This document shows, piece by piece, positions 1 to 64,000 of a stretch of 64,000 nucleotides of DNA. The stretch comes from an uncultured Acidimicrobiales bacterium. GTDB lineage: Bacteria; Actinomycetota; Acidimicrobiia; Acidimicrobiales; RAAP-2. How positions within the stretch are numbered: position 1 is the stretch's first letter; each line of letters starts with the position of its first letter. Made by a program: the position numbers and the translations under genes. The stretch lies in assembly GCA_963703145.1 (NCBI GenBank), contig OY969793.1:1883151-1947150 (forward strand), written 5' to 3'. The notes beneath the pieces are model-generated. The model was not told where the DNA came from, did not search any database, and was given only the letters and a program-made list of their open reading frames with translations.

Positions 1-1
1 C

Positions 2-1759
2 CGCGACCCAGAGCCGGCGGCGGGTCGATTCGACCGTGCGGTTGCCCTGGAGCGCCTGGCCGCCGAGGAGTTCGATGTGCTGGTCATCGGCGGGGGCATC
101 ACCGGGGCCGGCGTGGCGCTCGACGCCGCCAGTCGCGGCCTCCGCACGGCACTGGTGGAGAAGGACGACTTCGCCTCGGGCACCTCGTCCAAGTCGTCCA
201 AGCTGATCCACGGCGGACTCCGCTACCTCCAGCAGCGGGAGTACCGCCTCGTCTACGAGAACCTGGCTGAGCGGCAGCGGCTGTTGGACAACGCCCCCCA
301 CCTGGTGTCGCCCCTCCCCTTCCTCATCCCCCTGTTCGGCAAGTCCGGAGTGGTGAACTCGAGCGTGGCCCGCGTCTACCGCACGGCGCTGTGGCTCTAC
401 GACCTGACCGGCGGGGTCCGGATCGGCCGGCGCCACGAGAAGGTATCCCGGTCCCAGGCTCTGGCCCACATGCCCAACCTCCGGGCCGACCGCCTGGCCG
501 CCGGATTCCTCTACTGGGACGCCCGCGCCGACGACGCCCGCCTCACCTTGGCGGTCCTGCGCACCGCGGCGGTCGACCACGGAGCGGTGGCCGCCAACCA
601 TGCGCCCGTCACCGGCCTCATCTCGTCGCCGGACGGCACGGTCACCGGCGCCCGGGTCTCGCCCGAGGGGGGCATGCCCATCGAGGTCCGGGCCACTGTG
701 GTTGTCAACGCCGCCGGGGTCTGGTCCGACGAGGTCCGTGCCCTCGACGAGCACCGCAACCCCCACTCCATCCGCCCGGCCAAGGGGATCCACATCACGG
801 TGCCCGAGCGGGCCTTTCCCTGCGACATCGCCGCCGTCATCCCGGTGCGGGAGGACCACCGTTCCATCTTCGTGGTGTCATGGGGTGACCAGGTCTACCT
901 CGGCACCACCGACACCAGCTGGGACGGGCCGCTCGACGACCCGAGCTGCCTCCCTGAGGACGTGGACTACATCCTGGCGGCGGCCAACGCCGTCAGTACC
1001 ACCCCGATCCACCGCAGCGACATCACCGGCATCTGGACCGGCCTGCGCCCGTTATTGGCACCGGTGGCGGGCCGCCACAAGCCCAGTGAGCGCACCGCCG
1101 ACCTCTCCCGCCGCCACACGGTGCACACGTCGGACGGCGGGGTGGTGACCGTCACGGGGGGCAAGCTCACCACCTACCGGAAGATGGCCGAGGACACGGT
1201 GGACGTGGTGGTCCGGGCCCTCGGGCGCCGATCACTGCGCTGCACCACCAAGGACCTCCGCCTCCGTGGTGCCGGCGGGGGCGTGCACGCCCGGGCCTTA
1301 CCCGGCGGGGCGCGGCCCGACGGCGGACGTTCCGAGGCCGACCAGGCGGCGAAGATCGCCGCCCATCTGGCAGGCCGGTACGGCTCGGAGACACCCGACG
1401 TCCTGGCGCTGGTCGGCACCCAGCCCGACCTCCTCGCCCCCCTGGTCGAGGGACTCGAGTACCTCCGGGTCGAGGCCCTCTATGCCGCTCGCCACGAGAT
1501 GGCCGGCTCCGTGGACGACGTGCTCGACCGACGCACCCGTGCCTCGCTCCGGGACGCCCGGGCCGCGGCGCGCGCCGCCGGTGACGTGGCCGCACTGATC
1601 GGCCCCACGCTCGGCTGGGACGACGACCAGATAGCGGCGGCGGCCCGGGCCTACGCCGAGCGGGTGCAGGCCGAGCTGGTCACCGCCGGGCTCGAGCCGC
1701 CCGGCGGCCCGGCCACCGGAGCGTCGGTGACCGCCGGCGGCGCCACGGGCCCGCTATGA
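2..1759 (+). CDS. glpD: FAD-dependent glycerol-3-phosphate dehydrogenase, 5' end cut by window edge
   Basis: The frame is open from nt 2. It carries the Rossmann motif FDVLVIGGGITGAGVALDAASRG and SGTSSKSSKLIHGGLRYL. The first in-window start (GTG 77) lies inside the FAD motif, so the true start is upstream of the window. The stop overlaps the next start (ATGA at 1756-1759). Confidence 0.85.
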   Translation, partial: RDPEPAAGRFDRAVALERLAAEEFDVLVIGGGITGAGVALDAASRGLRTALVEKDDFASGTSSKSSKLIHGGLRYLQQREYRLVYENLAERQRLLDNAPHLVSPLPFLIPLFGKSGVVNSSVARVYRTALWLYDLTGGVRIGRRHEKVSRSQALAHMPNLRADRLAAGFLYWDARADDARLTLAVLRTAAVDHGAVAANHAPVTGLISSPDGTVTGARVSPEGGMPIEVRATVVVNAAGVWSDEVRALDEHRNPHSIRPAKGIHITVPERAFPCDIAAVIPVREDHRSIFVVSWGDQVYLGTTDTSWDGPLDDPSCLPEDVDYILAAANAVSTTPIHRSDITGIWTGLRPLLAPVAGRHKPSERTADLSRRHTVHTSDGGVVTVTGGKLTTYRKMAEDTVDVVVRALGRRSLRCTTKDLRLRGAGGGVHARALPGGARPDGGRSEADQAAKIAAHLAGRYGSETPDVLALVGTQPDLLAPLVEGLEYLRVEALYAARHEMAGSVDDVLDRRTRASLRDARAAARAAGDVAALIGPTLGWDDDQIAAAARAYAERVQAELVTAGLEPPGGPATGASVTAGGATGPL

Positions 1760-3264
1760 CCGGTCCCACGCCGGTGACCCCCATCGATGCCGCGCCGGCC
1801 GGTGTGGTGGACCATCTCGCCGGCCACCGGGTTCCCGTCGACGAATCCCTGCTGGCGCGGCTGTCCGAGGTGTGTGACGCCGTATCAACGCTCGAGGACG
1901 ACCGGGCCGAGGCCGGTCGGGACTGGTGGCCGTTGGCCATCGGCTGGGCCACCCGCGGGGAGGTCCCGTCCCGACCCGCCGTGGTGGCCAGACCCACCGA
2001 CACCGACCAGGTGGCCGCGGTGCTCTCCCTCTGCCACGAGGCCCGGGTGCCGGTGACCGCCTCGGGCGGCCGCAGCGGCGTGTGCGGGGCGTCGATCCCG
2101 GTGTTTGGCGGCGTCACCCTCGACACCGGCGCCTTGGCCGGCATCGGGGAGGTCGACGAGGCGTCCCTCGTGGCCGACCTGCGGGCCGGGACATTCGGGC
2201 CAGACGTCGAGTCGGGCCTGCGGGACGGTCACGGGCTGACCCTCGGCCACTGGCCCCAGTCGATGGACCTGTCGACGGTCGGGGGGTGGCTGGCGTGCCG
2301 CGGGGCGGGCCAGTACTCCAACCGCTACGGGAAGATCGAGGACATGGTCCTCGGGCTCGAAGTGGTGCTGGCCGACGGCCGGGTGGTGCGAACCGGAGGG
2401 CACGGCCCACGCTCCGCCACCGGTCCGGACCTGACCCAGCTGTTCGTGGGTAGCGAGGGCACCCTCGGCGTCATCACCGAAGGCCGATTCCGGGTACACC
2501 CGGTCCCCGAGGCTGACGGTCGGCGGGCCTTCGGCTTCCCGACGTTCGCTGACGGCCTGGAGGCATGCCGGCGCATCTTGCGGCGCGGGGCCACCCCGGC
2601 CGTGCTGAGGCTCTACGACACCACCGAGTCGGCCCGCTCGTTCGACCTCCCCGAAACCAATGTCCTCATCGTCTTGGACGAGGCCGACCCCGCACTGGTG
2701 GCGGCCACCTTGTCGGTGGTCGACGACGAGTGCGGGTCCGCCGACGGGCTGGACCTCGGACTGGTCGACCGGTGGCTCACCCACCGCAACGACGTGTCGG
2801 CCCTGGCCCCGCTGTGGCGGTCGGGCATCGTGGTCGACACCGCCGAGGTGGCGGCCCGCTGGAGCGTCCTGCCCGGCCTCTACGACGCGGTCCTCTCGGC
2901 CCTGGCCGGCGTCGAGGGCACCCTGGTGGCCTCGTCCCACCAGAGCCACGCCTACACCGACGGGGCGTGCCTCTACTTCACCTTCGCCGGCCGGCCCCCC
3001 GACGAGGGGGAGGATGCGGGCACCTGGGCGGGCGACTACTACCGGCGGGCCTGGGATGAGGTGACCCGGGCGACCCTGTCGGCCGGCGGGGCCATCAGCC
3101 ACCATCACGGCATCGGGCTCAACCGGGCCCGCTTCCTGCCCGACGCCCTCGGCGGCGGATTCGCGGTCCTCCAGTCGGTCAAAGAGGCGCTCGATCCCCG
3201 CGGGATCCTCAACCCCGGCAAGCTCGGCCTGGCCAACCCGTTCGGCGAGGTCCCCTGGCCATGA
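1756..3264 (+). CDS. FAD-binding (PCMH/VAO-type) oxidoreductase, GlcD / alkyl-DHAP-synthase-like
   Basis: 502-aa ORF with an FAD_binding_4-like segment (VTASGGRSGVCGASIP) and C-terminal HHHGIGLNRA typical of FAD-linked oxidases. Translationally coupled on both sides by ATGA overlaps. Confidence 0.75.
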   Translation: MTGPTPVTPIDAAPAGVVDHLAGHRVPVDESLLARLSEVCDAVSTLEDDRAEAGRDWWPLAIGWATRGEVPSRPAVVARPTDTDQVAAVLSLCHEARVPVTASGGRSGVCGASIPVFGGVTLDTGALAGIGEVDEASLVADLRAGTFGPDVESGLRDGHGLTLGHWPQSMDLSTVGGWLACRGAGQYSNRYGKIEDMVLGLEVVLADGRVVRTGGHGPRSATGPDLTQLFVGSEGTLGVITEGRFRVHPVPEADGRRAFGFPTFADGLEACRRILRRGATPAVLRLYDTTESARSFDLPETNVLIVLDEADPALVAATLSVVDDECGSADGLDLGLVDRWLTHRNDVSALAPLWRSGIVVDTAEVAARWSVLPGLYDAVLSALAGVEGTLVASSHQSHAYTDGACLYFTFAGRPPDEGEDAGTWAGDYYRRAWDEVTRATLSAGGAISHHHGIGLNRARFLPDALGGGFAVLQSVKEALDPRGILNPGKLGLANPFGEVPWP

Positions 3265-4730
3265 GCATCCTGGTGGTGGACGTCGGGACCTCAGGCGTCC
3301 GTGGGGCGGTGGTCCGACCCGACGGATCGGTGGAGCACATCCACCACGTCCCGGTGCTCCCCGACACCCCATTTCCCGGTCTGGTCGAGTTCGACGCCGT
3401 GGCCATGGCCACCGCGGTGGTCTCGGTAGCCGAGGCCACCCTGGCCGTCGGTGGGCCGGTCGAGGCCGTCGGCATCGCCAACCAACGGGCCTCGACCATC
3501 GTCTGGGACCGGTCCACCGGGGTGCCGGTGGCCCCGGGCCTCGGCTGGCAGGACCTGCGCACCGTGGGCGCCTGTCTCGAACTCCAGGCCAAGGGGATCC
3601 GGGTGGCGCCCAACGCGTCGGCCACCAAACTCGCCGCCCTGCTCGACCTGGCCGACCCCGACCGGTCCCGCTCGCAGCGGGGCGAACTGGCCTTTGGGAC
3701 CGTGGACACCTGGGTGGCGTGGACCCTGTCGGCCGGCCGCCTGCACCTGACTGACGCCTCCAACGCCGGGGTCACCGGGCTCACCACCGCGGACGGCTCC
3801 GGCTGGAGCCCCGAGGTGCTGGAGCAGCTGCGCATCCCCGAGGCGGTCCTGCCCACCATCGTCGACTCCTCCGGCGTGATGGGCCGGGCCGAGCTCCTAG
3901 ACGGTGCCCCGTTGCTGGCCGGGATGGCCGGTGACCAGCAGGCGTCACTGATCGGCCAGGGATGCACCCGACCCGGCCAGGCCAAGGCCACCTTCGGCAC
4001 CGGCGGGATGCTCGACCAGTGCGTCGGGCCCGAGCGGCCGGCCCAGGCGGCGCGTGGCCCGGCCGGGACCATCCCCATCATCGCCTGGCGACGCGGCGGA
4101 TCGGTCACCTGGGGGGTCGAGGCCATCATGCTGTCCGCCGGCACCTGCGTCGAGTGGCTGCGGGACGACCTGGCCATCATCGAGTCGGCCGCCGACTCGG
4201 CCGACGTGGCCGCCCGCTGCGACGACACGGGCGACGTGTGGTTCGTCCCGGCCCTCCTCGGTCTGGGCACGCCGGTGTGGGACTTCGGGGCCCGGGGGAC
4301 CTTCGTCGGCCTGACCCGGGGCAGCGGCCGACCCGAACTGGTGCGCGCCGTCCTCAACGGGGTGGCCCACCGGGGAGCTGACCTGGTCGAGGCGGCGGCG
4401 GCCGACTCGGGACTGCCCATCGGGACCCTCCGGGTCGACGGCGGGATGTCGGCCAACCCAGTGTTCACCCAGGCCCTGGCGGACGCCTGCGGCCGGACCA
4501 TCGAGATCGCTCCGGTGCTCGAGGCCACCACGCTCGGGGCTGCGTACTTGGCGGGCATGGCCGTGGGCACCTGGGCCGACGAGGAGGAGGTGGCCGACGT
4601 GTGGGCACCGAGCCGGGTCGTGGTGCCCGCCATCGACGACGAGACCCGGCTGCAGCAGCGGGCCCGATGGCTCGACGCCCGGGGCCGCTCCGAGGCCACC
4701 ATCCCCGAGCTGTCGGCTCTCGACTTCTGA
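3261..4730 (+). CDS. FGGY-family carbohydrate kinase (glycerol kinase-like)
   Basis: N-terminal ILVVDVGTSGVRGAVV phosphate-1 motif. ANQRASTIVWDRSTGVPV...GWQDLRT resembles the GlpK signature. Third gene of the glpD operon. Confidence 0.75.
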   Translation: MSILVVDVGTSGVRGAVVRPDGSVEHIHHVPVLPDTPFPGLVEFDAVAMATAVVSVAEATLAVGGPVEAVGIANQRASTIVWDRSTGVPVAPGLGWQDLRTVGACLELQAKGIRVAPNASATKLAALLDLADPDRSRSQRGELAFGTVDTWVAWTLSAGRLHLTDASNAGVTGLTTADGSGWSPEVLEQLRIPEAVLPTIVDSSGVMGRAELLDGAPLLAGMAGDQQASLIGQGCTRPGQAKATFGTGGMLDQCVGPERPAQAARGPAGTIPIIAWRRGGSVTWGVEAIMLSAGTCVEWLRDDLAIIESAADSADVAARCDDTGDVWFVPALLGLGTPVWDFGARGTFVGLTRGSGRPELVRAVLNGVAHRGADLVEAAAADSGLPIGTLRVDGGMSANPVFTQALADACGRTIEIAPVLEATTLGAAYLAGMAVGTWADEEEVADVWAPSRVVVPAIDDETRLQQRARWLDARGRSEATIPELSALDF

Positions 4731-4879
4731 CCCGGGATGCCCACCACAGGGCGGCGCGGTGCCACCCCCAGGGGGCGGACCATTGAAGAACGCGCCTGGT
4801 AACGCCTAGTGTGGGTGAGTCGCCACGCTCGGCGACCGCGCCGAACCAACCGGCACATGCAGGGGAACCAGGGGATCGG

Positions 4880-5875
4880 ATGAGCACGGATATCGGGACA
4901 GTCGGAGCCGACCCCGCCATGCCCGTCGGGCCCCCGGCGCCGCCCTCCATCGAGGAGGCCGTGGCCACCTCCAGGAATCTCCACCTGGCCCTGTCCAGCG
5001 TCCTCCTCGGCACCCCCCGGGCCGTGACCTTCGCCGTGGTGGCGGCGCTGTCGGGCAATCATCTGCTCATCGAGGACGTGCCCGGCGTGGGCAAGACCGT
5101 GCTGGCCCGGGCGCTGTCCACCGCGTTGGGGGTCCAGCTCTCGAGGGTCCAGGGGCATCCCGACCTTCTGCCGTCCGACGTCACCGGGGTCACCGTCTTC
5201 TCGCCCGAGACTGCCACCTGGGAGTTCCGCCCCGGACCGGTGTTCGGTCACGTCGTGCTCCTCGACGAACTCAACAGGACGCCACCCCGGACCCAGTCGG
5301 CCCTCTTGGAGGCCATGGAGGAGCAGCAGGTGTCGGTGGACGGCGAGTCGTGGCCCCTTCCCCGTCCCCACCTGGTCATCGGCACCCAGAACCCCATCGG
5401 CCAGCTGGGCACGTACCCGCTGGTGGAAAGCCAGCTCGACCGGTTCGGGGTGTCCACCTCCATCGGCTATCCCGATGCCGAGGTCGAGACCAGGCTGGTG
5501 CTCCACAACGGCGGTCGCTATGCCCTCGACACCCTGGTGCCGGTGTCGGACCCGGCCCAATGGGAGCGCGCCATCAACGCCACGACCATGGTCCAGGTGG
5601 TCAACGCCGTGGCCGAGTACGCCGTCTCCCTGGTGCGGGCCACCCGCACGGCGGGGACGGTCCGCCTGGGCGCCAGCCCCCGGGCGGCCATCTCCTTGAT
5701 CCGTGCGGCTCAGGCTTACGCCGTGCTGAACGCCCGGGCCTACGTGACGCCCCAGGACATCCAGGCCGTGGCGGTGGCCTGTCTCGCCCACCGGCTGGTG
5801 GCCGAGGGGAGCGGTGGCGAGGGGGCGACCCTGGTCTCCCAGATCATCGCCGAAGCACCCGTCCCGGCCACGTGA
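4880..5875 (+). CDS. MoxR-family AAA+ ATPase
   Basis: Walker A in LLIEDVPGVGKTVLARAL, HPDLLPSDVTG, Walker B VVLLDELNR. ATG 4880 is preceded by a GGGGA RBS; the longer ORF from 4811 is less likely. Confidence 0.85.
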   Translation: MSTDIGTVGADPAMPVGPPAPPSIEEAVATSRNLHLALSSVLLGTPRAVTFAVVAALSGNHLLIEDVPGVGKTVLARALSTALGVQLSRVQGHPDLLPSDVTGVTVFSPETATWEFRPGPVFGHVVLLDELNRTPPRTQSALLEAMEEQQVSVDGESWPLPRPHLVIGTQNPIGQLGTYPLVESQLDRFGVSTSIGYPDAEVETRLVLHNGGRYALDTLVPVSDPAQWERAINATTMVQVVNAVAEYAVSLVRATRTAGTVRLGASPRAAISLIRAAQAYAVLNARAYVTPQDIQAVAVACLAHRLVAEGSGGEGATLVSQIIAEAPVPAT

Positions 5876-7071
5876 GGCGGGCCGACCCCGAGGCTGGGGC
5901 GGCCGGCTGGCGAACCGGGATCGCCGTCGGGATCGGGGTGATTGCCGGGGTGGGCGGCGTCCTGGTGACCCGGGTGGCCCTGGGGCCCGGTGCGGTGCCC
6001 ATCGGTGCGGCCATAGGGGTGGCGGCCCTGGTGGTCGGCGTGGCAGCGACCCGCCGACTCGGTCCTTCGGCTCGGCATCGCCGGATGTGGCTGCCTACAG
6101 GGGCCCGACTGCGCACCCGGTTGCACCCGGTGGCCTGGTTCGGCCCGGTGGTGGGGAGCATCGTCGCCATGCTGGCCTGGGCCGGTGTGGCCCACTCCAG
6201 CGGGTCGGGGTGGGTCCAGGCCATCGGGGCGCTGTTGGCCGCGGTACTGCTCACCGGTCTGGTGATGCCGGCGTTCCCCGCCCACCGGGCCACGGTGACC
6301 TGTGTGGCCTCGCCGTCGGACGGGGAGGCCGGGCGGCCCGTGACCCTGACCCTCCGGGCCAACGGGCCGGTCCGGATCCGGCCGCGGTATCCGGTCGGGG
6401 CGGTGGTGCGAGCCGAGGGTCCTGTCCATGGGCTGCGGTCCGCAGCAGTGGAGGTGACCCCGGACCGCCGCGGCGTACTGACCTCGGTGGCGGTGGAGGT
6501 GGCCTCGTGCGCGCCCTTCGGGATCCTGTGGTGGGCCCGGGAGGTCGAGGTCCCCTTGGCCCGGCCCTTGCACGTGGCCCCGCGCACGGGCGAGCCCGGA
6601 CGCATCGAGCTGGCCGGCGACCCGGCACCCGGAGATGCTCCCCGGTGGCACGCCGCCGTCTCGGGCGAACCCCGGGGCGTCCGTCCCTACCGCCCAGGTG
6701 ACGCCCGGCACTCGGTGCACTGGCCCGCTACCTCCCACACCGGCGTGCTCATGGTGCGCGAGGCCGAGCGCCAGACCGACGACCCGCTGGTGGTCAACGT
6801 GGTGCTCCCCCTTGATCCCCTCGAGGCGGAGGCAGAGTCCGAACGGGCCATGGCCACGGTCGGCCGCGAGCTGGCCCGGGGGCGACCGGTGATCCTCGGC
6901 ACCGTCGAGGATGATGGACGGGTGATCCGGCCGGTACGCGACCGTGTCGACCTCGGGCGGCGGCTAGCCCGGGCCGTGTGCGGGCCCATGCCTCGGCCGG
7001 CCACCGTGCCAGCCGTCGATGCCCCCTCCCCCGCCGCCGGGCGACCGCCTCCCCACCGGTCCCCACGGTGA
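5872..7071 (+). CDS. DUF58 domain protein (MoxR partner), N-terminal TM segments
   Basis: VRPYRPGDARHSVHWPATSHTGVLMVRE is the DUF58 signature. GTG 5872 overlaps the MoxR stop (GTGA). The upstream part of the 5350 ORF overlaps moxR out of frame. Confidence 0.8.
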   Translation: MRRADPEAGAAGWRTGIAVGIGVIAGVGGVLVTRVALGPGAVPIGAAIGVAALVVGVAATRRLGPSARHRRMWLPTGARLRTRLHPVAWFGPVVGSIVAMLAWAGVAHSSGSGWVQAIGALLAAVLLTGLVMPAFPAHRATVTCVASPSDGEAGRPVTLTLRANGPVRIRPRYPVGAVVRAEGPVHGLRSAAVEVTPDRRGVLTSVAVEVASCAPFGILWWAREVEVPLARPLHVAPRTGEPGRIELAGDPAPGDAPRWHAAVSGEPRGVRPYRPGDARHSVHWPATSHTGVLMVREAERQTDDPLVVNVVLPLDPLEAEAESERAMATVGRELARGRPVILGTVEDDGRVIRPVRDRVDLGRRLARAVCGPMPRPATVPAVDAPSPAAGRPPPHRSPR

Positions 7072-9236
7072 CGCTCTGGCAGCGGGTCGTCCAGGCCAAC
7101 CGGCCCGGCCCCCCCGAACACTCCGTGCCATTCCGCGTGGCCTCCACGGCCACGGTGGTCATCGCCATCGGGGCGTGCTGGAGCCAAGGGGAGCTGGCCG
7201 CCCCCTTCTCGGTGTTCGCCATGGTGGCCACGGTGGTCGGCAACGTGCTGTCGTACCAGCGGCGCTCCCGGCCGTGGCCGGCCATCAAACCCATCCTGGC
7301 GGTGTGCGCCATAGGCGGGTTCGTTTGGTTCATCGCCCGGGTGAGTCACACCGCCACCCCCGGGGACATCTCGACGGTGGAGGGACCCCTGGCCGTGCTG
7401 TTCGCCTGGGTGCTATGCACCCATGCCTTCGACGTCCCCGCCCGGCGCGACGTGGCGTACTCCCTGGCCGGGTCTGCCGCGCTGATGGCGGTGGCCGCGG
7501 CTCAATCGGTCGACCTGGCGCTCGGGGTCTACGTCGTGGCCTGGATGGCGTGCGGCGTGTGGGGCCTGGTCACCATGTGGCAGTCGATGTCGGGGACCCG
7601 GGGCGTCCCCTGGTTGACCCTGGGCATCGCCGGGGTGGCCGTGGCCGGGGTGGCCGCCCTGCTCGTGTCGGTCCTCCCTGCCCCCTCGGTGTCGGCGTCC
7701 CTGGTCTTCCCGTCCTCGGCGGCCAACTCCTCACCGGTCAACTCCCCGAGCAACCTGACCGACGGCTCGGCATCATTCCCGGCCCACGCCGCCAGCCCGT
7801 CGGGCCGGACCGGCATCGGGGGCTACCTCGGGTTCGCCAAATCGCTCGACACCGGGGTGCGGGCCTCGCTGGGCAACCAGACGGTCATGCGGGTCAGAGC
7901 GGCTCGCCCGTCGTTCTGGGTCGGACAGACCTACGACACCTGGAACGGCGAGAGCTGGACCTCGGCGCCGACCGCCGGCAAAGGCGTGGTGAAGCTGGAG
8001 ACCGGCTCACCCTTCGAGATCACCCTGAGCAACGATCAGCAGGCGGCCGATGCCGTCGGCACCACCGATATCCAGACCTTCTACCTGGCCCAGTCGGGAC
8101 CCAACCTGGTGTTCCACGCCGACAACGCCCAGCGCGTCTACCTCCAGTCCCGGGCGCTGTACCTGACCGGTGACGGCACCATCGTGTCCGCCGCCTCCAT
8201 GGGCGCGGGCACGGTCTACACCGTGGTCTCCGACGACAACACCGCCACCGGCACCCAGCTGGAGGACGCCACCTCGGCGCTGCCGGCCACCTATCCGGGG
8301 GGACTGACCCGCCTGCCCCCCGATCAGGAGCGCCGCTACCTCCAACTCCCCCACCCCTACCCCCGGGTGGCGGCCCTGGCCCAGCACATCACCGCCGGGA
8401 TCGGCACCCCGGGGGACGCCAACCCCCTGACCTACCAGAAGGTCGAGGCCATCGAGCGCTGGATGGGCTCCCATGTCACCTACACCACCGACATCCCACC
8501 GCTCCCGCCCGGCGCCGACGCCGTCGACACGTTCCTGTTCGGCTCGCGACGAGGCTTCTGCGAGCAGATCTCGACGGCGACGGTGGTCATGCTCCGGTCG
8601 CTCGGCATCGCGGCACGCGAGACAGTGGGCTACGTCCCGGGCTCCTATGACCCCATCACCGACCTCTACGACATCCAGGCCAAGGATGCCCACGCCTGGG
8701 TGCAGGTCTGGTTCCCCGGGTACGGATGGCAGAACTTCGACCCCACCGCCAACGTGCCCCTGGCCAACCCCAGCCCGGGCTCGGTGCTGGCCCACAGCGC
8801 CGGTCGGCTCCTCGGCCGCCTGCCATGGATCCCCATCGGCATCGTGGCCGGTGTCGGCGGCGCCGCCGTCGGGTTCCGTCGCCGCCGGCAGCGGCGACCC
8901 GCTACCTGGGCCCACCAGGTCGCCGCCGACCTCGAGCGGGGCGGGGTGCGGCTGGGTCGCAAGCGCCGGGCGAATGAGACGCTGACCGCCTACGGCGAAC
9001 GACTGGCTGTGGCCGACCCGGCCAGTGCCGAGGGCCTGTTGTGGTGCACCCGGCTGGTCGAGCGCAACAGCTACGGGGGGGTCGAGCCCTCCGCCGACGA
9101 GATCAGCGGCGCTCTGGTCATCTCGCGACGGTTCCGCAACCGTCGACCGACCGGAGGCCCGGTCCCGACCGGTCAGGAGCGGGATACCGCCAGCGCCTCG
9201 TCGAACGACGCACCGGCCGCCAGCAGGGGCCGGTAG
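7068..9236 (+). CDS. Transglutaminase-domain membrane protein (TgpA-like)
   Basis: Multiple N-terminal TM helices. Transglutaminase core FCEQISTATVVMLRSLGIAARETVGY ... DAHAWVQVWFPGYGWQNFDPT (Cys-His-Asp). GTG 7068 overlaps the DUF58 stop (GTGA). Confidence 0.85.
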   Translation: MTLWQRVVQANRPGPPEHSVPFRVASTATVVIAIGACWSQGELAAPFSVFAMVATVVGNVLSYQRRSRPWPAIKPILAVCAIGGFVWFIARVSHTATPGDISTVEGPLAVLFAWVLCTHAFDVPARRDVAYSLAGSAALMAVAAAQSVDLALGVYVVAWMACGVWGLVTMWQSMSGTRGVPWLTLGIAGVAVAGVAALLVSVLPAPSVSASLVFPSSAANSSPVNSPSNLTDGSASFPAHAASPSGRTGIGGYLGFAKSLDTGVRASLGNQTVMRVRAARPSFWVGQTYDTWNGESWTSAPTAGKGVVKLETGSPFEITLSNDQQAADAVGTTDIQTFYLAQSGPNLVFHADNAQRVYLQSRALYLTGDGTIVSAASMGAGTVYTVVSDDNTATGTQLEDATSALPATYPGGLTRLPPDQERRYLQLPHPYPRVAALAQHITAGIGTPGDANPLTYQKVEAIERWMGSHVTYTTDIPPLPPGADAVDTFLFGSRRGFCEQISTATVVMLRSLGIAARETVGYVPGSYDPITDLYDIQAKDAHAWVQVWFPGYGWQNFDPTANVPLANPSPGSVLAHSAGRLLGRLPWIPIGIVAGVGGAAVGFRRRRQRRPATWAHQVAADLERGGVRLGRKRRANETLTAYGERLAVADPASAEGLLWCTRLVERNSYGGVEPSADEISGALVISRRFRNRRPTGGPVPTGQERDTASASSNDAPAASRGR

Positions 9237-10417
9237 GCCATCAGCTGGCGGGGCTGGCTGAAGGCCAGCACGGCCCGCAACCGATCGCCCCGACGGTAGA
9301 GCGCCACGAACTTGCTCTCCTCGGTAGAGCCGCCGACCACCACCACGTCGTCGTCGGGGCCCGGCAGGCCGATGACCTGGATCTTGGTGGCGTACTGGTC
9401 CGACCAGAAGAACGGGACTGGGTCGTAGGGCTTGGCCGCGGCGGATCCCGCCAACAGGTTGCGGGCCGCCGCCGCCCCTCCCTCGGCGGCGTTGGTCCAG
9501 TGCTCGACCCGGAGCTGCTCGTCGAGGCCTGGATGGGTCCAACGGGCGACGTCCCCGGCCGCCACCACCCGGTCACCAGCGAAGAGGGTCTCACCGCACA
9601 CCACGCCATTGTCCAGGGACAGGCTCGATCCTTCCAACCAACCCACGGTAGGTGTCACCCCGATGCCGACCACGACCACGTCGGCGTCCACGTAGGTACC
9701 GTCCGACAAGTGGACGGCCACGGCTTCCCCGCCGTGGGTCTCGGTGGACAGGCGGTCCACGCCGACCCCGGTGACCAACGTGACCCCGTGGGACCGGTGG
9801 AGCAACGCACAGGCCGCACCCATCTCGTCACCGAGCACCCGGCCGAGGGGTGTCGGCAGGGCCTCCACCACCGTCACCCGGGCCCCGAGGGCGTGGCAGG
9901 TGGCAGCTACCTCCGACCCGATGAACCCGGCGCCGATGACCACCACCTTGGCCCCGTCTCCGGCGCTGGCCAGGTCGCTGCGGATCCCCAGGCAGTCGTC
10001 CAATGTGCGCAGGCACCGCACCGTGGGCAGGTCCTCAGTGCCCGGCAGGCGCCGGGCCGATGTGCCGGTGGCGACGATCAGCCCGTCGTAGGCCAACGAC
10101 GTCCCGTCGCTCAGGCCCACTGTCCGGACGTCGGTGTCGAGCGAGACGGCCTGGCGGCCCAGACGGAACTCGAGGCCCAAGGTGTCGAGCTTGTCGGGGG
10201 CGTGGTGATGGATACGGGCCACGTCCCAGGTGCCGGCCAGGAGCTGCTTGGACAGTGGCGGTCGGTCGTAGGGTGCGTGCAGCTCGTCCCCGACGATGAT
10301 GACGGGGCCGTCGTGGCCTTCGTGGCGGATCTCCTCGGCTGCTCGCAGTCCGGCCAGTGAGGCGCCGACCACGACGACGGTGGCATCGGGCGACAGGGGT
10401 TCGCTCATGGTCGGCAT
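9173..10417 (-). CDS. FAD/NAD(P)-dependent oxidoreductase (ferredoxin/rubredoxin reductase-like)
   Basis: Two dinucleotide folds, VVVVGASLAGLRAAEE and VVVIGAGFIGSEVAA, plus YDRPPLSK. The 3' end overlaps the convergent transglutaminase gene by 64 nt. Confidence 0.8.
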   Translation of the reverse strand: MPTMSEPLSPDATVVVVGASLAGLRAAEEIRHEGHDGPVIIVGDELHAPYDRPPLSKQLLAGTWDVARIHHHAPDKLDTLGLEFRLGRQAVSLDTDVRTVGLSDGTSLAYDGLIVATGTSARRLPGTEDLPTVRCLRTLDDCLGIRSDLASAGDGAKVVVIGAGFIGSEVAATCHALGARVTVVEALPTPLGRVLGDEMGAACALLHRSHGVTLVTGVGVDRLSTETHGGEAVAVHLSDGTYVDADVVVVGIGVTPTVGWLEGSSLSLDNGVVCGETLFAGDRVVAAGDVARWTHPGLDEQLRVEHWTNAAEGGAAAARNLLAGSAAAKPYDPVPFFWSDQYATKIQVIGLPGPDDDVVVVGGSTEESKFVALYRRGDRLRAVLAFSQPRQLMAYRPLLAAGASFDEALAVSRS

Positions 10418-10466
10418 CGTAGGGGCAACACCGGGACCATCGATGCTGCTCCGAAGTAGGGACGGC

Positions 10467-11222
10467 TCAACGCCCGAACATGGTCATCCACTGCTCGGGC
10501 GTGGACAGGCGGAAGACGTAATTGTGGTCCCGGGTGTGGCCCATGGTGGCCGACGGCTCTGGCGAGTACAGGTGCCCGGGGAACAGGACGGTGTCGTCGG
10601 GGACGCGGGCCAGCCGGGTGGTCAGCGACTCGTACATGGCCTCAGGATCGCCACCGGGAAGGTCGGTGCGGCCGCACCCGTCGAGGAACAACGTGTCACC
10701 CGCGATCAGACGACTGTCGAGCAAGAAGCACTGGCTGCCCGGCGTGTGGCCCGGCGTGTGCACCAGGGTGACCGGGATTCCGCCCACCTCGACCACGTCC
10801 CCGCTGGCGTGGGTGACCAGATCGACCTCACCGACGCCCGTGGAGCGCACCACCCAGGGGGCTTCGTCGGCCTGGATGTGGACCGGGACCGGAGCCACCT
10901 CGAGCAGCCGCGCGATCCCTTCGATGCCGAACCCCATCATGTCGCCCCCCACGTGGTCGGGGTGATAGTGGGTGGCCAGGGCCCCGGTGCACGTCATGCC
11001 GTCGGACGCCAGGATGGCCAAGAGCTCGTCGATGCCGTAGGCGGGGTCAATGATGACCGCCTCACCCGTCTGTCGGTCGCCGACCAGATAGACGAAGTTG
11101 ACCATCTGGCGGGCCACCTGGTCGTCGACGGCGAAGTCCCGGCCGGCCAGCAGCTGGCGGAAGTAGAGGCGGTCGGTCGGGGACGGGGCCACAGGGCCCA
11201 CGGCGGCATCGGTCACCGCCAC
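10467..11222 (-). CDS. MBL-fold metallo-hydrolase (glyoxalase II-like)
   Basis: THYHPDHVGG (HxHxDH) metal motif and HTPGHTPGS, in a 251-aa ORF. Confidence 0.8.
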   Translation of the reverse strand: MAVTDAAVGPVAPSPTDRLYFRQLLAGRDFAVDDQVARQMVNFVYLVGDRQTGEAVIIDPAYGIDELLAILASDGMTCTGALATHYHPDHVGGDMMGFGIEGIARLLEVAPVPVHIQADEAPWVVRSTGVGEVDLVTHASGDVVEVGGIPVTLVHTPGHTPGSQCFLLDSRLIAGDTLFLDGCGRTDLPGGDPEAMYESLTTRLARVPDDTVLFPGHLYSPEPSATMGHTRDHNYVFRLSTPEQWMTMFGR

Positions 11223-11373
11223 ACCTTATGGGCGCAGCCCGCAGATCGTGGGCACGGGGCACCCCGTTGTCATGTCCACGACTCGCCCGCATGGGTCGGG
11301 AGTACCATCGCTCCGGTACTAAGGGCCCGCTCCGACGGGGGCGGGCCCGCGGCGACCAGCGAAGCAGAGGGTA

Positions 11374-12978
11374 GTGATGACCATGGGCGATTCGAGCACT
11401 GACCGGGATGACAGGACGGAGTACCGGACCGTGTCCCAGATGGTGCGGCAGTGGGCCACGACGACACCGGATGCCCCGATGCTCACCGAAGACGACACCA
11501 CGATCAGCTGGGCCGAGCTGTACGGGCGGGCCACGCAGGTGAGCCGGCAGCTGGCGGCGGCCGGTGTCGGCGTTGGGGACCGGGTGGCATTCCTCGATCG
11601 GAACAGCATCGAGTACTTCGAGGTGTTCTTCGGGTGCGCGCTGATGGGTGCGGTCAGTGTGGCGGTGAACTGGCGCCTGGCCCCGGTGGAGATGGCTGCC
11701 ATCATCGAGGACGCCCGTGCCGGGGTGCTGTTCTTCGGACCCGAGTACGCAGCGGCGGTCAAAGAACTCACCCCGCTCGTGGACTGCGTGCGCCAGTTCG
11801 TAGCGCTCGACCAGCTGGCGGAATGGCGCGACCCCGACGGTGCAGTGCCGGCCGACGATCCTGGGTTCGAGCCCGGACCCGACGACGTGGTCACCCAGCT
11901 CTATACCTCAGGCACCACCGGACTCCCCAAGGGCGCCATGATCTCGGCTCGGAACTTCTCGACCATCCTCAGCGAGGCTGACCGGGTCTTCCACATCGGG
12001 GACGACACCGTGTCGCTGGTGGCCATGCCCCTCTTCCACATCGGGGGCACCGGCTGGGCACTGGCGGGCATGTCACGCGGAGGTCACTCGGTGATCCTCC
12101 GGGACATCGACCCCGCCGAGGCCCTGCGGTTGATCGCACGCCACCACATCACCGAGACCTTCGTGGTGCCGGCCGTGCTGATGTTCCTGCTGGCCACACC
12201 GGAGCTGGTCACGGCCGACGTCTCCTCGCTGCGCACCGTGTTCTACGGGGCCTCGCCGATCAGCGAGGACGTGCTCATCCGTTCGATGCAGGCGCTCGAC
12301 TGCGATTTTGCCCAGGTCTACGGCCTGACCGAGACCACGGGGGCCATCACCTCGCTGATGCCCGGCGATCACGATCCGAACGGACCCAGGGCGTCGCTAC
12401 TGCGCTCGGCCGGTCGGCCCTTCGACCACGTGGAGCTGCGCATCGTCGATGCCGGCACCGGACGGGACCAACCCGTCGGTGAGGTGGGTGAGGTCTGGAC
12501 CCGCTCCGACCAGAACATGCTCGGCTACTGGAACAGGCCCGACGAGACGGCAGCTGTTCTCTCCGGCGACGGCTGGTTCCGCACCGGTGATGCCGGATGG
12601 CTCGACGCCGAGGGGTACCTGTTCCTCCACGACCGGATCAAGGACATGATCGTGTCGGGAGGCGAGAACGTGTACCCAGCCGAGGTGGAGAACGCCCTCT
12701 TGGCCCATCCCGACGTGGCCGATGCCGCGGTCATCGGCGTCCCGGACGACAAATGGGGCGAGACGGTCAAGGCCATCGTGGTGACGGCGCCGGGCACCGT
12801 CGGGGACGACGGGCTCGCCACCGACATCATTGCGGCGACCCGGGGCCGGCTGGCTCACTACAAGTGCCCGACCTCGGTGGACTTCATCGACGCCCTGCCA
12901 CGCAACCCGTCAGGCAAGGTGCTCAAGCGCGAGCTGCGTCTCCCGTACTGGAAGGACAGCGAGCGCAACATCCACTGA
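11374..12978 (+). CDS. AMP-dependent acyl-CoA synthetase/ligase
   Basis: AMP-binding motifs YTSGTTGLPKGA, GWFRTGDAG and PSGKVLKRELR. Confidence 0.85.
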   Translation: MMTMGDSSTDRDDRTEYRTVSQMVRQWATTTPDAPMLTEDDTTISWAELYGRATQVSRQLAAAGVGVGDRVAFLDRNSIEYFEVFFGCALMGAVSVAVNWRLAPVEMAAIIEDARAGVLFFGPEYAAAVKELTPLVDCVRQFVALDQLAEWRDPDGAVPADDPGFEPGPDDVVTQLYTSGTTGLPKGAMISARNFSTILSEADRVFHIGDDTVSLVAMPLFHIGGTGWALAGMSRGGHSVILRDIDPAEALRLIARHHITETFVVPAVLMFLLATPELVTADVSSLRTVFYGASPISEDVLIRSMQALDCDFAQVYGLTETTGAITSLMPGDHDPNGPRASLLRSAGRPFDHVELRIVDAGTGRDQPVGEVGEVWTRSDQNMLGYWNRPDETAAVLSGDGWFRTGDAGWLDAEGYLFLHDRIKDMIVSGGENVYPAEVENALLAHPDVADAAVIGVPDDKWGETVKAIVVTAPGTVGDDGLATDIIAATRGRLAHYKCPTSVDFIDALPRNPSGKVLKRELRLPYWKDSERNIH

Positions 12979-13002
12979 GCCGGGCCCGCCGACCGACAAG
13001 GG

Positions 13003-13356
13003 TCAAAAGAGGCCGGGGGTCGGCGGCTCGTCACCCGTCTCGAGGTCGGCGGCACCGTCGTCGTCGTCGTCGAACTCCACTTCGATCACTTCGACAACCT
13101 CGACCTCGGACTGCCCGATGGCCTCCAGCCGGGGCACCAGCTCCTCCACCTGAATCCGGGTGCGCCGAAGTCGCCGGTCGAGCTCGTCCACGATGTCGGT
13201 GGCCCGCTGGAGCTGTTCCACCAATCGGTCGACGTCGATCACGCCCGTCTCGAACTCCTCGATGATGGCATCGAGCTCGGCGCCGGCATCTGAATAGCTG
13301 AGGTCACCCACCCCACCGTCGTCCGGTTCGGACCCACTGCTTCGTGTCGTTGCCAT
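13003..13356 (-). CDS. xseB: Exodeoxyribonuclease VII small subunit with acidic C-terminal tail
   Basis: LSYSDAGAELDAIIEEFETGVIDVDRLVEQLQRATDIVDELDRRL matches the XseB helical hairpin. It directly abuts the xseA stop (13357). Confidence 0.8.
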   Translation of the reverse strand: MATTRSSGSEPDDGGVGDLSYSDAGAELDAIIEEFETGVIDVDRLVEQLQRATDIVDELDRRLRRTRIQVEELVPRLEAIGQSEVEVVEVIEVEFDDDDDGAADLETGDEPPTPGLF

Positions 13357-14844
13357 CTACTCCGTCCCTTCGTCCTGGTCGGCGCTCGCCGTCGAAGCAG
13401 CCGGTTGGGGTGACGCTCCGGGCGCCATCGTGCCATCAACGGGGTCGCCGACGGTCGAGACCACCTCGCCGTCACGCAGCCGGGTGGACAGGAGCGCTCC
13501 AGGACCGAGCTCGGCTACCGAGCGGACCACTGACCCCGAGGCGTCACGTGTCACTGAGTAGCCACGCTCGAGCTGGCGTTGGTAGTCGTAGGCACCGAGC
13601 AGACGCCGCCACTGGTCGAGGCGACCCTGCTCAGCGGCGAGCAGGCGCTCGGGGGCCCCGGCCAGGCGCCGACCGCGGGCAATGAGCTCGACATCGGCGG
13701 CCCGCACCGTTCGATGGGTGACACCAGCCAACATCTCCCGGCGGGTGCTGAGGCGGTGCGCGTGGGTGTCGAGCTGTCCACGTGACACCCCCCGGAGGGT
13801 GCGGGAGCGATGACCCAGGCCGTCCGCATGGCGGTCGAGCTGGGAGCGGGCACCTATGGCCACGGCCCGCTGACGGGACGCCAGGAGCTTGTCCCCGCTG
13901 AGGATCCGCTCCCGGGCCACGCGGGCGAGCACACTGCCCGCATCGTCGACTCTGCGCCAGTACTCGGTGGCCAGGCGGGCCAACTCCTGACCGCACTCCG
14001 TGGGGGTGATGAACGAGCGGTTGGCCACCTCGTCGGCCACCGACTGGTCCCCCGTGTGGCCAATGCCAGCCCAGACGGGTACGGCCGACGTGGCAATGGC
14101 CCGCGCCACCCGTTCCTGGTCGAATGCGGCCAGATCAGCCTTGGAGCCCCCGCCGCGCACCAGCACGATGACATCGAGTGGCACGGACTGGAGCCTCGAG
14201 ATGGCGGACGCCACCTTGACCGGGGCGTCCTTACCCTGGACGGCTGTGGGTGCCACGGTCACCTCGAAGGCCATCCCGGAGGCGTGCAGCCCACCAAGGA
14301 AGTCGTTGAAACCCTCCGTGTTGGGACTGGCGACCAATCCGACCCGGAGCGGAAGCACCGGCATGGGCAGGTGGCGCTGGCGGTCGAAGAGGTTCTCATC
14401 GACGAGGGCCTTGATCAGCCGAGCCCGCTCGGCGGCCACCTTGCCCAACAGGGCGTCGGTATCGAGTTCGCGGAGGATGAAATCCACGGATCCCCGGGCC
14501 TTGTAGAACTGCACCTCGCCGCGGGCTCGCACCACCATGCCTGCGTCAAGGGTGATACCGAGTCGATCGAGGGCGGAGCGAACGCTCCGCCACTGGGTCG
14601 CCCAACATTTGACGTTGAGGGTCGGCGCGCCGGTATCGCTGGCATTGGTGGGATCGACAAGGTCGATGAAGCAGTGGCCGCGGGTGAGCACTTTCATCGA
14701 GCGAATCTCCCCGGTGACCCATAGCTCGTCGGGAAAAGCCGACTGGATCGCCCTGTCCACCTGGCCATAGAACTCGGTGATGGAGAGCGCGGCGGTGCCG
14801 GCGTGTTCGGCCAGGAGACGCTCGACTCGTGATTCAAGAGACAC
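13357..14844 (-). CDS. xseA: Exodeoxyribonuclease VII large subunit
   Basis: N-terminal OB-fold region (LSITEFYGQVDRAIQSAFPDELWVTGEIRS...GHCFIDLVD), catalytic region VIVLVRGGGSKADLAAFD, and position upstream of xseB. Confidence 0.85.
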   Translation of the reverse strand: MSLESRVERLLAEHAGTAALSITEFYGQVDRAIQSAFPDELWVTGEIRSMKVLTRGHCFIDLVDPTNASDTGAPTLNVKCWATQWRSVRSALDRLGITLDAGMVVRARGEVQFYKARGSVDFILRELDTDALLGKVAAERARLIKALVDENLFDRQRHLPMPVLPLRVGLVASPNTEGFNDFLGGLHASGMAFEVTVAPTAVQGKDAPVKVASAISRLQSVPLDVIVLVRGGGSKADLAAFDQERVARAIATSAVPVWAGIGHTGDQSVADEVANRSFITPTECGQELARLATEYWRRVDDAGSVLARVARERILSGDKLLASRQRAVAIGARSQLDRHADGLGHRSRTLRGVSRGQLDTHAHRLSTRREMLAGVTHRTVRAADVELIARGRRLAGAPERLLAAEQGRLDQWRRLLGAYDYQRQLERGYSVTRDASGSVVRSVAELGPGALLSTRLRDGEVVSTVGDPVDGTMAPGASPQPAASTASADQDEGTE

Positions 14845-14950
14845 GGCGCCAGACTAGGGCCACCGTGCGGCCCAGCCCGGCCCGTCCGCCCGGTCGGGGC
14901 GCTACCAGCAGCGCAGGCACTGGCCCTTTTGTGGGACCATGGCCCTGACG

Positions 14951-15332
<382 letters not shown>

Positions 15333-15599
15333 CGTCACCACCAGGTCGGACCGGGTTGGCCACTCAGACCGAGAGCGCATCGGGCCCGGAGGAACCGGCT
15401 CTTTGGTGTTACGCGAGGTGCGATCGCCAAGCCACGCTCGCGTTCACGGCGGTTGCCTGCCCTGAAGCGGCGCTTCTGCCACGGTCTGGGGCCATGGCGT
15501 CCATCTGACACTCCGAACCACCAGTCACTGCTTGTAGTCAGCTCCCTACGCAGAGTAGTGTCGTCAAGAGTGACCAGATCCGTGGGAATCCGATGGTTC

Positions 15600-16973
15600 A
15601 TGTCACTGTCTGGGGCAGTATGCGTACTTCTTCTCCTCGTTCTCTTGCCCTCCGAGACAGGGGCGGCGGCGAGGCCCTATCCGGAGTCGGTGAATCTCGC
15701 CCAAGTGTCATGTGCGGGCCCTGACTTCTGCGCCGCAGTCGGGACCTACGCCGATACTTCTGATACGAACGTCGGGTTGTTTCTGAACAAGGTCGGTAGG
15801 AAGTGGTCAGCCACCGAGGCACCACTACCGAGTCCATCGACGGTTGGTTCTGACCCCGGCACAGTGTCGTGTCCTACCCGTGGCTGGTGCATCGTGGTTG
15901 GAGTGGGTTTCGACGAGTCGGGCTCCTATTTGGCGTCGTGGACGTGGACGCACGGGATCTGGACCGCTGCCAGACAAGAACCGCTTCCCGGAGTACCTGC
16001 TTCCTTCTGGAACGACGTGAGAGCGGAGCCCGGCAGCTTGGCCTGTGCTGGTGTCGACGACTGCCTTTTGGCGCTGGGACCGCTGGGGACGTTTGATGAC
16101 CCGAGAGGATTCTGGCAGGTCGCCATCGGAGGCGGACAGCACGGGTCGATGCTCATCCGAAATCTGTCATCGGCATCCTGTTCGCCTCAAGCGTGCACGG
16201 CTCTCGGAACAGCAGTGCCCGTGACCGGCTCACCCGTAAGTGATGTTGTGGTCTCACGGGTATCCGGCGTGTGGACACCAACGTACGTTCCGATGCCCGG
16301 GGCCCCTCAGGAAGTCCAACCGCTCAGTTGCACCCATACCGCTCGCTGCACCGCCTTCGCTCTCGACTCGTCCGCTCCAACGGGGACGATCGTGAGCGAG
16401 AACCACGGCATGTGGAGCACCACACCCATGCCGCTCCCTAGCGGTGCCGCAACCTCTCCCAGCTTGAATGTCGAAGGAGTGTCGTGCGGTCCTATCACCT
16501 GCACTGCGTTGGGCGCTTTCGATACTCCAGCAGCGGAGAGTTACTTCGTTGATGACAGCTCGAGCGGAGCATGGCGGGCATTGGACATCGGCGCACTTCC
16601 GAGCCGTTCCCTGCAGTCCCGGTTCGATTTGAGCACAGTGTCTTGTGGCCGGTCCGGGGGATGCGCCATGGTCGGGGACGAAGGTGTGTCCGAATCAGTT
16701 GGCCAGGTCATCGTTCCTGATGTTCTGATCGATGACGGTGGAAGCTTCACCAATGTTGCTCTTCCCGTACCAGCCGACGCCCTCCCCCACACCAGTGTTG
16801 ACAACTTTGAGGGAACCCTCGTGGCCGCAGACTGCTCCGCCAGTTCGTGGTGCTCAGCTGTTGGCGTGTTCAACTCAACCGGATATGGGAGCCACGGGCT
16901 GATCGAGGTTGAGCAAGCCGGGCGATGGACTGCCATCGAAGCACCTCTGCCGGCAAATGCCGCTCTTGGATGA
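15600..16973 (+). CDS. Secreted protein with eight Cys-pair repeats (function unknown)
   Basis: Signal peptide MSLSGAVCVLLLLVLLPSETGAAA. Eight copies of an SC-x5/6-C-x-[AV]-x-G motif spaced about 50-60 aa apart. The upstream part of the 15216 ORF overlaps rnpB and is rejected. GTG 15582 is an alternative start. Confidence 0.65.
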   Translation: MSLSGAVCVLLLLVLLPSETGAAARPYPESVNLAQVSCAGPDFCAAVGTYADTSDTNVGLFLNKVGRKWSATEAPLPSPSTVGSDPGTVSCPTRGWCIVVGVGFDESGSYLASWTWTHGIWTAARQEPLPGVPASFWNDVRAEPGSLACAGVDDCLLALGPLGTFDDPRGFWQVAIGGGQHGSMLIRNLSSASCSPQACTALGTAVPVTGSPVSDVVVSRVSGVWTPTYVPMPGAPQEVQPLSCTHTARCTAFALDSSAPTGTIVSENHGMWSTTPMPLPSGAATSPSLNVEGVSCGPITCTALGAFDTPAAESYFVDDSSSGAWRALDIGALPSRSLQSRFDLSTVSCGRSGGCAMVGDEGVSESVGQVIVPDVLIDDGGSFTNVALPVPADALPHTSVDNFEGTLVAADCSASSWCSAVGVFNSTGYGSHGLIEVEQAGRWTAIEAPLPANAALG

Positions 16974-17042
16974 CTCCCGCTTGACAGATCTGTACCGAAA
17001 CGGGCTTGTCCCAAACGCCAGCTCGGTGGGCCAGCACGACAC

Positions 17043-17645
17043 ATGGCGGATACGGTGGACGCCGTGGATCTCCCAGAGCTACTGGTCAGGGATGCCGGCG
17101 AATGGCGAAGATGGTTGAGCGACCATCACGCCGATTCACAGGGTATCTGGCTGGTACTGGCCAAGAAGGGAACGGTCGATCCGACAACCGTCTCGTACGA
17201 CGAGGCGCTTGACGAGGCAATTTGCTTCGGCTGGATTGACGGTCAGTTGGGGCGCCGTGACACCGCTACGTTCCGACGACGTTTCACGCCCCGAAAAGCT
17301 CGTAGCCCGTGGTCTCAACGGAACACTGCCATCGCTGAAAGGCTGATCGCCACCGGCCGAATGCATCGATCCGGCGAAGACGAGGTGCGGCAAGCGAAAG
17401 AGGACGGTCGATGGAAGGCCGCCTACGCTGGACAAGCCAGCGTTGAGGTGCCGGAGGATCTCGTCACTGCCCTGAACGCCAATCCTCGCGCAAAGGCAAT
17501 GTTTGAAGTGCTCACCAGTGCGAATCGGTACGCCATCCTCTACAGGATCGGAAACGCCAAGAAACCCGAAACCCGCTCCAGGCGCATCGGCCAGTTCGTC
17601 GAGATGTTGGCCCGAGGTGAGACCATCCACCCCCAGGCTCCGTGA
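17043..17645 (+). CDS. YdeI/OmpD-associated family protein
   Basis: WRRWLSDHH...GIWLVLAKKG...SYDEALDEAICFGWIDGQ...FTPRKARSPWSQRN and C-terminal RYAILYRIGNAKKPETRSRRI are typical of the YdeI/OmdA family. Confidence 0.6.
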   Translation: MADTVDAVDLPELLVRDAGEWRRWLSDHHADSQGIWLVLAKKGTVDPTTVSYDEALDEAICFGWIDGQLGRRDTATFRRRFTPRKARSPWSQRNTAIAERLIATGRMHRSGEDEVRQAKEDGRWKAAYAGQASVEVPEDLVTALNANPRAKAMFEVLTSANRYAILYRIGNAKKPETRSRRIGQFVEMLARGETIHPQAP

Positions 17646-17706
17646 TCACCTGAGAAGAGGATCCGACGGAATGTCCCACATCGCCTGTGTCCCGGTTGGG
17701 TGGGCA

Positions 17707-18480
17707 CTACAGCAGTGATTCAAGCCTCGCTGCCATCTCTCTGTATCGATTCACTGGGATCAGATGGACGCCATCAAACGCCCCTGACTCGAAGATGGCC
17801 TTGATGTGATCGCAAGCGATATCGACGCCCGACCCACGGTCCCGGTCAAGCTGGTCGATAATCGCATCCGGGACCGCCAACTGGGGTACATCCGCCGACA
17901 GCTTGCGAGCCATCGTCGGACTCGGGAGCACCATGACGCCCGCATAGATCGGACCGTCGAACGTGATCGACGAACGCCATTGGAGCAACGCATCGGTCGA
18001 ATACGTGACTTGGGCCAGAAGGAAGTCAGCCTCCTGCTTCCAGCTCGGAACAGGTCGAAGTCCCATCGCTGCGCCAAGCCGGAGCGAGCCGATCATCTCT
18101 GTTCGCTCGGCGAAGGCTCGCGCCTCGGCAATCATCGATCTGACGGTGAGGTCGTCCGAACGTGCGCCTGACTCGGGGCGATCACCGTAGACGAACAGGA
18201 ACTCGTCCACTCCATAGGCGGCTGCCGTCAGCAGATCCCTCTGGAAGCCGAGGACGTTCCGGTCACGAGCATTGATGCAGGCGATCGATCGGCCACCCAT
18301 CAGCCGCACCTCATGCGCTACAGCAATGCTCGACACCGTCGCACGTCCTATGTGATTATCCGGGATCAAGAAGGCGGTCGCTACCTCACTCAGCGCACCG
18401 ATTTGGTGACGCACATGCATCACGTCAGGCCGGGTGGCAGGCTCGACCTCGCAGATGATCTCGAACTCCCGCTTGCTCAT
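17707..18480 (-). CDS. Methylenetetrahydrofolate reductase-like protein
   Basis: 257-aa ORF. FEIICEVEPATRPD...FLIPDNHIGRATVSSIAVAHEV...ACINARDRN...LFVYGDRP resembles short MTHFR-family proteins. Assigned from memory of the family. Confidence 0.5.
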   Translation of the reverse strand: MSKREFEIICEVEPATRPDVMHVRHQIGALSEVATAFLIPDNHIGRATVSSIAVAHEVRLMGGRSIACINARDRNVLGFQRDLLTAAAYGVDEFLFVYGDRPESGARSDDLTVRSMIAEARAFAERTEMIGSLRLGAAMGLRPVPSWKQEADFLLAQVTYSTDALLQWRSSITFDGPIYAGVMVLPSPTMARKLSADVPQLAVPDAIIDQLDRDRGSGVDIACDHIKAIFESGAFDGVHLIPVNRYREMAARLESLL

Positions 18481-18545
18481 CTGCTAACGATACGCCGGGT
18501 CATCGCAGGGTGCCCCCCACACCACCGGATCAGTACACCCGCTGG

Positions 18546-18839
18546 TCAATCCCCCCCGGGCCACCAGGATTCCGCTGGCACAATCATTCCTCGGCTCCTC
18601 TTAGCCTCGGCGCTGAGCATCAGTGTCGTAATCGCTGTGCCCTCTGGCGTTTCGACGAACGTCTGGTAGTCAGCGCCGGCCAGTCCAAAAGCGCTCGGGC
18701 TGCCACCGGCAATTTCTATGAGTCGGTCGGTTGCACCGGACAGAGGTACTTCGGCGTCGTACAAGCGCCGGGCTTCCGCCAAGACCTGCTCTTGAAGGGC
18801 CTTGTCCTGACGGCTTCGTCTGGCAATGCGCATTCCCAT
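18546..18839 (-). CDS. Hypothetical protein (97 aa)
   Basis: ORF with non-shadow composition in the lower-GC region. No recognisable motif. Confidence 0.25.
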   Translation of the reverse strand: MGMRIARRSRQDKALQEQVLAEARRLYDAEVPLSGATDRLIEIAGGSPSAFGLAGADYQTFVETPEGTAITTLMLSAEAKRSRGMIVPAESWWPGGD

Positions 18840-18931
18840 AAGCGGAACGGTAATCCAATATGGCCACCTGCGAACGCCCGAGAACGCCGGGAGTGGTTCG
18901 GTCTCAAGGAGCTAGTCAGCTCGGACGATAG

Positions 18932-19573
18932 ATGGTTATGGCGACCTTGACCGAGAAGCCGACGCGCAAGAATCGCAAGAATTTGGTACGAGCCCAGAAG
19001 GTCATCGGGCCTTCGATCAACGTGGCGGCCTACGGGAGCGGAGCCGGCAAGGCACGGATTACTCGGGGCTTTGTCATTTTGGTGTGCTGTTACGTCGCCA
19101 TTTCCTTGGCGGTATTCGTACTCGCTCGGATAGTCCTAATCCCCGGCCTGCTGGTGATCATCGTCGGGGCCTCACTGTTGCGTCCTCGAAGGGGTATCGC
19201 CGTGACGAGTGGTGGCCTACTCGTTCTGCACGAATCCGTCCTTGACGCTTCCCCCAATCGGGTTCTGATTGGTGCACCGTTGGAGGCACTTGGCACGATC
19301 ATCCGAGACGGCAATGGGTCGGTTCAGACGTCGGTCGACCTCGATATAGGCCCCGAACACATTCGGTTGAAGCGAGCCACCTATGAGACGCTTTTGCTTG
19401 CCAGTAGAGAGTTCCCGGCGACGGGCTGCTATCCAACCACCTCGCAAGGATCTTTGCCGAGTCCCGCATGGTTCCCTGATCCTTCAGGCCGGAACGAGTA
19501 CCGCTACTGGAACGGGAGTGGCTGGACCAACCACGTCTCCCGCGGTGGGATCTCCTCAATCGAACCCGGGTAG
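18932..19573 (+). CDS. Membrane protein with C-terminal DUF2510-like module
   Basis: Two TM helices (FVILVCCYVAISLAVFVLARIVLIPGLLVIIVGASLL). C-terminal PAWFPDPSGRNEYRYWNGSGWTNHV is the DUF2510 signature. Confidence 0.6.
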   Translation: MVMATLTEKPTRKNRKNLVRAQKVIGPSINVAAYGSGAGKARITRGFVILVCCYVAISLAVFVLARIVLIPGLLVIIVGASLLRPRRGIAVTSGGLLVLHESVLDASPNRVLIGAPLEALGTIIRDGNGSVQTSVDLDIGPEHIRLKRATYETLLLASREFPATGCYPTTSQGSLPSPAWFPDPSGRNEYRYWNGSGWTNHVSRGGISSIEPG

Positions 19574-19619
19574 GCACTCGACTGGGTAAGGTCACCTGCC
19601 CCCGAACACCGGCTCCGAG

Positions 19620-20362
19620 ATGTTCTCGATCGACCGCTTCGAGGGCCATGAGTCGGAGGAACCGACCGCTACTAGCCTGCACGGCGTGAGCGATATTGAT
19701 CAGGGCGCGATTTACCGCGGCATCCGCGTCCGGATCGCGGCTCTCGTGTGTGAACTTCCCGAGCAGACGCTTGCCTTGCGCCAGCCACTCCCGAGTGGCG
19801 GGTCCGCGACGTTGTTGCCCACCTCGCGGGCAGCACGGCTGACATCGTGGTCGGCAACCTCGTGGATGTTGGCAGCAATGACTGGACCAACGCTCACATC
19901 GAAGCCCGGAGGAACACTTCGATCGGCGACGTGCTCGACGAGTGGGTACGTTGTAGTGCGATCGTTGAACCTATGATCGTGAAGTTCGACCCGCTGACGC
20001 AAGCGATGCTGTTGACCGACGCGGTCACCCACGAACACGATCTCCGCGGTGCGCTCGGCGTTCCGGGCGAGCGCGAATCCGACGCAATCGCGTACGCGTT
20101 CCGCGGGGTAACCCGCGGTATCGACAGGCAACGGGGCGATACGGGCGCATTGCGGATCTTGCACGAAGCTGGTGAGACGGTCGTCGGTGCCGGCGGGCCC
20201 ACCGCCACTGTACAGACATCACGTTTCGAGGTCGTGCGCGCAAGTGTCGGTCGCCGCTCCTATGACCAGATCGCGGCGTGGGACTGGGAGGGCGACTCTC
20301 AACAGGAGACAATGGTGCTCGCACGTTTCGTGCCGCCGCGAACCACTCCGCTCAACGAGTAG
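19620..20362 (+). pseudogene. Mycothiol-dependent maleylpyruvate isomerase/DinB-like protein, frameshifted
   Basis: The N-terminal part reads in the 19620 frame (AIYRGIRVRIAALVCELPEQT). The continuation PATPEWRVRDVVAHLAGSTADIVVGNLVDVGSNDWTNAH... is in the 19847 frame, which has an upstream TGA and no start. This implies an indel near 19775-19790. Confidence 0.5.
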
Positions 20363-20493
20363 ATCCAGCCGACGGACTGTCCCCAAATGCGCACCCCAGA
20401 TTGACCCACCGAGGGTATCTCTCATCGCTGGGTGTGTAGGTGTCCCGACACATCACGGGTACAGATCGAAGGACGAGTAACTACTGTATTGCC

Positions 20494-20883
20494 ATGGGAT
20501 CTCTGGTCATCTTTTCAGTCGACGTCCGCCGCCTGGCCGATTTCTACGAGGCCGTCCTCGGGGTAACGCCGACGAATGAAGATTCTGGTGATATCCGTCT
20601 TCGCAACGACCGGGAGGAGGTTCTGGTCCACTCGGTTCCGGCGAGAGTCGCCAAGACCATCTCCGTCCAGTCACCACCAGAAGCCCGAGACAACTCCCCG
20701 ATTAAACCGGTGTTTGACGTCGACTCGCTCCAAGCTGCACTAGAAGCTGTCGAACGCAACGGTGGAGTCGACACAGGGCGGGCGTTCAGCATGGATGGCC
20801 TCACTCGGCACGACGTGCTCGATCCTGACGGCAACGTCATCCAGCTCCGGAACCCAAGTTCCAAACTCGCGGCCCGGAGATAG
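20494..20883 (+). CDS. VOC (glyoxalase/bleomycin-resistance fold) family protein
   Basis: MGSLVIFSVDVRRLADFYEAVLGV ... HDVLDPDGNVIQLRN is a typical VOC N-terminal beta-alpha-beta unit and C-terminal DPDGN motif. Confidence 0.7.
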   Translation: MGSLVIFSVDVRRLADFYEAVLGVTPTNEDSGDIRLRNDREEVLVHSVPARVAKTISVQSPPEARDNSPIKPVFDVDSLQAALEAVERNGGVDTGRAFSMDGLTRHDVLDPDGNVIQLRNPSSKLAARR

Positions 20884-20892
20884 CCTTCACGG

Positions 20893-21315
20893 ATGGACCG
20901 AAAGGGCCCATCAACGGGCGATGCAATGACAGTGCCAAGTGGAACGGAGCGTGCGAGGGCCTTCTTGCCGAGCAGGGACTTCGGGGTCAGCAAGGCGTTC
21001 TACGTCTCGCTGGGATTCACAATGGTCTTGGAGAGCCATGATGTTGCCATCTTCGCAACTGGCGAGAGCGAGTTCCTCCTTACTCCCTTCTACCAAAAGG
21101 ACTATGCCGAGAACTTCATGATGCAGATACTCGTGGACGACCTCGATGCATGGTGGGCTCGTATTTCGCTACTCGACCTTCCCAAGCACTTCGGCGTGTC
21201 GGCTCCGAGAGAGCCAGCCGTACAACCGTGGGGACTGCGGATCGCCTACATCGTCGATCCCAGCGGTGTGCTCTGGCACTTTGCAGAGAGGCCTAGCGAC
21301 GGACGGGTGGTCTAG
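20893..21315 (+). CDS. VOC/bleomycin-resistance-like protein
   Basis: LPSRDFGVSKAFYVSLGF ... GLRIAYIVDPSGVLWHFAE. An alternative start is at ATG 20926. Confidence 0.7.
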   Translation: MDRKGPSTGDAMTVPSGTERARAFLPSRDFGVSKAFYVSLGFTMVLESHDVAIFATGESEFLLTPFYQKDYAENFMMQILVDDLDAWWARISLLDLPKHFGVSAPREPAVQPWGLRIAYIVDPSGVLWHFAERPSDGRVV

Positions 21316-21650
21316 TCGTCGACTTGAAGCTGCTGCCGGCCACGGCTGTCACCAGACGCCGGGGCCGGGGACGCAATGTCGAGTGAGCTTGTAGGTCGAC
21401 TCATCCGAGGAGCCGGGTAACCCTGAGTGCTGACGACACGATCGGCCACGAACCCCAAGTGATCGCAGAAGGGCATGGCGTGGGGGTTTGCCGTGACTTC
21501 CAGTCTCCCGAAACCAAGTCGATGGGTTGACGAACACAAGGTGAGACAACCCGTCGAATGGTGAGACCTCATCACTCGTCGGGGCAATGCGATCCTTGAG
21601 GCCGGCCCACACCATACCGACCCGGACATCGAATGTCACCGGCTCGCTGA
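21312..21650 (-). pseudogene. Possible VOC-family remnant split over two frames
   Basis: One frame gives FDGLSHLVFV and a second gives FCDHLGFVADR, both resembling the two half-domain metal motifs of VOC proteins. No single intact frame exists. Confidence 0.2.
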
Positions 21651-21659
21651 GGTGATGCC

Positions 21660-21848
21660 TTAGCTGTGCCCTTGGGCCATGCGCTTGGTTCGGTTCGGGA
21701 GAGTTCGATCGACGCGTGGGTTGAGATCGATCGGATGGCTCCAACCACAGGTCGGACACCGATGGATCATCTCCCCTGTGCTGCCGCTGACATCTGTCCT
21801 CGGCACCTGAAAGGCATCGTCAGCACCGCACATCCGGCAACACGCCAT
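21660..21848 (-). CDS. Small zinc-ribbon protein
   Basis: MACCRMCGADD...HRCPTCGW gives two CxxC pairs. ATG 21848 is preceded by a GAAGGGAGA RBS. Confidence 0.45.
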   Translation of the reverse strand: MACCRMCGADDAFQVPRTDVSGSTGEMIHRCPTCGWSHPIDLNPRVDRTLPNRTKRMAQGHS

Positions 21849-21957
21849 CGGTCTCCCTTCGACGACCCCTCGGGGATGCCTCATACCCACTTCCAGGACC
21901 GCTAACCAATTCCCCTGTCAGGTCGTCCTTGTCCGGACGTTCGTGTCAATCTGAGGT

Positions 21958-22557
21958 GTGCCACCGTCGTTGATCATTGACCTGGACGGTGTCATTCGGC
22001 ACTGGGACCAGTCGGTGGCCGCGAACGCTGAACGTCGGCACGGCCTTCCGCCGGGTTCCATTGAACACGAGGCGTTCACGGATACGGCCCTCACCGAGGC
22101 CATCACCGGCCAGATCACTGATGCTGAGTGGCGACGTCGGATCGCCCACTCCCTGAGCGTCGACCACGGGCCGTCAGCGCGGGAGGCCGTAGCCGAGTGG
22201 TCGACAGCCTATGGACGGGTCGACACCGCCGTATTGGATCTCGTTCAGCTGGAGCGCACCAGGATGAGGGTCGCCCTGTTCTCGAATGCGACGAACCGGC
22301 TGGCCGAAGACCTGGCCCGATTGGGGCTCGACTCGAAGTTCGATGCTGTGTTCAACAGCTCGGTGCTCGGTGCAGCCAAGCCCTCAGCTGATGCGTTCCA
22401 TGGGGTACTCGACACACTCCGGTGTCAACCCCACGACTGCCTCTTCGTCGATGACACGCCTGGCCACGTTTCGGCGGCAGCAGCGCTGGGGTTGCGCGCT
22501 CATCACTCCGTGTCGCTGAACGGTCTTCGCGAGTTCTTGGACTCCACAGCGACCTGA
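21958..22557 (+). CDS. HAD-superfamily hydrolase (subfamily IA)
   Basis: Motif I IIDLDGVI, motif II ALFSNAT, lysine motif GAAKP, and motif IV FVDDTPGHV. Confidence 0.75.
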   Translation: MPPSLIIDLDGVIRHWDQSVAANAERRHGLPPGSIEHEAFTDTALTEAITGQITDAEWRRRIAHSLSVDHGPSAREAVAEWSTAYGRVDTAVLDLVQLERTRMRVALFSNATNRLAEDLARLGLDSKFDAVFNSSVLGAAKPSADAFHGVLDTLRCQPHDCLFVDDTPGHVSAAAALGLRAHHSVSLNGLREFLDSTAT

Positions 22558-22708
22558 CGTCTGGCCACGACGTGGATAACGCCAACTCATGCAGCTCGAT
22601 GAGGTACCGCAGAGACTGCCCACCTGGCCAGACCAACGACAGGGCCGACCTGGCGGAGGGAGCACATGGCTCTGGCCACGGCCGAGTCTCAGCCCGAGTC
22701 TGATCCGG

Positions 22709-23023
22709 TCAGGTGTTGCCGGGCGAAGAACGGGCGACCTGTAGCGGCCGAAGATTCCGACGGGTCTGGGCGCGATGCAACAGGACGATCGCCACGAGCG
22801 CGGCGGCGGCCAAGCTGACCAATCCCAGCGCCTCCAAACGGCGATGCTGAGCCTGATACCAACAAGCCGTGAATGCCGTGGCGGCAAGATCGGGCGGTGA
22901 ACCGGCGTCGTATCGTCCCATGAACGGAGAGCCGCAACCGATCCTCTGACCGCCCGTCGTCACCCACCAGGGCCCGACACTGAGCCAGAGGGCGCCAAGC
23001 ACAACCGCGCCGGTGGCCGTCAT
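22709..23023 (-). CDS. Hypothetical two-TM membrane protein
   Basis: Starts at MTATGAVVLGALWLSVGPWW, with a second TM at LGLVSLAAAALVAIVLL. The upstream ORF extension lacks coding character. Confidence 0.35.
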   Translation of the reverse strand: MTATGAVVLGALWLSVGPWWVTTGGQRIGCGSPFMGRYDAGSPPDLAATAFTACWYQAQHRRLEALGLVSLAAAALVAIVLLHRAQTRRNLRPLQVARSSPGNT

Positions 23024-23283
23024 TGCCACACGCTCGACTGTCCGGCGATGCGACTTCACACTGGCGTCCACAGGCGGATGGTATCGGCCCGCCCGCGGAC
23101 CCAGTAGCCGGAACCCGCAGACATGACCGGCGGAGACAGCCACGTCCTCAGAGAACGGAGGCCTGGGCGATGGCTCAAGGTTGGGCCATCTTGGGCCGAT
23201 CCCTACAACAGATGCCCCGCAAGCCGGCTTGTCCGTGGCCCTGGCCTTGGCGCCGGCCCGGGGCACCACCAACCATCGACGCT

Positions 23284-23439
23284 CTACAGCTGGGCGATCG
23301 CAGCTGCCCGCTTCAACTCGAACTCCTCATCAGTCAGGAGGCCGGCGGCGTGCAGTTCGGTGATGTTGTGAAGGTGGACGACTGGATCAGGCCCCCGCTC
23401 GACCGGCACCGACGCCTTCCCCCGTCTCGAGTCCTTCAT
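23284..23439 (-). CDS. SHOCT-domain small protein (51 aa, absent from ORF track)
   Basis: Manual translation: MKDSRRGKASVPVERGPDPVVHLHNITELHAAGLLTDEEFELKRAAAIAQL. The GLLTDEEFExKR..I tail is the SHOCT signature. An AAGGAG RBS lies 8 nt upstream. Confidence 0.5.
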   Translation of the reverse strand: MKDSRRGKASVPVERGPDPVVHLHNITELHAAGLLTDEEFELKRAAAIAQL

Positions 23440-23824
23440 GCCATCACGCTCCTTAGGCTTGACCGCGCTGTGACATTAGCGCCATCCTCCGGCGTCCGCT
23501 CGGGCGTCTCCGGAACGTCGGAACGACAGGATGCAGCCGACCAGGACCGCTCACCTCGACGACGGGACCGCGGCGCGGTGCTCACGGATCGATCGTCGGG
23601 ACGGCGCCAGAGGTGGACTCGTGGCACCTCACCGGACACTTCGGCCAGGACACGGCCCTAACGGGAAGGTGGATGACCAGGGAGGTGAGACACTGCACGA
23701 GACCCTCGTACTCAGGCCACTCTCAGCTGGGGCAGCTACCGTCGAGTCGCCCGGGTCGGGCAGGCCGAGTTCCGCCGCTTGTGCCGCCCACCCGGGCACC
23801 TTCGAGCCGGACACCCAGAGGGGT

Positions 23825-23852
23825 CTGGTGCCGGTGCCTCCACCGGCACCAG
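23825..23852. other. Perfect 12-bp stem / 4-nt loop hairpin
   Basis: CTGGTGCCGGTG-CCTC-CACCGGCACCAG, within a gap of about 490 bp (23440-23930) that has no convincing ORF. Confidence 0.4.
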
Positions 23853-23930
23853 CTGTCGATTGGTAGAAACGGCATTCGAGGTACTTCATGAAGACGTCTG
23901 CGGACTGGTCGAACCCCTACGCTCTCACCT

Positions 23931-24341
23931 ATGGACATCCGAACGGCCCGTGCCGGTGATGCTGCGGCGGTCTTGGCCCTGTGGGAGGAGGCCGACACCG
24001 AACCGTCCCACACGGACGACGTTCCGAGCCTCGAGCGCCTGGTGGCCCATGACCCTGGCGCCCTCATCGTCATGGAGGATGAGGGTCGGATCATCGGAAC
24101 AGTGGTGGCGGCCTGGGACGGCTGGCGGGGAAGCATCTATCGGCTGGCCGTGGCACCCGGCTATCGCCGCCAGGGAGTCGGTGCTGACCTCCTGACCGCT
24201 GCCGAGGCGCGGCTGGCCCACAATGCCCCGGCGCGACTCCAAGCGATCGTGGTCGAGTCGGATCCGCAGGCTCTCAGCTTCTGGTGTGCCGCACCAGGTT
24301 GGGAACGGCAAGTCGACCGGGTGCGGTTCACCAAGGGATAG
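23931..24341 (+). CDS. GNAT family N-acetyltransferase
   Basis: 136 aa. RLAVAPGYRRQGVGADLL is the acetyl-CoA binding Q/RxxGxG/A motif. Confidence 0.8.
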   Translation: MDIRTARAGDAAAVLALWEEADTEPSHTDDVPSLERLVAHDPGALIVMEDEGRIIGTVVAAWDGWRGSIYRLAVAPGYRRQGVGADLLTAAEARLAHNAPARLQAIVVESDPQALSFWCAAPGWERQVDRVRFTKG

Positions 24342-24365
24342 GCGCCCCGACGTCGCAGCGGACAC

Positions 24366-25073
24366 CTACAAACTGTTCAACCCGGGGTCATCCTCCAGCG
24401 CGATGGCCTCGATGAGTTCGGGCCCCTGATTGCGCACGTTCCCGACGTCTTTGCTGACCGGATGGTTCACCAGCGTGCCCGCCGTGGTCGGCACGAGGAG
24501 TGGTCCCACTACCGCAGGGTCGACCACCTCTGGATCGAGCCATTGGTCCCATGTGGCCGGTTCGAGAACGACCGGTTGTCGGTTATGGATCGGCATGTCC
24601 AGCCCAGCCTCAGTAGTGATGATCGTGGCCGTCCGAAGCTCGTGTCCTTCAGCGTCCTTCCACCACTCCCTCAAGCCCGCGAACACAATGGGCTCACCAT
24701 CTGCCCTGGTGAAGGCGTAGGGCTGCTTGAGCTTGGGACCAAGGGTCTTCCACTCGTAGAACGCATCCACCGGGATCAGGATGCGTTGATTCTTGAACGC
24801 CTTGCGGAACATCGGCTTCGTCGCCACGGTCTCCGCCCGGGCGTTGAACGTGCTCTTGATGGCGGACGGGTCCTTGGCCCAACTCGGAACGAGTCCCCAT
24901 TTGTACACGTCCAGTGACCGTTCTCCGTGGCGCTCAGAGACGCCGAGGATCAGGGATTGCGGCCCGATGTTCCACTTCGGCCGCCAGAGCTCCAACGTGT
25001 CCTGGCTGACCCCGGCGTGGACCAGCCGGGCGATGTGGTCAGGGTCTTCGTAGAGGGCGATTCGTCCACACAT
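24366..25073 (-). CDS. SOS-response-associated peptidase (SRAP/YedK family)
   Basis: Starts MCGRIALY with catalytic Cys2. Contains WNIGPQ and PVDAFYEWK motifs. The upstream 70 codons of the ORF are rejected. Confidence 0.8.
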   Translation of the reverse strand: MCGRIALYEDPDHIARLVHAGVSQDTLELWRPKWNIGPQSLILGVSERHGERSLDVYKWGLVPSWAKDPSAIKSTFNARAETVATKPMFRKAFKNQRILIPVDAFYEWKTLGPKLKQPYAFTRADGEPIVFAGLREWWKDAEGHELRTATIITTEAGLDMPIHNRQPVVLEPATWDQWLDPEVVDPAVVGPLLVPTTAGTLVNHPVSKDVGNVRNQGPELIEAIALEDDPGLNSL

Positions 25074-25395
25074 AGGGTGCGAGCCTACGGCCAGTGGATG
25101 CCGTAGGACGCAACGGCTCCACCGGCCGGGCAAGACACGCGGCGGTACTCGTCCAACGGACAGGACCGATGTTCGAGATGGCCAGACCGACGATGAGGCT
25201 GTCCAGGGTGACCTGGGATCGCCGTCGTCAGAGCGGCACCGACAGATTGCGTGCGGTTCCTCGCCCCGTGGGACGATGCCCATGCTTCCCAGACGCAGAG
25301 CACGACCGGAGCCGGGATGTGACGATCTTCTGCCCGACCCATCTGCCGATCGTGACCGCGCCGACGGACTCCTTTCGCCACCGGTATCGATGTGC

Positions 25396-26115
25396 CTAGC
25401 TGATCTCGGAATTGAGTACCCGGGCGAGCTCGACCGGATGGCTGATCATGGCCATGTGCCCGGCGACCAGGTCGACGACCGTGGCCCCACCCATGTGCTC
25501 GATCATCCGGTCCTGAGCCTCAAGACTGATACTGGCGTCGAGGGTCAGCCGTACGTAGGTGCGGGGAATGGGGTGACGCAGCCCGGTGAGGTCACTGGTC
25601 TCACCGATGACTCCTAGTGCCTCGGGGACCATCCGCTCCAGGGTGAAGGACCTCTGTGACTCGTCCATGTCGTTGCAGAACATGGCAGTTGCGAGGTCCG
25701 GGTGGAGCGCCCCTCGGGCGTCGACCACTTCGACATCGTCGCCCAGTTGGCCGGCGAGTTCGCTGACCGTAGGGCTGAGGTCGACCAGGTCCTCCGCTAG
25801 CGACGTTCCCTCTGCCGGGACCGAACAGCTCACAAATACCAGTCGGCTCAAGCGATGGGGCACGCGCTCTGCGACGCCGGGAAGCGTGAGGCCGGCCATC
25901 GAGTGACCCACCAGGATCACGTCGCGAAGATCATGGTCGACGATGGTCGTCGCCACGGTCGTCACGAAGTCCTTCACGGTGATCCGCGACAGATCCCCAG
26001 GGGAGTCACCACGCCCCGGGAGATCCACGGCGTAGACCGGTCCGTCGAGCAGCGGTACGAGCGGATCCCAACAGGAGCCGGCAAAGCCACCGCCGTGGAC
26101 CAGAACAAACGTCAT
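25396..26115 (-). CDS. Alpha/beta-hydrolase
   Basis: FVLVHGGGFAGSCW and the nucleophile elbow LVGHSMAG. Confidence 0.75.
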   Translation of the reverse strand: MTFVLVHGGGFAGSCWDPLVPLLDGPVYAVDLPGRGDSPGDLSRITVKDFVTTVATTIVDHDLRDVILVGHSMAGLTLPGVAERVPHRLSRLVFVSCSVPAEGTSLAEDLVDLSPTVSELAGQLGDDVEVVDARGALHPDLATAMFCNDMDESQRSFTLERMVPEALGVIGETSDLTGLRHPIPRTYVRLTLDASISLEAQDRMIEHMGGATVVDLVAGHMAMISHPVELARVLNSEIS

Positions 26116-26159
26116 GACGACATCATGTCAGGGGTCCGCCGCTGTCGGTTCGGTCGACG

Positions 26160-26549
26160 TCAACGGTCGTAGGGAAGCTCGTCCGGTGTGCAATTCCGGT
26201 AGTCGGGTTCGGGATGAACCTCGAACCGCACCGCCGCGATCGTGGTGCGGCCGGCACGCAGCGCACGGGCGACTCGGTGCATCCCGTCCATCAACTGACC
26301 GTTGGATCCGAGGATGATCGGATAGGACGGATCGGCCTCGTCGATCAACTGGAGATGTTCGATGATGCGGCGCACGGTGGGCGGTGGTCCGAGCTTGAAC
26401 CAGTGATCGGTGTCCACTTCCGCGATGGAGTCCAGCGACACCTCGATGACCGGCAGACCTGAGGAGAGCTCGATCAGGCGGTCGACATCCCAGGCGTCGT
26501 ATCCGACGGCGCCAGGCCAGAAGTGGTACTGCTTCCGCACGTCCCACAC
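26160..26549 (-). CDS. ParB/Srx-fold (ParB-like nuclease domain) protein
   Basis: PVIEVSLDSIAEVD ... PIILGSNGQLMDGMHRVARAL contains the DGxHR box of ParB-like nuclease domains. Confidence 0.5.
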   Translation of the reverse strand: MWDVRKQYHFWPGAVGYDAWDVDRLIELSSGLPVIEVSLDSIAEVDTDHWFKLGPPPTVRRIIEHLQLIDEADPSYPIILGSNGQLMDGMHRVARALRAGRTTIAAVRFEVHPEPDYRNCTPDELPYDR

Positions 26550-26592
26550 TATTGCCTAGTCTCGGTGGCGACCCACTGAACGAGTCGATCCG

Positions 26593-27255
26593 TTGATCGC
26601 CGGGCCCAGCTGCAACGATGAGCAAGTGGACGAGTACTGGAACCACAACGCCGCGTATCACCCTCGGATCGTCGATGTGGCCCGTCGACGAGGAGGCTCG
26701 GCACTCGACGTCGGATGCGGTGAGGGTCTGCTGGTCCAGCGGCTGGCGCCGGTGTGCCACTCCGTGACCGGCATCGATCCAGACGAGAGGGCACTCACGC
26801 TGGCCCGCGTGCGAACGGCCGGGAGGCCCAACGTGTCCCTCAGGGCCATCGACTTCCTGTCGATGGATCACGCCGAGAAGGACTTCGACCTGATCACCTT
26901 CGTCGCCACCCTCCACCAATTGGAGACGGCCGCGGCGCTGACGCAGGCCCGAGACCTCCTTCGGCCGGGCGGTGCACTGATCGTGGTCGGTCTGTCGGTG
27001 AACAGAACGGCAAGGGACTGGTTCATTTCGGCCAGCCTGCTTCCGGTGATCCGGTCGATCGACCTGGTCCGCCGTCATGGGGGGAATCCGGGTGTGGTCA
27101 TCATCGATCCCACCGAGCACCTCTCCGAGATCCGATCGACTGCCGATGCGGTGATCCCGGGTGCGACGATCCGCCGTGGGCTCTACTACCGCTACGTGCT
27201 GCAGTGGTCCAAGCCATCGACAGATCGGACCGGAGCCCGCAGCGAGTGGCTGTGA
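26593..27255 (+). CDS. Class I SAM-dependent methyltransferase
   Basis: Motif I ALDVGCGEGLLVQRLA, post-I VTGIDPD, and LRPGGALIVVGL. The TTG start is uncertain. Confidence 0.75.
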   Translation: MIAGPSCNDEQVDEYWNHNAAYHPRIVDVARRRGGSALDVGCGEGLLVQRLAPVCHSVTGIDPDERALTLARVRTAGRPNVSLRAIDFLSMDHAEKDFDLITFVATLHQLETAAALTQARDLLRPGGALIVVGLSVNRTARDWFISASLLPVIRSIDLVRRHGGNPGVVIIDPTEHLSEIRSTADAVIPGATIRRGLYYRYVLQWSKPSTDRTGARSEWL

Positions 27256-27298
27256 TCTACTGGTCAACTCGGCGAACATTCCAGGGTGAGGTGCGGAC

Positions 27299-27661
27299 AT
27301 GGACATCAGACAGGTGGGAACGGCGAGGAACCCGGTGGCGGTCATCCTCCTGTCGGTCATCACCCTGGGCATCTACAGCCTGTACTGGCAGTATTCGACG
27401 TTCAAGGAGCTGAAGTCCTACGCCGGAGAGGGCATCGGCGGGGGCCTCGGTCTCCTGTTCGCCTTCTTGTTGGGCATCGTCAATGTGTTCCTGCTGCCAC
27501 ACGAAATCGGTCGGCTCTATGCCAATGACGGCCAAGCGGAACCGGTGACCGCCCTCACCGGTTTCTGGGTAGTGCTGCCGTTCATCGGCTGGATCGTCTG
27601 GGTCATCAAATGCCAGGGTCGACTGAGCGAGTTCTGGGAGTCCCATGGCGCCACTGCCTGA
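27299..27661 (+). CDS. DUF4234 membrane protein
   Basis: RNPVAVILLSVITLGIYSLYWQYSTFKELKSY is the DUF4234 signature. Confidence 0.65.
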   Translation: MDIRQVGTARNPVAVILLSVITLGIYSLYWQYSTFKELKSYAGEGIGGGLGLLFAFLLGIVNVFLLPHEIGRLYANDGQAEPVTALTGFWVVLPFIGWIVWVIKCQGRLSEFWESHGATA

Positions 27662-27723
27662 ACCATCCGTTGGCCACGGTGACGGTCGCTCTGGCAGTCG
27701 ACCTCGGCCGCACACGCGAAGTC

Positions 27724-28068
27724 CTAGGGGAGCTCTCGCAGCATGGCCACCAGTTCATCGCGGCCGAGACCGTAGTTGCGAGCGAGCAGGAGCAATGCCT
27801 TGGCCTGAGCCACCACAACTCCCCGCTGGGGTTGTCCGACCACGGTAATGCCTCGTCCTCGCCGGAACTCCAGGAGCCCCTCGTCTCGCAAGATGCGCAG
27901 GGCTCGCAGAACGGTGTTCGGATGGACGCCGAGTACCGCGGCCATGTCCTTGGCCGGCGGCAGGCGCTGACCAGGACCCACGTCCCCGGCGGCAATGTCG
28001 CGCCGGATCTCGGCGGCAACCCGATCGTGCAACGGGCCTAGATCCCGGCTGACCTTGACATCCCTCAT
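27724..28068 (-). CDS. GntR-family transcriptional regulator (short, wHTH only)
   Basis: LHDRVAAEIRRDIAAGDVGPGQRLPPAKDMAAVLGVHPNTVLRALRILRDEGLLEFRRGRG. Start ATG 28068; the longer ORF is rejected. Confidence 0.8.
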   Translation of the reverse strand: MRDVKVSRDLGPLHDRVAAEIRRDIAAGDVGPGQRLPPAKDMAAVLGVHPNTVLRALRILRDEGLLEFRRGRGITVVGQPQRGVVVAQAKALLLLARNYGLGRDELVAMLRELP

Positions 28069-28074
28069 AGTGAC

Positions 28075-29262
28075 ATGCAGAGTAGCACCATCATGATCGA
28101 CGGATCGACGCTCACCGAAGACCGCGCCATCCGACCGGGACCACCCGAGGCAGTCATTCGCGAGGCGCGACGACGTCAACGCCGCCGTCGCTGGCTGGTG
28201 GCCGGCCTCGTCACGATCCCCGTCGTGGCCCTGGTGGCAGCGGGTCTGGTCGCCGTGTCCCATCCCGGCCAACCACCGCGCCCGATCGCCCACCGGCCCC
28301 ACGGGAAGGACGGGCTGCCCGCCGACCCCTTGGGGGCCATCGAACCAACGGAGCCGGGGCCCGTGACGGTGGCACCGGACGGAACCCTCTATGTGGACGA
28401 TGACGCCCAGAACCGCATTCTGGCCCGACAACCGGACGGCCGTTTCCGTGTGGTTGCCGGCAATGGCACGAAGGGGTTCTCAGGAGACGGAGGGCCAGCC
28501 GTCGACGCCTCGCTCGGCGACCCACAGGGCCTGGCCGTCGACAGGAACGGCACGATCTACGTCGCCGACTTCGCCAACAACCGGATCCGGGCCGTGTCGA
28601 GTGCCGGCATCATCACCACGATCGCCGGGAACGGCCAGGATGGTCCAGCACCAAACGGAGTGCCGGCCATCTCCGCCCCGGTGGGTGAGCCGACGGCCGT
28701 GACCATCGGACCCGATGGGATGGTCTACATCGCCTCCTACTCGGCGGGCATTTTGCGAGTCGACCTGGACGGAGCGCTCACCGTGATCGGCAACGGAACC
28801 GAGCTCGATGCAGCTGACCCGTCGGTGATGCTCCACGAGCAGTGCAGCCCGGCGTCACTGACCTTCGATCGCGCCGGGAACCTGTATATCGGATGCTCGA
28901 GCCCGTGGGTCTTGCTCGAGCGAACGCCGGACGGCACCCTGCACTTCATCGGGCAGAATCGGCCACACGACGCCTGGGCCGCGTTGACCGTCCCGTCGCA
29001 CGGTGGTGGCGTACTCGCTGTCGTCGGGGCCGCCATCGTCGCCTACGGATCGGCCGGGCCGCCCATCAACGTCGACTTTCTCACCTACCGGCTGCCCGGC
29101 GGCCGCCCGTTCTGGCCCCAGGGCATCGCGTCAGACGCCGGCGGGCTCTATCTCACCCAGGACGGGGTCTCAGGGATCGGACCCGCCGCGATCCTCCGGC
29201 TCTCCGACCGAGGTGCGGTAACCGTATTGTGGCAGGCCAGAGCGTCCACTGCGCCGAGGTAG
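28075..29262 (+). CDS. Membrane-anchored NHL-repeat beta-propeller protein
   Basis: Basic stretch plus TM (RRRQRRRRWLVAGLVTIPVVALVAAGLVAV), then NHL-like repeats (LYVDDDAQNRILAR, IYVADFANNRIRAV, VYIASYSAGILRV). Confidence 0.7.
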   Translation: MQSSTIMIDGSTLTEDRAIRPGPPEAVIREARRRQRRRRWLVAGLVTIPVVALVAAGLVAVSHPGQPPRPIAHRPHGKDGLPADPLGAIEPTEPGPVTVAPDGTLYVDDDAQNRILARQPDGRFRVVAGNGTKGFSGDGGPAVDASLGDPQGLAVDRNGTIYVADFANNRIRAVSSAGIITTIAGNGQDGPAPNGVPAISAPVGEPTAVTIGPDGMVYIASYSAGILRVDLDGALTVIGNGTELDAADPSVMLHEQCSPASLTFDRAGNLYIGCSSPWVLLERTPDGTLHFIGQNRPHDAWAALTVPSHGGGVLAVVGAAIVAYGSAGPPINVDFLTYRLPGGRPFWPQGIASDAGGLYLTQDGVSGIGPAAILRLSDRGAVTVLWQARASTAPR

Positions 29263-29296
29263 CCGGGCGACCGCCGCCGCCCGCGTGGCGAGTGCC

Positions 29297-29470
29297 TCAA
29301 GACTTGGCCGCCCGCTCCCGGGCGACGGCAAGGACGAATTCGTTGAACCTGGCACCGAACGCTCTGACCGTGGCGCTGTCGCTGGATTCCCAACGTCCGT
29401 CCGCCTCGATGATCGTTCCGAGGTTGGCCAGGGCGTCTTCCAGTCGATCGATGCGTTGCTGAGTGGTCAT
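29297..29470 (-). CDS. Hypothetical small protein (57 aa, absent from ORF track)
   Basis: Manual translation MTTQQRIDRLEDALANLGTIIEADGRWESSDSATVRAFGARFNEFVLAVARERAAKS. Non-shadow composition, but no clear RBS. Confidence 0.3.
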   Translation of the reverse strand: MTTQQRIDRLEDALANLGTIIEADGRWESSDSATVRAFGARFNEFVLAVARERAAKS

Positions 29471-29719
29471 CGACCCAGGCTACGCACCGACGGTCGCTCC
29501 ACATGGCCAACTAGCGAGCCGTGTGTGGCTAAGCCACCCTCCAGCGCCGACGTCGGATGCGCTCCGGACCGAGTAGGAACGGTCTGCCCGGGATCCGATG
29601 CCGAACGAGTTACCGCGTGGTCAATTGGAAATGAATTGACGATCGGTCGACCACCCTTCACGGTGTAGCTCAGGAGCGCCCCACGGGGCGATGACGTCAT
29701 CCATTGGGGAGGAGCGCGG

Positions 29720-31483
29720 GTGGGAACAGAGCAGAATGCATCGGGCACGGGGCTGACAAGGAGATCGTTTCTCCAAGCCGCGGCCGGTACCGCGCTCGTC
29801 GGCGCCACAGGTGCGATGGGTTGGACGCCTGCGTTCCGGATTCCCGTCGCCGGTGCCGCGACCATTCCGAGCCCGCCGGGATTCCCCTCGTCCATCAGTC
29901 TTTACCAGCAGGCGTACCAGAACTGGTCCGGCGAGATCGTGGTCGACAGCGTGTGGACCGCCGCCCCGGCCACGTCGGCCGATGTCGTCACCATCGCCAA
30001 CTGGGCGCACGCCAACGGCTGGAGGGTCCGGCCCAAGGGAAAGGGTCACGGATGGTCGCCCCTGATCTTGCCGGAGGGTTCGACAAGTTCGGACTACCTG
30101 CTGGTCGACACCACCCAGCATCTCACCAGGGTCTCGGTCAACACGTCCGGCACGCCGGCCACCGTGACCGCCCAGACCGGGGTCACGATGGACACCCTGC
30201 TCGCCGATCTCGGCGCGGTCGGACTCGGCCTTACCGCCAATCCTGCTCCCGGCGATCTGACGCTCGGTGGCGTGCTGGCCATCGGGGGTCATGGCACCGC
30301 TGTCAAGGGAAGCGGTGAGACAGCTATCTCCGGCAAGACCTATGGCTCGGTCAGCAACCTCATTCTCTCCCTCACCGCCGTGGTGTGGAACGCGGCGACA
30401 GGGAGCTATGCCCTGCGTACCTTCAGCCGGAGCGACCCGGCGATCAAACCCCTCTTGGTGCACGTGGGCCGGGCGTTCATCACCGACGTCACCCTCCAGG
30501 TGGGGGCCGACGTTCACCTCCAGTGCGTCAGCTACTGGACCGTTCCCCAGAGCACCCTGTTCGCGGCTCCGGCCTCAGCCGGGTCCCAGTCGTTCCAGAA
30601 TCTGGTGCTGTCGTCGGGCCGTGTCGAGGTCATCTCGTTCCCGTTCACCACGCTCCCGTGGCTCAAGGTGTGGAGCATCAAGAACAGCCAGCCGTTCTTC
30701 TCCAACGCCGTCTCGGGCCCGTACAACTACGCATTCGCCAACACCGTCTCGAGCACCGAATCCTCCTTCATCGCCAGCCTCTTGAAGGGTGTCACCTCGG
30801 GCACCCCGGCGTTCGAGAATGCGGAGATGGCAGCGGTGGGGACCGGACTGATTTTTGAGAACACCGGGAACATCTGGGGGCCGTCCCGGTACTCCACGCT
30901 GTACGTGAAGCCCACCACGCTGCAGGTCACCGCCAACGGCTACGCCATCTTGACCAGCACGAGCAGCATTCAACAGGTGGTCTACGACTTCTACAGCTAC
31001 TACACCAACCTGGTGAACCAGTACCGGTCGAACGGTCAGTACCCGATGAACGGACCGATCGAGTTTCGCGTCACCGGGCTCGACACCACCAGCGATGTTG
31101 TGCTGTCCGGCGCCCAGCAACCCCAGCTCAGTGCCCTGCGCCCCCGTCCCGACCAACCGGGGTGGAACTGCGCGGTGTGGATCGACGCTCTGACCATTCC
31201 CGGTACGCCGTATGCCGACGAGTTCTACACACAGCTCGAGGCGTGGATGCTCTCGCACTACACCGGGTCCTACGGTGCGGTCCGCTTCGAGTGGTCCAAG
31301 GGCTGGGCCTATTCGACCAACGGCGGCTGGTCCAACACGGCGGCGTTGCAGACGACCATCCCGGCCATGTATACGACGGGCCAGGCCTCGGGCGACGGGT
31401 GGTCCGCGGCACTCGCCACCCTCGACAGCTACGATCCCAACCGAGTGTTTGCCAGTCCCTTCCACGACCATTTGATGCCCTAG
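29720..31483 (+). CDS. Tat-exported FAD-binding oxidase, VAO-type cholesterol-oxidase-like
   Basis: Twin-arginine signal TRRSFLQAAAGTALVGA. GGGGAGGAG RBS before GTG 29720. PCMH-type FAD domain (PKGKGHGWSP, LGGVLAIGGHGT). Substrate assignment is tentative. Confidence 0.6.
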   Translation: MGTEQNASGTGLTRRSFLQAAAGTALVGATGAMGWTPAFRIPVAGAATIPSPPGFPSSISLYQQAYQNWSGEIVVDSVWTAAPATSADVVTIANWAHANGWRVRPKGKGHGWSPLILPEGSTSSDYLLVDTTQHLTRVSVNTSGTPATVTAQTGVTMDTLLADLGAVGLGLTANPAPGDLTLGGVLAIGGHGTAVKGSGETAISGKTYGSVSNLILSLTAVVWNAATGSYALRTFSRSDPAIKPLLVHVGRAFITDVTLQVGADVHLQCVSYWTVPQSTLFAAPASAGSQSFQNLVLSSGRVEVISFPFTTLPWLKVWSIKNSQPFFSNAVSGPYNYAFANTVSSTESSFIASLLKGVTSGTPAFENAEMAAVGTGLIFENTGNIWGPSRYSTLYVKPTTLQVTANGYAILTSTSSIQQVVYDFYSYYTNLVNQYRSNGQYPMNGPIEFRVTGLDTTSDVVLSGAQQPQLSALRPRPDQPGWNCAVWIDALTIPGTPYADEFYTQLEAWMLSHYTGSYGAVRFEWSKGWAYSTNGGWSNTAALQTTIPAMYTTGQASGDGWSAALATLDSYDPNRVFASPFHDHLMP

Positions 31484-31527
31484 TCTCCCGACACCCTCCA
31501 GGGGTCGCACAGGCCAGGGCGGGGGCG

Positions 31528-32382
31528 TCAGCCGCCGCGTACCGCCCCGGTTGCTTCGGCCACGGAGCGGGTGGTGATGGCGTCACCGTCGTCCTCACGT
31601 CGATCGGCGTCGGCGCCATTGCCGTCGTCTCCAGTCGACAGCGAGCGGGCCCGGTGCACCAGTCGCTGGATCATGCGGTGGTGGAGATAGTCGACGATGA
31701 CGTCCCACCGGTAGAGGAACGATTCCGTGTGCTTGGCGGACTGCTGGGCGTAGGAGGCCACGACCTCGGGTGGCAGGTCCGGCCCGAGGTCGGCCCGGCC
31801 CGACAACGTCGCGATCAGGTCCCGCTCCAGCGCCCTGACGTGCTTGAGGTACAGCGGGAGGACGACCGACAACAGGGTCGGTGGCGTCCCCATGTCGATG
31901 AGCTGGCCCACCGCCCGGAGCACCGTCGCATCGCCACCGTCGTACTCGGCGGCACCCCGATCGGCGGGAGCGGCAAGGAAGCCCAGCGAACCGAGCTCGT
32001 CGACCAGCGCCGGGTCGACGCCGGTCTCTTCGACCAGTTGTCGGCGGTTGCGAGGTCGACGATCGGTTCCTAGGACCCGGTCGAGCAGCTCGAACTGACC
32101 CTCGTCGAGCATTCGCTTGATAGCCGTCAGAGTGAAGTTGGCGGCCTTTAGCTGCCGAATCCGGACGAGACGGTCGAGATGGGAGTAGCCGTAGGTCATC
32201 GACCTCCCGACGCGGCGTCCCGAAGGCAGGAGGCCCTCCCGCTGATACAGCCGAACCGTCCCAACCGGAAGGCCCGCCCGACGGGCCAGCTCGTCGATCT
32301 GCCACTCAGTGGATCGCCCCTCGTCCATCATCGGCGGCAAGCCTAGGGTAAAGAGGAGATCTCCGGCCGGGTCCCGTGCCAC
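31528..32382 (-). CDS. MerR-family transcriptional regulator
   Basis: WQIDELARRAGLPVGTVRLYQREGLLP...YGYSHLDRLVRIRQLKAANFTL. The start may be at the MMDEG Met (32331). Confidence 0.75.
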   Translation of the reverse strand: MARDPAGDLLFTLGLPPMMDEGRSTEWQIDELARRAGLPVGTVRLYQREGLLPSGRRVGRSMTYGYSHLDRLVRIRQLKAANFTLTAIKRMLDEGQFELLDRVLGTDRRPRNRRQLVEETGVDPALVDELGSLGFLAAPADRGAAEYDGGDATVLRAVGQLIDMGTPPTLLSVVLPLYLKHVRALERDLIATLSGRADLGPDLPPEVVASYAQQSAKHTESFLYRWDVIVDYLHHRMIQRLVHRARSLSTGDDGNGADADRREDDGDAITTRSVAEATGAVRGG

Positions 32383-32419
32383 CCGGGGAGGCCCGCTATC
32401 CGGTAGGCACTGCGCTCGG

Positions 32420-32599
32420 TCACCCCCGCTCCCAAATCAGATGGTGCTCCCGACCGCCCTCGTCGGGTCCGGTGACCACCACGCTGTTTGAGGCGAGCCG
32501 CCATCCCGCATCGCTCCACTCGTTCAGATGGCGCTCCAGCTTCTCGAGCGGCTTTCTGTCCCCCACGTGGTAGAGGAAGGTCGATGTGGAGTACTCCAT
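32420..32599 (-). CDS. Small DUF4177-like protein (59 aa, absent from ORF track)
   Basis: Manual translation MEYSTSTFLYHVGDRKPLEKLERHLNEWSDAGWRLASNSVVVTGPDEGGREHHLIWERG. An AGGAGG RBS lies 6 nt upstream. Confidence 0.45.
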   Translation of the reverse strand: MEYSTSTFLYHVGDRKPLEKLERHLNEWSDAGWRLASNSVVVTGPDEGGREHHLIWERG

Positions 32600-32988
32600 G
32601 GGTCCTCCTGTTGATGCGGTGGGCGACGAGCCGACTGGATCCCCTCTGGAACCCGCTCGCAGACCAGCCCGTCAGGATTCCGGCGCCCCACCCAGCCACT
32701 CGGCCCATACTCCCATCGAATCAACCACGATGGCTCCATGCTCCGCCAGCCAATCGGCACGGTGGCCCCTCCGCCGAACCCGAAGACGGTCATGCCGGCG
32801 GACACGGCCGCCACCACTGACGAGCGGTGGATCGGTGGAATGCACCGACCTCACCAGGGTCACCGAGCGATCGACCCCGATGACGGAGTGGCCGAGGCCG
32901 GGGAGCGTTCCGCCGACTCGCCCGCAACCACAGCCAAGCTCGAGAACCAGTCCTCCGGGCGGTGACGGGAGTGCCTCCGACCCTGGTC
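32600..32988 (-). pseudogene. SAM-methyltransferase remnant
   Basis: Motif I/post-I GLVLELGCGCGRVGGTLPGLGHSVIGVDRS is readable. The remainder is scattered over other frames (VVAAVSAGMTVFGF; AGLVCERV). No start codon. Confidence 0.3.
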
Positions 32989-33066
32989 ATGTTCCTTACC
33001 AGAAGCCGTCGTGGTCAGTAGTCCTCGCCCGTCGGATCCACGCGGAGGCTTGGCGTTCCCAGTCGA

Positions 33067-33636
33067 TCAGGCGGCACCACCGAGGACCTGATCGCCACGG
33101 GACAGCCACCGTTGGATGAGTCGGGCGCACTCCCCCGGTGCCCGTTGGGTGTTGTCGAGGACGTGGGACTCGTAGGGTCCGAGGTCCTGGAATTCCTCCC
33201 ACATGTGCCGAATGGCGCGCTCGTCAGTGAGTGCGGGATGTCCCACTACCCGCTCGTCTCCGGCGCGCCCGGCCGCTCGGGAGAGACAGGACTCAACGGT
33301 CGGGCGCAGCACCACGTAGGTCGCCTCGGCCCTGGACTCAGCCAACTCGCGCTGTACGAGGTCGAGGTGCCACGGTGCGATGATTCCGTCCACCACCGTC
33401 AAGTAGCCACCGTCGACCATGCGCGCCGCGGCCGCCATCGCGGCCCCGATGATGGTGCGGTTCTGCCCGTCCGCCGAGCTCTCCCAGGGCGGGATGTGCC
33501 CGGCGACGATCGTCGTCCAGAACCAGTCGGACTCGAGGTGGATCGACCGATCCTGTGACGCCGCCACCAGGCGGGCAATGGTCGTCTTCCCGGCCCCCGG
33601 CGGCCCGGCCAGGATCAGGAGTCTCGGTTCAGTCAT
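33067..33636 (-). CDS. P-loop kinase/AAA-family ATPase
   Basis: MTEPRLLILAGPPGAGKTTIARLVAA contains the Walker A motif. 189 aa from ATG 33636. Confidence 0.65.
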   Translation of the reverse strand: MTEPRLLILAGPPGAGKTTIARLVAASQDRSIHLESDWFWTTIVAGHIPPWESSADGQNRTIIGAAMAAAARMVDGGYLTVVDGIIAPWHLDLVQRELAESRAEATYVVLRPTVESCLSRAAGRAGDERVVGHPALTDERAIRHMWEEFQDLGPYESHVLDNTQRAPGECARLIQRWLSRGDQVLGGAA

Positions 33637-33878
33637 GGCCCCGTCCCACATACCTCGGCTGGGGCCCACCCATTCCGCTCGGACCCGCGGAGCGGCCTCC
33701 TGGCCACCCGACAGCACTGGGAATTCGCTCCGGGATCGTCGGTCCGACCTCGGCCACCCGACGCGGATCGAACACGGCGTGGCGCCCGCGCCGGGACCGG
33801 GCGGCGGCCGACGTGTTCATGCCAGAATCATGGCACCACGGCGAGGTGGTCTCGACGGAGGGCGACCAGGAGGAAGCG

Positions 33879-34502
33879 ATGAGCGACGTCTCACGGGGCG
33901 CCGGTTGGTGGCAGGCGTCAGACGGCAAGTGGTACCCGCCGGAGTCCCATCCCAACTACCAGCCCCAACCTCCCCCTCCCGCCCCAGCCGCAGCCCAGCC
34001 GCCCCCAGGGCCAGGACCCCAGCCCTGGGCGGCCGGTGCGGTCCCCCCACAGGCCACCGGCCGGCCGGCCTTCGCCTTCGACGTCAAGCGGTGGTCCCAG
34101 ACCGACCGCATCACCGTCATCGCCACACTGGTGCTGTTCATCTCACTGTTCCTGCCGTGGTTCACCTACAACTACGGCTTCGGGTCACTGTCGGTGAACG
34201 GCTACTGGCACGGGTGGATGTACCTGGTGGCGATCATCAGCCTGGCCCTCCTGGCCTACTTCGTGCTCACCGCCGGGTACGACGAGTTGCCATTCAATCT
34301 GCCGATGACGCCCCAACAGCTCCTGCTGATCGCTACCGGCGTCAATGCGGTCCTGACCCTCATCGCCTTCCTGCTCAAGCCGGGCGGCATCGAGCTGCAC
34401 GGGATCGGCTGGGGAATTGGCGCATTCATCGGGCTGGCGGCGGCCATCGTCGCCGTGGTGCCCCATGCGTCGCCCGTCCTGAAGGGCCGCAGCAAGGCCT
34501 GA
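33879..34502 (+). CDS. Membrane protein with N-terminal GWWxASDGKWYPP module and Pro-rich linker
   Basis: GGAGGA RBS before ATG 33879. MSDVSRGAGWWQASDGKWYPPESHP, then a PQPPPPAP linker and four predicted TM helices. Confidence 0.6.
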   Translation: MSDVSRGAGWWQASDGKWYPPESHPNYQPQPPPPAPAAAQPPPGPGPQPWAAGAVPPQATGRPAFAFDVKRWSQTDRITVIATLVLFISLFLPWFTYNYGFGSLSVNGYWHGWMYLVAIISLALLAYFVLTAGYDELPFNLPMTPQQLLLIATGVNAVLTLIAFLLKPGGIELHGIGWGIGAFIGLAAAIVAVVPHASPVLKGRSKA

Positions 34503-34559
34503 GCGTCGGACCGACTCGAATCGCAGAGTCCTGTCATGCAGTGCCGTCGACGCCGGTGC

Positions 34560-35678
34560 TCAGAAGCGGCTCAGCCGGTGCAGCTCGACGCTCGAGGGGA
34601 TGCCACTCAGTTCGTGCACGCCGAGTGGGACGCTAGGGAGCCCGGTGCTCGATGCCACTTCGGGCGTGGTCACCACCTCGCCGGCCTGGGCCACACTGAC
34701 GATCCTGCTGGCCAGGTTCACGACCGGGCCGAACACGTCACCGTCCCGCAGCATCACCTCGCCGCTGGCCAGGCCCACCCGAACCTGGGGGATGCTCGGA
34801 TGGCCCTGAAAGGCGTCGGCCAGATCGAGGGCGATCGACGACGCCGTCAGGTCGTCGGGTGCCGTGAACAGGATCTCGTCCCCGATCAGCTTCACCACCC
34901 GCCCACCTCCTTCGGTGATGGTCTCCGAAGAGACCCGCTCGAACTCCCCGAGGGCCGCACCCAGATCGCCGAGGTTCAGCGTCTCCCCCAGCTCGGTCGA
35001 CCCCACGAGGTCGACAAAGCCCACCACCAGAACCCGGGACTCGAATCCGGCGAGGTCCGAGTCAGTGGTCGCCAGCCGCTGAGCGATCAGCAGCTGCTGG
35101 CGGAGTAGGGCGTCCAGAGCCGGGGCCACGAACGGCAGTAGTGAGGCCACCTCGACATTGGCCCGGGCGACGCCCAGGCCAACCGGGTCCATCCGCTGGG
35201 CCGGAGAGGCCACGTTGACCAGGAACGACGACACCATGGCATCGGCCACCCGGGACATCGCGGATGCCAGCACCCGGATCAACTGGACGGTGGCGTCCTC
35301 TCCGAACACCGAGGCCACACTGCCCAGTCCGGAGGCAAGGGTGGCGAAGCCCTCGGTGAACACCGGCACCTCGGGCTCCGGGTCGACCATGCCCGCCGCC
35401 AGGGCGAGATCTCGTACTTCGTCGGTGGTCATCCCGGATCGCTCGGCCACCTCTTCCAGGGTGAGGGCGGGTCCCCCCCGGATGGCCAGCACCCCTGCCA
35501 GGGCCGGCAGCGTGTCCTGGTACGTGACCAACTCCTCCCCGGTGGCGCCCAGCTCGACCAGGTACTGCAGCAGTTCCAGACGCAGGGGAGCATCAGGTTG
35601 CTTGGGGTCGTACACGCCGAGGGCGTGGAGCTCATCGGGTTCCACTGGGTGACCAGTACACACGAATGACGACAGCAC
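34560..35678 (-). CDS. Class III adenylate/guanylate cyclase domain protein
   Basis: C-terminal cyclase core VGFVDLVGSTELGE ... GGRVVKLIGDEILFTA ... NLASRI. Confidence 0.8.
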   Translation of the reverse strand: MLSSFVCTGHPVEPDELHALGVYDPKQPDAPLRLELLQYLVELGATGEELVTYQDTLPALAGVLAIRGGPALTLEEVAERSGMTTDEVRDLALAAGMVDPEPEVPVFTEGFATLASGLGSVASVFGEDATVQLIRVLASAMSRVADAMVSSFLVNVASPAQRMDPVGLGVARANVEVASLLPFVAPALDALLRQQLLIAQRLATTDSDLAGFESRVLVVGFVDLVGSTELGETLNLGDLGAALGEFERVSSETITEGGGRVVKLIGDEILFTAPDDLTASSIALDLADAFQGHPSIPQVRVGLASGEVMLRDGDVFGPVVNLASRIVSVAQAGEVVTTPEVASSTGLPSVPLGVHELSGIPSSVELHRLSRF

Positions 35679-35855
35679 CGCGCGGCATTCCCGGGTCGGG
35701 TCCGGCCCGGTGCCGAGACCCGGTCACCGTCGAGTGGGACCCTCACCACTCACCGGGGAGAGTCGACCGGTCGGCGCTCTCCCATCGCCGGGTGGTCGTT
35801 ATCGGTGGGACCCCATCGCTGCGGGAGTAAGGTCGAATCAGCGAAAGAGGGTCCT

Positions 35856-35969
35856 ATGACCGACAAGTCTCCCCGCAAGTCCGCCTCCAAGAAGTCGGGC
35901 AAGACGCTGAAGGAAAAGCGCCTGGCCAAAAAGGACAAGGAGCAGACCCGCAAGGGGCTCGTCCGCTGA
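35856..35969 (+). CDS. Lys-rich small basic protein (37 aa, absent from ORF track)
   Basis: Manual translation MTDKSPRKSASKKSGKTLKEKRLAKKDKEQTRKGLVR. An AAAGAGGG RBS lies upstream. Confidence 0.4.
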   Translation: MTDKSPRKSASKKSGKTLKEKRLAKKDKEQTRKGLVR

Positions 35970-35973
35970 GCAC

Positions 35974-36693
35974 TCAGTGCTTGGGCTGCCACCACCGGCG
36001 TCTGGCCGGGGGGTTCTCGATGGGCACCCAGGGCGGGGTCGGCTTCCGGGGGGCGCCCGGGGAGATCTTGGGGGCCGACCGTGGGGCGGGTTCGGGATAG
36101 GGCTGTGCCACGGGCGGCACAGGGTCTTTGGCGCGCTCGCGCTGGAGGCTGGAGGGATCCGCACCTCCGGTGTCGGTTGCCGAGCCCTTGGAGCCGGCGC
36201 CCGTGGTGGCGGGTTGATCCGGACGTGCCGGTGCGACCGATGCTCCAGAGGTTGGCCGGACATCACGTTCGCCCCGCTCCGGGTCGGTACCGCCGCCCTC
36301 GTCGATCGTGGCACCGGCCATCAGGGTCCGCAGGGCCAGTTCCTGGGCCTCGATGACACGCTCCCGCTCGGCAGCCCGGGCCTCGGCCACCTCGGCTCGC
36401 CGGAGGGCGTCGGCCAGTGCGCGGCGCAGAACGTCCTCGGCGGCCGACCGCTCGTTGCCCTCGTCGACCACCTCGCCCGACCCCAGCTTGCCCAGGACCA
36501 GGCCAGCACCCAGCAGATCGTCGACCGGGATCAGCCACGGACCAGTCCCCGGGCCTTCCCGTCCGGGTTCCCGGCGCGCGTGGGGGAAGTCACCGCTGTC
36601 TAGCCGCCGCCGGATGGTGCGCCGGTCCACCCCGGCCGCCTGGGCGGCCTCGGTGACGGTGAGCATGAGCCGGTCGTCTTGTTCCGCGGTCAT
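35974..36693 (-). CDS. Helix-turn-helix (excisionase/MerR-like) DNA-binding protein with coiled-coil and Pro-rich tail
   Basis: LMLTVTEAAQAAGVDRRTIRRRLDSGDFPHARR. Start taken at ATG 36693. Confidence 0.55.
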   Translation of the reverse strand: MTAEQDDRLMLTVTEAAQAAGVDRRTIRRRLDSGDFPHARREPGREGPGTGPWLIPVDDLLGAGLVLGKLGSGEVVDEGNERSAAEDVLRRALADALRRAEVAEARAAERERVIEAQELALRTLMAGATIDEGGGTDPERGERDVRPTSGASVAPARPDQPATTGAGSKGSATDTGGADPSSLQRERAKDPVPPVAQPYPEPAPRSAPKISPGAPRKPTPPWVPIENPPARRRWWQPKH

Positions 36694-36847
36694 CGAATCG
36701 TTGGCCTCATTCCCTGCCCTGCTTGGTGCCTGCCCCACTGCATGCTTGCCCTCGTATCCGCTCGTGGCCGATGCCACACCTTCGGCGATATACCCAGCGT
36801 GTCATAGGACGTCGCCGGCGGTAGGTCGCCCTACCCTGCGAGGCCGG

Positions 36848-37327
36848 TCAGGCCGTCGGCCAGCCGTTGGCCACCGTGCGGGCCAGGATGCCGAGCGTGG
36901 CCCGAAGTGCGGCCTCGGGGATGACCGGGAAGATGGATGCCTCCCGCCACACCGGATCGATACCCGACCAGTCGTAGTAGGAGGTGACCAGGGTGCCCCC
37001 CTCGGTGGGTTCCAGGAGGTAGCCGTAGACGTGGCGGAGGGGGGGCTCGATGGCGCCGATGATGGTCCAGGCGATCTCCCGGTCCCGTACGAAGGTGGTG
37101 ATGACCACGGTCACGTCGTACTTGCCCATCGGGTAGTCGTTGAGCGCCTCCCGGTCCATGTGCACGACGAACGTGTCATCGACCGCGGTGACCGGTGCCC
37201 CTGTCGCATCCATCAGCATGCCCGAGCTGTCGATGGCCACCTGCCCCCGTGGGTCGCTCACCACCCGGAAGATGGCCTCCGGCGTGGCCGTGATGAAGCG
37301 CTGCACATCGAACCGTTCACTGGTCAT
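36848..37327 (-). CDS. SRPBCC (polyketide cyclase/START-like) family protein
   Basis: 159 aa. FDVQRFITATPEAIFRVVSDPRG is a typical SRPBCC N-terminus. Confidence 0.65.
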   Translation of the reverse strand: MTSERFDVQRFITATPEAIFRVVSDPRGQVAIDSSGMLMDATGAPVTAVDDTFVVHMDREALNDYPMGKYDVTVVITTFVRDREIAWTIIGAIEPPLRHVYGYLLEPTEGGTLVTSYYDWSGIDPVWREASIFPVIPEAALRATLGILARTVANGWPTA

Positions 37328-37456
37328 CCCCCCATCCTTCCACCAAGCCTGAGGGCTGCGTCGGTCGATCCCCGTTAGGCTCGCCGACGCCGGCTACGAC
37401 GGTCGGTCGCTGCTGCTGGCCAGTTGCGAACGGGTGGGCCGGAATGAGGAGGCGTC

Positions 37457-37873
37457 GTGGACTGGAAGCTCGAGCTCGTGGTGGTCCCGGTGTCCGACGT
37501 CGACCGGGCCAAGGCCTTCTACCTCGAGCAGGCCACCTTCGACCTGATCATCGACCATCGGGCTGGCGAGGACTTCCGGGTGGTGCAGCTGGCCCCGCAC
37601 GGCTCGCCGTGCGCCATCGCCCTGATGAAGAACCCCGAGGCGGCGGGCACCGTCCAGGGCCTGCACCTGGTGGTGGACGACATCGATGCGGCTCGCCAGA
37701 GCCTCGTGGACCACGGGGCCGACCCGAGCGACCTCTTCCACTTCGGGCCAGGAGGCCAGGAGGAGGGCCCGGACCCCGAACGGGCAGACTATGGCACGTT
37801 CCTCAGTTTCGAGGATCCCGACGGGAACGGCTGGTTGGTCCAAGAGGTCGGTCGCGCCCCATCCAGCACCTGA
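37457..37873 (+). CDS. VOC/glyoxalase family protein
   Basis: LELVVVPVSDVDRAKAFY ... FEDPDGNGWLVQE. Confidence 0.75.
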   Translation: MDWKLELVVVPVSDVDRAKAFYLEQATFDLIIDHRAGEDFRVVQLAPHGSPCAIALMKNPEAAGTVQGLHLVVDDIDAARQSLVDHGADPSDLFHFGPGGQEEGPDPERADYGTFLSFEDPDGNGWLVQEVGRAPSST

Positions 37874-37903
37874 GCGGCGAGCCATCGTCCCTGCCGGCCG
37901 GTC

Positions 37904-38485
37904 TCACGTCGCGGCGCGGATCATCCGGGCCGGATTGCCCACCGCCACCACGCCGGGGGGTAGGTCCGTGGTGACGACCGCACCTGCTCCGACCACCGTG
38001 TCTCGCCCGATGGTCACCCCGGGCAGAACGATGCACCCGCCACCTAGCCAGACGTTGTCCTCGACGTGGATCGGCTCGGCCGCCTCCCACTTGGCCCGGC
38101 GGAGCCCGGCGTCGATCGGGTGGGTAGGGGTCAGGAGCTGGACCTGAGGCCCGATCTGCACATCGTCACCGATGACGATGACAGCCGCGTCGAGCGCGGT
38201 GAGTCCGAAGTTGATGAAGGTCCGCGCGCCCACCGAGAGATTCGAGCCGTAGTCGCAGTAGAGGGGTGGTCGGATCTCCGTCCCGTCACCGAGGGAGCCG
38301 AGCAGGTCGATCAGGATGCGGCGCACCAGGTCGGGCTGGTCGGCCGGGACCTGCGCCAATTGGTCCATCAGGGAGCGGGCCCGCAGATGGTCGGCCACCA
38401 GTTCGGGGTCGTCGGCACGGTAGAACTCGCCCGACAGCATCCGGTCTCGCTCGGACCGTCCGTCCTGTGTGGGTGGGCCCTCCAT
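37904..38485 (-). CDS. Sugar O-acetyltransferase (maltose/galactoside acetyltransferase-like, LbH)
   Basis: ERDRMLSGEFYRADDPEL (Mac N-domain). Hexapeptide repeats IGDDVQIGPQVQL and IEDNVWLGGGCIVLPGVTIG. In-frame upstream Mets at 38497 and 38536 are alternative starts. Confidence 0.8.
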   Translation of the reverse strand: MEGPPTQDGRSERDRMLSGEFYRADDPELVADHLRARSLMDQLAQVPADQPDLVRRILIDLLGSLGDGTEIRPPLYCDYGSNLSVGARTFINFGLTALDAAVIVIGDDVQIGPQVQLLTPTHPIDAGLRRAKWEAAEPIHVEDNVWLGGGCIVLPGVTIGRDTVVGAGAVVTTDLPPGVVAVGNPARMIRAAT

Positions 38486-38516
38486 GGGGACCAGCATTCC
38501 CCACCGGCCGCACCAC

Positions 38517-38554
38517 GGGCGGCCATGGGCGGCCATGGGCGGCCATGGGCGGCC
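38517..38554. repeat. 10-bp tandem repeat GGGCGGCCAT x3.8
   Basis: Read directly: gggcggccat gggcggccat gggcggccat gggcggcc. Lies between the ohr stop (38563) and the acetyltransferase start. Confidence 0.9.
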
Positions 38555-38562
38555 GCGGAACA

Positions 38563-39003
38563 CTAGATGGCGCTGAGCACGACCTCGATGTTGCCGCGGG
38601 TGGCGTTGCTGTAGGGACACACCTCGTGCGCTCCCTTGATCAGCGTCTCAGTGGTGGCTGCGTCTACCTCGGGGATATGGACGTCCAGCGCCACCGCCAA
38701 GCCGAACGCACCGCCCTCGATGGTCCCGATGGCAACCTTGGCCGTGACCGTGGAGCCGTCGACGCTCACCTTGTTCCGTCGGGCCACGACCTGGAGGGCA
38801 CTCTGGAAGCAGGCCGCGTACCCCGCGGCGAACAGCTCCTCGGGGTTGGTTGCCCCACCCGGGCCACCCATCGACACCGGCGGTCGGAGGTCCACGTCGA
38901 GCAGGCCATCCGCGCTGCGCACGTGGCCTTCGCGCCCACCGATGGCGGTGGCCTCGGCGGTGTACAGGGGCTTGATCAGTGCGGTCACCATGGTCGTCTC
39001 CAT
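38563..39003 (-). CDS. ohr: Organic hydroperoxide resistance protein (OsmC/Ohr family)
   Basis: PLYTAEATAIGGREGHVRS...GATNPEELFAAGYAACFQSAL and a second Cys in HEVCPYSNA. Confidence 0.85.
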   Translation of the reverse strand: METTMVTALIKPLYTAEATAIGGREGHVRSADGLLDVDLRPPVSMGGPGGATNPEELFAAGYAACFQSALQVVARRNKVSVDGSTVTAKVAIGTIEGGAFGLAVALDVHIPEVDAATTETLIKGAHEVCPYSNATRGNIEVVLSAI

Positions 39004-39073
39004 TCCTCGGGCCCAAACGCTCCCGGACTCACCAGGTGCAACCAGCGTCCGGCCCCGATTCTTCCCGCACGGG

Positions 39074-39619
39074 TCATTGGTTGGTCTTGACCGCGGCCCG
39101 CAACTGGCTCGGCGAGCTGATCGACGTGCCCAGTGTCACCGTCACCGACGACGTCACCGCGGCCGGCTCGACCTGGAGGTAGACCGACCCGCTGAGTGGG
39201 GGCACGGTGGTCGAGGTCACCGTTGTCGTCGACGTCTTGGCGAACGTCCCGCCGACCTGGGTGCCTGCCGCTCCACTGCACTTGTTGGACACCCACGCCA
39301 CCGCGCAGGTGAACAGGGTGAAGGTCGGTGAGCCGGATGCCGGTGTGGACACGGTCACCTTGTAGCTGATGGCCGACAAGGCGATCGTCCCGGTGTTGGT
39401 GACCGTCGAGGTCTGGTTCGTCGTGGTGGTGAACGTCATCGAGGTGGTGCTGGCCGTGGCCGTCCACTTCCCGCTGGTGACCGACTCGGACCCGGCGACC
39501 GAGGCTTTGGCCACCCCGGCGGCGGCGGCACCGGAGGGGAGCCCGGACGCGCCGAGCAGCAGGACTGCCGCCATGACGGCAGTCCTTCGCACGACGAGTT
39601 GCCGCTGCCCCTGTCTCAC
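39074..39619 (-). CDS. Secreted Thr/Ser-rich protein with SipW-type signal region, distant TasA-like
   Basis: GTG 39619 lies 11 nt after the upstream stop, with a GGGAGAG RBS. Signal VRQGQRQLVVRRTAVMAAVLLLGASG, followed by VAGSESVTSGKW, which parallels the GSESVSSGTL of the neighbouring genes. Ends in TNQ like them. Confidence 0.65.
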   Translation of the reverse strand: MRQGQRQLVVRRTAVMAAVLLLGASGLPSGAAAAGVAKASVAGSESVTSGKWTATASTTSMTFTTTTNQTSTVTNTGTIALSAISYKVTVSTPASGSPTFTLFTCAVAWVSNKCSGAAGTQVGGTFAKTSTTTVTSTTVPPLSGSVYLQVEPAAVTSSVTVTLGTSISSPSQLRAAVKTNQ

Positions 39620-39630
39620 GCACTCTCCCG

Positions 39631-40305
39631 CTACTGGTTGGTCGCTGCTCCGAGTCGCTGCTGCTCGGTGAAGGTGTAGGTCAAGGTGGTCGACAGTCCC
39701 TGGATGGTCGGGCTCGGGAGGACTCCGTTGGTGGACACCTCGTTGCCCACTAGGCCCAGGCTGACCTGGATGTGGGCCGCCTGTCCGGTGGCGGCGGCCA
39801 GCGCCGGGACGTTGGACAGGGCCACGGCGGTGCCGGCCGTGTTCATGGTGTTGATCTGCCGGGTGGCCAGGATCGGGGTGCTCGTCCCCGAGCACACGCC
39901 GGTGGCCAGGGTCCAGGCGACCGAGCACTGGGTGGCGGTGACGGTCAGGCCCTCACCCGCGGCGGTGCCGTTGGTCAGGGCGTTAGCCGGAGTGCCCGCC
40001 ACCCACAGGGTCATACCGGCCGCCGAGGCCAGCGTGCCGGTGTTGTTCAGGTTGACGTAGACGTTGTCCGTGTCGCCGGGAGCCATCTTGGATGCGAAGT
40101 TGCTGAACCCGGCACCGCCGGAGTCGGCCGTCAGGGTCAGATTGAGGGTCCCCGAGGAGACGGACTCCGAGCCGGTGGCCACCCCGGACAGTCCGGCGTA
40201 GACGCCGGCTGTGGTCAGGAGGCCGATGGAGGCGGCGAACAGGCCGGCCAGAACGGCGCGTCCGTGTCGTCGGTGCTTCGTGCGGGAGTGGGCGTGCTTG
40301 CTCAA
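39631..40305 (-). CDS. TasA/camelysin (M73)-like secreted protein, copy 1
   Basis: TTG start with a GGAG RBS. Basic N-region plus hydrophobic core. SSGTLNLTL and MAPGDTDNVYVNLNNTGTL parallel the B. subtilis TasA motifs ASGTLDL / NLKPGD...NNGSL. Confidence 0.75.
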   Translation of the reverse strand: MSKHAHSRTKHRRHGRAVLAGLFAASIGLLTTAGVYAGLSGVATGSESVSSGTLNLTLTADSGGAGFSNFASKMAPGDTDNVYVNLNNTGTLASAAGMTLWVAGTPANALTNGTAAGEGLTVTATQCSVAWTLATGVCSGTSTPILATRQINTMNTAGTAVALSNVPALAAATGQAAHIQVSLGLVGNEVSTNGVLPSPTIQGLSTTLTYTFTEQQRLGAATNQ

Positions 40306-40503
40306 CGTTCATGCTCCAAAAGCGGGTCGTGACCGGATCGATGCGATCCGAGGGCAGGGTCCCGGCCGGGAGGTCGGGGGTCAGGGTCCCCGCCGTGCGG
40401 GGCCCGGGTGGGGTCGACTGGTGTGGCGTGCCACGGCCAGCAGGACGACCGGAGTACCCACTCCAGCCGTCCTGCCCGCTCGATGGCCTGCCCCTCCGAT
40501 CGA

Positions 40504-41178
40504 CTACTGGTTGGTGGCCGCTCCAACTCGCTGCTGCTCGGTGAAGGTGTAGGCGAGCGTGGTCGACAGGTTCTGGATCGTCGGGCTCGGTGCCACACCG
40601 TTGGTCGACACCTCGGTGCCCACCAGGCCCAGGCTGACCTGGATGTGGGCGACCTGTCCGGTGGCGGCGGCCAGCGCCGGCACATTGGACAGGGCCACGG
40701 CGGTGCCGGCCGTGTTCATAGTGCTGATCTGAGTGGAGGCCAGGATTGGGGTGGTCGTGCCCGAGCACACGCCGGTGGCCAGGGTCCAGGCCACCGAGCA
40801 CTGGGTGGCGGTGACCGTGAGTCCCTCACCCGCGGCAGTGCCGTTGGTCAGGGCGTTGGCCGGGGTGCCGGCCACCCACAGGGTCATACCGGCCGCTGAG
40901 GCCAGCGTGCCGGTGTTGTTCAGGTTGACGTAGACGTTGTCGGTGTCCCCCGGGGCCATCTTGCCGGTGAAGTTGCTGAAGCCGGCGCCGCCGGAGTCGG
41001 CGCTGAGGGTCAGGTTCAGGGTCCCAGAGGTAACCGCTTCGGAACCGGTGGCCACCCCAGACAGTCCGGCGTAGACGCCGGCTGTGGTCAGGAGGCCGAT
41101 GGAGGCAGCGAACAGGCCGGCCACGAGGGCACGTCCGTGTCGTCTCTGCTTGGGTTGGGTGTGGCTGTGCTTGCTCAT
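40504..41178 (-). CDS. TasA/camelysin (M73)-like secreted protein, copy 2
   Basis: ATG 41178 with an AAGGAG RBS. 224 aa, with about 22 substitutions relative to copy 1 by manual alignment. Confidence 0.75.
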   Translation of the reverse strand: MSKHSHTQPKQRRHGRALVAGLFAASIGLLTTAGVYAGLSGVATGSEAVTSGTLNLTLSADSGGAGFSNFTGKMAPGDTDNVYVNLNNTGTLASAAGMTLWVAGTPANALTNGTAAGEGLTVTATQCSVAWTLATGVCSGTTTPILASTQISTMNTAGTAVALSNVPALAAATGQVAHIQVSLGLVGTEVSTNGVAPSPTIQNLSTTLAYTFTEQQRVGAATNQ

Positions 41179-41231
41179 GACTGCTCCTTGCAATGGATAT
41201 GGATGGTGATGGGTGATGCTGACGTGTTGCG

Positions 41232-41795
41232 TTACTGCGGTACTGGTGTTGCGACGCGCGCGCCTGGGACCTGTCGGCCCGGGCGCAGGATCCACCGGGT
41301 GCCGGCCACCGCCGCCAGCAGGCCCCCAAAGAGGATCAGGCCCAACTGCACCGGACCCTGCATGCCAACGAGGAGCCGCCCGGCCCACGGGATGGCCAGC
41401 ACGACTTCAGGCACGGAGGACGACGTCAACTTGGCGTGCCACGGGTCGGGGCCGGTATTGGCATCCCCCTTGGTCGTGATGACCGGGTGGTCGGACGGCC
41501 CGGCGACCGTGGTGATCCGGTGGGCGAACTCGGCGTGCTCGCCGGGCGGGGTGAACACCACGATCATCCCGGGATGCACGGCATGGACGGAGACCTCCTT
41601 GGTCACGAGGAGGGCACCCGGTCCGTAGGTGGGGCGCATGCTCCCGGTCAGCACCGGTCGGAATCCCAGATGGAGGGCGATGGTGACCAGCGCCAGACCA
41701 CAGCAAACACCGGTGGCGGCCAACAGCCCGATCGTGGACAGCGACCAGAACGCGGCACCCTTTCGGGTGTCGGACGATGGTGAAGAAACTGGCAC
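41232..41795 (-). CDS. Signal peptidase I, SipW/archaeal-ER type (S26B)
   Basis: TM helix then LTGSMRPTYGPGALLV (catalytic Ser box) and ...FAHRITTV...ITTKGDANTGPDPW. The start is uncertain: GTG 41795 has a GAAGGTGAGGGG RBS, and the ORF is open to 41963. Confidence 0.75.
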   Translation of the reverse strand: MPVSSPSSDTRKGAAFWSLSTIGLLAATGVCCGLALVTIALHLGFRPVLTGSMRPTYGPGALLVTKEVSVHAVHPGMIVVFTPPGEHAEFAHRITTVAGPSDHPVITTKGDANTGPDPWHAKLTSSSVPEVVLAIPWAGRLLVGMQGPVQLGLILFGGLLAAVAGTRWILRPGRQVPGARVATPVPQ

Positions 41796-41848
41796 CCCCT
41801 CACCTTCGGCGCGGTCCAGGGCCACCTTGAGAACTTTTGACAACCTCT

Positions 41849-41871
41849 GTTGCGCAACGTTCCTTGCGCAA
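41849..41871. promoter_or_regulatory. Two TTGCGCAA palindromes in the divergent sipW/regulator intergenic region (candidate operator)
   Basis: GTTGCGCAAC (41849-41858) and TTGCGCAA (41864-41871), centres 14 bp apart. A TTGACA hexamer lies at 41837-41842. Confidence 0.4.
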
Positions 41872-41938
41872 CACGGATTGCCGTCGTGAGACGGTCGGGA
41901 AACACGTGTTGCCGAAGCGGTGAGCGTAGGCTCGGGCC

Positions 41939-42331
41939 GTGGACCAGCCCCGGGCGATCGCATTGCAGGAGATCGAAGAATTGCTCGATTCCGCGAAGCG
42001 GCTCCGCGCCGACCTACGGGAGAAAGAGGTCGCCTACCGGCGGATGTCCCGCCAACTGGCCAATGGGACGCCGATCGGAACGGCGATGGACAATCTGGGC
42101 ACCAACGTGGCCCGCCAGCAGCTCACCGACACGTTGGACGCCTTCGAGCACAGCCGGCACCGGACCCGCCTGGCCATCACGGCCGCTGCCCTCGAGGAGG
42201 GCATGACCATCGGGGAGATCGGCCGGGCCTGGGGATTCTCACGACAGCTTGCCGCCCGGTACGCCAAGGAGGCCCGGGCCATGGCCGCCTCCCGGCGGCC
42301 GACCCGAGGGAAGCGACAGGCGGCCGGTTGA
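41939..42331 (+). CDS. Small HTH regulator (sigma-70 region-4-like C-terminus), divergent from the sipW operon
   Basis: 130 aa. C-terminal GMTIGEIGRAWGFSRQLAARYAKEA is HTH-like. Confidence 0.55.
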   Translation: MDQPRAIALQEIEELLDSAKRLRADLREKEVAYRRMSRQLANGTPIGTAMDNLGTNVARQQLTDTLDAFEHSRHRTRLAITAAALEEGMTIGEIGRAWGFSRQLAARYAKEARAMAASRRPTRGKRQAAG

Positions 42332-42448
42332 GGGGCGAAGGCCGGCCGATATCCTGGATCCGTCGGGTTGAGCATCCACCTTCCGCCGGGTGGCTGCTCC
42401 CCGGCGACCTCATGCTCATCTGCTCCGACGCCGGGGTCGACTAGTCCG

Positions 42449-43381
42449 ATGCGCGCCGTACGGAGCACTGATGCGGGAATCCGCGTCGTCCAGGCCACCG
42501 ACCCCGATCCTCACGGGGTGCGGGTCACGGTGACCAGCTCGGGAATCTGCGGATCCGATCTCCACCTGGCCTCGTTCGGGCCTTCGGCCATCACGCTCGG
42601 CCACGAGTTCTGCGGCCGGCTCGACGACGGCACTCCGGTGGCCGTCCTACCCGCCGTGTCATGCGGGAGCTGTGACCGATGCCGGTCCGGCCAGGACCAG
42701 CAGTGCGCCGAAGCCCTCGGCACCATGTACGGCATCAGTCGGGATGGTGGGCTGGCCGACGAGGTCTGGGTCAACCCCCGGTGCGCCAAGGTGGTGGAGG
42801 ACCCCCTGGCCTTCGAGCATGCCAATCTGGCCGAACCGATGGCCGTGGCCCTCCATGGCGTCAACCGCTCCGGGCTCGTAGCAGGGGCCCGTGCGCTGGT
42901 CATTGGGGCGGGGCCCATCGGCCTGTGCACCATCGCCGCCGCCCGGAGCCTGGGCGCGTCCGTCGACCTCTTGGCCCACCGGCCCCGTCGCCTGGAAGCC
43001 GGCGAGCAGCTGGGGGCCAGCACATCGGTCGGCAACGCCTACGACGTCGTGCTGGAGGCGGCCGGCACCCAGAGCTCCATGGACCGGGCCATCGAGCTGG
43101 TCCGGCCGGGGGGCACCGTGGCCATCCTCGGGAACTTCTGGGATCCCGTCTCCATCGGACTGGCCTTCCAGATGAAAGAGGCCACGTTGATCCCGTCGTT
43201 CACCTACGGCCATCATCACGGCGTCTCCGAGTTCGAAGAAGCGGTCCGGTTGCTCAGCGCCGTACCCGAACTGCCCGACGCTGTGGTCACCCACCACTTC
43301 GGCCTCGACGACGCCACCGAGGCCTTCCGCGTGTCGGGCGATCGGGCCACCGATGCCATCAAGGTCGTCGTGCACCCCTGA
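42449..43381 (+). CDS. Zinc-dependent alcohol dehydrogenase (MDR family)
   Basis: GICGSDLH, CGSCDRCRSG structural-zinc loop, and VIGAGPIGL Rossmann motif. Confidence 0.85.
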   Translation: MRAVRSTDAGIRVVQATDPDPHGVRVTVTSSGICGSDLHLASFGPSAITLGHEFCGRLDDGTPVAVLPAVSCGSCDRCRSGQDQQCAEALGTMYGISRDGGLADEVWVNPRCAKVVEDPLAFEHANLAEPMAVALHGVNRSGLVAGARALVIGAGPIGLCTIAAARSLGASVDLLAHRPRRLEAGEQLGASTSVGNAYDVVLEAAGTQSSMDRAIELVRPGGTVAILGNFWDPVSIGLAFQMKEATLIPSFTYGHHHGVSEFEEAVRLLSAVPELPDAVVTHHFGLDDATEAFRVSGDRATDAIKVVVHP

Positions 43382-43476
43382 GGGCCGAATTCACCCCCGA
43401 ATTCAACCTCTGGAGCCCATCACCGACCCGAGGCCCGGGCCTAGGGTGTGGATCCGAACGGGGCAAGGGGCGAGCA

Positions 43477-44103
43477 ATGACAGGACCGCCGCAGGGGTCC
43501 GACGCGGGCAGCTGGAGCACACGATCGGTGGCCGTAGGCGCCTACGACGGTCGCGTCGCCCGCGGTGAGCGGACCCGCACGTCGATCCTCGAGGCCACCA
43601 TCGACCTGATCCAGACCGGCACCAGCCGCCCGACGGCACGCCAGGTGGCCGATCATGCCGGTGTCTCGGTACGCGTGCTGTTCCACCACTTCGCCGACGT
43701 GGGCACGATCTTCCAGAGGGCGGCCGAGCTCCACGCGGACCGGAGCCGGACCCTCATCGGCATCATCCCGGCGCGAGGCCCCGTCGACTTCCGGGTGGCA
43801 GCCATCTGCCACCAGCGCCGCGAACTCTTCGAGGCCATCGCCCCGGTGCTCCGTGCCGCCCAGGCCAGGACCACCGCGGACCAGGATGTAGTGGTCGGCC
43901 TTCGGGGGGACCTCCGCCACCAGCTCCTGGTCGGACTGCGGCCTGAGATCGTGGCCCGAGGCAAGACCGCGCCGTTCCTCCTGGAATCGCTGGGCCTGGC
44001 CACCGGGTGGCGGAACTGGACCTCCCTGCGGTTCGACGACCAGCGATCCGCCGACCAGGCCGAACAAGTCATGGTGTACACCGCGTCCGTACTGGTCCAC
44101 TGA
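43477..44103 (+). CDS. TetR-family transcriptional regulator
   Basis: RTRTSILEATIDLIQTGTSRPTARQVADHAGVSVRVLFHHF. ATG 43477. Confidence 0.8.
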   Translation: MTGPPQGSDAGSWSTRSVAVGAYDGRVARGERTRTSILEATIDLIQTGTSRPTARQVADHAGVSVRVLFHHFADVGTIFQRAAELHADRSRTLIGIIPARGPVDFRVAAICHQRRELFEAIAPVLRAAQARTTADQDVVVGLRGDLRHQLLVGLRPEIVARGKTAPFLLESLGLATGWRNWTSLRFDDQRSADQAEQVMVYTASVLVH

Positions 44104-44141
44104 GCACCGCGCCACCTCGGGCCGGCCGGCCCGGGACCGCG

Positions 44142-44738
44142 TCAGGCCGGAGTCTCCCAAGGCGTCTCGTTGAAGCGGCGAAGGACGGGCCCGGTCGGGC
44201 CCCAGGCAATCCTCGTCACCGAGGCTGTGGCCAGATAGAGGCGCCAGGCCCCTTCATCGGGGAGCCCCAGGGACCAGCAGGTGGCGGCCTTGATCGGCGA
44301 GACATGGCTCACCACCACCACCGAGCCGGGACCGCGTGCCCCCTCCCCGTCGACGGCGAACAGCTCCTCGCAGGCCTCGCGCACCCGCACACCCACCTCG
44401 GCCAGCGACTCTCCACCGGCCGGCCGGAAGCTGGGGTCGGTCCGCCACCGGTCCCAGAGGTCAGGCGGAACGCTCCCGAGTGACCATCCGTCGTACTCGC
44501 CGTAGTCGGCCTCCACCCACCGCTCGTCGATCTCCACCGAGAGCCCGGTGCCCAGAGCCGCGGCGGTATCCCGCGCCCGCTGCAAGGGACTGGCAATGAC
44601 CCGCGAAACCTTGCCGAGGACGGGACCGATGCTTCCGACCTGGGCCATCCCCTTGTCGGTGAGGGGCACGTCCAGCCGGCCCACCAGCTGCCCGGCAGCA
44701 TTCCCTGTGGACTCACCGTGACGGACCAGGATCAGCAC
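44142..44738 (-). CDS. Histidine phosphatase family protein (phosphoglycerate-mutase-like)
   Basis: LILVRHGESTGN (RHG motif) and VVVSHVSPI. Confidence 0.8.
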   Translation of the reverse strand: MLILVRHGESTGNAAGQLVGRLDVPLTDKGMAQVGSIGPVLGKVSRVIASPLQRARDTAAALGTGLSVEIDERWVEADYGEYDGWSLGSVPPDLWDRWRTDPSFRPAGGESLAEVGVRVREACEELFAVDGEGARGPGSVVVVSHVSPIKAATCWSLGLPDEGAWRLYLATASVTRIAWGPTGPVLRRFNETPWETPA

Positions 44739-44774
44739 GGGGCGGACCAGGCAGAGGTAGCGGAGGACACCGGA

Positions 44775-45494
44775 TCAGTGGACCAGGATGCGGTCGCACT
44801 CGGGGCAGCTGGTGAGCTGGTCGGGCGGAAGACGCCGGATCCGCTCGAGCTCGACCGACGACAGGGTCAGGTGGCATCCGTCGCAATGGTCCCCCACCAG
44901 CTTGGCCGCACCTACGCCCCCGAGGCGGGAACGCAGCATCTCATAGCGCTGGGCCAGCTCCTCGGGGAGGGTGGTGGCGAGTTCGTCCCGCATCGCCACC
45001 TCAGACGCCATGGCCACTTCGATCTCGGCCTCCACCTCGACGATGGTCCGCTCCAGGCGGCCCACGTCGGCCAGCAGTGCGATCGAGGTTTGTTGCTGCT
45101 CGGCGAGGACGGCGTCGAGGGGCTCTTCTTCCTCGAGCAACACCAGCTCTTCCTCCTCGAACTGGGCCTGGCGAGCCTCGAGCTGGTGCACCTCGTGGTC
45201 CATGGCCTGGAGGTCACGCGAGGCCGAGACATCGCCGGACTGCATACGCTGCTCGATCTCGTGGCGCCGGGCCGCAGAGGACGCGATCCGCTCCTCGAGT
45301 GAGCGCTGGCGAGCAGCCAGGTCGTCCACCTGGGCCTGCACCCCGGCCATGGTCTGGGCCAACTCGGCTTGGCGGCGGTGCACCTCAGCGAGCTCGGTGC
45401 GTTCGGGCATCGCCTCCATGCGGTGGCGCAGCTGATCCAGCGTGGTGTCGTGGTGCTGCACCGCCAGCAGCGTGTCGAACGGCTCTGCCATCAC
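44775..45494 (-). CDS. DUF164/COG1579 coiled-coil protein with C4 zinc ribbon
   Basis: Long coiled-coil region followed by CDGCHLTLS...CPECDRILV. Confidence 0.75.
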   Translation of the reverse strand: MMAEPFDTLLAVQHHDTTLDQLRHRMEAMPERTELAEVHRRQAELAQTMAGVQAQVDDLAARQRSLEERIASSAARRHEIEQRMQSGDVSASRDLQAMDHEVHQLEARQAQFEEEELVLLEEEEPLDAVLAEQQQTSIALLADVGRLERTIVEVEAEIEVAMASEVAMRDELATTLPEELAQRYEMLRSRLGGVGAAKLVGDHCDGCHLTLSSVELERIRRLPPDQLTSCPECDRILVH

Positions 45495-46126
45495 GGGGTC
45501 TCGCTCTCATCCTCGGCCACCGGCATCGCCGACGGGGCCCCGATCACACTACGGGCCGTACGCAGGGCACCGGCCAGGGCCTCGTCCGCCATGCCCTGGG
45601 CGGTGTCCCAAGCGAACCACGCCACCTCCTGGCTCTCCTCGGGGCCCGGGGCGGGGTCGTCGTCCGGACCCCACACCAGATACCGCAGGTCGAGGTGGAC
45701 GTGGTCCCGTGCCGCGGCATGGACATCGACATGGACCAATACGGGACCGCTCGCCGGGTGCGACACGACCAGGCCGGTCTCCTCCAAACACTCCCGCAAC
45801 ACCGCCTCCTCGGGTACCTCACCGGCCTCCAGGTGGCCACCCGGTTGCAGCCAGCGGTGCAGGACTCGATGGCGATGGAGGATCACCCCCCGCCGACCCA
45901 CCACGATGGCCGAGGCCGTCACGTGGGTGAGGTCGTCCTCCTGGTCGAAGGGGCGCGCCAGACGGTCCAGGTCCTCCAGGATGGTCGCCTTGGCGCGCGC
46001 CTCGCGTGGGTCGGCTGCCGGATGCCGGGACACGGCGGACCGCAACCGGTCGACCCCGGCGTCGCTGTCCCCTGGCACCTGGTGACGGTGGTCAGCGGTG
46101 GCTGCCGGCCGCTCGGTCGGCTTCAC
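45491..46126 (-). CDS. NUDIX hydrolase
   Basis: Nudix box GGHLEAGEVPEEAVLRECLEETGL. The stop overlaps the downstream start. Confidence 0.8.
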   Translation of the reverse strand: MKPTERPAATADHRHQVPGDSDAGVDRLRSAVSRHPAADPREARAKATILEDLDRLARPFDQEDDLTHVTASAIVVGRRGVILHRHRVLHRWLQPGGHLEAGEVPEEAVLRECLEETGLVVSHPASGPVLVHVDVHAAARDHVHLDLRYLVWGPDDDPAPGPEESQEVAWFAWDTAQGMADEALAGALRTARSVIGAPSAMPVAEDESETP

Positions 46127-46171
46127 ACGGCACCAGGGCCGCGACCCACCGCCTGGGGGCCGGTCGGCGGC

Positions 46172-46402
46172 TCAGGCGGACTTGCGACGCTGACGGTGGA
46201 TTCGGCGACGCTCACGCTCGGTGGTGCCCCCCCAGATCCCTTCGCGTTCCCGATGGGCCAGGGCATGCTCGAGGCAGGACTCCCTGACTGCGCACTGGTC
46301 GCAGATCGTCTTGGCCTCACCGGCCTCCTCATCGGAGACCGGGTAGAACACATCTGGGTCGATGCCCCGGCAGGCTGCGTGCTTGCGCCAGGTGGCACTC
46401 AT
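46172..46402 (-). CDS. WhiB-family transcriptional regulator
   Basis: C-x-C-x2-C-x5-C cluster (ACRG...CDQCAVRESC) and GIWGGTTERERRRI. Confidence 0.9.
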   Translation of the reverse strand: MSATWRKHAACRGIDPDVFYPVSDEEAGEAKTICDQCAVRESCLEHALAHREREGIWGGTTERERRRIHRQRRKSA

Positions 46403-46785
46403 GGGAACGTCACTTCCTAGCTACGGTAGGGATTACTGGTCAGACCGCCCGAAACGGACTCCGGTGACCTGGGGAAATGCGGCCTTCCGGCAAAAAAGGG
46501 CGGAACAGCCAGTATGGCCCACGAGGGGAGGGGATGTCCACAAATCCGGGCCAGTTCTTGGGCCCGGCCGGCGCCGGACTCATCCCCTGGGACAGGATCC
46601 AGGGCCGCCCGGACGGCCCCGGTGGGGGCATCGGGCCTGTTCAGCAGGGTGGTACCGCCGCCGAGCCTAGCGCCAACCCGGGCTGGTCCCGGCCCTGTCT
46701 AGGATCAGCCGGCACCCCGCGACCGCACCGGGAGCACGTCGGACCGACGGACCGACCACCACCGCCAGATACCGAGGAGCCGTAC

Positions 46786-47709
46786 ATGTCGCCACCCACC
46801 CTGCAGGGCAAGTCAATCGTCGTCACCGGCGTGACCGGCCAAGTCGCCGAGCCGGTGGCCGTCGCCCTGGCCCGTGACAACGAGGTGGTTGGTGCGGCCC
46901 GATTCAAGGACGAGGCGGCCCGGCAACGACTGGAGGAAGCGGGGATCCGATGTGTGACCATCGACCTGCTCGCCGGTGACGTCCAGGCCCTGCCCGCCGA
47001 CGCCGACTACGTGCTCAATTTCGCCGTGGCCAAGTCCAACGACTGGGAGCAAGACCTGCGCGCCAACAGCGGAGGCCTGGCCTGGCTGATGGAACACCAT
47101 CAGAACGCCTCCGCCTTCCTGCACTGTTCGACGACCGGCGTCTACAAGCCCCTCGGCCATCACGTGTTCGCCGAGGAGGACCAGCTCGGGGACAACCACG
47201 GCGTCTGGCCGTTCCTCCGCACCTACAGCATCTGCAAGATCGCGGCAGAGGCTACGGCCCGCTGGGCCGCAGACCGATTCGAGCTCCCCACCACCATCGC
47301 CCGCCTGTCGGTCCCCTACGGCGACCGAGGTGGGTGGCCGGCCATCCACCTCGAGATGATGATCAACGGCAGCGACATCCCGGTTCACATCGACGCCCCG
47401 AGCGTCTACCACCCGCTCCACCAGGACGACATCATCGCCATGATTCCCGGCCTCCTCGGCGCGGCCGCCACACCGGCCACCACGGTCAACTGGGGCGGGG
47501 ACCAACCCGTCAGCATCGAGGAGTGGTGCGGCTACTTCGCCGAGCTCACCGGGCTGGAGGCCCGCTTCGCCCCCACCACCGACACCATCGACAGCGTCCA
47601 GATCAACCTCACCCGGATGCACGACCTGGTCGGAACGACGACGGTGGGCTGGAAGGACGGCATGCAACGACTGGTGGCCGCCCGGCACCCCGAGTTGCTG
47701 GCCCCGTAG
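46786..47709 (+). CDS. NAD-dependent epimerase/dehydratase family protein
   Basis: GAGGAG RBS before ATG 46786. IVVTGVTGQVAEPVAVAL Rossmann motif and YSICK (YxxxK). Confidence 0.75.
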   Translation: MSPPTLQGKSIVVTGVTGQVAEPVAVALARDNEVVGAARFKDEAARQRLEEAGIRCVTIDLLAGDVQALPADADYVLNFAVAKSNDWEQDLRANSGGLAWLMEHHQNASAFLHCSTTGVYKPLGHHVFAEEDQLGDNHGVWPFLRTYSICKIAAEATARWAADRFELPTTIARLSVPYGDRGGWPAIHLEMMINGSDIPVHIDAPSVYHPLHQDDIIAMIPGLLGAAATPATTVNWGGDQPVSIEEWCGYFAELTGLEARFAPTTDTIDSVQINLTRMHDLVGTTTVGWKDGMQRLVAARHPELLAP

Positions 47710-47763
47710 CCCTCCTGCCGCGGCGCCGGCCGTCAAGGGGCCGGGCCAACACCGCCGTGCCGC

Positions 47764-48135
47764 TCAGGCCGGGCCGGCCGGGAGGCAGTAGACGTTGCCG
47801 AGCGACCAGGCCCGGACCACGGGGTCCGGCGACACGGTCAGGGCGGCACCGCTGTCGAACACCGCGGTGAGGTCGCCGCCTACCGACGTCCACACCCATC
47901 GGACGGCGGATGGGAAGATCCCGAGCAACGGTCCCAATGCCTTCCACCGGCGCGGGTCGAGATGGTGCACGACCCCGTCGATCTCCAATTTGAAGGGCGC
48001 CCCGATGACCAATTCGGTGTCCCCGAACTGCAGCTTGGACTGGTCGTCCACCCGGATATAGGACACCGTGGGCTGCTCGAGGACGAACTCGCTCCCCCCG
48101 TCGGGGAGCTCACGGATCCAGAATCCCTCGTCCAC
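47764..48135 (-). CDS. Hypothetical protein
   Basis: Coding-like composition from GTG 48135 (VDEGFWIRELPDGGSEFVLEQPTVSYIRVDD...). The upstream part of the ORF is Arg/Gly-rich shadow. Confidence 0.4.
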   Translation of the reverse strand: MDEGFWIRELPDGGSEFVLEQPTVSYIRVDDQSKLQFGDTELVIGAPFKLEIDGVVHHLDPRRWKALGPLLGIFPSAVRWVWTSVGGDLTAVFDSGAALTVSPDPVVRAWSLGNVYCLPAGPA

Positions 48136-48211
48136 GCCCCCATGATCGCGCCTGGCGGTGGGCACCGCACGCCGGGACCGGCCCGCGCCAGGCCCGTGCC
48201 CACGGCGATCG

Positions 48212-48949
48212 TCACGCCGAATGTCGCACCTCACCCGGCCACAGCAGCCGTGCCAGCTGAGCGGTGAGCTGGTCCAGCTCCGCCGCGGTGGCCCGATAGC
48301 GGTCGAGCGACCGCCCGTAGGGGTCGACCACCTCGTCGGCGGCCGAACGGTGCGCCAGCGAGGTCCGGGTCCGGTCACCCTGGGCCGCCTCGATCCACGA
48401 ACGGATGCCCTGGTCGGATCGTCGGGGCCCGATCGCCTCGCTGCGGCGGATCAGTTCCTTGAGCGTGAAGGCCTGCGGCCAACACGGAGGGTCCAACAAG
48501 ATGGCCTCTTGGATGTGGCGCCGTCCCATGCCGATGACCAGGTCGCACCCCTGGAGCAGGTCGGCGGTGAGCGTCTGGCTGCGGTGAGCGGACAGGTCGA
48601 TGCCGAAGGGGGCCATCACCTCGAGCACCTCGGCCGGGACGGGCCGGCCACCGTCGAGCACGCCGGCCGATGAGACCTCGACCGGTTCGGCGAGGCCCTG
48701 GGTCTGTCTGGCCAGGAGGGCCGCAGCCATCGGGGACCGGCAGATATTGGCGGTGCAGACGAAGAGGAAGTGAACGTGGGGAGTGTAACCGTGGACCTGG
48801 CCACCCCCGTGGACCGGTCGGGCCCTCCGAGGTGGCGGGCCGGGCCCGACTCGGCAGCGCGTACGCTCGCCATCATCGAGACCACCCGACCCACCCCCCG
48901 ACGGGCGCCCGCCGACCCGGTCGCCCTGGTCCACGACTACCTCACCCAA
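48212..48949 (-). CDS. Low-molecular-weight protein tyrosine phosphatase
   Basis: FLFVCTANICRSPMAAALL (CX5R P-loop) and a DPY motif. There is no ATG/GTG/TTG between codon 6 of the ORF (GTG 48934) and the P-loop, so the start is unresolved and a roughly 55-aa extension is implied. Confidence 0.7.
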   Translation of the reverse strand: MGEVVVDQGDRVGGRPSGGGSGGLDDGERTRCRVGPGPPPRRARPVHGGGQVHGYTPHVHFLFVCTANICRSPMAAALLARQTQGLAEPVEVSSAGVLDGGRPVPAEVLEVMAPFGIDLSAHRSQTLTADLLQGCDLVIGMGRRHIQEAILLDPPCWPQAFTLKELIRRSEAIGPRRSDQGIRSWIEAAQGDRTRTSLAHRSAADEVVDPYGRSLDRYRATAAELDQLTAQLARLLWPGEVRHSA

Positions 48950-50002
48950 CGGGGCGGGGCCGAACGAGTGGTGCTGTCGCTGGCCGAGGCCTTTCCGGGG
49001 TCACCCCTCTACACCTCCCTCTACGACCCGGCCGCCACCTTCGCCGAGTTCGCCGCCCTGGATGTGCGGACCACCGGACTCAACCGCGTGGGCCTGCTGC
49101 GCCGCCATCACCGGCTCGCCCTGCCTCTTCTCGCACCGGCCTTCTCCCGACTCGAGGTCGACGCCGAGGTGGCGGTGTGCTCGTCGAGCGGTTGGGCCCA
49201 CGGCGCCACGGTCTCGGGCCGCAAGGTGGTCTACTGCCACACCCCGGCACGATGGCTCTACCAGACCGACCGCTATTTGGCCGGATCGGCCCGGTGGGCA
49301 TCCAGAGGGCTGGGCTTGCTCACCCCGCCTCTCCGGCGGTGGGACCGCAGAGCAGCGGCATCGGCCGACCGCTACGTGGTCAACTCCACCGCCGTGCGGG
49401 CCCGGGTGGCCGAGCTCTACGGCCTCGAAGCCGAGGTGGTGCCCCCGGCCATCGACGTCGACCCGAATGCGCCCCTCGAGGCCGTCGACGGGGTGGAGCC
49501 GGGCTTCGTCCTCTGTGTGTCGAGGCTGCTGTCGTACAAGAACGTCGAGGCGGTGGCCGAGGCCTTCGCCCAGCTCCCGGACCTCCGCCTGGTGGTGGTG
49601 GGGACCGGGCCACTGCACGACCAGATCGCCTCCTCGGCCCGGTCCAACGTCACGGTGCTGGGCCGTATCGGCGATGCCGGGCTGCGCTGGCTATACACCA
49701 ACTCGGCGGGACTGGTAGCCGCCTCCTACGAGGACTTCGGGCTCACACCGCTGGAGGCGGCCAGCTTCGGCAAGCCCACCGCCGCCCTCCGGTGGGGTGG
49801 TTTCCTGGACACCATCGTGGAGGGCTCGACCGGAGTCTTCTTCGACGAGCCCGACCCCGGCGCCATCGCCGAGGGGATCCGGGAGCTGACGCGGACGATC
49901 TGGGATGCAGCCACCCTGGTCGACCACGCCGGCCGGTACTCGAGCGCCCGCTTCACCGAGTCGATGCGTGCCGTGGTGGACGAGGAGCGTGGTCAGCTCT
50001 GA
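48770..50002 (+). CDS. Glycosyltransferase family 4
   Basis: VALVHDYLTQRGGAERVVLSLAEAF. C-terminal EDFGLTPLEAASFGKP (E-x7-E region). Start between 48770 and 48809. Confidence 0.8.
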   Translation: MNVGSVTVDLATPVDRSGPPRWRAGPDSAARTLAIIETTRPTPRRAPADPVALVHDYLTQRGGAERVVLSLAEAFPGSPLYTSLYDPAATFAEFAALDVRTTGLNRVGLLRRHHRLALPLLAPAFSRLEVDAEVAVCSSSGWAHGATVSGRKVVYCHTPARWLYQTDRYLAGSARWASRGLGLLTPPLRRWDRRAAASADRYVVNSTAVRARVAELYGLEAEVVPPAIDVDPNAPLEAVDGVEPGFVLCVSRLLSYKNVEAVAEAFAQLPDLRLVVVGTGPLHDQIASSARSNVTVLGRIGDAGLRWLYTNSAGLVAASYEDFGLTPLEAASFGKPTAALRWGGFLDTIVEGSTGVFFDEPDPGAIAEGIRELTRTIWDAATLVDHAGRYSSARFTESMRAVVDEERGQL

Positions 50003-50021
50003 GCCAACGCCGCCCGCGCCG

Positions 50022-51608
50022 TCACGAGGCGCCGCGGCCCCGGAAAATGGTGCTCGGCGTCTGCCAGAGAATCTGCATGTCCCACCAGAACGACCACGAC
50101 GCCACGTAGAGGTAGTCCAGACGGCAGAGCTCGAGATGGGAGAGCTCGTTGCGGCCCGACACCTGCCACAGCCCGGTCATGCCCGGCCGGGCCTCGAAGC
50201 GCTTGCGGGCCCATCCCTCAATCTTCATGGCCTCGGCGACCACGAAGGGCCGGGGACCGACCAGGGACATGTCGCCCTTCCACACGTTGATCAGTTGGGG
50301 GAACTCGTCGAGACTGGTCTTGCGCAGCACTCGGCCGATGCGGGTCACCCGCGGGTCGTCGCGCACCTTGAACAGCGGACCGTCCATCTCGTTGAGGTGC
50401 TCGAGCTCACTGCGGCGGTCTTCGGCATCCTCGACCATGGTCCGGAACTTCATCATCGAGAACGGCTCCTCGTCCCGGCCGGTCCGCACCTGGCGGAAGA
50501 AGACCGGACCGGCACTGGTGGCCTTGATCATGGCCGCCACGACGGCGAAGAAGGGCAAGGCGAAGAGGAGGATGACCGAGGACACCGCGATGTCGAAGGT
50601 TCGCTTGAGAAACCGGGCGCCGGCGCTGAGCGATGCCGGGGCGATGTCCAGCATGGGGAGGCCCGAGAGGTCCTCCACGTGAGAGCGGGCCGTGATCAAC
50701 TCGTAGTACCGGGGCACGATCGAGACGCCGACCTGGCCGGCCAGACTCTTGAGCATCTCGGTGGTGCGCTCGGGATGGGTCTGCGAGAAACACACCACCA
50801 CCCGGGCCACGGCGTGGCGCCGACAGAGTTCGGGGAGGTCCTCCAGCTCGCCGATCACATCGCCGCGCCCGAGGGGGTTGTCATCCACGAACCCGACGAA
50901 CTTCACTGTGGTGTGGGCCCGCAGGTGGCTGGCCACGGTCTGGGCCAGCTTGCCCGTGCCGACCACGATGACCGGGACCGAGCCCACTGCGGCGCGGCCG
51001 AGCAGCCCGGAGGCCACCGCCCGGGCCAGCGGGACCGTGACCACGGCCACCATGCACATGGACACGATCTTCGCCACGGTCAGGGACTCGAACCCGAAGT
51101 CGCGGCGGGCTACGTAGCCGATGATGGCGTAGAGGAAGCCGCTGATCATGATGGCGTGGACGATGTTGCGCAGATCGGCGAAGACGCTCGTGGTGATCCG
51201 GCGGGTGACGCCGCGGTACAGCCCGTAGAGGGTGAACACGGCGGTGAACACCGGGATGACGGCCAGGTTGAAGGCGAAGACCGAGGAGCCGCCACCGGTG
51301 GTGCTCTCCGGGTTGGTCGAGATCAGGGCCAGGAGCAACGGGCCCACGAACGCCGCCATGGCCAGGCCGAGGACATCAGCGGTGAGCAGGCGACGCAGAG
51401 CGTGCCGGCGGACGCGGGCAGCAGCCCCTGGTGTCCGGTCGCCGTCGACCGGCGCGTAGCCACGACCCGACAACTCGGGCAACTCCTCGCGAAGCGCCGC
51501 CTCCAACTCCGGATCGAGAATCGCCATACCTGCCGGCCTGCCCCTTCGTACGCCGGATTTCCGGTCGCCGACTTCGCCAGGACCCGAAAACTCAGGTGCT
51601 TCAGACAT
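50022..51608 (-). CDS. Polyprenyl-phosphate glycosyl-1-phosphate transferase (WbaP/EpsB-type priming sugar transferase)
   Basis: N-terminal TM bundle plus Rossmann-like domain. C-terminal bacterial sugar transferase core FDIAVSSVILL...PVFFRQVRTG...FSMMKFRTM...DEFPQLINVWKGDMSLVGPRP. Confidence 0.85.
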   Translation of the reverse strand: MSEAPEFSGPGEVGDRKSGVRRGRPAGMAILDPELEAALREELPELSGRGYAPVDGDRTPGAAARVRRHALRRLLTADVLGLAMAAFVGPLLLALISTNPESTTGGGSSVFAFNLAVIPVFTAVFTLYGLYRGVTRRITTSVFADLRNIVHAIMISGFLYAIIGYVARRDFGFESLTVAKIVSMCMVAVVTVPLARAVASGLLGRAAVGSVPVIVVGTGKLAQTVASHLRAHTTVKFVGFVDDNPLGRGDVIGELEDLPELCRRHAVARVVVCFSQTHPERTTEMLKSLAGQVGVSIVPRYYELITARSHVEDLSGLPMLDIAPASLSAGARFLKRTFDIAVSSVILLFALPFFAVVAAMIKATSAGPVFFRQVRTGRDEEPFSMMKFRTMVEDAEDRRSELEHLNEMDGPLFKVRDDPRVTRIGRVLRKTSLDEFPQLINVWKGDMSLVGPRPFVVAEAMKIEGWARKRFEARPGMTGLWQVSGRNELSHLELCRLDYLYVASWSFWWDMQILWQTPSTIFRGRGAS

Positions 51609-51797
51609 CGAAGTCGCGCTCCGTCGAAAATGTACCGCAGGGGTTTGTGACTCCAGGCGGCAGCAAGGCAATTTTTCTGTGAACAACCTGGCCGTTCTGG
51701 CCCGGGCAGGACTCCATACCTCTCCATCGACCAATTCCGCCAGGGTCTGGAGGGAGAACTGGCCCTTACCCGGGGAGGTGACCGCTACCCGGAGCGC

Positions 51798-52772
51798 TCA
51801 ACCGCCGTAGTGGACGTCCAAGGTGTCCATGGCCGCGGCCCACGACCGTTCCATCGGCTCGAGGATGGAAGCCAGGTCGACCGTGCGCCCCCGCACCACC
51901 CGGGCCAGTGCGAACTGCAGGGCCTTGGCCCCACCGGCCAGGTCGCGGAACGCGTCTGCGGCCGGCTCGGCTCCGGACCGGTCGTGGCGGCAGAGCCAGT
52001 CCACGAAGGAGGCCGCCAGTTCGGCGCTGGCGCCACACTGACGGCACATGCCGAAGGAGTAGAGGTGGAAGGTCTCGATGTCCTGGGTCGCCAGCCACGG
52101 GAGGTCGTGTTCGAGTCGAGCCCCGAGTCGGGCGACCGGGTTGTCGGTCGGTCGGCGAGAGAGGTGATCGGCGGTGAGCGCCAGCACCCGGTCCACCAGG
52201 CCAGGATCGTGACGACGGATCCGGTCGAGTCGGACCATCTCCACATACGGGGGAAGTCCGGCGGTGGCGGCATGGTCTCCCAGCCGGAAGACCCCGTCGA
52301 AGTCGTCGCCATCGAGCTCGAAGTACCCGGCGTTGTGGAAGTAGCCGAGGCGGCGACCGGGCCGGTCGAGCATCTGGGGCACGATCGTGCTCTTCACGTG
52401 GTCGAGCTGGTAGGACACTCCACGGGTGTCGGGGAGGAACCACGAGTCGACCTCCACCGTGCACAGCCGACCGAAGTCGAGCTGCTCGGCGACGTGGTCG
52501 ACCACAGGGCGCCACACGTTCATCTCCGCCACCTCGATCCCGAACAAGACCCGCAGATCCTCGGGCGGGAACTTGAAGAACGACCACTGGTCGCCCTCGA
52601 AGTCGGCGCTGAGGGTGAATGCGCCGGCCGCCACGGGGTCGAGGCCCAAGGCATGGAGGACCTCGATCCACACGTCGACATAGCAGTTGGTCTCGGTCCA
52701 GGTCCGCTCGGTGGCGTGCAGCGTGTGGGGACGGTAGCCGTCGGCGTCCAGAGGTAGGAGGGCGAGGGTCAT
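51798..52772 (-). CDS. DUF1839-like protein (candidate transferase of the carrier-protein cassette)
   Basis: MTLALLPLDADGYRPHTLHATERTWTETNCYVDVWIEVLHALGLDP...DFEGDQWSFFKFPPEDL matches my recollection of DUF1839 proteins. ATG 52772 lies 13 nt after the ligase stop. Confidence 0.6.
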   Translation of the reverse strand: MTLALLPLDADGYRPHTLHATERTWTETNCYVDVWIEVLHALGLDPVAAGAFTLSADFEGDQWSFFKFPPEDLRVLFGIEVAEMNVWRPVVDHVAEQLDFGRLCTVEVDSWFLPDTRGVSYQLDHVKSTIVPQMLDRPGRRLGYFHNAGYFELDGDDFDGVFRLGDHAATAGLPPYVEMVRLDRIRRHDPGLVDRVLALTADHLSRRPTDNPVARLGARLEHDLPWLATQDIETFHLYSFGMCRQCGASAELAASFVDWLCRHDRSGAEPAADAFRDLAGGAKALQFALARVVRGRTVDLASILEPMERSWAAAMDTLDVHYGG

Positions 52773-52785
52773 CGTCCTGGTCCGA

Positions 52786-53739
52786 TCAGGGCCACAGAAT
52801 GGCCCGCACCGCTGAGGGCCACTCGTCGGGGTGGGGGCCGTGGTGCTCGAGCAGGGCCAGGGTGATCCGGTCGATCCCGAAGCCGAAGCAGGCGGTGTGC
52901 GCCACCTCGCCGTCGGAGGACTCGATCCCAAAGGGAAGGCCGAAGTGATCGAGATGGCAGTTGGACGACGAGATGGCCGTGGGCCTCCCGGTGGCGAACA
53001 TGGGCGACACGATCTCGAGCTTCAACTCCTCGTTGCGCTGGTTGGCCGCCAGCATGCGGCCCGGTCGGCCGAAGAACGGATCGTTGGCGATCACGGGCTC
53101 GACCTCGAGCCCCAGGCCGGTGAGCACCTCGAGGCCGCGATCGATCCACTGGTCGCGATGATTCCTGGCACCTTCGGGCGTGCCGAGGTAGACGTAGTCG
53201 TGCTGACGGAAGGCCTGCATCCGGAAGGGATCGGTGCTGGGCTCGTGACGGAAGCAGTAGCCGTAGACCTCCACGCGCCGGCCCTCTTCGGGCAGGACCC
53301 CCCTCATGGTCGGGTAGAGGGGATGGCAAACCGCCGGGCACAGGACGATGTCGGTGGTGGTCAGGAGCGGGCCCCGGTCCTCGTGGGCCTCAGTCCGACG
53401 CAGCAGCTCGGCGTGGTCCCGCTCGTTGCCTCGGAAGGTGTGGACCGAGCCCATCTGGTCGGGGAACGACTCGAGGTAGCCGTTGGCCTCGAAGGTGGCC
53501 CACGGCATGACCGGGGGGAACCGGACCGAGGTGGCGTCCTGGTCCGCCCCGACCCGGAGCACCAGCTGGTCCATGGCCTCCGCCACGGACTCGTAGGTGG
53601 CCGACCGTCCGTAGATGCCGTCCACCCCGGTCGGGATGAGCAGCCCCTCGGCAAGCAGCTCCTGGCGGAAGGCCAACCAGGGCTCGGGGTCCGCCGCGGT
53701 CGTGGCGGCCGTGCTGGGTTCAGTGTTGGTAGTGGTCAT
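52786..53739 (-). CDS. Amino acid:[carrier protein] ligase (class II aaRS catalytic-core homologue without tRNA-binding domain)
   Basis: 317 aa. Class II motif 2 YGYCFRHEPS and motif 3 ACFGFGIDRITLALL. No coiled-coil or anticodon domain. Adjacent to ACP and PPTase genes. Confidence 0.75.
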   Translation of the reverse strand: MTTTNTEPSTAATTAADPEPWLAFRQELLAEGLLIPTGVDGIYGRSATYESVAEAMDQLVLRVGADQDATSVRFPPVMPWATFEANGYLESFPDQMGSVHTFRGNERDHAELLRRTEAHEDRGPLLTTTDIVLCPAVCHPLYPTMRGVLPEEGRRVEVYGYCFRHEPSTDPFRMQAFRQHDYVYLGTPEGARNHRDQWIDRGLEVLTGLGLEVEPVIANDPFFGRPGRMLAANQRNEELKLEIVSPMFATGRPTAISSSNCHLDHFGLPFGIESSDGEVAHTACFGFGIDRITLALLEHHGPHPDEWPSAVRAILWP

Positions 53740-53748
53740 CGGAGTTCC

Positions 53749-54882
53749 TCACTCGCCTCGGTGGACCAGGAGCAGCTGGGCGTTGTTGGCCATGATGCGG
53801 TCGTTGTTGACCATCAGGGACGCGCCCATCGAATCGCGCAGGTGGCGGCCCAGGCTGTAGGGGCCGTCGAGACGGTAGGCGGACAGGCCGCAGATCACCA
53901 TGCACTGGCGGACCAGGTCCACCACCAAGGTGGAGGCCGACACCTTCAGCGAGTTCATGGCGATGGCGAATCCGAGCGACGAAGCGCGCTCGGGGTCGTC
54001 CTCCACCTGCTCGTAGCGGAGCGCGGAACTCGAGACCAGGTCGGCAAACTGCTGGTGGAGTGCGGCGGTGTCGGCCAGACGCATGGCGGCAGCCGGCGTG
54101 GTCCCCGGACGCTTCCGCGCCTCGGCCTGGACGAACCGGCGGGCCCGGTCGACCGCGGCGGTGGCGATGCCCAGCCACAACGAGCTCCACAACACGTGGG
54201 CCACCGGCAGCATGGTCCGCGTCGAGATATCGCTATAAGGATCGTCGAACACGGCGCGGGCGTCACCCGAGGCCTCGAGCACGAAGCCGGGGCTGCAGGT
54301 GCCGCGGAACCCCAGGGCGTTCCACTCCCCCACCTGCTCCAGGTGGAGCCCGGGCGGCCGGCACAGCACCAGGACCTGATCGCTCTCAGGACTGTCCGCC
54401 GACCGGCGGGAGGTGACCAGGACAGCGTCGGCGAACACGCCATACGAGATGACCGGTGCCTGCTTCTTCAGGTGGAATTCACCTCCACCGACATCCACGG
54501 CGCACACGCTGCTGCGGACGTCCCCACCCGTCCCCACCTCGGTGGTGGCCGATGCCAGCAGGTACTGGTGTTCTACGACCTCGGCCAGGTAGGAGCGCAA
54601 CAGGTCGTTGCGCCCGTGCCGCACGAGGCAGGCCACCTGGATGTGATGCATGGCGACCACCATGGCGCTGGAGGCGCAGTGACGGCCGAGGGCCACCAGG
54701 CCGTCGGAGACCTCGCTGATCGAAGCCCCCAGCCCACCGAGGTCCCGGGGGACCAATGCGGTCAGGAGGCCGTCGGCCCGGAGGGCGGCGATGGTCTCGG
54801 CCGGGAAGCGGCCCAACTGGTCCACCTCGTCAGCGGCCGCGGCCGACACCGTGTCGCCGATCTCGGCCATCCGTCGGGCCAC
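53749..54882 (-). CDS. Acyl-CoA dehydrogenase-family flavoprotein
   Basis: 377 aa with ACAD-like three-domain length. QLGRFPAETIAALRADGLL and C-terminal helical domain. Confidence 0.7.
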   Translation of the reverse strand: MARRMAEIGDTVSAAAADEVDQLGRFPAETIAALRADGLLTALVPRDLGGLGASISEVSDGLVALGRHCASSAMVVAMHHIQVACLVRHGRNDLLRSYLAEVVEHQYLLASATTEVGTGGDVRSSVCAVDVGGGEFHLKKQAPVISYGVFADAVLVTSRRSADSPESDQVLVLCRPPGLHLEQVGEWNALGFRGTCSPGFVLEASGDARAVFDDPYSDISTRTMLPVAHVLWSSLWLGIATAAVDRARRFVQAEARKRPGTTPAAAMRLADTAALHQQFADLVSSSALRYEQVEDDPERASSLGFAIAMNSLKVSASTLVVDLVRQCMVICGLSAYRLDGPYSLGRHLRDSMGASLMVNNDRIMANNAQLLLVHRGE

Positions 54883-54979
54883 GTCACCGGGCTCGAGGAC
54901 AGCGGGTGGGTTCGGTTGTGGTGGTGCTCATGGCGTTCCCGTCTCTCTGGTAGTTGCGGGGGTGCGGGTCACGTGGTCC

Positions 54980-55222
54980 TCACACGCTGGTCATCTCGAG
55001 CACGCCGGCTCGGATGGCAGCGATGGATTCGAACGTCGACTTCTTCAGCATGGTCTCCGAGAACTCGATGTCGAAGGCGTCCTCCAGGGCCAACATGACA
55101 TTGACGCTGGCGTGGGAGGTCATTCCCGACGCGAACAGGTCGGTGCGCTCGTCGATTGAATTGACGTCGACGGCCAGCCTGCCGTGCTCGGCCAGGACCA
55201 GTCGGATCGTGTCGTCCATCAT
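54980..55222 (-). CDS. Acyl/peptidyl carrier protein
   Basis: 80 aa. DLFASGMTSHASVNVMLALEDAF is a phosphopantetheine attachment region. The start overlaps the PPTase stop (ATGA). Confidence 0.75.
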   Translation of the reverse strand: MMDDTIRLVLAEHGRLAVDVNSIDERTDLFASGMTSHASVNVMLALEDAFDIEFSETMLKKSTFESIAAIRAGVLEMTSV

Positions 55223-55848
55223 CGTTCCTCTCTTGTCGTTGGTGGGGTGTCGGGCGACGAGGGCTCGCCGCCGTTCGGGTGGTGCACTAGGTGAGGGTGG
55301 TCCGAGCAGGTGGCCACGACGACGGCCGCCCCCATCGAGGACTCGTGGGTGAGGCTGACTGCCAGGTGGTCGATGCCGGCGCGTCCGGCCAGCGTGGCGG
55401 CCAGGCCGGACAGGCGAAGTTCACACCACCCGCCGTCGGCGCGGTGGACCTCGATGCTGCGCCACTCGGGCCGAGGGCCCTCGGGGTGGAGGACCTTGAT
55501 GACGGCCTCCTTGGCGGCGAACCGGGCGGCCAGTGATTCATAGGAGTACTCATCCAGGGCCCCGGGGGCACCGTCGGTGGTCCGGCAGCAGTCGATTTCG
55601 TGGGGGGTGAAGATGCGGTGCAGGTACCGCTCACCGAACCGCTCGACCGAGTCGACGATCTCGCCCACCCCGACCAGGTCGACCCCGACCCGGAGCGGTC
55701 CGGTCGGCCACGAAGGCACGGCGTCTCGGTCACGGAGCCCCTGGGCGATCAGTTCGGTGGCAACCCGGGCAGCCAGGAAGGCGTCGACCGACCCGGAGGG
55801 GTCGTGGCTCGGCGAGGGCCCACCGATCGCCGGCGAGATGGTGCTCAT
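55219..55848 (-). CDS. 4'-phosphopantetheinyl transferase (AcpS type)
   Basis: VGVDLVGVGEIVDSVERFGERYLHRIFTPHE and FAAKEAVIKVL. ATG 55848 overlaps the upstream GT4 stop (ATGA). Confidence 0.75.
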   Translation of the reverse strand: MSTISPAIGGPSPSHDPSGSVDAFLAARVATELIAQGLRDRDAVPSWPTGPLRVGVDLVGVGEIVDSVERFGERYLHRIFTPHEIDCCRTTDGAPGALDEYSYESLAARFAAKEAVIKVLHPEGPRPEWRSIEVHRADGGWCELRLSGLAATLAGRAGIDHLAVSLTHESSMGAAVVVATCSDHPHLVHHPNGGEPSSPDTPPTTREER

Positions 55849-57087
55849 GCCACGGCCTCGCCCTGGGCGCCGGCCGACATGGCCACCGGCGCGTCGGCAT
55901 CCTGGTGCAGCACCGCGCCATAGACATCCCGGTAGCGATCGGCAATGGCGTTCCAACCAAAGGCCTGCACTCGCTGGTGGCCGGCCCGACCGAGCGCCAC
56001 GCGGCGGCGGTCATCGGACAGGAGGCCGGCGAGGACCTCCGTGAATGCCGGGGTGTCGAAGGGGTCGACGAGAACACCGGTGACACCGTCCTCGACGAAT
56101 TCGGGTGCTCCACCCCTGGTCGTGGCCACCACGGGCACTCCGGCTCGCCAGGCCTCTAGTACGACGATCCCGAACGGTTCCAGTCGGCTGGGCATGACGA
56201 ACAGCGTGGCACCGGCCATGGCCGACGCCACGTCACCCCGCGAGAGCCGTCCGACGAAGTGGACGTGGTCGTCCACCCCGAGCTCTGCGGCCATTCGATC
56301 GCAGCCCATCCAGCGCGCCCCCATCACCGGCGATGACCAAGTCGGCGGTGCGCCGGCCGGGATCCAGGGCGGCAAAGGCCGACAACAGCAGATCGAACCC
56401 TTTCTTCTCGACGACTCGGCCCAGGGCCAGGACATAGGGACGGGCCGGGTCCCCGGGGACGGGGCGGAATGGGGCGCTCTCGGTCGGGGTGTCCTGGTCG
56501 GGTCGGGTCGCACCCACGAGATCCACTCCGTTCGGGATGACCCGACCGCGCCCAGGCGCCAGCCCGAAGCGGGACTCGGCATCGGCCAGCGTGAACGCCG
56601 AACACGCCGTGACGGCGGCGGCCCGCTTGAGACCGGACCGGAGCGATGACCGGAGGACCTTGGACTCGTCGAAGATGTCGGCATCGTCCATCATGGTCTC
56701 GCCCTGCAGCGTGACCACCAGGGGCACACCGGCCACACGGGACAGGGCGTTGGCATAGGCGCCGTTGGGACCGAAGCACTGCACGTGGAGCACATTGGGC
56801 CGGAAGGCGTCGGCGGCGTGTCGAAGGGCGAACAGGGTACGGGGCCCGGTGGTGGCCGACCGGTGGAGTGACGACCAGTTGGTGGCCGGCAGCGGCATCG
56901 GCAGACGGCGGACCACGAGACCGTCGCGAATCTCGACGGTCTCGGGCTCGCGGTCGTCGGGGTGGGCCGTCCATACCTCGACCTGATCGCCCCGTTCGAC
57001 CAGGGCCAGGGCCAGATGGCGCGTCAACTCTTCGACGCCGCCGAGTGACGGCGGATAGGCACTGGGGAGGAGGGCTACGCGAGTCAC
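55845..57087 (-). pseudogene. Glycosyltransferase family 4 with one apparent frameshift
   Basis: N-terminal 56233-57087 frame reads to ...DLVIAGDGGALDGLR. The C-terminal 55845 frame continues ...MAAELGVDDHVHFVGRLS...EPFGIVVLEAWRAGVPVV. The frame switch is near 56290-56300. Confidence 0.65.
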
Positions 57088-57187
57088 GATGGTCGACCTG
57101 GCCAGTCGTCAGCGAGGCGAACCGCCGAGACATCGGCGGCCGTGATCGACGCTAACAGGGAGAGGGACGGGAGTCTGTGCATGGCGA

Positions 57188-58225
57188 TCAGGGGATGGCC
57201 GGATTGAGCCAGGGCTCGATGGCGGACAGGACGGCACCCGACGGCTCGGCGGCCAGCGTGCTGAAGCTGCCGACACCGGGTGACCAGTAGTTGGAGAACG
57301 CTGCCGCGTACCATCCGGACAGGAACCCCTGTTCGGCACAGTCGCAATTCGGCGCCCAGCTGGCCGGGTGGATGCCGAGGATCCCTTCGATCTGGGACTC
57401 GCCACCTTGGGGCTCTACGGCCGCGGCATCGACCTCGTGGCCGATCTCGAAGGCGGTGATGGCGGCCAGGCGCTGGACTGTCTCGCCGGCATACACGTAG
57501 AGCACCGAGGTGCCCCCGGTGTGACCCCAGGTGAACGTGGTGTTGCCGTAGAAGCCGGGCGAGGGCGCGTCAGCGATGGGCAGGAACTGGATCGTGTAGC
57601 CGGGGATGCGCTGCCACGGGTAGCGGACCAGCGTCAGGGCCTCGGCCCCCAACTGGGCCGGGGTGAGGTCGGCGGTTGTGGCCGGGGGTGCAGTGGTGGC
57701 CGGCGGTGCGACGGCGGCCGGGGCGGCCACCGCCACGGGCGGTGCGGTGGTGGTCGGTGCTGGCGCGGTCGTGGTGGATGCGGGCACGGTCGTGCTGGGT
57801 GCCGTCGTGGTGGCCGGCGCGATCGGGCTGGCGGCAGTGGCCGGGTGGAGGGTCGTGCCGTCGGCAGGCACCGACGGCGCACCACGGTCAGCGGCGGTGG
57901 CTGTTGCGACCGTGGCGTGCCGGGCGGACCCCAGGGACAAGATGGTGGCGACGACCACGGCCACCACCGTGGCCACGACGACGAGCTCCAGGCGGAGGAG
58001 CGAGCGTCGCTGCTCGAAGGTGGCCCGGCGCAGTCGAGCGAAGGGGCCGGGTGCCCGGCGGTCGGGGCCGACGTACTCGTCGGACAGAACCAGGCGCGGA
58101 TGGTCGAGATCGGCCAGCAACTCGGGTGAGGCGGCCTCGAGGACATCGGCGGGCGCGACGGTAGGTGGCACCAAGCGGTTCTCCAGCGCGGTGGCGCCAG
58201 GCCCGTCCGTAAGCGTCGCGTCCAT
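57188..58225 (-). CDS. Single-pass membrane protein with Pro/Thr/Ala-rich linker and C-terminal domain carrying a degenerate FEIGHE (HExxH-like) motif
   Basis: N-terminal LLADLDHPRLVLSDEYVGPDRR, TM LVVVATVVAVVVATIL, PT-rich linker, then AITAFEIGHEVD. Confidence 0.55.
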   Translation of the reverse strand: MDATLTDGPGATALENRLVPPTVAPADVLEAASPELLADLDHPRLVLSDEYVGPDRRAPGPFARLRRATFEQRRSLLRLELVVVATVVAVVVATILSLGSARHATVATATAADRGAPSVPADGTTLHPATAASPIAPATTTAPSTTVPASTTTAPAPTTTAPPVAVAAPAAVAPPATTAPPATTADLTPAQLGAEALTLVRYPWQRIPGYTIQFLPIADAPSPGFYGNTTFTWGHTGGTSVLYVYAGETVQRLAAITAFEIGHEVDAAAVEPQGGESQIEGILGIHPASWAPNCDCAEQGFLSGWYAAAFSNYWSPGVGSFSTLAAEPSGAVLSAIEPWLNPAIP

Positions 58226-58362
58226 GCCCTGGGATCGGCAGATTCAGCCTCAAGCTGAAGCCGCAGGCACCCTCTCGGGCCTCCAGGCGTCGACTCACAC
58301 GGAGCGTGATGCACCGATGGGCACTCCCCGTGGTGACCCGGTCTGCTCACCGGGGCCTGAGG

Positions 58363-59034
58363 TCAGCGGCTGGCTGTGGCTCTGGCCCGAACCCGGGACA
58401 GGCGGGTGTTGTCACGTGCGGCCCGTGCCGTGGCCCGGGACTCCTGGCGCGCCTGGCGGGCGAGCCGGTTGTCGGTGCGCACCTGGAGGCGGGCGGCCTG
58501 TCCGGCGCTTCGTGCCGCGCGCTGTTCGGCGACAGCCGTCGCACGGGCGGCTTGGGTCGCCTGGCGGAGGGCCATTGCGGCCTGGCGGGCCTGGGCACGC
58601 GCCGATCGCGTGGCGTTGACCGCGGCCAGCGACGTGGCCGGGGGCCGGGTCGGGGTGGCCGGGGATGCTTGGTGGGAGGCGAACAGGGTCAGTGGGACCA
58701 CAAGGGCCACGGTCACCGCGACCAGCGCCACCCCCTGGTACCAGCGGAGCGACCGTCTGGCATGTGACCGCTGGCCGCCCGATCGGGTGGGACCGGGCAG
58801 GAGGGAGTCGTCCCAGTGGTGACGGGGAGCCAGACGCCGCTCGGGTCCGACGTAGCGGGGGGTGATGACCAGATCCGGCGAGTGGAGATCGTCCAGGAGG
58901 GCCGGAGGCACATAGACCTCCAGGGCCTGCGGGCTGCCAGACGGGCCGGTACCGAGGAGTGAGCAGGCTGACGGGGGTGCTGCCGACGGCCCTTGGGTGG
59001 GGGCATGGCGCCCCCTGTGCACGACATACCCCAC
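58363..59034 (-). CDS. Single-pass membrane protein, N-terminal paralogue of 57188-58225, Ala/Arg/Gln-rich C-terminus
   Basis: LLDDLHSPDLVITPRYVGPERR aligns with the neighbouring gene. TM VALVAVTVALVVPLTLF. Confidence 0.45.
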   Translation of the reverse strand: MGYVVHRGRHAPTQGPSAAPPSACSLLGTGPSGSPQALEVYVPPALLDDLHSPDLVITPRYVGPERRLAPRHHWDDSLLPGPTRSGGQRSHARRSLRWYQGVALVAVTVALVVPLTLFASHQASPATPTRPPATSLAAVNATRSARAQARQAAMALRQATQAARATAVAEQRAARSAGQAARLQVRTDNRLARQARQESRATARAARDNTRLSRVRARATASR

Positions 59035-59127
59035 GCCCCTCGTGTCGGCACGCTTGAGGTCGGACTGAAGCGGATTCCCGACGGTGGGTCGGTCGGTTGG
59101 TCGGTGCTCAGCCCCTCGCCGGACGTC

Positions 59128-60174
59128 TCAGATCGCCACGCCGAGGGCTCGGTAGACATCAGCCGTCTCCCCGGCGGTCCGGGCCCAGTCGAGGGCCTGG
59201 GCCCGCTTGGTGCCCCGTGCGGCCAACTCACCCCGGCACGCCTCGTCGGCAAGCAGCTGGCGCAGCGTCCCGGCCAGGCCGTCGACGTCGCCGGGTCGGA
59301 AGAGCTCCGCGCCATCGCCGATAACCTCGGTCACCGACGGCACGGGCGTGGAGACCACCGCCGCTCCGCACGCCATGGCCTCGATGGGCGGCAAGCCAAA
59401 CCCCTCGTAGCGCGATGCGTAGCCGACCAGGGTGGCGGCGCCGTACAGACCGGGCAGGTCCTCGACGGGCACGTGGCCGATCTCGACGGCCCCGGTCGGG
59501 GACTGATGGCCCCACAGGCTGTGACCGGTGAGCACCAGGGGCACCGGGACCATGCGGCAGGCCTCGGCCAGCGTGGCGATGTCCTTGCGGGGCTCGATGT
59601 TGCCGACGTGGAGCACGAACCGGTCCGGAAGTCCGTACCGGAGCCGGACCGCAGCCACGGCGTCGTCGGACGGCGGGAGCATGCCACTGCCGGGGGCCAG
59701 ATGGATCACCGTTGCGTCCCGTCCGAGTAGGGACTGGATCCGCTCGGCGGTGAACGCCGAGTCGGCGATCACCGTGTCGGCCCGGCGGATGGCATGGCGC
59801 ACGAGGATCCGCTCGCCGGCCACCCGGTAGCGGGGGAACGTCGAGGGAATATCGAAGATGGCCAGGTCGTGCACCGTGGACACCGACCGGCCCTGGCGCC
59901 GCCAGGGCAGGTCGACGTCGAGTCCGTGGACCAGCGGGAACGGTCCGAACCCGACGGCCCCGGTGAGGGCGCGGCCGACGCCGTCGGACTCCCGCTTCAC
60001 GAGCGGGGTGACACCGTCGGGGAGCTCGCCCCGACCCGACGGCCGCACAGCCGCGGTGAGGGGAACGGTGCTGACGCCGGCCATGGCCACGAGCAGCTCA
60101 CGGATGTAGGTACTGACACCTCCCCCGCGCGAGTCGAGCGGCAGTGCGTTGTAGACGATCCCTCGGTCCGGCAC
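59128..60174 (-). CDS. Glycosyltransferase family 4
   Basis: LHVGNIEPRKD and YEGFGLPPIEAMACGAAVVST. GTG 60174 lies 11 nt after the Wzy-like stop; the longer ORF to 60255 would overlap it. Confidence 0.8.
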   Translation of the reverse strand: MPDRGIVYNALPLDSRGGGVSTYIRELLVAMAGVSTVPLTAAVRPSGRGELPDGVTPLVKRESDGVGRALTGAVGFGPFPLVHGLDVDLPWRRQGRSVSTVHDLAIFDIPSTFPRYRVAGERILVRHAIRRADTVIADSAFTAERIQSLLGRDATVIHLAPGSGMLPPSDDAVAAVRLRYGLPDRFVLHVGNIEPRKDIATLAEACRMVPVPLVLTGHSLWGHQSPTGAVEIGHVPVEDLPGLYGAATLVGYASRYEGFGLPPIEAMACGAAVVSTPVPSVTEVIGDGAELFRPGDVDGLAGTLRQLLADEACRGELAARGTKRAQALDWARTAGETADVYRALGVAI

Positions 60175-60187
60175 GGTCAGGACCCGC

Positions 60188-61450
60188 TCAACGAGTCGTG
60201 CTGGCGCCGGCGGGGAGCCGACGAGATGGACCGGCTCGGCGGGTCCTGGCCACATCCCGATCGGCGCGGTCGCCCAAGGCGCCGGCCGCCAGGTCGGGTG
60301 GTCGGTCCCGGTGGAGGTCGGCGATGCCTAGCGACAGACCGGCGATGATGAAGGGCCCAGTGGACGAGGCCCCGATCCAAAAGATGTCGAACAGCCCGTC
60401 GACGTAGTGCCCGAGGAGCACCACGAGGCCGAGTGTGCCGAACGCGTAGGGAAGCCGGAGCATGGTGCGCGTGGTCACCAGGATCATGAACACGAACGCC
60501 AGTGATCCGATGATCCCGGTCGATGCCAGGTTGTCGACGAACACGTTGGGGGGCGCGGTGACGGACAGGAACTGGGGGAGGTTGTAGAAGCGCATGCCCT
60601 CACCCAGGAGCGGGCTGAGGTGCCAGACGTGCAGCGCTGCAGTGAGCTGGTCCACCCGCACCGACACCGAGTTGAACTTGGGATTGTTCCGGGCGTTGAT
60701 GGTGAAGCTGTAGTACAGCGCCACTGCCACGGGGATCGCGCCCAGCATCATGAGCCTGGATCGACGCCGCAGCTCGGGGTTCAAGAACACCGAGAGGGCG
60801 ATGGCCAGGATCAACAAGATGATCGACTGGCGCGACTGGGACGCCAGGAGACCACCGATGCACAGGTACTTGTTGATCCGGGCCTCGGTCCGGCCGATAC
60901 CGGCCCACGACGGGTTGATCTGGGCCACGAAGACGGCGATCCACATGATGGCCCCGATGCCGTTCTTCTGATAGGCGCCCCACTGGGCCGGCTGGAAGTG
61001 GAGCGCCACAGCGTGCTCCATCGTGATCACGGCCAGGATCGACGAGCCGCCCAGGAACAGCCGGAGCGCCTGCTTGGTCCGGCCGTTGGTGGCGATCACC
61101 CAGCCGACCAGCACACTGCCACCCAGATAGGACCAGCGATGGAACCACTCGATGACGTTGTCCCGGAACGGATGGGCCAGCACCACGAGGATGAGCACGG
61201 CCTGGAACCAGACGATCCCCATCATGAACTGCCGCAGGTACACGGCGTCCTTCCAGCGGACATGGAACAGGGCCACCAAGGCGCCCACGAACACCAAGAG
61301 GTCGGCGGCGCTCAGATTGGTCCCGCTGCCTCCCACCCGCTGGACCAGGAGGGAGCCGGGAAGCGCCAGGACCACCAGCAAGAGCGGGTCGCGCCACGAA
61401 GATACCGAAGGCCAGCACCGCACCGGCCAAGGCCAGACCGATCGTCTCAT
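60188..61450 (-). CDS. O-antigen ligase/polymerase (Wzy-like) polytopic membrane protein, possibly frameshifted at 5' end
   Basis: At least 10 hydrophobic segments. A different frame upstream (ATG 61532/61595) encodes a membrane-like N-terminus (MRSLATTVAMWLAIVAVAAAVGFAAAGHETIGLALAGAVLAFGIFV) that would join near 61390-61400. Confidence 0.65.
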   Translation of the reverse strand: MRRSVWPWPVRCWPSVSSWRDPLLLVVLALPGSLLVQRVGGSGTNLSAADLLVFVGALVALFHVRWKDAVYLRQFMMGIVWFQAVLILVVLAHPFRDNVIEWFHRWSYLGGSVLVGWVIATNGRTKQALRLFLGGSSILAVITMEHAVALHFQPAQWGAYQKNGIGAIMWIAVFVAQINPSWAGIGRTEARINKYLCIGGLLASQSRQSIILLILAIALSVFLNPELRRRSRLMMLGAIPVAVALYYSFTINARNNPKFNSVSVRVDQLTAALHVWHLSPLLGEGMRFYNLPQFLSVTAPPNVFVDNLASTGIIGSLAFVFMILVTTRTMLRLPYAFGTLGLVVLLGHYVDGLFDIFWIGASSTGPFIIAGLSLGIADLHRDRPPDLAAGALGDRADRDVARTRRAGPSRRLPAGASTTR

Positions 61451-61871
61451 GCCCGGCGGCAGCGAACCCGACTGCAGCAGCCACCGCCACGATGGCCAGC
61501 CACATGGCCACCGTCGTGGCCAGGCTCCTCATCCGGTGTTGGACCGTTCTTCCGCCGAGGAGGCGGCTCCTGGTGGCCATCGTGATCCGGCTCATGGTGG
61601 GGACGCGCTCTCGCTCATCGGCCTGGGAACGGCAACAACCGCCTTCCTCCAGCGTACCGCCCGGGGTGCCGCGCGGAGGCGCAGCCGCCGTTTGCATCTC
61701 AAGATCGGGCGGTACGGTGTCGACGGTAGGGGTGATCCTGCATCGCCGCGCCGACGGCCGTCCCGGTCGGGACGGCGGCGAACGGCATGCACAGGCGTCG
61801 AGGAACTGATATGGCAACTCCACACCCCAGTGAACAGCGACGACATCGTCACCGACGGGAGGACCGACACC

Positions 61872-63000
61872 ATGTCGCTTGTGGTCTGCTCCCTCGAGCC
61901 CTGGGGCGAGGTCCGGCGGCGGTTGCGGATCCTGGTGGACGAGATCGTCGACCTTGACCCCACGTTGCAGGTGCTGTTCGTGGCCCCGGCCGTCGACATC
62001 CCCCACCGTCTCCGCCACGGCAAGGGAGCCGGCCTCGCCGAACCCCGTCTCCAGCGGGTGCACCCCCGGATCCACGTGCTGCGCCCCAGCAAGTGGCTCC
62101 CCCGAGTCGTCGGCGGGTTCGCCGACCGTTCACTGGAACGCCAGGTCCTCGACGCCGTCGGTGAGCTCGGGCTCCGCCAGCCGCTGCTGTGGGTCAACGA
62201 CGCCGGCTACGCCGAGTTCGCCGTGCGGACCGGGTGGCCCATCCTCTACGACATCACCGACGACTGGCAGCTGGCACCGTCCACGCCACGAGCCCTCAAA
62301 CGTCTGGTGGCCAACGAGGACCTCTTGCTCGAGCGGGCCGAATCCGTGGTGGTGTGTTCTCCCGACCTCGCCCGGACACGCGGGCGCAGCCGGGTCGTCG
62401 AGCTCATCCCCAACGCCGTCGACGTGGAGCTGTTCCGAACGCCACGGCCTCGCCCGCCGGCCCTCCCCCCGGCACCGGTGGCGCTGTACGTCGGGACGCT
62501 GCATACCGAGCGCGCTCGACGTCGACCTGGTCCTGGAGCTGGCCCGCGCCCGGTCTGACGTCCAGGTCGTGCTGGTCGGTCCGGACAGCCTGCCGGCCGA
62601 GGTCACCGAGCGCCTGGAGGCTGTCGACAACATCTACCTCCTCGGCCCCCGTCCCTATGACCAGATCCCGGCGTTCCTCCAGCACGCCGATGTGGTGATC
62701 ATTCCCCACCAGGTCAATCCGTTCACCGAGAGCCTCGATCCCATCAAGGCCTACGAGTGCGTGGCGGTCGGTCGACCCACCGTGTCCACGCCGGTGGCCG
62801 GGTTCCGGGACCTCGGCCCGCCGGTGGTGGTGGCCGAACGCGAGGCGTTCGTGGCGGCCGTGTCCGCCTCGTTGGCCTCGGATCCACCCCCCGCAGCACC
62901 GGTCGCCCTCGAGCGTCCAACGGTGCCCACCTGGCGCTACCGGGCCGAGTCCATGCTGTCCCTCATGGGCCAGACGCGCAGCCAGGCGCCGTCGTCGTGA
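61872..63000 (+). pseudogene. Glycosyltransferase (GT4/GT1-like) with one apparent frameshift
   Basis: The frame from ATG 61872 reads ...PVALYVGTLHTER and then derails. The 61879 frame continues LDVDLVLELARARSDVQVVLVGPD...DPIKAYECVAVGRPTVSTPV. An extra base is suspected in GAGCGCGCTCGAC (62508-62520). Confidence 0.65.
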
Positions 63001-63088
63001 CCGGCCCCGCACCGAGGGTGCTGCTCCTGGCGGCATCGAGGTCGTATCCTCGTTCGTACTGCATGTCCTCACCGAAGGCGAGCATCCA

Positions 63089-64000
63089 CTGACGTTCCGT
63101 GACTTTCTCTCGACGATTTGGCGCCGGAAGCTGATCATCCTGGTCAGCATCGTCGTCGCGGTCGTGGCCGCCTTCACGTACTCGAAGGTCCGCAGCCCGC
63201 AATACCAGTCGACGGCCCTGGTCCAGGTGGCCGCGTCCACCTCGGCCTCGGGGACGTCGGGATCCTCGTCAGCATCCCCGGTCTCCCTCCCCGATCCCGT
63301 CCAGGAGCTGAACAGCACCGCGGTCCAGCTGGGGGCGGCCAGGATCCTCAAGAACCCCGACCTGGCCTCGTTGTCGAACAGCGTTACCGGCACTGTGGAC
63401 GCCACCACCGGGGCGTTGTCCATCACGGCCACCGCCTCAACCCCCCAGGAGGCCCAGGCCATGGCCCAGGCCTACTCCCAGTCGTTCATCGACCAGATCC
63501 AAGCGGTGGTCCAGGCCCAGGTGGACAAGATCAGCGCCAGCCTGACCACCCTCAACGCCAAGATCAGTGCCTTGGAACAACCCGGCACGACCCCGAGCGC
63601 GCTGGTCCAGGCGCAGATCTCGGCGTTGAGCCAGACCTCGGGAACCCTGCTGGCCGAGCAGTACAACATCCAGTCGGGTGAGCCCTACGCCACCATCCAG
63701 GTGGCTGCAGCCCTTCCCACGGCGTCGACCGGCCTGGGCAAGTCCAAGCTGCTCGGTCTCGGGTTCGTGGCCGGCCTTCTGGTCGGTATCGGGATCGCCC
63801 TGGTGCGCGAGCAGTTCGACACCCGTCTGCGGACCAGCCCCGACATGGAGTCCATCACCACGGCTCCCATCCTGGCCGAGCTCCCCCACGACAGCGATGT
63901 CCGGTCGGGCAAGATCGCCATCGCCCTGGTCCAGGCACCCCAGTCCCAGGTCGCCGAGTCCATCCGTGAACTGCGGACCAGCCTCCGGGTCATCTTCGAG
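63089..64000 (+). CDS. Polysaccharide co-polymerase (Wzz domain) / BY-kinase N-terminal part, 3' end cut by window edge
   Basis: Manual translation of an unlisted frame: LTFRDFLSTIWRRKLIILVSIVVAVVAAFTYS..., second TM LLGLGFVAGLLVGIGIALV, then ESIRELRTSLRVIFE, the segment that precedes the Walker A of BY-kinases. No canonical in-frame start exists. ATG 63063 is in another frame, so this is a possible fifth frameshift. Confidence 0.6.
   Translation, partial: MTFRDFLSTIWRRKLIILVSIVVAVVAAFTYSKVRSPQYQSTALVQVAASTSASGTSGSSSASPVSLPDPVQELNSTAVQLGAARILKNPDLASLSNSVTGTVDATTGALSITATASTPQEAQAMAQAYSQSFIDQIQAVVQAQVDKISASLTTLNAKISALEQPGTTPSALVQAQISALSQTSGTLLAEQYNIQSGEPYATIQVAAALPTASTGLGKSKLLGLGFVAGLLVGIGIALVREQFDTRLRTSPDMESITTAPILAELPHDSDVRSGKIAIALVQAPQSQVAESIRELRTSLRVIFE

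Follow-up and report, generated by a model that had tools for sequence, protein, structure and literature searches.

A conserved gene cassette of soil Acidimicrobiia, encoding a SipW-like signal peptidase and predicted TasA-like proteins, as a candidate extracellular-fibre system

The locus described here lies in a window of 64,000 nucleotides (the whole stretch of DNA analysed) from an uncultured Acidimicrobiales bacterium and holds four same-strand genes, read on the minus strand in the order S26B signal peptidase, TasA-like copy 1, TasA-like copy 2 and a 181-aa protein. A preliminary description of this DNA had proposed such an operon, and the coordinates and features that it listed were all located on the minus strand as described; the small, divergent HTH gene that it mentioned is present as an ORF on the plus strand (41939..42331). 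The flanking genes, encoding OsmC, Mac acetyltransferase, glyoxalase, SRPBCC, zinc alcohol dehydrogenase, histidine phosphatase and NUDIX proteins, appear unrelated to the cassette.

The first gene (41232..41795, minus strand) encodes a SipW-like signal peptidase I of the S26B (ER/archaeal) type, 187 aa long, whose sequence includes LTGSMRPTYGPG. Its longest ORF spans 41232..41963, with a likely start at the GTG at 41795, downstream of a AAGGTGAGG ribosome-binding site. The assignment to the SipW/ER type, initially suggested from the Ser box, is borne out by a score of 52.8 bits against TIGR02228 (archaeal/ER-type signal peptidase I; curated cut-off 51.85), by 24.5 bits against PF10502 (cut-off 22.9), by best PDB sequence matches to SEC11A and SEC11C, and by the alignment to human SEC11A (7p2p), which keeps the catalytic GSM (Ser), HR (His) and TKGDxN..D (Asp) motifs. 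Its translation carries one hydrophobic segment at the N terminus and another at the C terminus. The score against the Bacillus SipW equivalog NF046067 was 33.5 bits, far under the cut-off of 190, so that the enzyme is SipW-like in type and not a SipW orthologue.

Downstream follow two putative major subunits of 224 aa, copy 1 (40504..41178, minus strand; ATG start preceded by a GGAG ribosome-binding site) and copy 2 (39631..40305, minus strand; TTG start). The hand-made estimate of about 90% identity and roughly 22 substitutions proved exact, with 202 of the 224 positions identical, 22 substitutions (15 affecting the mature part, the other 7 the signal peptide) and no gaps; with a dN/dS of 0.20, both copies are under purifying selection. 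Copy 1 continues after its signal peptide with GLSGVATGSEAVTSGTLNL and ends in AATNQ. The TasA hallmarks proposed for the pair were recovered with one amendment, the SSGTLNL motif reading TSGTLNL in copy 1. Sequence and modelled structure place the paralogues in the TasA/Peptidase_M73 superfamily. Copy 2 scored 23.0 bits against Peptidase_M73 (PF12389; gathering score 22.5) over model positions 6-194 of 196, and copy 1 remained under the gathering score with 18.8 bits. The model matched 91 of 111 family members (E<=0.01; best 1.4e-11). Searched against the PDB, the family profile retrieved the TasA chains 8aur and 5of1 at 3e-5, with SGTL.L and PGD..N.G.L aligned. The AlphaFold2 model of copy 2 (pLDDT 85.2, pTM 0.75) had a single significant Foldseek match in the PDB (E<=0.001), the TasA fibre chain 8aur_A (E 1.8e-6, probability 1.0, TM 0.55), and it also resembled 5of1 (probability 0.99). 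Similarity to TasA at the sequence level is nonetheless weak: the two copies scored 11.4 and 12.2 bits against the TasA equivalog NF046066, whose curated cut-off is 450, and the major proteins are superfamily relatives rather than orthologues of B. subtilis TasA.

Their composition is also distinctive. The mature cassette proteins contain about 5% charged residues, a positive GRAVY and 26-40% Ser+Thr, against roughly 29% charged residues in B. subtilis TasA, so that surface chemistry and bundling may differ a lot from TasA. The major family conserves a donor-strand region together with its hydrophobic pattern, A37 and L39 being nearly invariant. When the TasA alignment is extended without gaps, L39, V42 and V49 face F29, I32 and F39 of TasA, which are donor-strand contact residues (PMC9674648), and we infer that the former are their counterparts.

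The third substrate gene (39074..39619, minus strand) starts with a GTG separated by exactly 11 nt from the TAG of copy 2, the distance given in the preliminary description, and encodes 181 aa, of which the mature part is 40% Ser+Thr with a pI of 9.6. The cleavage-region motif GSESV[ST]SG that had been proposed as common to the substrates stands in general, except in copy 1, which has GSEAVTSG. An 8-residue GSESVxSG was the sole BLASTP match between the major and third proteins; the homology of the two is visible in profile-profile comparison only, BLASTP being insufficient. With hhalign, the profiles of the major family and the third protein matched at 97.3% probability (E 2e-11), and still at 94.4% (E 8.5e-8) once the signal peptide and donor strand were removed, whereas reversed and column-shuffled controls did not exceed 0.9%. 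Both kinds of protein moreover share a C-x-V-A-W...C-S-G cysteine pair and a Q-x-R-x4-TNQ tail. These profiles identify the third protein as a TasA-like paralogue, divergent and shortened, and it is probably a minor subunit. Its AlphaFold2 core is a confident beta-sandwich, for which Foldseek returned generic jelly rolls and carbohydrate-binding modules only (best E 3.7e-3), without a link to TasA, and its N-terminal segment resembles that of the major proteins around SESVTSG only, not across the whole donor strand. We also considered a TapA homologue and rejected it, as the protein matched no family in Pfam or NCBIfam and is homologous to the major subunit instead; by analogy, a TapA-like role is possible.

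The arrangement recurs widely. We compared 49 related loci, all from Acidimicrobiales or Acidimicrobiaceae MAGs (one labelled Actinomycetota only), whose isolate names point mostly to soil, peat and permafrost. The cassette recurs in about 45 Acidimicrobiales MAG loci; the peptidase-major-minor order was retained in about 41-43 of these 49 loci, as well as in relatives at 58%, 49% and 41% identity and, at 40% identity, in a complete 5.4-Mb NCBI genome. The peptidase gene lies immediately upstream of the major gene in the window, in about 41 of the 49 loci and in the distant cassettes. This is a real gene cassette, widely conserved across soil Acidimicrobiia.

All three substrates do end in the T-N-Q tripeptide that had been singled out (AATNQ, AATNQ and KTNQ), and it is conserved in orthologues, on which that observation depended: among the close homologues of the major protein, 115 of 120 carry it, as do 47 of the approximately 56 major genes of the 49 loci and 25 of 44 third-protein orthologues, the remainder of the latter mostly ending in near variants such as TSQ, TNH or TDQ. 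The ending is not due to chance. Across the wider alignments it reads as the local version of a fixed-length tail, Q-x-R-x4-T-N-[S/Q/A], common to major and minor subunits and extending to more distant cassettes. The QR pair stands exactly 7 residues from the C-terminus in 84 of 111 representatives, the penultimate residue being Asn in 50 of these 84 sequences, with Ser and Thr also common, and the minor subunits of distant cassettes terminate in RQIRAA.TTN[AS]. LPXTG/sortase, PEP-CTERM and GlyGly-CTERM signals were rejected, since TNQ is the very last tripeptide, with no transmembrane helix or basic tail after it; genes for a sortase or exosortase are absent from the conserved cassette. In the fibre, the C-terminal residues of TasA are ordered and form an interface between subunits (PMC9674648).

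Two hairpins were predicted on the minus strand. The first (40439..40476; 38 nt, -31.7 kcal/mol) has a perfect 17-bp stem and a 4-nt loop, and occupies the 198-nt spacer after copy 1. The second (39561..39586) has an 11-bp core (-19.9 kcal/mol, or -25.2 in an extended form) and lies 33 nt into the minor-subunit ORF, in the part coding for the signal peptide; synonymous codon positions account for several of its paired columns. Most related loci have an equivalent hairpin after the major gene. When 33 orthologous hairpins were aligned, 98.8% of the cells paired and compensatory changes occurred at 11 of 13 pairs, a level equalled in none of 500 shuffles and far above slid controls. Each major-subunit gene is followed by such a covarying RNA hairpin, often within the minor gene. 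No U-tract accompanies the hairpins and a simple terminator scan called none there, its sole match falling within the peptidase gene at chance level; an Rfam search of 38800-42500 returned no match. In fimbrial operons such as pap and other chaperone-usher systems, a stable stem-loop separates the gene of the abundant subunit from those of rare subunits. The cassette likewise has a stable hairpin directly after the major-subunit gene, but here it usually lies within the next gene's coding sequence and lacks a U-tract.

Between the HTH and peptidase genes lies an operator-like pair of tandem 8-bp palindromes, TTGCGCAA-N6-TTGCGCAA (41850..41871). The 64-kb window contains no further copy; 0.23 copies are expected by chance, and none of 100 shuffles reached two. 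Over the 49 loci, 29 exact copies fall in the 18 kb upstream of the cassette versus 2 in 697 kb elsewhere, that is, an approximately 450-fold higher density, and at least one upstream copy is present in 22 loci. A TTGACA hexamer adjoins the palindrome on the plus strand (41837-41842); a sigma-70 promoter scan gave no match. The HTH gene itself (130 aa), a candidate regulator, has weak family matches only (HTH_23, E 0.006; an anti-sigma model, 0.003). A homologue adjoins the cassette in about 20 of the 49 loci, usually divergently, and about half of the palindrome-bearing loci lack a detectable HTH neighbour. The TasA kinship of the third protein, the wider C-terminal tail, and the hairpin and operator-like palindrome are additions to what had been described before.

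Taken with the predicted structure, these sequence features make it likely, in our view, that the cassette builds a TasA-type extracellular fibre by donor-strand exchange after processing by the SipW-like peptidase. The three substrates would be exported via long signal peptides with basic heads and cleaved, probably after a conserved G-V-Y-A, by the Ser-His-Asp S26B (SipW/Sec11-like) peptidase encoded by the first gene of the operon. Cleavage of the major subunit would release its N-terminal segment GLSGVATGSESV.. as a donor strand, which would enter the beta-sandwich of the adjacent subunit, resulting in the head-to-tail chain proposed by analogy with Bacillus TasA. Both 90%-identical genes would supply the major subunit, and the shortened, basic, Thr/Ser-rich paralogue would be a low-abundance minor subunit that may serve as nucleator, cap or cell-surface anchor, like TapA in Bacillus. 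The Q-x-R-x4-T-N-Q tail of both subunit types may form part of the subunit-subunit interface beside the last strand. The stable hairpin after each major gene probably terminates or stabilises most transcripts at that point, which would lead to far more major than minor subunit, and the tandem palindrome, placed between the divergent genes in their promoter region, is the likely control site, possibly for the neighbouring HTH protein.

The same proteins could be secreted and cut by the peptidase yet exchange no strand, forming a monomeric or loosely packed surface coat or adhesin, for instance a nearly uncharged, hydroxyl-rich cell layer. The scarcity of charge, the positive GRAVY and the Ser+Thr content of the mature proteins would suit such a layer, and monomeric TasA is itself stable (PMC9674648). 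We nevertheless regard this coat as unlikely: the characterised superfamily members in the cited literature (TasA, AbpA, AbpX, cannulae, threads and Tafi) all polymerise by donor-strand complementation, the conserved donor-strand region retains its hydrophobic pattern with the near-invariant A37 and L39, and a conserved minor paralogue with a dedicated peptidase is typical of filament loci. Still harder to sustain is a camelysin-type (M73) secreted metalloprotease. The name of the matching Pfam family, Peptidase_M73, camelysin metallo-endopeptidase, would favour it, but the mature part of the major subunit has a single His, only 7 acidic residues and no metal-binding motif, the absence of which leads us to reject this function, and the structural match is a fibre subunit, not a protease; we give this reading almost no credence.

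The tail invites chemistry of its own. Its fixed length and N-x ending, common to major and minor subunits, would fit a reactive or recognised signal, through which the terminal T-N-Q would cross-link subunits covalently (Asn side chain to N-terminal amine) or attach them to the envelope, and in a thread filament that belongs to this superfamily an Asn is apparently cross-linked to the N-terminal amine (PMC9715654). Yet the penultimate Asn is far from universal in the wider family, the motif is followed by neither of the elements that mark sortase-type and exosortase-type signals, the conserved cassette encodes no transpeptidase, and no Lys is conserved in the mature protein, all of which make such a signal very improbable. 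Slightly less doubtful, although still speculative, is an extension of the TasA-type fibre in which the tail, common to both subunit types of actinobacterial TasA-like cassettes, would be a second, so far undescribed inter-subunit connector. It would be either a C-terminal latch locking onto the following subunit or an Asn-mediated isopeptide link to the N-terminal amine exposed by the SipW-like cut, of the kind proposed for Asn57 in Sulfolobus threads (PMC9715654). If true, uncultured soil Acidimicrobiia would produce a nearly uncharged, chemically locked fibre, and a structured RNA within the minor-subunit gene would set its subunit ratio.

Like the tapA-sipW-tasA operon of B. subtilis, the cassette places a dedicated S26B signal peptidase gene beside a fibre-subunit gene and encodes an accessory protein predicted to be processed by the same route; its major proteins share with TasA the jelly-roll fold, the motifs SGTL.L, PGD, N.G.L and F.F...Q near the end, and an equal distance between the presumed cleavage site and SGTL. 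By contrast, the gene order is peptidase, major, minor instead of tapA, sipW, tasA, a shortened TasA-like paralogue stands as accessory protein with no TapA homologue, an invariant Cys pair is present, the subunit ends in T-N-Q, 7 residues past the conserved QR, whereas the tail of TasA is about 30 residues long, and the cassette belongs to a high-GC bacterium of the Acidimicrobiia. Acidimicrobiia abound in soil, peat and permafrost and yet are almost never cultured, and to our knowledge their matrix building or surface attachment is undescribed; the presence of the cassette in dozens of species-level genomes makes it a concrete candidate for the extracellular fibre of these bacteria. Our literature searches found no specific study of an actinobacterial or Acidimicrobiia TasA/SipW system, and a 2026 preprint includes Actinomycetota in its TasA sequence cluster with nothing further on an actinobacterial system. 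The cassette widens the TasA superfamily with a nearly uncharged clade that has a built-in minor paralogue replacing TapA and a conserved C-terminal tail, and its hairpin and palindrome offer direct handles on operon regulation. It is an uncharacterised example of an already known type of extracellular-fibre system, not a new type of system, and leaves the general picture of TasA-like systems unaltered.

Comparable loci are those of AbpX, AbpA and Tafi in archaea and some bacteria, which also combine a signal peptidase I with major and TasA-like minor subunits and occasionally a transcription factor; our family profile weakly finds the AbpX chains 9sj2 and 9rhp (E 0.02). AbpX differs in being very acidic and assembling with calcium, whereas the cassette proteins are nearly uncharged, and its linked peptidase has ten transmembrane helices in place of the simple two-segment SipW/Sec11 layout. 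No DUF5305 accessory gene was present among the genes called in the related cassettes. TIGR04089 (exp_by_SipW_III) comprises exported actinobacterial proteins with an alternate type of signal peptide, whose link to a SipW-like peptidase is purely computational. The window proteins gave no match to it at E<=10 and it matches a single one of the 111 family members, at 0.003, a near-absence that marks the cassette proteins as a separate family.

On the minus strand of the window, whose G+C content is high (61–74%), four co-directional genes between 39074 and 41963 form a cassette that is a putative, uncharacterised filament locus of the TasA superfamily. It opens with a signal peptidase ORF (41232..41963, minus), whose likely GTG start lies at 41795 with AAGGTGAGG ahead of it (187 aa), and continues with two TasA-like genes for major subunits of 224 aa each, copy 1 (40504..41178, minus; GGAG ribosome-binding site, ATG start) and copy 2 (39631..40305, minus; GGAG, TTG start), separated by a 198-nt spacer. 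The gene of a third protein, the putative minor subunit (39074..39619, minus; 181 aa), begins with a GTG exactly 11 nt past the TAG of copy 2, and an HTH gene (41939..42331, plus; 130 aa) is divergent from the cassette. This arrangement of a peptidase, two paralogues about 90% identical, a closely following third gene and a divergent HTH gene, reported in a preliminary description of this DNA, was recovered from the ORF coordinates, copies 1 and 2 being identical at 202 of 224 positions without gaps, as was the TNQ ending of all three substrates (AATNQ in both copies, KTNQ in the third protein). The motifs GSESV[ST]SG and SSGTLNL were also accurately described, except for copy 1, which has GSEAVTSG and TSGTLNL. 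None of the genes flanking the cassette in the window looked related to it.

Scanning one genome per species yielded 49 related loci, 48 of them labelled Acidimicrobiales or Acidimicrobiaceae and one Actinomycetota only, with isolate names mostly suggesting Danish soils, peat, palsa and permafrost. The peptidase gene was directly upstream of the major gene in about 41/49 loci and the third gene directly downstream of it in about 43/49; the HTH gene adjoined the cassette in about 20/49, and tandem duplication of the major gene was limited to the window and the three loci most closely related to it. Two genomes carried the system over two loci of a single contig (L012 with L017, and L022 with L025), one locus holding the peptidase and a major gene with no minor gene, and the other a major and a minor gene with no peptidase. 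The peptidase-major-minor order persisted in distant cassettes at 58% (L050), 49% (L054) and 41% (L052) identity, and the same layout was found in the complete 5.4-Mb NCBI genome GCA_036021035.1 (L055, 40% identity). About 3 kb downstream of the L050 cassette, a 593-aa protein (9572-11353) displays SpaA/SdrD_B-type domains, which occur in Gram-positive pilins and adhesins.

The proposed kinship of the major subunits with TasA and camelysin was upheld by Peptidase_M73, the Pfam family containing both, against which copy 2 scored 23.0 over nearly its full length (gathering score 22.5) and copy 1 remained under the gathering score at 18.8. A scan of 1.84 billion representatives returned 250 relatives of the major protein at E ≤ 0.001, and the alignment A1, built from 111 diverse members, revealed two invariant Cys and nearly invariant columns including A37, L39, G52, L54, P76, D78, N88, G90, W131 and Q216. 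Peptidase_M73 was matched by 91 of these 111 members, and the NCBIfam TasA model gave weak matches in 36. Used as a profile, A1 retrieved two TasA chains, 8aur and 5of1 (about 3e-5; SGTL.L, PGD and N.G.L in register), and archaeal AbpX at 0.02. The AlphaFold2 model derived from A1 (pLDDT 85.2, pTM 0.75) had a sole significant Foldseek match in the PDB, namely 8aur_A, the TasA fibre subunit (E 1.8e-6, probability 1.0, TM 0.55). In an ungapped extension of the TasA alignment, the conserved A37 falls on the cleavage-site Ala of TasA, and L39, V42 and V49 face F29, I32 and F39, the donor-strand contact residues of the TasA fibre (PMC9674648). We infer that the cleavage site, predicted to follow VYA, and the donor strand of the major subunits would map onto those of TasA. 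Mature major subunits contain about 5% charged residues (1–2 Lys/Arg and 7 Asp/Glu in 187 aa) and have a positive GRAVY, in which they are very unlike B. subtilis TasA.

Copies 1 and 2 of the window showed a dN/dS of 0.20. Within genomes, the tandem copies of the window, L001, L002 and L004 differed by a dS of 0.00–0.33, against 0.1–0.6 between genomes, and a copy-1 or copy-2 signature persisted in their leader peptides, which together suggests an old duplication subsequently homogenised by gene conversion.

The third protein fitted no Pfam or NCBIfam family, and BLASTP against the major protein recovered the GSESVxSG match only. A profile of 95 orthologues of this protein (A2) nevertheless matched A1 with 97.3% probability (E 2e-11), and with 94.4% (E 8.5e-8) once the signal peptide and donor-strand segment had been removed from both profiles, against at most 0.9% for reversed or column-shuffled A2 controls. 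The aligned core comprises N.TG.., the cysteine pair C-x-V-A-W...C-S-G and an (H/Y)LQV strand; the PGD loop and the E..NG..P..IQG segment are missing from the third protein. Given this profile match and the negative controls, the third protein is, as judged from sequence, a shortened and divergent paralogue of the major protein. AlphaFold2 confidently models its core as a beta-sandwich, for which Foldseek proposed generic jelly rolls only, and the protein is basic (pI 9.6) with 40% Ser+Thr.

Against TIGR02228, which models archaeal/ER-type signal peptidase I, the peptidase scored 52.8 bits, above the curated threshold of 51.85 and in agreement with its initial assignment to a SipW/ER type; it also passed Pfam Peptidase_S26 (24.5, cut-off 22.9). 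The PDB entries matching it best were human SEC11A and SEC11C, and LTGSMRP, AHRI and TKGDANTGPD of the peptidase align with LSGSMEP, VHRV and TKGDNNAVDD of SEC11A. These aligned Ser, His and Asp motifs and the model scores place it among the Ser-His-Asp enzymes of family S26B, in the SipW/Sec11 type.

The spacer between the HTH and peptidase genes contains a tandem 8-bp palindrome, TTGCGCAA-N6-TTGCGCAA (41850-41871), whose two TTGCGCAA copies are the only ones in the window (chance expectation 0.23). Across the 49 loci, 29 exact copies, a total that takes in two loci with neither a peptidase nor an HTH gene, were located ahead of the cassette (18 kb in all), against 2 in the remaining 697 kb, which makes the motif about 450-fold denser in the upstream sequence. 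The palindrome precedes the cassette in 22/49 loci and is a probable operator. A TTGACA hexamer adjoins it on the plus strand (41837-41842).

Most of the loci L001-L047, and also L050 and L052, harbour a stable, conserved RNA hairpin ~30–45 nt past the major-gene stop, with an 11–18 bp stem and a 4-nt loop, where the best 50-nt folding energy averaged −36.4 kcal/mol versus −25.0 (sd 3.9) in segments drawn at random from these loci. In the window, hairpin 1 (40439-40476, minus) forms a perfect 17-bp stem (−31.7 kcal/mol) in the spacer after copy 1, and hairpin 2 (39561-39586, minus) has an 11-bp core 33 nt into the third gene; in single-copy loci, the hairpin falls within the signal-peptide-coding part of the minor gene. 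When 33 orthologous hairpins were aligned without gaps, 98.8% of cells paired, a percentage inflated by the choice of sequences having a stem, and 11 of 13 pairs had changed on both sides, a compensatory pattern at orthologous columns that this choice does not inflate. None of 500 shuffles equalled this, slid registers were 28–67% paired, and several paired columns were third (synonymous) codon positions. The hairpins after copy 1 (window, L001, L002 and L004) and in L007 are non-coding and different in sequence, which associates the structure with where the major gene ends, not with the signal peptide that it sometimes encodes. Two of the four distant cassettes also have a 16–17-bp hairpin at this position, and Rfam gave no match to it. 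We infer a terminator-like or transcript-stabilising element that would set a high major:minor subunit ratio. In the public annotation, the third protein (P0121) has 166 aa, its apparent start being an internal ATG (39574-39576) in the loop of hairpin 2. Orthologues of 178–181 aa and a GGGAGAG ribosome-binding site ahead of the upstream GTG favour the 181-aa form and point to this GTG, rather than the internal ATG, as the true start.

The TNQ ending singled out in the preliminary description proved to be conserved, in 115 of 120 major homologues at least 72% identical, 47 of ~56 major-gene ORFs of the 49 related loci and 25 of 44 third-protein orthologues, the remainder of the latter being mostly near variants. 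In the wider major family (30–60% identity), T-N-S is the commonest ending and the tail follows the consensus QR-[AT]-[AG]-[TV]-T-T-N-[SQAG], QR standing exactly seven residues before the C-terminus in 84 of 111 major-family sequences; minor subunits of distant cassettes end in RQIRAAKTTNA, RQIRAAVTTNA and RQIRQAITTNS. From the fixed QR spacing and these like endings, TNQ is recognisable as the local form of a tail of fixed length that both subunit types share. It is unlike a sortase-type signal, because it occupies the extreme C-terminus with no transmembrane segment beyond it. As the C-terminus of TasA gains order in the fibre and contacts the neighbouring subunit (PMC9674648), the tail may, by analogy, act as a subunit interface element, although with less certainty than the fibre mechanism itself. 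Its Asn may, with low probability, play a covalent role: an Asn-to-N-terminus isopeptide was proposed for threads of archaea in this superfamily (PMC9715654), but Asn is the penultimate residue in no more than 50 of the 84 sequences from the wider family.

By its fold, motifs, dedicated signal peptidase and minor TasA-like subunit, the cassette bears the hallmarks of the filament loci of the TasA superfamily, and a 2026 preprint described precisely this organisation for AbpX loci and their relatives, its bacterial TasA sequence cluster including Actinomycetota, none of them characterised there. Orthology with B. subtilis TasA and SipW was rejected since both equivalog cut-offs were missed by a wide margin (33.5 versus 190 for the peptidase against SipW), as was an identity with TIGR04089, matched by only 1/111 family members. 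The cassette further differs from the B. subtilis system by the absence of TapA, and has its own traits, namely almost no charged residues, an invariant Cys pair, a C-terminal tail of fixed length and the hairpin. Literature searches retrieved no paper on a TasA system of Acidimicrobiia or other actinobacteria, consistent with the earlier view of an uncharacterised actinobacterial equivalent; the original observation is real and its interpretation supported. We consider a fibre mechanism reasonably likely for this cassette, and the individual roles of the minor subunit, tail, hairpin and palindrome less certain. The cassette provides an entry point to the matrix biology of uncultured Acidimicrobiia and a system in which to test the C-terminal tail, and would be no surprise to specialists.

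Elsewhere in the window, a stretch of lower G+C at about 14000–36000 (0.61–0.68, versus 0.69–0.74 on both sides) may be an acquired island. Pfam matched half of the large ORFs tested there and had nothing for the other half, and the window contained no tRNA genes. Just past this stretch, an HTH_17 (excisionase/MerR-like) protein is encoded at 35974-36777.
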